Shown: one piece after another, positions 1 to 6,663 of the stretch
Layout of the letters: every line of letters starts with the position of its first letter
Numbering within the stretch: the first letter of the stretch is position 1
From: a virus
Lineage: Duplodnaviria > Heunggongvirae > Uroviricota > Caudoviricetes
Reading direction: 5' to 3' (one strand)
DNA: 6,663 nucleotides
IMG/VR virus record: IMGVR_UViG_2711768001_000005
Position numbers and translations under genes: made by a program
The notes under the pieces: model-generated
Seen by the model: the letters and a program-made list of their open reading frames with translations, nothing else
The model's database searches: none
What the model was told of the DNA's origin: nothing

Positions 1-78
1 CGTCAGCGTCGTCACTCTCGTCTGGGGAATATCTCCCCGGCAGCCTTCAGGGAAAAATATCATCAGATGGCTGCTTAA
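1..78 (+). CDS. IS3-family transposase (OrfB-like), C-terminal fragment, 5' truncated by the window edge
   Basis: Open frame from base 1 to TAA at 76-78; translation RQRRHSRLGNISPAAFREKYHQMAA matches the HSxLGxxSPxxF C-terminal pattern of rve-domain transposases (recalled, not searched). Confidence 0.55.
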   Translation, partial: RQRRHSRLGNISPAAFREKYHQMAA

Positions 79-121
79 AAAAAGAACAAATGGTAGTGTC
101 CGCTATTGCCAGTACACCTCA
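1..121 (+). mobile_element. Right end of an IS3-family insertion sequence (partial; element body lies left of the window)
   Basis: Bases 1-121 are the exact reverse complement of 6543-6663. Frame 1 (1-78) reads RQRRHSRLGNISPAAFREKYHQMAA then a stop, which resembles the C-terminal tail of IS3-family OrfB (rve/DDE) transposases. The repeat ends at 121 in CA, the typical IS3-family terminus. Confidence 0.6.
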
Positions 122-525
122 GGATAGCGGTCATGTGATGCCGGTTTCCCGGTAACTCAGCACCGGTATCTGAGTCAACGTTTTCTCTACTGGGTCATTT
201 CCGATACGCCCTGCCTGCTGACAGGCTTTCATCACATCTGAAAATATAGCACCCTGACTGATACTGTAGTACCTAAGGTTCCAGAAACTGTGATGTATCC
301 GGCACAGAAAAGCCCCTCCGGAGAGGGCTGGAGAGTGGCGCTATGTGCCATTGCATGATGCCGGGTGCCTCCCGGTGAATTCAGTACCAGCACCTGAATC
401 CGCGATTATCCCATATACCTACTCGCTGATTGCCCCTCCGCACAGGGGGATTCACCATGCCAGTTTCTTTTAACAAACTCCCCGCAAAACAGACAACTGT
501 CAACCGTCTGAATTGTGAGACATTT

Positions 526-551
526 AAAAAAAAGGCCCGCAAAAGCGAGCC
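526..551 (-). terminator. Rho-independent terminator immediately downstream of the tRNA cluster
   Basis: Minus-strand RNA GGCUCGC-UUUU-GCGGGCC (7-bp stem with one G-U pair, plus-strand 534-551) followed by an 8-U tract (plus-strand A run 526-533). Confidence 0.5.
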
Positions 552-565
552 AGGGAAAATAAGTG

Positions 566-642
566 TGGCGCGTTGTACTGGATTCGAACCAGTGACCGAT
601 TGCTTAGAAGGCAATTGCTCTGTCCGGCTGAGCTAACAACGC
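566..642 (-). tRNA. tRNA-Arg (anticodon UCU)
   Basis: Reverse complement folds as a cloverleaf: acceptor GCGTTGT/ACAACGC, D-stem GCTC/GAGC, anticodon stem ATTGC/GCAAT with loop CTTCTAA (anticodon TCT), T-loop TTCGAAT, discriminator G, encoded CCA. Resembles argU/argO-type rare-codon tRNA. Confidence 0.9.
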
Positions 643-655
643 ATGATGCAGATAA

Positions 656-732
656 TGGACCGCCATCGGGGACTTGAACCCCGCGCAGCCAGCTTCGAAG
701 GCTGGCGCTCTTTCCTGATGAGCTAATGGCGG
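656..732 (-). tRNA. tRNA-Arg (anticodon UCG)
   Basis: Reverse complement: acceptor CCGCCAT/ATGGCGG, D-stem GCTC/GAGC, anticodon stem CCAGC/GCTGG with loop CTTCGAA (anticodon TCG), T-stem CGGGG/CCCCG with loop TTCAAGT, encoded CCA. Unusual C1-G72 pair and U discriminator, but the cloverleaf is complete. Confidence 0.8.
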
Positions 733-739
733 TATGTGA

Positions 740-815
740 TGGTGGCCCTTGCTGGATTTGAACCAGCGACCTGGCGATTATGAGTCGCTCGCTCTCACCA
801 CTGAGCTAAAGGGCC
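740..815 (-). tRNA. tRNA-Ile2 (anticodon CAU, lysidine type; tRNA-Met not excluded)
   Basis: Reverse complement GGCCCTTTAGCTCAGTGGTGAGAGCGAGCGACTCATAATCGCCAGGTCGCTGGTTCAAATCCAGCAAGGGCCACCA: loop CTCATAA gives anticodon CAT; closely resembles E. coli ileX/ileY-type tRNA from memory. Confidence 0.88.
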
Positions 816-855
816 GGGAGCCGCATAATAACGACGCGTAATTAATTCTTCAATA

Positions 856-1914
856 TCATCCGTTCTGGCTGACTAAATCCTGTACTTCCCGAACCGTCTG
901 CTCAAAACGTTCAGTCTCCAGCTCAACGCCAATTGCACGACGCCCGAGCGCCAGTGCCGCTTTCACTGTCGAACCCAACCCCATGAAAAAATCTGCAATC
1001 AGGTCACCCGGACGACTGCTAGCGCTGATTATCTGCTGCAGCATTTCTGCCGGTTTTTCGCACGGATGTTTCCCGGGATAGAACTGCACCGGTTTATGCG
1101 TCCACACATCGGTATACGGCACCTGCACCGTCACGCCAAAATACCGCCGCAGATGTTTATATTCACTCAGCAGCTCCGCATACTGCCGGTTCAGTGAGGT
1201 ATACGTATCCACCAGCTGGTGGTGGAGCTTTTCCAGTTCACCACGCCGATGCTTCTCTTCTGCCACCCGGGCAAACAGCGCCTGTAATTTCAGATAATCG
1301 CTTTCATTCGGCAACTGCCACTGACCGGCACTGAACCAGTGCGACACCATGTTTTTCTTTCCTGTGGCATCTGCAATCTGTTTTGCCGTTATCCCCAGGG
1401 CAGCTCGCGCATCACGAAAGTAAGAAATCAGCGGGGCCATCACATGCTGTTTCAGTGCACTGCCCTTCGCCGCATACCCGGCATCTTTCGGACGATACGG
1501 CCCCTGATAATGTTCCGCGAACAGAATGCGCTCTGTGGCGGGGAAATACGCCCGCAGGCTTTCCTTGTTGCATCCGTTCCAGCGTCCGGACGGCTTCGCC
1601 CAGATAATATGGTTCAGCACACTGAAGCGTTCACGCATCATGATTTCGATATCAGATGCCAGGCGATGACCACAGAACAGGTAAAGACTTCCGGCAGGTT
1701 TCAGCACCCGCCAGAACTGCGCCAGACACTGGTCCAGCCACTTCAGGTAATCATCGTCGCCCTTCCACTGGTTATCCCAGCCCTCAGGCTTCACTTTAAA
1801 GTACGGCGGGTCCGTGACTATCAGGTCAACAGAATTTTCGGGTAACGACCGGATAAATTCCAGGCAGTCGGCGTTGATTAACTCACAACTGGATATTTTT
1901 ACAGTATTAAGCAT
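856..1914 (-). CDS. DNA methyltransferase, beta-class (N6-adenine or N4-cytosine), phage orphan MTase
   Basis: 352-aa ORF; N-terminal motif IV IVTDPPYF (DPPY) and C-terminal motif I DFFMGLGST (FxGxGS), the IV-to-I order typical of beta-class amino-MTases. No restriction endonuclease partner is present in the window. Confidence 0.9.
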   Translation of the reverse strand: MLNTVKISSCELINADCLEFIRSLPENSVDLIVTDPPYFKVKPEGWDNQWKGDDDYLKWLDQCLAQFWRVLKPAGSLYLFCGHRLASDIEIMMRERFSVLNHIIWAKPSGRWNGCNKESLRAYFPATERILFAEHYQGPYRPKDAGYAAKGSALKQHVMAPLISYFRDARAALGITAKQIADATGKKNMVSHWFSAGQWQLPNESDYLKLQALFARVAEEKHRRGELEKLHHQLVDTYTSLNRQYAELLSEYKHLRRYFGVTVQVPYTDVWTHKPVQFYPGKHPCEKPAEMLQQIISASSRPGDLIADFFMGLGSTVKAALALGRRAIGVELETERFEQTVREVQDLVSQNG

Positions 1915-2007
1915 GGATCATTAAGCCTGTCTCTGATAGGCTCATTCTGCTTTTGCGCAAAGCAGTGGGCCTGAGGTTTGCTTGTGAACCCAACGCATGA
2001 GCAGATG

Positions 2008-2036
2008 GCTGGTGGGTGCCCCTAACACCCACCAGC
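2008..2036. promoter_or_regulatory. Perfect 11-bp inverted repeat (GCTGGTGGGTG / CACCCACCAGC) with a 7-nt loop in the leader upstream of the methyltransferase
   Basis: Seen directly: 2008-2018 is the exact reverse complement of 2026-2036. No U-tract follows on the transcribed strand, so it is not a classic intrinsic terminator; it could be an RNA structure or a protein-binding palindrome. Confidence 0.35.
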
Positions 2037-2050
2037 CGCCCATTTACCAC

Positions 2051-2078
2051 AAATAAAAAAGCCTTCACTGCGGAAGGC
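2051..2078 (-). terminator. Intrinsic terminator overlapping the stop codon of the 65-aa ORF, upstream of the methyltransferase
   Basis: Minus-strand RNA GCCUUC-CGCAGU-GAAGGC (plus 2061-2078) followed by UUUUUU (plus A run 2055-2060). Confidence 0.45.
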
Positions 2079-2262
2079 GTCTGTAACAACCGAACTGATA
2101 GTCTGCCAGACCCGCCATAACCAGCTGGGTCAGTATTAACTGGCAGCGTTCGCGTGAAAGGTAAGTATTCTGCGCTATCTCCCCGACTGTCGCCGGTTCG
2201 GTAACGCTTAATTCATTAAACACCACTCTGGCGGTTTCTGTCATATCCTGCTGTTTTAGCAT
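2065..2262 (-). CDS. Small putative helix-turn-helix DNA-binding protein (65 aa)
   Basis: ATG at 2262 preceded by AAGGA about 7 nt upstream; the segment TVGEIAQNTYLSRERCQLILTQL has a helix-turn-helix-like pattern. Lies between tR' and the MTase in the late transcript. Confidence 0.55.
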   Translation of the reverse strand: MLKQQDMTETARVVFNELSVTEPATVGEIAQNTYLSRERCQLILTQLVMAGLADYQFGCYRRLPQ

Positions 2263-2380
2263 GTCTTTTCCTTTTCCGGTTAACGTGACACACCAATAAC
2301 TCTTGTCGAAAAAGCCAGCAAGCTGAAAGACAGGTATTCACCGCCACCAGCGCGTTTACTGTACTGACGCGATTTCAGTC

Positions 2381-2406
2381 ATAAAAAACCCGCTCGGCGG
2401 CGGGTT
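2381..2406 (-). terminator. tR'-like terminator ending the short pR' leader transcript
   Basis: Minus-strand RNA AACCCGC-CGCCGA-GCGGGUU (plus 2387-2406) followed by UUUUAU; lies about 40-60 nt downstream of the predicted pR' start. Confidence 0.55.
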
Positions 2407-2439
2407 GTAGAAACTCTTCTAACGTCAGGCATAAAACGC

Positions 2440-2481
2440 CCATCGTTATAACGAATTTACCACAGATTCCGGAAAAATCAA
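2440..2481 (-). promoter_or_regulatory. Late promoter pR' with the Q-utilisation/pause region
   Basis: Minus-strand TTGATT (-35, plus 2476-2481), 16-nt spacer, TGgTAAATT extended -10 (plus 2454-2461), then CGTTATAACGATGGG. This matches my recollection of lambda pR' (GGGTAAATT-6 nt-AACGATGGG), and it sits directly after the Q stop. Confidence 0.6.
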
Positions 2482-2486
2482 CCTTG

Positions 2487-3308
2487 TTACCTAGTTACCT
2501 TTTTTAACTGCCGCTCAGCCCATGCTTCTTCAATATCAAACCGGGTCACCAGCGCATCATAAAATTTCTTAACTGTTTTTTCCCATGACGCGCGTGTTAT
2601 CTGGTTTGTCACCTCGCATATAGCATTAAATGCCTCCGTTGATGGTAGTCTTTCATAGCCACGACCACCACAACGCTGGCAGTCTCTGATAACAGGCATA
2701 CCACGTTTTACCGACTCTTCACGATGAATGGCGACACCACGCCCACGGCAATCCTTACAGGCGGTGGAAACCTCACCCTTTCCGCCACACTCCGGACAGG
2801 CAACTTTTACCACCTCCCTGACTTTTTTCCATTCTTCCCAGTAAGACGGATACACACCTTTCGTACACTTTGCCCATACCGGCGGCTTACCATCCGGATA
2901 CTGGATCTTGTTTGTAAAAACCTCGCTTTCAATAAATTTTTTTCCGTGACAGCAGGGGCACTGTTTTTTGCTCGCCGCGCTACGGGCATAATCTTCAAAC
3001 GCATACGAAGCCATAATACGCATCACTGCCGGTTTTATTTCTGCCGGGAGTTTTCTTAACGCCGCCACGCGATCACACCGACTGAGTGCATATTCTGTCA
3101 GCAATTCTGTTGCCCGCTCTCTGTCATTCATACTAATGCCCATTTTCCCAAGGAACGCAGAAACCCCCATCTCAGCCCGATTCTGTGTCATGCCCTGCGC
3201 GGCCATCACATCAGTGATACTCAGCGCATCTTTCGACGTTGAGGCCGATGCATCAGTCAGGCCGGGGGATTTTGGGGAGTAGTATTTCGGTAAATCTTCC
3301 AGTTTCAT
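2487..3308 (-). CDS. Q: Late-gene antitermination protein Q (Qin quuQ-like, cysteine-rich)
   Basis: 273-aa ORF with several CxxC pairs (CPCC, CPEC, CKDC, CQRC); position between rusA and a pR'/tR' unit; ATGA overlap with the rusA stop. Confidence 0.8.
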   Translation of the reverse strand: MKLEDLPKYYSPKSPGLTDASASTSKDALSITDVMAAQGMTQNRAEMGVSAFLGKMGISMNDRERATELLTEYALSRCDRVAALRKLPAEIKPAVMRIMASYAFEDYARSAASKKQCPCCHGKKFIESEVFTNKIQYPDGKPPVWAKCTKGVYPSYWEEWKKVREVVKVACPECGGKGEVSTACKDCRGRGVAIHREESVKRGMPVIRDCQRCGGRGYERLPSTEAFNAICEVTNQITRASWEKTVKKFYDALVTRFDIEEAWAERQLKKVTR

Positions 3309-3685
3309 TTTTTGACCTGCCCTTCAAGCATTATGGGATAAATCTTCACCCCCAGACGTCCACCAGATACTGGCTGAGCACGAACGATATTGATTTCATC
3401 AAACTGCTCATCGTCCATTAGCAACCCCGCATGCGTCAGCGCATCCAGCGGCGCTTTCAGAATATTGTCCAGGTCACGGCGGCGCTTATCCGGTGGTTCT
3501 GCAATAATTTTTATTGCCAACCTTCCGGACAGGCTTAATTTCAGCCGCTGCTGGCGAACAATAAGCGCCACTGCCCGGCGATAACGCTCCCCGGCTTTTG
3601 ATACAAAATATGTGCTGCCACGACGACGCCAGTAAGTGTTCACCGTCGGCGGGTAAGGTAAAACAAATTCTATGCGCTCGGTCAT
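3305..3685 (-). CDS. rusA: RusA Holliday-junction resolvase
   Basis: 126 aa; shares the recalled RusA hallmarks LPxPPxxNxYWR, DKRRRDLDN, DALTHAG, DD and GGRL. Confidence 0.92.
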   Translation of the reverse strand: MTERIEFVLPYPPTVNTYWRRRGSTYFVSKAGERYRRAVALIVRQQRLKLSLSGRLAIKIIAEPPDKRRRDLDNILKAPLDALTHAGLLMDDEQFDEINIVRAQPVSGGRLGVKIYPIMLEGQVKK

Positions 3686-4744
3686 TTATGCTTTCCACTT
3701 CAGAACACCCGAATTTCTCGCGTGCATTAAAAAACGAATCAGCAACAACAGCTGACTGCCGTGTTTCTCTTCAAAATCTTTTACTCCGGCATGTAGTTCG
3801 TTACGGCATTTACGGCATAACGGAATAACAAACAAATCATCAGCCTTTGTTCCCATCCCTCCCAGTCCATGACCAATGATGTGATGCGGATCATCTGCCT
3901 GATTGCCACACGTCATGCATTTCTGCGTTTTTACCCAGCGCGTGTATACAGGCATCTCTTCCCGTTGTGATTTCTGGCGCTGGAGATACTGAGCCGGTGA
4001 CTCCGGATCAACGGCAATGCTGACCACCGTCTTTTCCTGTGGTGGGTTCTGTTGCTGGTGGACGTGAGGCAGTAACGCAATATTTTTTGTGCGCTGCTTC
4101 AGTATGCTGGTGGCTGTCTGCTCTCCCGGTATGATGTCGCTTTCACTGTACACAGAGCGAATTTTTTCCGCACGCAACCCCAGCGAACGACGTAATACCG
4201 CTTCCGGTAGCGCGTCCGCCACCTGATTGCGGACCGCCCACCAGGATAATTCAGCCAGAGATAATTCACGCTCCTGCGTACCGCTTATTGCGTGACCGAT
4301 GACGTCAATCATCCATGCTGACAGGTTTTGATGAGCAAGTTGCTCGAGTGATTCGGATGTCTGGTCACGCAGCTGGTTGTCGCAGTGCCAGCACAACACC
4401 ATTGCGCCGGTACCATAACGGTGAATGACGGTTTCGCTGTGATGATAATCGCCGTGTGGCCACTGGCAGGATTTAATATGGCGCAACAGCCAGTCAGACA
4501 ATGCACCAGCACCACCAGCAGCACGAATCACCCGTGCGTTACTGAAAAACGGCAGCAATGTTTTGTCTTCCACCAGCGGCTGGCGAGCGGCAGGAACGAC
4601 CCCGGACGGCAGATTACGCATGCTTTTTGGTTCCGGCTCCACCAGTATTCTGCCGTTATGGAATGCTGACATTGATTCACGGCCTGGCTTAACGATAACC
4701 AGACCGAGTTCCGGTACCAGAACAGGTCGAAGTAATACCCGCAC
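3686..4744 (-). CDS. DUF968-family (YdfU-like) protein with a C-terminal HNH-like zinc-finger motif
   Basis: 352-aa ORF with apparent GTG start at 4744; C-terminal CMTCGNQADDPHHIIGHGLGG...PLCRKCRNELH (CxxC-HH-CxxC-H pattern). Abuts the rusA start (TAA then ATG), as ydfU does next to Q in K-12 Qin. Confidence 0.8.
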   Translation of the reverse strand: MRVLLRPVLVPELGLVIVKPGRESMSAFHNGRILVEPEPKSMRNLPSGVVPAARQPLVEDKTLLPFFSNARVIRAAGGAGALSDWLLRHIKSCQWPHGDYHHSETVIHRYGTGAMVLCWHCDNQLRDQTSESLEQLAHQNLSAWMIDVIGHAISGTQERELSLAELSWWAVRNQVADALPEAVLRRSLGLRAEKIRSVYSESDIIPGEQTATSILKQRTKNIALLPHVHQQQNPPQEKTVVSIAVDPESPAQYLQRQKSQREEMPVYTRWVKTQKCMTCGNQADDPHHIIGHGLGGMGTKADDLFVIPLCRKCRNELHAGVKDFEEKHGSQLLLLIRFLMHARNSGVLKWKA

Positions 4745-4819
4745 ATTACCTCCAGATCCGTTGCTGGAATGTGCGGGACGGACGCGTTGGCCGTTCGGAG
4801 TAAGGGAGCCTGACGGAGA

Positions 4820-5101
4820 TTATCCAGTGACGGTAGTCGAGGCTAAGGGCTTTTTTAACCTCGCATCCGCGCCTGCGGTAACACTGAATGAGCCATTCGG
4901 CCTGTTCTTCAGTGCATGGGGGATGCTGGTACCAATCAGATTTAAATGCGTGAGAGCGCCGCCCGTGCCTGCTGGCAAAGACGGCTGAATTATCAGAATT
5001 GTGTAGTCTGGAAGGCAGTGGCTGACAATAGCGCCATTCTCAACGCGCACAGTATAGAGGCCATCTTCACTAAAAATTTCACGTAATTCTTCGATTTTCA
5101 T
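4820..5101 (-). CDS. Hypothetical protein, probably frameshifted; the true C-terminus likely continues in the -1 frame to 4746
   Basis: ATG at 5101 (the ORF-track start at 5104 is a TTG) with GGAAGGA about 8 nt upstream; reads MKIEELREIFSEDGLYTVRVE.... A second frame is open from about 5040 to a TAA at 4746-4748 that overlaps the DUF968 start, but has no start codon of its own. Confidence 0.45.
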   Translation of the reverse strand: MKIEELREIFSEDGLYTVRVENGAIVSHCLPDYTILIIQPSLPAGTGGALTHLNLIGTSIPHALKNRPNGSFSVTAGADARLKKPLASTTVTG

Positions 5102-5183
5102 CAACAGAATCCTTCCAGATAAATAGCACTCCCCTGTTCGGGGTCCATCCCTCTTCTCCCTGCGCGCTACTTAAGTATTTTTG

Positions 5184-5213
5184 ATTCTATTCCGGCACCA
5201 TCTAAAACTTCAA
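5184..5213 (-). promoter_or_regulatory. Candidate sigma-70 promoter for the gene starting at 5101
   Basis: Minus-strand TTGAAG (plus 5208-5213), 18-nt spacer, TAGAAT (plus 5184-5189), about 80 nt upstream of the ATG. Sequence match only. Confidence 0.25.
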
Positions 5214-5220
5214 ACGCGTT

Positions 5221-5253
5221 GAAAATAAAAACAAAAACCCGCCGAAGCGGGTT
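5221..5253 (-). terminator. Rho-independent terminator with a UUCG tetraloop
   Basis: Minus-strand RNA AACCCGC-UUCG-GCGGGUU (plus 5236-5253) followed by UUUUUGUUUUUAUUUU (plus 5221-5235). Confidence 0.65.
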
Positions 5254-5338
5254 AAGTGTGGGTGCATTGAGGATGCCTGCCCCATCAGAGGTGGCGAGGG
5301 ATTTCTCCCCCGCCTGGTCTCTTACTCCTCAGGTTCGT

Positions 5339-5689
5339 NNNNNNNNNNNNNNNNNNNNNNNNNNNNNNNNNNNNNNNNNNNNNNNNNNNNNNNNNNNNNN
5401 NNNNNNNNNNNNNNNNNNNNNNNNNNNNNNNNNNNNNNNNNNNNNNNNNNNNNNNNNNNNNNNNNNNNNNNNNNNNNNNNNNNNNNNNNNNNNNNNNNNN
5501 NNNNNNNNNNNNNNNNNNNNNNNNNNNNNNNNNNNNNNNNNNNNNNNNNNNNNNNNNNNNNNNNNNNNNNNNNNNNNNNNNNNNNNNNNNNNNNNNNNNN
5601 NNNNNNNNNNNNNNNNNNNNNNNNNNNNNNNNNNNNNNNNNNNNNNNNNNNNNNNNNNNNNNNNNNNNNNNNNNNNNNNTGAGACAGAT
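5339..5689. other. Assembly gap (351 N)
   Basis: Uninterrupted run of n; the true length and content are unknown. Confidence 0.97.
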
Positions 5690-5744
5690 AGCCTCAAGCA
5701 CCCGCTGCAATTCTACTTAACTCTCCTTTTCCCGCAAACCGTTT

Positions 5745-5828
5745 TTATCCCCAGCGGCAAATCGAATACACCACCAGCGCCACCGCCATCGCAATTCCTA
5801 CCGTTGTTAATGCTTCAGGCCAGGTCAT
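5745..5828 (-). CDS. 27-aa hydrophobic peptide ([27 protein letters not shown]), putative single-pass membrane peptide
   Basis: ATG at 5828 overlaps the TGA of the upstream 114-aa ORF (ATGA); GGAGG lies 10 nt upstream; the hydrophobic core of about 17 residues is flanked by W/P and CRWG. Not in the ORF track because it is under the length cutoff. Confidence 0.4.
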
Positions 5829-6169
5829 CGTAAAATATCCTCCACGCTTATCAGTCCGTTCCGCTCCAGATAACTCATCGCCTTATCCGGTAATTTGCAG
5901 TCTGGCTTCGCTTTCCTCAGTTGCCAGGTTAACTGCTTTACCAGCATGGTTAACTCATCGACCAGACGCTGATATCCCACTGGTTTGTATTCATGCAATT
6001 TACCGGCTGGCTCTGCTGCCAGCGATACCAGTGCGATTTCCAGAACAGCAATATCCATCTTATATGTGCGGATGATGTCATGGTCGATTGTGCCCGGTAT
6101 GCACAGTCTCTGTGCTTCAATAGTCTCCTCTGCGTGAGCTATTAACTGCTCTCTGGTAAAAGTCGTCAT
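5825..6169 (-). CDS. Hypothetical protein (114 aa), paralogous over its N-terminal part to the upstream 55-aa protein
   Basis: ORF with ATGA overlap to the upstream gene; shares the MTTxTxE N-terminus and the IAL(V/A)SL(A/E)AEP motif with the 55-aa ORF. Confidence 0.65.
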
Positions 6170-6333
6170 GCCGTAGCCCCTTCTTGATATTTTTCAAACC
6201 AGAACACAACCGGCTCTGCTTCCAGCGATGCCAGCGCAATCCGTGCCAGTTCCATTTGTTCACCACGGGTAAGCCCGTTTTCAAGCGGGTTTTTAATGAA
6301 CAATTCAATACGTTCTTTGGTAATAGTGGTCAT
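6166..6333 (-). CDS. Hypothetical small protein (55 aa), short paralog of the 114-aa protein
   Basis: ATG at 6333 with AAGGAG 6 nt upstream; translation [55 protein letters not shown]; stop overlaps the next start. Absent from the ORF track (under the cutoff). Confidence 0.6.
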
Positions 6334-6343
6334 GTGTTACTCC

Positions 6344-6542
6344 TTAACCCGCAGTGCTTTCAACTGATGAGGGGAACAAAATCTTTTCATCAAACCCTGC
6401 ATTCATATCATGAACAGCAACACACCAATCCATCGACGAACGATTATCAAGAGCCTCCATGATTTCATCCATGCGGCGTAGGTCATACAGGTAAATGCTT
6501 TTATCGCCAATGGTGTAAAAGCCAATTTTTTTCGGTGATGGA
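6344..6542 (-). pseudogene. 3' fragment of a gene whose 5' part is replaced by the IS end
   Basis: The reading frame is open from the IS end (6543) to TAA at 6344-6346, encoding ...PSPKKIGFYTIGDKSIYLYDLRRMDEIMEALDNRSSMDWCVAVHDMNAGFDEKILFPSSVESTAG. The ORF-track start at 6574 lies inside IS sequence, so that ORF is an IS/flank chimera. Confidence 0.45.
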
Positions 6543-6663
6543 TGAGGTGTACTGGCAATAGCGGACACTACCATTTGTTCTTTTTTTAAGCAGCCATCTG
6601 ATGATATTTTTCCCTGAAGGCTGCCGGGGAGATATTCCCCAGACGAGAGTGACGACGCTGACG
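6543..6663 (-). mobile_element. Right end of a second, inverted copy of the same IS3-family element (body lies right of the window)
   Basis: Exact reverse complement of 1-121; the match stops at 6543 (6542 is A where C would be required). Confidence 0.6.
6586..6663 (-). CDS. IS3-family transposase C-terminal fragment (inverted copy)
   Basis: Reverse complement of 1-78; same translation RQRRHSRLGNISPAAFREKYHQMAA. Confidence 0.55.
   Translation of the reverse strand, partial: RQRRHSRLGNISPAAFREKYHQMAA

Follow-up and report, generated by a model that had tools for sequence, protein, structure and literature searches.

The window, which is the whole stretch of 6,663 nucleotides analyzed here, is very probably an entire short-read contig from a Shigella sonnei-type genome. 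In this explanation, which is held as a whole with high confidence, the interior comes from a defective lambdoid prophage beside ompW, of which it is the late-regulation segment, read on the minus strand, and the pair of IS600 copies around it is a by-product of the Shigella IS expansion, not a transposon that brought the block in. The two-IS600 layout is already known, as it is present in finished S. sonnei genomes. The features of the window are the following.

1-121, plus strand: last 121 bp of IS600 copy B, with the final 25 transposase codons, stop codon at 76-78 and right inverted-repeat tip ...CACCTCA at 121
122-124, no strand: GGA, inner copy of the 3-bp target-site duplication of copy B (L006 reads TCC-IS600-TCC)
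300-489, minus strand: small RNA of the STnc100 family, lying downstream of the tRNAs (Rfam RF02076; 123.6 bits, with a gathering score of 47, and a match along the whole model)
566-815, minus strand: three phage tRNA genes (ARAGORN and Rfam tRNA)
566-642, minus strand: tRNA Arg(TCT) (ARAGORN, Rfam)
656-732, minus strand: tRNA Arg(TCG) (ARAGORN, Rfam)
740-815, minus strand: CAT-anticodon tRNA, Met according to ARAGORN; the RefSeq label of its counterpart in relatives is tRNA-Ile
856-1914, minus strand: N6/N4 DNA methyltransferase, 352 aa (PF01555, E = 7.9e-42)
2065-2262, minus strand: conserved hypothetical gene of 65 aa between Q and the methylase (ORF list; hypothetical protein in relatives)
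2487-3308, minus strand: late-gene antiterminator Q, 273 aa (PF03589 Antiterm, E = 1.6e-53)
3305-3685, minus strand: RusA Holliday-junction resolvase, 126 aa (PF05866, E = 1.5e-16)
3686-4744, minus strand: DUF968 protein with an HNH-like region, 352 aa (PF06147, E = 2.6e-62; PF16784, E = 1.9e-6)
5339-5679, no strand: masked run of 341 N at the position of a hok/sok type I toxin-antitoxin locus (from the flanks in closed relatives)
5825-6333, minus strand: two small prophage ORFs of nin-region type, 114 aa and 55 aa (ORF list; same genes called in relatives)
6344-6574, minus strand: chimeric 76-aa ORF whose start lies within the IS600 tip and which then runs on through the 3' 66 codons of a prophage gene of 87 aa (264 bp)
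6543-6663, minus strand: last 121 bp of IS600 copy A, reverse complement of 1-121 and thus inverted relative to copy B

A repeat search of the window showed that the arms at 1-121 and 6543-6663 are 100% complementary over 121 nt, and chance cannot be the source of such perfect inverted arms. Each arm matches the 3'-terminal 121 bp of IS600, a member of the IS3 family, with 100% identity. They match thousands of E. coli records labeled 'IS3-like element IS600 family transposase', and a sequence search placed IS600 at 6143 places in 2900 genomes. The copy in L005 was used as the reference, and the copy in L004 was set aside as a truncated element. Window positions 1-121 are 100% identical to L005:1801-1921; the full 1264-bp element spans 658-1921. 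Its transposase CDS, which is frameshifted, has its last base at L005:1878, equivalent to window position 78. Because both arms are the 3' end of IS600 and the CDS stop falls at this position, the 3' end of the transposase gene reads inward on both sides, with the right inverted-repeat tips at 121 (copy B) and 6543 (copy A). The original prediction of perfect reverse-complement ends, each an inward-facing right end of an IS3-family element with transposase homology at 1-78, is therefore borne out, and the element can be named.

Since the window itself holds 121 bp of IS600 per end, the architecture of the element was read from closed genomes with the same junctions. Here both full copies are 1264 bp long and encode a 385-aa product with HTH_Tnp_1, HTH_21 and rve domains, which carries the RefSeq label 'programmed frameshift' (OrfA/OrfAB, -1; the DDE domain is rve). 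The left end, TGAGGTAGCC..., and the right end, TGAGGTGTAC..., form an imperfect terminal inverted repeat of the TG...CA type, and the element ends in ...CACCTCA. The borders of the IS tips fall exactly at 121/122 and 6542/6543, and alignments to IS-free relatives begin and end at the same bases.

Between the arms lie 6421 unique bases (about 6.4 kb). Read along the minus strand, they carry nin-like small ORFs, then hok/sok (N-masked), DUF968, RusA, Q, methylase, three tRNAs and STnc100, in that order. The RusA, Q and methylase genes named in the original prediction were confirmed by Pfam and the tRNAs by ARAGORN; together with synteny to L001 and L002, these identify a lambdoid late-regulation module. 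The exact methyltransferase protein was found in 4314 blocks of the assembly collection. A Pfam search gave no match for the 65-aa ORF (2065-2262) or for the 114-aa and 55-aa ORFs (5825-6333). In closed relatives the flanks of the masked run enclose a PF01848 HOK_GEF gene labeled hokD. They are 285 bp apart in every one of these relatives as opposed to the 341 N of the window, and this 56-bp discrepancy was counted against the preferred explanation.

The gene order is that of intact prophages of E. coli ATCC 11775 and TUM10008. Lambdoid (Stx-phage-like) late regions, such as those of the ATCC 11775 prophage and of the ompW-site prophages (PPompW), are 94-97% identical and share the order hokD, hypothetical, DUF968, RusA, Q, 65-aa ORF, methylase, tRNA-Ile/Arg/Arg, intergenic region, DUF1737/SASA, holin and lysis genes. 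In closed genomes with the junctions of the window, the lysis genes likewise follow beyond copy B. Unlike in those prophages, however, IS600 severs the region from both of its neighbors, and no toxin cargo is found downstream of the tRNAs. Moreover, the prophage has lost its early region (from the int 5' part through the replication genes) and contains a short inverted block, so it is defective.

Comparison with finished chromosomes supplied the surroundings. The window matches the closed 4.8-5.0 Mb chromosomes L006, L008, L010, L011, L013 and L015 at 99.96% (2 mismatches) with both junctions included, and L009 and L014 nearly as well, giving eight closed chromosomes with both junctions. In these genomes the arms of the window extend into complete inverted IS600 copies around the block, as had been proposed. 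The copies in L006, at 8769-10032 (plus strand, copy A) and 16398-17661 (minus strand, copy B), are each 1264 bp long and differ by 0 mismatches. The claim that the genomic neighbors are unresolved did not stand, for the closed genomes show them. The ORF at the copy A junction is the S. sonnei Ss046 entry Q3Z0Y9. Its exact 76-aa protein occurs on 832 contigs under the name hypothetical/prophage protein [Shigella sonnei] (Q3Z0Y9_SHISS). A paper on the S. sonnei UKMCC1015 genome cites CP060117. IS600 is among the five ISs expanded in all Shigella, whose chromosomes carry 229-348 IS each (PMC7373316). The elements at the window ends resemble other S. sonnei IS600 insertions (e.g. Ss046, 53G) in the terminal 121 bp, in the 1264-bp full copies with a frameshifted OrfAB (HTH_Tnp_1, rve) and in the 3-bp duplication of copy B, and no material difference from them was found.

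The symmetric ends are best read as the k-mer overlap of an assembler reaching into a collapsed repeat. An assembler unable to pass the multi-copy IS600 would have stopped extending the contig after 121 bases of the repeat at either end, and the equal depth is what a de Bruijn assembler with K = 121 would produce. It is on these symmetric ends and on the near-identity to closed genomes that we infer a complete contig, with neighbors probably arranged as in those genomes. The collapsed repeat proposed earlier to explain the 121-bp cut fits further data: full copies of the multi-copy element stand in the closed genomes, and an independent draft assembly contains a 6197-bp contig that covers about window positions 287-6539 and breaks at the same two ISs. 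Across 325 and 1806 blocks of the assembly collection, the longest contig with these genes measured 5-10 kb. Graph artefacts can also yield perfectly symmetric contig ends, and a hairpin or chimeric contig formed at a single IS600 would dispense with a second IS copy. This is extremely improbable, since eight independently finished chromosomes hold both junctions, each leading into a full-length IS600. Homology to IS-free relatives also ends exactly at the two junctions, and the second draft breaks at these two positions.

Copy B, at the left end of the window, is a simple recent insertion in the intergenic region that separates the tRNA/sRNA cluster from the esterase-holin lysis genes. It is flanked by a 3-bp target-site duplication, and its empty site in L007 and L012 reads GCTATCC/TTCCAGG with a single TCC. 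Copy B is polymorphic within S. sonnei, being absent also from L018 (HE616528.1) and L023, in which window positions 121-5013 align through the insertion site. Beyond copy B, the same prophage continues in closed genomes with DUF1737-SASA esterase and then holin.

These observations bear directly on the earlier suggestion that the two copies form a composite transposon mobilizing the block. IS3-family elements transpose by a copy-out/paste-in route via a circle in which the left and right ends of a single element are joined. A pair of identical IS600 copies (0 mismatches) around a 6.4 kb cargo does resemble Tn10/Tn5-type composites, in which identical inverted IS copies bracket non-IS DNA, and S. 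sonnei shows high recent activity of each common IS, IS600 included (PMC7373316). However, copy B has its own TCC duplication, and its empty site survives in L007, L012, L018 and L023; therefore the pair was assembled in place by independent arrivals. The predicted target-site duplication around the whole unit is absent, as the outer flanks in L006 are TTT (8766-8768) and TCC (17662-17664). Moreover, the outer ends of such a unit would be two left ends, and on the copy B side the unit borders the continuation of the same prophage. Tn10/Tn5-type composites differ on these points and in location: no second genomic or plasmid site of IS600-block-IS600 was found in E. coli genomes, plasmids, GTDB representatives or JGI metagenomes. 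In detail, a sequence search of 5426 complete E. coli genomes and 72,556 plasmids found neither junction, exact-pattern searches found neither in GTDB representative genomes, and junction B had no exact-pattern match in JGI metagenome contigs. Among complete E. coli genomes and plasmids, the search for the junctions yielded only IS-free homologues of the interior and unrelated IS600 copies. All closed-genome copies of the unit lie at the same ompW-side locus, apart from rearranged outer flanks. A composite transposon, moved or movable as a unit, is thus very improbable, and was rejected on the duplication and the empty site.

Copy A, at the right end of the window, has a separate history. Comparison with the intact gene in L003 shows that copy A cut the 264-bp gene at codon 21/22, and its flanks in L006 are TTT and TCC with no duplication. 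The lack of a duplication is explained by a later rearrangement at the left end of copy A. Its outer flank is an inverted block running from DUF977 to the 264-bp gene, and the reciprocal junction, which adjoins ompW, consists of the int 3' part, GGA and the 264-bp gene 5' part, with no IS. The order of steps is probably that copy A split the small gene and was later involved in rearrangements by which the early region of the prophage became inverted and deleted. Because the reciprocal junction has no IS, simple recombination between IS600 copies would not fully explain this rearrangement, and a single homologous inversion between two IS600 copies was not accepted as the origin of the DUF977 block. 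Inversion of the module between copies A and B was likewise rejected as the cause of the missing duplication: un-inverting it does not restore the 264-bp gene, because the 5' part of this gene sits in the separate inverted block near ompW. In L014 the outer flank of copy A is different, copy A having recombined there with a distant IS600 copy.

It had also been suggested that recombination between the ISs can invert or delete the segment. Two perfect 1264-bp inverted repeats 6.4 kb apart are good RecA substrates, and the event in L014 shows that copy A can recombine. On this reading the Q-methylase-tRNA block would be an invertible cassette, flipped by homologous recombination and perhaps mixed within the culture. 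The outer neighbors, however, have the same arrangement in 25/25 contigs with the junction ORF and in 37/37 contigs with the methylase, namely DUF977 (or the L014 variant) beyond copy A and SASA beyond copy B or straight after the tRNA region. A flipped arrangement was seen in none of these 62 contig records, which come from two overlapping look-ups whose sets may share members. An invertible cassette is therefore very unlikely, and inversion of the segment is not supported. There is a very slim chance that the inverted identical pair makes the block invertible or mobilizable at low frequency in one S. sonnei sub-lineage, in which case the Q antiterminator and the phage tRNAs would be uncoupled from the lysis genes or carried elsewhere. 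The orientation of the block is not visible from a short-read contig, either way.

With both junctions already in finished S. sonnei genomes, the biological weight of the arrangement is low; the expansion of ISs and the accompanying decay of prophages in Shigella are well documented (PMC7373316). In practical terms, when a draft contig from an IS-rich genome ends in a perfect terminal inverted repeat, this is the mark of an assembly break at a collapsed repeat and by itself no evidence of a composite transposon, while closed relatives can provide both the missing neighbors and the target-duplication test. As copy B is absent from some S. sonnei, the window belongs to the sub-lineage that has it, and this sub-lineage also carries a 250-bp deletion in the rem region.

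The first and last 121 nucleotides of the window (1-121 and 6543-6663) were found by a repeat finder to be 100% complementary. Window 1-121 was matched in 3446 E. coli records, most at ≥99% identity, in which it is annotated as 'IS3-like element IS600 family transposase'. In a full IS600 reference (L005:658-1921) the complete element is 1264 bp long and its frameshifted transposase CDS stops at L005:1878. Because L005:1801-1921 is the exact equivalent of window 1-121, the arms represent the transposase 3' end and the right terminal repeat. The IS600 tip falls at 121 and 6543, and homology to IS-free relatives starts or stops at precisely those bases. The original prediction of inward-facing right ends of one IS3-family element was borne out in every particular.

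Every interior gene lies on the minus strand. The gene order is identical to that of the intact lambdoid prophages of E. coli ATCC 11775 and TUM10008 (94-97% identity), which continue with a DUF1737/SASA esterase, the holin and the lysis genes. The layout is also common to Stx phages. The features are:

1-121 and 6543-6663: IS600 arms, each with the last 25 transposase codons, the stop codon (76-78) and the right terminal inverted repeat
300-489, minus: STnc100-family sRNA (Rfam, full-length match, 123.6 bits)
566-815, minus: three tRNAs (ARAGORN)
856-1914, minus: N6/N4 methyltransferase (Pfam)
2065-2262, minus: 65-aa ORF (ORF list)
2487-3308, minus: Q antiterminator (Pfam)
3305-3685, minus: RusA (Pfam)
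3686-4744, minus: DUF968 with an HNH-like region (Pfam)
4820-5104, minus: 94-aa ORF (ORF list)
5339-5679: masked run of 341 N at the hok/sok position (annotation of closed and intact relatives)
5825-6333, minus: two small ORFs of 114 and 55 aa (ORF list)
6344-6574, minus: truncated remnant of a 264-bp gene, read as a chimeric 76-aa ORF whose start lies in the IS tip (ORF list, comparison with the intact gene)

Two complete inverted IS copies had been predicted beyond these arms, and both are present in the closed-genome locus L006. Here the right-hand copy (copy A) lies at 8769-10032 (+) and the left-hand copy (copy B) at 16398-17661 (-); each is 1264 bp and they are mutually identical. Copy B is flanked by TCC on both sides. 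Its uninterrupted site, GCTATCC|TTCCAGG, is found in two other closed genomes (L007 and L012), and HE616528.1 and a draft genome (L023) also lack the copy, with window 121-5013 aligning straight across the site. Past copy B the prophage resumes with the SASA esterase and then the holin. Given its own TCC flanks, the empty sites and the continuing prophage, copy B inserted on its own, in a simple and fairly recent event that disrupted no gene. Strains that lack it have their nearest inverted IS600 ~3.5 kb further downstream, beyond the lysis genes (L007:20108-20231, L012:20108-20231), so the extent of the 'bounded module' varies between strains.

Copy A has no duplication, its outer flank being TTT and its inner flank TCC. 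The outer flank corresponds to approximately codon 11 of a DUF977 gene. Outside copy A, the truncated DUF977 gene, a 70-aa ORF, DUF4014 and the 5' end of the 264-bp gene form one block, inverted relative to the module. At its far end the block runs into the 3' portion of a lambda-type integrase beside ompW (L010:6644-7030), and the joint falls on the GGA triplet that also marks the copy A insertion point. As the entire early region is also absent, the prophage at the ompW site is a defective remnant. Copy A was involved in an inversion and a deletion that hinge on its left end; the exact pathway is inferred and not fully explained, because no IS is present at the reciprocal junction next to ompW. 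That junction, outside the window, encodes a 128-aa fusion ORF in which codons 1-21 of the 264-bp gene lead into the C-terminal part of the integrase. One closed genome (L014:1-8768) has wholly different DNA on the outer side of copy A, with genes for a Dam methylase, a resolvase and others, which indicates that recombination with a distant IS600 rearranged a large region.

Since the two IS600 copies are identical and inverted, it is possible in principle that they mobilize the block as a composite transposon or invert it as a cassette, as had been suggested. Neither reading has support here. Against transposition of the unit, its outer flanks (TTT and TCC) show no duplication, the two copies arrived independently, and the DNA flanking the copy B side belongs to the same prophage. 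Searches of 5426 complete E. coli genomes, 72,556 plasmids, GTDB representatives and JGI metagenomes revealed no second location. As to an invertible cassette, the flipped arrangement was seen in 0 of 25 contigs with the junction ORF and 0 of 37 with the methylase, two sets that may overlap.

The symmetric cut is probably a product of assembly. A random chromosomal window would not end at equal depth in two IS copies, whereas a de Bruijn contig that stops at a collapsed repeat has such ends, since K bases are common to neighbouring edges. The equal 121-bp ends point to an assembler K of 121, a size included in common SPAdes/Unicycler ladders. A second draft assembly also breaks at both ISs, as its 6197-bp contig spans ~287-6539 of the window, and contigs bearing these genes are at most 5-10 kb long in 325 and 1806 blocks of the collection. 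These data support the predicted contig end in a collapsed repeat.

Neither window junction is present in the 5426 complete E. coli genomes. The chimeric junction ORF was found in 795 blocks of the assembly collection (83 with contigs >1 Mb) and on 832 contigs, where it is named 'hypothetical/prophage protein [Shigella sonnei]', including the Ss046 entry Q3Z0Y9. A paper describing the S. sonnei UKMCC1015 genome cites one of the accessions, CP060117. Eight closed chromosomes align to the window across both junctions, differing by 2 or 3 mismatches or by a few gaps. IS600 is among five ISs expanded in all Shigella, with 229-348 IS insertions per reference chromosome and the highest recent IS activity in S. 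sonnei (Hawkey et al., 2020, PMC7373316). The observation of inverted ends is real and had been accurately described, and the locus is found in finished S. sonnei genomes. The ends are an ordinary outcome of IS expansion combined with short-read assembly, so their significance is small.

The window and the genomes with copy B lack a 250-bp stretch (window 5013/5014; L007:11506-11755) that covers the greater part of the rem gene (PF27490). It is retained in those without copy B (L007, L012, L018 (HE616528.1) and L023), so copy B and the rem loss jointly mark a sub-lineage. At the hok/sok position (HOK_GEF, hokD), the 341 N of the window compare with 285 bp between the same flanks in 10/10 closed relatives. 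The distance between the ISs is 6421 bp in the window versus 6365 bp in closed genomes, and this 56-bp difference falls wholly within the masked run; either the source had 56 extra bases or the mask is not length-preserving.

Other features of the block were also noted. The STnc100 match closely follows the phage tRNAs, in the position occupied by stx in Stx phages, and copy B sits 178 bp past this sRNA. The CAT-anticodon tRNA (740-815, minus) is called Met by ARAGORN but its counterpart in relatives is annotated by RefSeq as tRNA-Ile; the gene probably encodes an Ile2-type phage tRNA with a lysidine modification. Within the Q antiterminator there is a zinc-finger stretch of the DnaJ type, CXXCXGXG, with a PF00684 score of 30.1 bits, slightly below the 32.7 cut-off. 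A 29-nt direct repeat (6009-6037 and 6212-6240, 86% identity) lies inside the adjacent 114-aa and 55-aa ORFs, which look like diverged paralogues because each begins MTT(F/I)T and an L(V/A)SL(A/E)AEP motif occurs in both.

Follow-up and report, generated by a model that had tools for sequence, protein, structure and literature searches.

Does a phage late region laid out like that of a Shiga toxin (Stx) phage, ending on an insertion sequence (IS) and devoid of stx, record the loss of a toxin? The initial annotation of our window (the whole stretch of 6,663 nucleotides) had described Q, pR', three tRNA genes, a terminator and an IS end, in that order, and had left two alternatives: an stx-negative relative of the Stx phages, or a prophage whose cargo and lysis region was removed or displaced by an IS rearrangement at position 121. 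We found each of these features where it had been placed (Table 1), pR' being plausible only. The first alternative holds and the second fails at 121: the stx-like Q-tRNA layout without stx is here how a widespread lineage of stx-negative prophages normally looks, with a clean IS600 insertion added to it. We regard it as highly probable that the window covers the late-regulatory segment of a defective lambdoid prophage without stx, of the kind resident in Shigella sonnei, that small RNA (sRNA) units fill its toxin slot and that the IS600 is a clean insertion. An architecture of this kind which lacks stx and lies beside an IS end is no sign that a toxin was lost, and this correction bears on any search for "lost" or "hidden" Stx phages among draft contigs of Shigella or E. 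coli.

The late regulatory block

The Q protein is annotated as "antitermination protein" in two relatives (L001 and L002). The hexamers of the putative pR' match the consensus at 8 of 12 positions only and fall below the threshold of the promoter scan; hence, we consider this promoter a plausible candidate and nothing more. The methyltransferase is found as an identical protein in many closed chromosomes. The first tRNA, with anticodon CAT, is called Met by ARAGORN, while its homologue is tRNA-Ile, ileZ, in RefSeq and in phage records. The terminator which closes the tRNA cluster, and which had been recognised from the start, is a hairpin followed by T8 with a folding energy of -13.8 kcal/mol (z -4.84; 0 of 200 shuffled sequences equally stable). 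It is the final stretch common to Stx2 phages ahead of the variable slot.

Table 1. Position of the features of the window (strand relative to the sequence as presented)
Feature	Position	Strand	Evidence
IS600 right (orfB-proximal) end	1..121	+	orfB stop 76-78; terminal inverted repeat ends at 121
Unit 2, diverged STnc100-like sRNA gene, split from its own terminator by IS600	122..251	-	homology
Unit 2 helices: H3; H4; 3' arm of the outer helix	176..154; 152..141; 140..133	-	
Unit 2 body start (AUGUGAUG...)	about 237	-	predicted; body ends at 122, at IS600
Unit 2 extended -10, TGCTATATT	251..243	-	by inspection, predicted
Unit 1, complete STnc100-family sRNA gene	300..489	-	Rfam RF02076
Unit 1 intrinsic terminator	329..307	-	terminator-like site
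Unit 1 -35-like hexamer, TTGACA	503..498	-	by inspection, predicted
Intrinsic terminator 3' of the tRNA cluster, hairpin and T8	551..526	-	terminator scan
tRNA-Arg (TCT), argO homologue	566..642	-	ARAGORN; Rfam tRNA, 70.1 bits; argO in Stx2a_1447
tRNA-Arg (TCG), argN homologue	656..732	-	ARAGORN; Rfam tRNA
tRNA, CAT anticodon, tRNA-Ile (ileZ) in relatives	740..815	-	ARAGORN; Rfam tRNA
DNA methyltransferase (N6/N4 type), 352 aa	856..1914	-	Pfam PF01555, E 7.9e-42
tR'-like terminator	2406..2381	-	terminator-like site in scan; putative
Putative late promoter pR', TTGATT-16-TAAATT	2481..2454	-	by inspection; putative
Late antiterminator Q, 273 aa	2487..3308	-	Pfam PF03589 Antiterm, E 1.6e-53
Second copy of the same IS600 end, inverted relative to 1-121	6543..6663	+	121-nt perfect inverted repeat

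No stx and no protein gene beside the tRNAs

In the window, stxA and stxB do not stand directly 3' of the ileZ-argN-argO tRNAs. When positions 1-900 were compared with Stx2A and Stx2B by tblastn, a check against stx which the initial annotation had proposed, no stx remnant appeared: the best match had E 1.1 and overlapped a tRNA, in keeping with the earlier impression that no stxA-like coding sequence is present. The same search covering the uninterrupted spacer of S. sonnei 53G as well as window 1-900 gave best E values of 1.1-1.8, and no RIP or SLT_beta Pfam domain was found in the local ORFs.

It had also been claimed that positions 122-525 hold no convincing ORF. We found no protein gene there either: the ORFs of at least 40 aa touching 122-636 have no Pfam match, all start with GTG or TTG and all overlap RNA genes. 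The word "non-coding" is thus right for protein and wrong otherwise, because STnc100-family sRNAs are encoded in this stretch. These structured sRNA genes had been overlooked, as had the inverted IS600 end at 6543-6663. A RefSeq pseudogene on the opposite strand ("hypothetical protein, incomplete") is antisense to the sRNA gene which we call unit 1, and we regard it as spurious.

The toxin slot in related prophages

Of 5426 complete E. coli genomes, 311 contain window 121-900 as one unbroken stretch of 96-98.5% identity, and in O121 and UTI89 this sequence runs on into the genes for esterase, holin, lysozyme, Rz and terminase; none of the 5426 covers window 1-900 contiguously. The initial annotation had itself stated that the same sequence following the Q-tRNA block in intact phages would mean that no loss had occurred. 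This is what we found in the 311 genomes, and it counts against the proposed loss event. The other alternative, an stx-negative relative, is supported: stx-free phages which were isolated, or whose complete genomes were sequenced, have this layout too (phi296 and PhiR5_2), and the search described above brought up no remnant of stx.

In relatives with an uninterrupted site, three units lie between argO and the esterase gene, scoring 123.6-137, 30 and 161 bits respectively against STnc100. In phage Stx2a_1447, where the order is tRNAs, stx2AB, STnc100 (75 nt after stx2B) and esterase, homology to the window stops at position 525. The homology breakpoints place a 1.3-kb stx2AB cassette and a 472-bp module of two units in the same slot, and in phage phi296 this slot is almost empty (39 bp). 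The order known from Stx phages (Q, pR'/tR', tRNAs, STnc100/EcOnc27, nanS-p-like esterase, lysis cassette) is found here too, the esterase and holin being seen only in the closed relatives, past the IS.

We propose that a variable moron slot lies 3' of Q, pR'/tR', the methylase and ileZ-argN-argO, and that it holds stx2AB in Stx2 phages and, in the present lineage, two tandem STnc100-family units, a complete unit 1 and a diverged unit 2. Beyond them come a third, conserved STnc100 gene and then the nanS-p-like esterase and holin genes. The region 3' of pR' is a known moron site carrying sRNAs (PMC4104026). More tentatively, it may be that the moron slot is a cassette site between the argO terminator and the conserved STnc100, with toxin genes and extra STnc100-family units as alternative cargo, and that unit 2 is an sRNA which has so far escaped cataloguing, is conserved in structure and possesses an extended -10 promoter and a terminator of its own; we would not give this reading even chances.

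A simple insertion of IS600 at position 121

Over its full 121 bp, window 1-121 matches at 100% the orfB-proximal end of IS600 copies on Shigella and E. coli plasmids (annotated "IS600 ORF2"), and its translation ends in AAFREKYHQMAA followed by the stop codon. Hence the IS stops exactly at 121, where an IS terminus had already been suspected. The window corresponds to positions 5308-11914 of a closed relative, L005, at 99.96% identity, both IS junctions included, and L005 has at this site a full 1263-bp copy of IS600 with orfA and orfB. An exact search for the junction of IS and prophage in a collection of species-representative genomes gave 0 matches. We infer the sequence lying beyond the IS in the source strain from closed genomes which carry the identical methylase and are 99.96% identical to the window.

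The filled site in L005 reads ...GCTATCC, then IS600, then TCCTTCCAGG, and the empty site in S. sonnei 53G reads ...GCTATCCTTCCAGG. TCC is therefore present on both sides of the IS in L005 and the site is uninterrupted in 53G, as expected for a simple insertion; the duplication comes from closed relatives which share 99.96% identity with the window, the latter containing no more than 121 bp of the IS. In seven other closed chromosomes IS600 occupies the site and the esterase and holin genes follow directly beyond it. On the far side of the IS, a stretch of 3013 bp runs colinear with the O121 prophage at 99.2%. A comparison of the junction with intact relatives, one of the checks which had been suggested, shows a simple insertion with a 3-bp TCC duplication and no loss at 121. 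IS600 would thus have inserted once and cleanly between the body of unit 2 and the terminator of unit 2, probably with nothing deleted at 121 and no toxin gene lost there. The insertion would split unit 2 and separate the tRNA/sRNA block from the remainder of the late operon by 1.26 kb.

One can still imagine that an Stx prophage lost stxAB, and perhaps its lysis genes, by an IS600-mediated deletion at 121, positions 122-525 being a leftover spacer. The upstream layout is that of an Stx phage, with a tRNA block 93% identical to that of Stx2a_1447, there are IS600 copies without target duplications elsewhere in the prophage, and the stx locus of S. dysenteriae 1 is flanked by IS600. Against these points stand the perfect 3-bp duplication, the empty site in 53G, the esterase and holin beyond the IS, the same 780 bp unbroken in 311 E. 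coli genomes whose late regions are complete, the absence of Stx-like sequence in the stretches searched and the two sRNA units, which account for nearly all of 122-525. We find this history very improbable, and the comparison of the empty site with the filled one refutes stx loss at the 121 junction itself.

The window lies between two IS600 copies in inverted orientation, and it probably represents a short-read contig ending in the repeat. Exactly 121 bp of the same repeat at both ends is what breaks at overlaps of k-mer length would typically leave, so that the junction might be suspected of being an assembly artefact, the end of a chimeric contig. This suspicion deserves hardly any credence: seven closed chromosomes show exactly this junction, complete with the full IS600 and the duplication.

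The second IS600 end and the lysis genes

The second IS600 copy lies at 4166-5428 in L005 and has no matching target duplication. Two IS600-associated breaks are seen in the prophage, one about 3-3.4 kb downstream, outside the window, the other at window 6543, and neither has a target duplication. The idea of a loss by IS rearrangement, unsupported at 121, survives in another respect: the prophage is lysis-defective through IS600-associated breaks elsewhere. Endolysin, spanin and structural genes would have been lost at these other copies.

Could the Q-tRNA-sRNA block have been moved as a unit, by a composite transposon consisting of the two inverted copies and the 6.4 kb which they enclose? 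The perfect 121-bp inverted IS600 ends on both sides of the window would fit, but 53G, whose chromosomal context is the same, has the right-hand IS600 and lacks the left-hand one, the right-hand copy has no duplication, and the DNA outside both copies still belongs to the same prophage. Copies moving together within a single duplication around the unit were not found: 53G has one copy only, and of the two copies just the left one is flanked by a duplication, which is its own. A composite transposon is thus exceedingly unlikely. From the state of 53G, we concluded that the left copy is a later single insertion with its own duplication.

Two STnc100-like units in the slot

Unit 1 matches RF02076 along the whole model (positions 1-206 of 206) with 123.6 bits, the gathering threshold being 47, and E 1.3e-27. 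Its 5' end is predicted to be G460, by homology to PasD, for which the 5' end is given in Table S6 of PMC8550237. Aligned with the other copies and with PasD1 and PasD2, it follows the consensus fold, with compensatory GC-to-AU changes in its helices. Both the conserved helices and the 3' terminator of STnc100 are present, the terminator being weakened in S. sonnei by a 1-nt deletion (-10.2 vs -17.3 kcal/mol in E. coli). The fold of the single sequence is not more stable than that of shuffled ones (z -0.61). Since this measure is uninformative here, we assessed unit 1 by family and covariation evidence.

The truncated copy of unit 2 in the window gave no Rfam match at E up to 5. Its uninterrupted homologue in one relative (L009, 11654-11827) scores 30.1 bits against STnc100 (E 1.7e-4), below the gathering threshold of 47, and the homologues in two others (L016 and L017) score 30.0 bits. 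All five STnc100 helices are kept in unit 2: 98.3% of the cells are paired, 7 pairs are changed on both sides, none of 500 shuffles did as well and slid controls reached 37-54%, an agreement which is inflated by the fact that the structure used was derived from the same four-sequence alignment. The minimum free energy fold of unit 2 on its own has the same architecture (z -2.63). Its -10 element and its terminator are conserved between two sequence types 9% apart, the terminator carrying an indel and a compensating change between them. Among 5426 complete E. coli genomes, 673 have unit 2, without annotation, and phage PhiR5_2 likewise has it unannotated. Most of the closed chromosomes examined, though not that of the S. 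sonnei strain 53G, have IS600 between unit 2 and its terminator; the predicted promoter of unit 2 would consequently now read antisense into the IS600 transposase gene.

Expression and possible role of the units

Each unit appears to have its own promoter-like hexamers and intrinsic terminator. These hexamers were found by inspection and are weak or ambiguous matches to the consensus, the promoter scan having given none for pR', unit 1 or unit 2. The units may be made in the lysogen, without Q, as regulatory RNAs of the Hfq type, while in lytic growth polymerase modified by Q would transcribe across them on its way to the lysis genes.

STnc100 is located 75 nt 3' of stx2 (PMC12370729), overlaps the Hfq-bound sRNA EcOnc27/sRNA103 (PMC12711010), and is transcribed and Northern-verified in EDL933 (PMC5331693). 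The related PasD1 and PasD2 depend on Hfq for their stability and have many RIL-seq partners (PMC8550237). Other sRNAs (the convergent anti-sRNAs AgvB and AsxR, and any Rfam family) were sought with permissive thresholds in 100-570, in the spacer of 53G and 3' of stx2B, where only STnc100 and chance-level matches came out.

It might be objected that the units are decaying, non-functional duplicates, or cis-acting terminator or spacer elements of the late operon, and not trans-acting sRNA genes. STnc100 itself has no established function (PMC9029176), the terminator of unit 1 is weakened in S. sonnei, and unit 2 scores below threshold and its splitting by IS600 is tolerated in most closed chromosomes examined. 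However, compensatory substitutions preserve the helices between units which are only about 70% identical, the -10 element and terminator of unit 2 have been conserved across the divergent sequence types, and members of the family are transcribed, Hfq-associated and Northern-verified in EHEC and EPEC (PMC5331693, PMC8550237, PMC12711010). We consider decay or a cis-acting role unlikely, if clearly less so than a loss of stx at 121.

If the units are sRNA genes, as we prefer to think, the seemingly "empty" DNA between the tRNAs and the esterase gene would hold up to three tandem STnc100-family genes, whose relatives are Hfq-binding RNAs with reported links to the expression of virulence genes in EHEC and EPEC. 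The tandem array, with its uncatalogued middle unit, is only a mildly new point. As S. sonnei strains differ in the intactness of one unit, they offer a natural comparison for the function of these sRNAs.

Comparison with known systems

The IS600 at 121 is an ordinary member of the IS3 family, with a 100% identical end, termini of the TG...CA type and a 3-bp target duplication; one copy here measures 1263 bp instead of 1264.

PasD1 and PasD2 of EPEC E2348/69 (homologues of EcOnc13), reported to be related to STnc100 (bioRxiv 10.64898/2026.05.13.724894), lie between Q and an esterase or holin gene, as the units of the window do, and resemble them in the 5' helix and in the GCAUGGUGAAUCC start. 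We rejected membership of the window units in PasD: the alignment is similar in the 5' helices only, and the half carrying the UGUGAG seed, whose complement is the CUCACA target motif (PMC8550237 supplement), is absent. The 3' half of PasD (seed and terminator) being unrelated, the window units are of the STnc100 type.

Unit 1 resembles STnc100 (RF02076; also EcOnc27 or sRNA103) over its full length, in all helices and in the terminator, but its variable internal region differs from that of the copy next to stx2, so that its targets may differ. The STnc100 of Stx2 phages and that of the window lineage have the same position relative to the esterase gene (PMC12370729). More generally, Stx2a_1447 (AP012536; 933W/Sp5 type) and this prophage lineage share methylase, ileZ-argN-argO, terminator, STnc100, nanS-p-like esterase, holin and endolysin in the same order, with 93% identity in the tRNA block and 87% in the conserved STnc100. 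Unlike Stx2 phages, the present prophage has no stxAB, 472 bp with two STnc100-like units replacing the 1.3-kb cassette; its Q is of a different type (273 aa, PF03589), and its early and late genes are truncated by IS600.

The stx-negative E. coli prophages (UTI89, S88, IHE3034, 042, O121 201805972) and phages phi296 and PhiR5_2 are 96-98.5% identical to window 121-900. These prophages have an identical Q-RusA-DUF968 module and the same array of three sRNA units 5' of the esterase gene; the triple array is also present in PhiR5_2, while phi296 has a single, chimeric STnc100 copy. In contrast with the prophage studied here, they have no IS600 at the site and have kept endolysin, Rz and terminase.

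Contents of the stx slot

All the elements listed by the initial annotation are present, namely Q, the tRNAs, the terminator that follows them and the IS terminus, which lies exactly at window position 121 (see the table). At its two ends (1-121 and 6543-6663) the 6663-bp window has a perfect 121-nt inverted repeat, which matches the orfB-proximal end of IS600 at 100%, and the minus strand carries all the genes in between; this gene order and the terminators were observed directly. The pR' promoter proposed earlier falls below the scan threshold but is plausible together with its tR'-like terminator. The 65-aa ORF has only weak winged-helix matches (TrmB, E 0.0026, below the cut-off). In line with the initial annotation, which recognised no stxA-like coding sequence, window 1-900 contains no stx-like sequence: the best tblastn match of Stx2A/B has an E value of 1.1 and lies over a tRNA.

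Features located in the window (minus strand, -)
Feature	Position	Strand	Remarks
Three small ORFs	between the repeats	-	
DUF968 protein	between the repeats	-	
RusA	between the repeats	-	
Q antiterminator, 273 aa	2487-3308	-	PF03589, E 1.6e-53
Proposed pR', TTGATT-16-TAAATT	2481..2454	-	below scan threshold
tR'-like terminator	2406..2381	-	
65-aa ORF, conserved	2065-2262	-	between tR'-like terminator and methylase
Terminator-like site	2078..2061		after the 65-aa ORF
N6/N4 DNA methylase	between the repeats	-	PF01555
tRNA, CAT anticodon	740-815	-	annotated ileZ/tRNA-Ile in relatives
tRNA Arg-TCG	656-732	-	
tRNA Arg-TCT	566-642	-	
Strong intrinsic terminator	551..526	-	follows the tRNAs
TTGACA hexamer	503..498	-	upstream of unit 1
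Unit 1 terminator	329..307	-	

The 400 bp beyond the tRNA terminator had been described as non-coding. This holds insofar as 122-525 contains no credible protein ORF, but the stretch carries a first STnc100 unit (unit 1) and the promoter and body of a second, related one (unit 2, window 122-251). Unit 1 is a member of the STnc100 family: Rfam finds a full-length STnc100 sRNA (RF02076, gathering score 47 bits) at 489..300 (-), with 123.6 bits and E 1.3e-27. Every helix is kept relative to the other copies, with one compensatory GC-to-AU and one GC-to-GU change. PasD2 has an RNA-seq-mapped 5' end (PMC8550237 Table S6), and aligning unit 1 with it predicts G460 as the start of the unit 1 RNA. Both the window and S. 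sonnei 53G show a 1-nt deletion in the 5' arm of the unit 1 terminator, and an outer-helix pair has changed from G-C to G-U; the terminator hairpin is weakened in S. sonnei (-10.2 kcal/mol, against -17.3 in E. coli O121). Antisense to this unit, RefSeq has a pseudogene in E. coli relatives, named "incomplete hypothetical protein" (8226-8351 of the relative L001, by homology window 346-471 (+)); the sRNA gene beneath it is unannotated, and the protein call is probably spurious.

The stretch of about 175 bp that comes next in uninterrupted relatives gives a second STnc100 match below the family threshold (30.1 bits, E 1.7e-4, at 11654-11827 of the relative L009), found also in the array loci L016 (E. 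coli CREC-629) and L017 (phage PhiR5_2). The architecture of unit 2 is nonetheless STnc100-like: the 8-bp outer helix (AUGUGAUG/CAUCACAU) is still there, as are three internal hairpins and a strong terminator. Units 1-3 share a conserved structure. On a four-unit alignment 98.3% of cells are paired and in 7 pairs both partners have changed; none of 500 shuffles gets that far, and slid controls give 37-54% paired. This agreement is inflated by the structure being derived from that alignment. The MFE fold of unit 2's own sequence has the same architecture (z -2.63), an extended -10 element, TGCTATATT (window 251..243), is invariant, and two sequence types that differ by 9% both keep the terminator, with an indel and a compensating change between them. 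Taken together, these features suggest that unit 2 is genuine. Conserved and unannotated, it occurs in 673 of the 5426 complete E. coli genomes. Identity with PasD was rejected by alignment for both units.

We compared the slot flanked by the argO terminator on one side and the conserved STnc100 (unit 3) on the other, in late-transcription direction. In phage Stx2a_1447 it holds the stx2AB cassette (about 1.33 kb); STnc100 begins 75 nt after stx2B, in agreement with PMC12370729, and the esterase follows. In S. sonnei 53G, E. coli O121 and UTI89 it holds units 1 and 2 (472 bp), then come unit 3 (STnc100, 161 bits) and the esterase. In the stx-free phage phi296 it is reduced to about 39 bp before a single STnc100. 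The window's homology to Stx2 phages ends at 525, the last base of the terminator T-run, and restarts at unit 3. Hence, we concluded that the two-unit module sits in the same slot as the toxin cassette. In phi296 and other single-copy phages the unit is chimeric, suggesting that units have recombined with each other. The same three-unit array (STnc100, sub-threshold unit, STnc100) also stands in a different moron context, at L016 1263-1920, where tRNA-Ile and a DUF3927 gene precede it and iraM follows, and at L017 2263-2941, in a complete phage.

The IS600 junction and the damage to the prophage

The initial annotation had offered two readings, an stx-negative relative or an IS-mediated loss of cargo and lysis genes. 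The first is borne out: of 5426 complete E. coli genomes, 311 carry window 121-900 without a break at 96-98.5% identity, and there it runs on into esterase, holin, lysozyme, Rz and terminase. This is the very result named beforehand as refuting a loss event. Window 1-900 is contiguous in none of these 5426 genomes; the insertion at 121 was seen only in seven closed chromosomes among the genomes examined. Seven of the eight closed chromosomes shown read ...GCTATCC, then a 1263-bp IS600, then TCC-TTCCAGGCCC..., while 53G reads ...GCTATCCTTCCAGGCCC... without the IS. With TCC on both sides of filled sites and an empty site in 53G, this is a simple insertion that duplicated 3 bp; it separates the unit 2 body from the terminator hairpin of that unit. 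Past the IS come 3013 bp that match the O121 prophage colinearly at 99.2%, with the unit 2 terminator, unit 3, a 617-aa esterase, the holin and DUF1327. Loss at 121 is thus contradicted by the duplication, the empty site and the genes beyond.

IS600-associated rearrangement did cripple this prophage, but at other sites. In L005, a closed-chromosome locus matching the window at 99.96% (5308-11914, both IS junctions included), colinearity with intact prophages stops about 3 kb past the IS, after the DUF1327/YdfR gene. There (16069-17785) endolysin, Rz and structural genes are lost; a 56-aa endolysin-like N-terminus precedes repeats and a third IS600 without matching flanks (AAC against ATT). The repeats are odd, of about 20 bp (GATCG...TTTGGCAT). 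The IS600 at window 6543-6663 (L005 4166-5428) has no 3-bp target duplication (TTT against TCC), and the DUF977 gene on its far side has an inverted orientation with respect to Q; this end marks a real IS-associated rearrangement, present also in 53G.

The symmetric 121-bp repeat ends, with the many 2-10 kb contigs carrying the methylase protein, suggest that the window is a short-read contig broken at IS600. The identical protein is found on many closed chromosomes (about 4.8-5.0 Mb), HE616528.1 of 53G among them. The window has 341 N at 5339-5679, against only 285 bp in its closest relatives (L005 6292-6576), a 56-bp difference; the relatives' counterpart overlaps a hok toxin gene and an Rfam sok antitoxin RNA (L009 6018-6193).

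Proposed working and comparison with known systems

From the families involved, each unit may be transcribed on its own, in lysogens, as a regulatory RNA of the Hfq type. In EDL933, transcription of STnc100 copies has been verified by Northern blot (PMC5331693). The copy after stx2B overlaps EcOnc27/sRNA103, an Hfq-bound RNA; fimZ and espA transcripts rose when EcOnc27/sRNA103 was overexpressed (PMC12711010). PasD1 and PasD2, proposed STnc100 relatives (bioRxiv 10.64898/2026.05.13.724894), have Hfq-dependent stability and many RIL-seq partners (PMC8550237). Q-modified RNA polymerase from pR' would read through the unit terminators, so that esterase and lysis genes could be expressed. Since the IS600 insertion takes away the unit 2 terminator, any transcript from the unit 2 promoter would run antisense into orfB.

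Prophage, IS and sRNA family were each known before, and the stretch that follows pR' has been described as a moron site with sRNAs (PMC4104026). Our reading confirms the initial observation and supports its interpretation in part. What is modestly new is that extra STnc100-family units fill the stx slot in this lineage, that the middle one is conserved, widespread and unannotated, and that closed chromosomes differ in its intactness, 53G having it intact and seven others interrupted. The IS600 at 121 is an ordinary element. The locus lacks the defining stx feature, yet it works as the late-regulatory region does in Stx phages.

Follow-up and report, generated by a model that had tools for sequence, protein, structure and literature searches.

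The window, that is, the whole stretch of 6,663 nucleotides analysed here, carries three small open reading frames (ORFs) of 55, 114 and 27 codons one behind the other on the minus strand, and all three were confirmed (Table 1). The preliminary description of this DNA had reported ATGA overlaps at both junctions and an SD motif for each ORF, and this was borne out by the coordinates and the sequence, with 4-nt overlaps at 6166-6169 (55-aa and 114-aa ORFs) and 5825-5828 (114-aa and 27-aa ORFs). The SD-ATG spacing of the 27-aa gene, 9 nt, is longish here. On the upstream side lies an 87-aa gene; in other genomes the next gene directly after it is a single intact gene of Eaa or DUF551 type. The masked run of N just downstream of the 27-aa gene is a hokD/mok/sok locus, as seen in the identical locus L001. 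A possible promoter, TTGCGG-16-TAGAAT, may lie in the segment between the two, although the consensus scan did not call it. The locus belongs to the early region of a lambdoid (lambda-like) E. coli prophage, in its mosaic accessory part (nin/ea-type). Its genes are transcribed from the minus strand together with the early genes, and they lie between the replication genes on one side and hok/sok, DUF968, RusA and Q on the other.

Table 1. Features of the three-gene locus and its surroundings, in window coordinates.
Feature	Position	Strand	Remarks
Upstream 87-aa gene	6344-6607	-	phrog_1714; function unassigned
SD-like motif, 55-aa ORF	6340-6345	-	AAGGAG, 6 nt before ATG, read in the sequence
55-aa ORF	6166-6333	-	residues 1-41, Eaa-type N-module; 42-55, HNH-endonuclease C-terminal tail
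Direct repeat copy 1, 29 nt	6212-6240	-	conserved 3' end of N-module; recombination linker
Crossover zone for 55-aa ORF	6208-6224	-	two homologous arrangements overlap here
SD-like motif, 114-aa gene	6177-6183	-	GAAGGGG, spacing 7 nt, read in the sequence
114-aa gene	5825-6169	-	minimal Eaa-like modular protein: N-module, linker, C-module
Direct repeat copy 2, 29 nt	6009-6037	-	within the 114-aa gene
SD, 27-aa gene	5838-5843	-	GGAGGA, spacing 9 nt; inside V-E-D codons of the 114-aa gene
27-codon gene	5745-5828	-	predicted single-pass membrane micropeptide; ATG overlaps upstream TGA as ATGA
Region upstream of and first bases of hok/sok cassette	5681-5744	-	conserved hok/sok RNA from ~5703
N-masked stretch	5338-5679	-	by synteny: sok target region, mok, hokD type I toxin gene

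The 114-aa protein belongs, as a minimal member, to a modular and uncharacterised family of phage proteins that is loosely labelled Eaa/EaA. Its N-module, which begins approximately with M-T-T-x-T-K-E and ends with IALxSLxAEP, is present in the 55-aa protein as well. The N-terminal likeness of the two products noticed earlier was real: both N-termini matched the same PHROG families (60, 660, 3323 and 5117), each from residue 1, BLASTP aligned residues 1-41 of the 55-aa protein with residues 1-54 of the 114-aa protein at 33% identity (pairwise E=1e-5), and the two genes share a 29-nt repeat. The C-module, ELTMLVKQL...CKLPDxAMxYLxxxGLIxxEDxLR, makes up the C-terminal end of the 114-aa protein (phrog_660, E=8e-43) and is absent from the 55-aa protein. 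The alignment of the family has 30 invariant columns. The C-module occupies the C-terminus in 682 representative clusters with varied N-terminal parts, which include Ead_Ea22 and dATP/dGTP pyrophosphohydrolase domains. In the structure model of the 114-aa protein, a helical hairpin (helices 6-26 and 30-52, pLDDT ~90) is followed by a low-confidence linker (53-63) and by the C-module, consisting of helix 64-87 and two short helices; the C-module is helical and coiled-coil-like. A Foldseek search of this model against the PDB retrieved generic helical hairpins only (best E=0.42), and a sequence-profile search of the PDB retrieved only designed coiled coils, matching residues 67-87.

N15 gp45, ST64B Sb32 and database entries named 'Eaa/EaA protein', all of them uncharacterised early proteins of modular build from lambdoid phages and their relatives, share both modules with the 114-aa protein and the N-module alone with the 55-aa protein. 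Compared with them, the 114-aa protein is minimal and has no middle domain, and the 55-aa ORF is both truncated and chimeric, its tail coming from an HNH gene. Homologues combine the same parts differently: P0031 joins the head of the 55-aa protein to the tail of the 114-aa protein, P0066 joins the N-module of the 114-aa protein to DUF551, and P0090 is an 'Eaa protein'. Many of the DUF551 (PF04448) proteins encoded in E. coli and Shigella prophages (300 aa and 185 aa, for example, upstream of other copies of the peptide gene) share the N-module and the genome position, and the 27-aa gene comes next, again overlapping by ATGA, whereas neither of the two proteins of the window contains a DUF551 domain (Pfam, E<=0.1). 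The PGAP label 'DUF551 domain-containing protein, partial' on fragments in the frame of the peptide is an annotation artefact. Pfam, NCBIfam and PADLOC scans of the 55-, 114- and 27-aa products gave nothing significant, the PADLOC models did not match these products or their neighbours at E<=0.1, and a literature search on Eaa and DUF551 returned nothing relevant.

The likeness of the two N-termini had been read as a tandem duplication in which the second copy gained a C-terminal extension. This was not supported, since the 55-aa ORF spans the junction of two arrangements found elsewhere. Positions 6542 to 6212/6208 of the window match L012 and L047, where the same 87-aa gene precedes one intact Eaa- or DUF551-type gene, and positions 6224 to 5744 match phage ArgO145 (L004), which has an HNH, 114-aa and 27-aa gene arrangement. 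At the joint the two homologies overlap by 13-17 nt. The intact 121-aa HNH endonuclease of ArgO145 ends in the same 14 residues as the 55-aa ORF, whose head is common to P0031 and P0090 and whose match to phrog_2118 covers residues 31-54 only. No HNH domain was matched by Pfam in the 55-aa protein, which keeps only the last 14 residues of the ArgO145 protein. By these sequence alignments, the 55-aa ORF is a recombination by-product, in which about 41 first codons of a second Eaa-type gene are joined in frame to the 14 last codons of an HNH gene. The two copies of the direct repeat are 86% identical and each encodes IALxSLxAEP, and the 101-aa gene of L012 corresponds to a deletion between both copies. 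The stretch coding for IALxSLxAEP serves as a recombination linker.

The three overlapping genes are a recombination patchwork and not a dedicated three-part system. They had been suggested to form a toxin/antitoxin-like or host-takeover module, that is, one co-evolving cassette in which the 'paralogs' partner the peptide. All three genes are coupled by ATGA and their arrangement is near-identical in ~315 genomes, as such a cassette would have it, but ATGA overlaps are routine in phage operons, and the frequency of the arrangement reflects the spread of one prophage type because the copies are near-clonal (>=99% identical). Moreover, the parts assort independently (the complete arrangement is in ~315 genomes, the 27-aa gene taken by itself in 1634), the 55-aa ORF is a chimera formed at a junction, and the products have no PADLOC, Pfam or NCBIfam match. 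A dedicated cassette is hence largely refuted and very improbable. As to conservation in relatives, the ATGA overlap proved nearly universal for the 27-aa gene, whereas the triad was not kept together. A looser link remains, in that the 27-aa copies examined sit 3' of clusters of N-module genes.

The 27-codon ORF is a real autonomous micro-gene, whose start, length and stop are kept and which is under purifying selection. Loss of the frame, or randomness of its synonymous sites, in homologous loci had been set beforehand as a refuting test; the frame was found conserved and its synonymous sites non-random. The 29 distinct intact DNA variants encode 12 peptides, every one of 27 codons. They differ by 79 synonymous and 58 non-synonymous substitutions where 25% synonymous is expected (p=6e-16), a statistic that represents few independent lineages because most variants are closely related. 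By codon position the substitutions number 29/22/86, and the control frames gave 23/108 and 22/109 synonymous/non-synonymous changes. Some pairs of variants differ by 8-9 synonymous and 0 non-synonymous changes. Conservation of the ORF is thus far above chance. The 84-nt gene moves as a unit together with an SD embedded in the last codons of the preceding gene: mosaic breakpoints fall exactly at its two ends, 5745 and 5828, and each of the other upstream partners had a GGAGG or GGGG SD within its final codons.

Some copies were defective. Codon W3 is replaced by amber in 22 IMG/VR contigs as well as in phages POCJ13 and phiSTEC1589, and by opal in a single contig, while the copy of one genome has a 1-nt deletion. 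The gene is therefore dispensable. Copies with the amber codon look like pseudogenes, because G11 is lost and their few internal changes are non-synonymous; functional read-through of the stop codon at W3 was rejected on the same observations.

The gene was detected in 1634 of 5426 complete E. coli genomes (~30%), mostly intact, at 3110 places of which 163 are on plasmids, with up to 7 intact copies per genome. It is carried by Stx-converting phages of O157:H7, and it also occurs in the virulent phage Av-05 and on ~98-kb non-mobilizable plasmids. A scan of species-representative genomes with a degenerate pattern gave 32 matches, of which ~27 were chance matches; the true ones came from E. coli, Shigella flexneri and Escherichia sp. 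alone, apart from two very small contigs that are likely contaminants. The 84 nt of the gene are below the default minimum gene length of Prodigal, and the RefSeq/PGAP annotation of the identical locus L001 has no entry for it. Exact 27-mers have already been deposited as 'putative prophage protein' or 'bacteriophage protein'. The grouping of two exact 27-mers with DUF551 proteins of 121-185 aa was treated as a clustering artefact, as the retrieved sequences of those proteins did not contain the peptide. Literature searches with peptide strings gave no match, and no published experimental support for translation or membrane location was found. In the supplements of the Sakai (EHEC) Ribo-seq small-gene paper (PMC5597208), neither the peptide nor its DNA was present.

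The surroundings of the gene vary on both sides. At least 4 unrelated C-termini precede it and at least 8 different sequences follow it, several of which are hairpin-plus-T terminators; it is often the last gene before the terminator, the hairpin often lying within ~10 nt. Coupling to the upstream gene by ATGA is nearly universal, and every copy examined forms the 3' end of a cluster of N-module genes (>=12 arrangement types). This constancy could mean that the peptide and the N-module (Eaa/DUF551-type) proteins form a two-part system, for example for membrane tethering or regulation, linked at the level of the family and not of the gene. Each copy examined indeed stands directly after an N-module gene or one gene beyond, including those in Av-05 and the ~98-kb plasmids, and the near-universal coupling agrees with such a pairing. 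However, the domain encoded just upstream varies (Eaa C-module, DUF551, Zn-ribbon/coiled-coil, ...CRAAMLKKKGMNQ), and therefore no constant partner surface lies beside the peptide gene. Many members of the family also lack the peptide gene: the ORF after N15 gp45 has 18 aa and is unrelated, and the gene after ST64B Sb32 is 834 nt long. Shared descent of a mosaic block could explain the linkage. We therefore consider a two-part system unlikely.

Next to the 27-aa gene, hok/sok is the actual toxin-antitoxin system of the locus, and it is a cassette separate from the 27-aa gene. The Rfam RF01794 match covers L001 positions 6849-7024, and 7024 corresponds to window position 5703, which is 42 nt past the stop of the ORF (5745), so the ORF lies outside the conserved hok mRNA/sok region. 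The same synteny with the 27-aa gene was seen for hokW/mokW/sokW of 933W. Since the 84-nt block immediately precedes the hok leader, both here and in 933W, it could be kept as DNA or RNA, acting as a hok promoter or leader, as a translated leader tuning a downstream terminator or promoter, or as a C-terminal anchor accessed by frameshifting. The close downstream hairpins would suit the second of these proposals, and a frame open upstream of the ATG together with one existing frameshift fusion (P0011) would suit the third. On the other side, the ORF occurs without hok in many contexts, the hok/sok RNA model begins only beyond the stop codon, substitutions are concentrated at third positions in this frame only, the ATG and SD are invariant, and a slippery heptamer was present in none of the upstream contexts. 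Retention as DNA or RNA is thus extremely improbable. The role as a hok promoter was rejected on the occurrence without hok, the synonymous excess and the start of the RNA model, and programmed frameshifting into the TM frame was rejected on the invariant ATG and SD, the absence of a slippery site and the unrelated upstream contexts.

Like Hok, TisB, DinQ, ShoB and hokD/sok (hokW/sokW of 933W), the 27-mer is a short, hydrophobic, single-helix peptide, and its gene adjoins hok/sok here and in 933W. The peptide could accordingly be membrane-damaging, either type-I-toxin-like or lysis-assisting, so that the host membrane would be depolarised or weakened by its production in lytic growth. In size and hydrophobicity it resembles those small membrane toxins, its frequent place as the last gene before a terminator would be suitable, and the recurrent nonsense alleles at codon 3 could reflect selection against a costly product. 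Unlike the type I toxins, however, the 27-mer has no similarity to Hok and occurs widely without hok. The consensus scan of 5745-5828 found no plus-strand promoter (consensus promoters only), and Rfam placed no family over the ORF. In essentially all contexts the gene has the ATGA overlap and an exposed GGAGG SD, so that it has a strong SD and is coupled within an operon, unlike a separately repressed toxin mRNA. With up to 7 intact copies in one genome, and with PADLOC and Pfam toxin matches absent, a damaging product appears improbable. In these scans no toxin-antitoxin features were found for the 27-aa gene.

Among the window's 37 ATG-ORFs of 20-40 aa, the 27-mer ranked first in hydrophobicity (Kyte-Doolittle 19-mer mean 2.16, residues 6-24), which agrees with its earlier description as a single-helix membrane-type peptide. 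All variants keep a hydrophobic core over residues 6-24, and the mean there was 1.85-2.75 in 7 diverged peptide variants. The core is flanked by E or D at residue 5 on the N-side and by R25 on the C-side. Hence, the 27-mer is predicted to be a single-pass membrane protein. The consensus of the peptide is M-[TSN]-W-P-[ED]-A-x3-[VL]-G-x3-[AS]-x5-[YF]-[SA]-x-[CF]-R-W-G, with a conserved G11xxxA15 motif; G11 and Y21/S22 vary in the most diverged copies. Its only Pfam match was to the glycine-zipper region of DUF883_C, at a sub-threshold level (E=0.029, 14.5 bits with a cut-off of 27). Small bacterial inner-membrane proteins of less than 50 aa, such as KdpF, AcrZ and MgtS, modulate larger membrane proteins. 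The 27-mer resembles these proteins and the ElaB/DUF883_C tail anchors in size, single TM helix, small-xxx-small motif and aromatic or Arg C-terminal anchor, but it is phage-borne and mobile and has no significant homology to them.

Based on these features, we propose that translation of the 27-aa gene would proceed by coupling or re-initiation at the overlapping ATGA, and that the peptide would span the inner membrane with WPEA, its N-terminus, on the outside and RWG, its C-terminus, on the inside. It may act by intramembrane helix packing through the conserved V10-G11-x-x-x-A15 face, the partner being a host or phage membrane protein or the peptide itself, and candidate outcomes are exclusion, membrane modulation and mild toxicity. 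As a speculative and rather unlikely extension, the 27-mer could be a previously unstudied, widespread phage membrane effector, which stands at the end of Eaa/DUF551 clusters and works with those modular proteins at the inner membrane. An 84-nt micro-gene would then be moving between temperate lambdoid phages, plasmid prophages and virulent rV5-like phages, and its roles might include exclusion, counter-defence or control of a host membrane protein.

Taken as a whole, the locus is probably best explained (probability of about 0.68) as a mosaic early region that holds a minimal Eaa-like 114-aa protein, a chimeric 55-aa ORF and an autonomous 27-codon membrane micro-gene. Tandem similar small genes need not be duplications or functional cassettes, and the locus is a clean worked example of the assembly of a lambdoid accessory region, in which the IALxSLxAEP coding 'linker' and the SD-containing gene ends are the recombination joints and in-frame chimeric ORFs mimic paralogs. 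Standard pipelines skip the 27-codon gene although it is in ~30% of complete E. coli genomes. A common and clearly selected phage micropeptide is a cheap, well-defined target for small-protein biology, with its membrane binding partner and its effect on induction, exclusion and host fitness as the questions to address.

The window comes from a lambdoid prophage of E. coli, and its genes lie on the minus strand. In the order of transcription, an 87-aa gene (phrog_1714) is followed by the ORFs of 55, 114 and 27 aa, an N-masked stretch, a 94-aa gene, the genes for DUF968, RusA and antiterminator Q, a small ORF with a winged-helix-like product, a DNA methylase gene, and three tRNA genes with the sRNA STnc100. 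The ATGA start/stop overlap at each of the two junctions and the separate SD-like motif of each ORF, as given in the preliminary description, were borne out by the coordinates and the sequence (Table). The 27-mer is the most hydrophobic product among the short ATG-initiated ORFs of the window, and its ORF is unannotated by RefSeq at the identical, unmasked locus L001. The tRNA genes and STnc100 (region 300-815) lie 3' of the DNA methylase gene, as is usual at the entry to the late region in Stx-like lambdoid prophages. The Q antiterminator (273 aa) contains two Antiterm (PF03589) stretches and a sub-threshold match to a DnaJ-type CXXCXGXG zinc finger.

Table. Positions of the features in the window
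Feature	Position	Strand	Basis or remark
STnc100 sRNA	300-489	minus	
tRNA gene	569-642	minus	
tRNA gene	659-732	minus	
tRNA gene	743-815	minus	
Q antiterminator	2487-3308	minus	
"ORF" through Ns	5219-5833	plus	ORF listing; artefact
N-masked run	5338-5679		L001 6659-7000
27-aa ORF	5745-5828	minus	ORF listing
SD-like motif of 27-aa ORF, GGAGGA	5838-5843	minus	within V-E-D codons of 114-aa gene
114-aa ORF	5825-6169	minus	ORF listing
SD-like motif of 114-aa ORF, GAAGGGG	6177-6183	minus	sequence reading
29-nt direct repeat	6009-6037 and 6212-6240		86% identical
55-aa ORF	6166-6333	minus	ORF listing
SD-like motif of 55-aa ORF, AAGGAG	6340-6345	minus	sequence reading

The 55-aa and 114-aa products had been read as paralogs from a tandem duplication. 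Their N-termini are indeed similar (33% identity, E=1e-5, pairwise comparison), and the 29-nt direct repeat codes for their common IALxSLxAEP motif; the tandem duplication itself was not upheld, since the 55-aa head comes from an Eaa/DUF551-type gene and the tail from an HNH gene. Residues 1 to 37-41 are identical to the starts of intact longer genes, i.e., P0031 (101 aa), the Salmonella 'Eaa protein' P0090 and 300-aa DUF551 proteins, and the last 14 residues are the C-terminus of an intact 121-aa HNH endonuclease of phage ArgO145, where the endonuclease gene lies before the 114-aa gene. At the DNA level, 6542->6208/6212 corresponds to loci with one intact Eaa- or DUF551-type gene after the same 87-aa gene, 6224->5744 matches ArgO145, and the two homologies coincide only at 6208-6224. 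These homologies mark the 55-aa ORF as a junction chimera produced by recombination. The 101-aa gene of loci such as L012 corresponds to a deletion between the two IALxSLxAEP repeats, so the conserved stretch coding for this motif serves as a linker in recombination. All of the window's arrangement was found in ~315 of 5426 complete E. coli genomes, with 99.8-100% identity among the matches listed, as if a single type of prophage had spread. Single-indel fusions of the 55-aa with the 114-aa ORF (P0001, P0002 and P0024, 137-168 aa) and of the 114-aa with the 27-aa ORF (P0011, 143 aa, from a 5.27-Mb genome contig) were also observed; either sequencing errors or true frameshift alleles may account for them, and they indicate that the adjoining frames are open across the junctions.

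Scans of the 55-aa and 114-aa products against Pfam, NCBIfam and PADLOC gave no match. Both match the same function-unassigned PHROG families via residues 1 to ~50, and in its C-terminal half the 114-aa protein also matches PHROGs 660, 924 and 8171, at their C-terminal ends. Comparison of homologues showed a family built of an N-module, an optional middle region and a well-conserved C-module (ELTMLVKQL...) as the end; the N-module is variable inside and conserved at its start (MTTxTKE...) and end (IALxSLxAEP), and in P0066 it is fused to DUF551. A C-module profile search of 1.84 billion representatives returned 682 clusters; in the best 150 of these the module nearly always forms the extreme C-terminus of a protein of 50-395 aa, and some C-module proteins have N-terminal Ead/Ea22 or dATP/dGTP-pyrophosphohydrolase domains. 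For the 114-aa protein, AlphaFold modelled the N-module with confidence as a hairpin of helices and gave one long and two short helices for the C-module; no meaningful relative came from Foldseek or from a profile search of the PDB. Named relatives are N15 gp45, ST64B Sb32 and deposits called 'Eaa/EaA protein', and the 114-aa protein is a minimal member of this uncharacterised modular phage family. In N15, too, a tiny ORF (gp45.1, 18 aa, MITTRKCMPAAAVSQETK; L130, NC_001901.1 38890-38946) comes after the gene for gp45, which has both modules, and overlaps it by ATGA; the gp45.1 product is non-hydrophobic and shows no relationship to the 27-mer.

Intact copies of the 27-aa ORF comprised 29 distinct DNA variants encoding 12 peptides, each of exactly 27 codons. 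On a minimum spanning tree of these variants, 79 changes were synonymous and 58 non-synonymous (expected synonymous, 25%; p=6e-16), with 29/22/86 changes at the three codon positions, while the two other frames gave 23/108 and 22/109 as controls; certain variant pairs differ by 8-9 synonymous and 0 non-synonymous changes. The frame is thus conserved with non-random synonymous sites, as expected of a real gene; this micro-gene is autonomous, widespread and usually unannotated. A role as a translated leader only was rejected because selection acts at the amino-acid level, as was a frameshift-accessed anchor, since ATG and SD do not vary, slippery sites are absent and the genes upstream have no relationship to each other.

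NCBI already has exact 27-mers, named 'putative prophage protein' (E. coli 042) or 'bacteriophage protein', and longer calls of 45 or 52 aa start at an upstream in-frame ATG present only in the DUF551 context. Clustering at 90% protein identity put two exact 27-mers together with DUF551 proteins of 121-185 aa, from whose retrieved sequences the peptide is absent, and PGAP labels short fragments of the frame 'DUF551 domain-containing protein, partial'; automated annotation is likely to be misled by both. Among the defective copies are some with W3 changed to amber (TGG->TAG; two diverged lineages in 22 IMG/VR contigs, with the common upstream gene end ...PEPPKEVRQ, and POCJ13 and phiSTEC1589) or to opal (TGG->TGA; one contig, otherwise window-identical) and some with a 1-nt deletion; an in-frame 6-nt duplication leaves the frame intact. 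In the W3-nonsense copies (L126, Shigella phage POCJ13; L128, phiSTEC1589-Stx1c; L136; L139-L160) the remaining frame is open. Since the main amber lineage lacks G11, these copies are probably pseudogenes.

Mosaic breakpoints coincide with the ends of the 27-aa ORF. Window 5681-5828 is common to 933W-type Stx phages, there behind another upstream gene, 5744/5745-5900 to ArgO145-type phages, there ahead of another downstream region, and the bare ORF has matches of 79-83% identity in further contexts. At least four unrelated C-termini precede it (...ISVEDILR, ...PEPPQEVNQ, ...NIEQEVNR and ...AAMLKKKGMNQ), nearly always with the ATGA overlap and GGAGG or GGGG in the last codons of the upstream gene, and at least eight different sequences follow, including several terminators of the hairpin-plus-T kind. 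Of the 5426 genomes, 1634 have the ORF, at 3110 places (163 on plasmids) and in up to 7 copies per genome. By a strict pattern, species-representative genomes with the gene were Escherichia and Shigella only, and one fragment is deposited from Salmonella. Short contigs in two assemblies from outside the enterobacteria, Xanthomonas pisi DSM 18956 (L092, 431 bp) and Acinetobacter idrijaensis MII (L107, 369 bp) carry an exact E. coli-phage DUF551 gene end plus the 27-aa gene, and are almost certainly contamination.

All copies examined lie directly after an N-module gene or one gene further, including those on ~98-kb non-mobilizable plasmids and in the virulent, rV5-like Escherichia phage Av-05 (Vequintavirinae; L127, KM190144.1 74413-74493), whose intact gene (MTWPEAFTTVGVVMAVAFAVYSVCRWG) is ATGA-coupled to that of a 220-aa protein with the same N-module. 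Hence, the pair is not restricted to temperate phages. The converse fails, as N15 gp45 and ST64B Sb32 show. The proposed coupled cassette does not hold as such, the unit being a three-part mosaic; the N-module gene always nearby in the copies examined speaks for a looser form of the idea.

At L001, the sequence corresponding to the masked run shows a hokD type I toxin gene with mok/sok, so by synteny the run is predicted to hide a complete hokD/mok/sok type I toxin-antitoxin locus. A match to Rfam RF01794, the model of the conserved hok/sok RNA region, at L001 6849-7024 reaches window position 5703, and hok/sok begins 42 nt past the stop of the 27-aa ORF; together these make hok/sok the sole recognisable toxin-antitoxin system here. 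The 27-aa ORF was rejected as hok regulatory DNA, being found without hok, lying outside the RNA model, which starts past its stop, and showing frame-specific selection. The three-ORF mosaic lies beside hok/sok and is separate from it. The toxin-antitoxin-like role suggested earlier was not supported as type I for the 27-aa gene, in view of its coupling within an operon and of a consensus promoter scan and Rfam search that showed no antisense element over the ORF.

In every peptide variant, residues 6-24 form a single hydrophobic stretch (Kyte-Doolittle mean 1.85-2.75) between an N-terminal M-x-W-P-(E/D)-A and a C-terminal (C/F)-R-W-(G/R/W) cap, and the 27-mer is probably a single-pass membrane peptide. 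The positive-inside rule is an established basis for predicting membrane topology, and by it the N-terminus is likely out and the C-terminus in. V10-G11-x-x-x-A15, kept in nearly all intact copies, is a small-xxx-small motif, typical for intramembrane helix packing, in which it may thus take part. At the end of early accessory operons, translational coupling would yield the 27-mer, which would go into the inner membrane and act by packing on another membrane helix, i.e., of a host protein, a phage protein or itself.

The original observation was thus confirmed and its interpretation supported in part: the 'cassette' turns out to be mosaic, made up of a junction chimera (55 aa), a minimal family member (114 aa) and an autonomous micro-gene (27 aa). 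Nothing here is categorically new: databases already list the sequences as hypothetical proteins, and phages are known to encode small membrane proteins. As a target for study, the 27-aa gene is well supported and very common.
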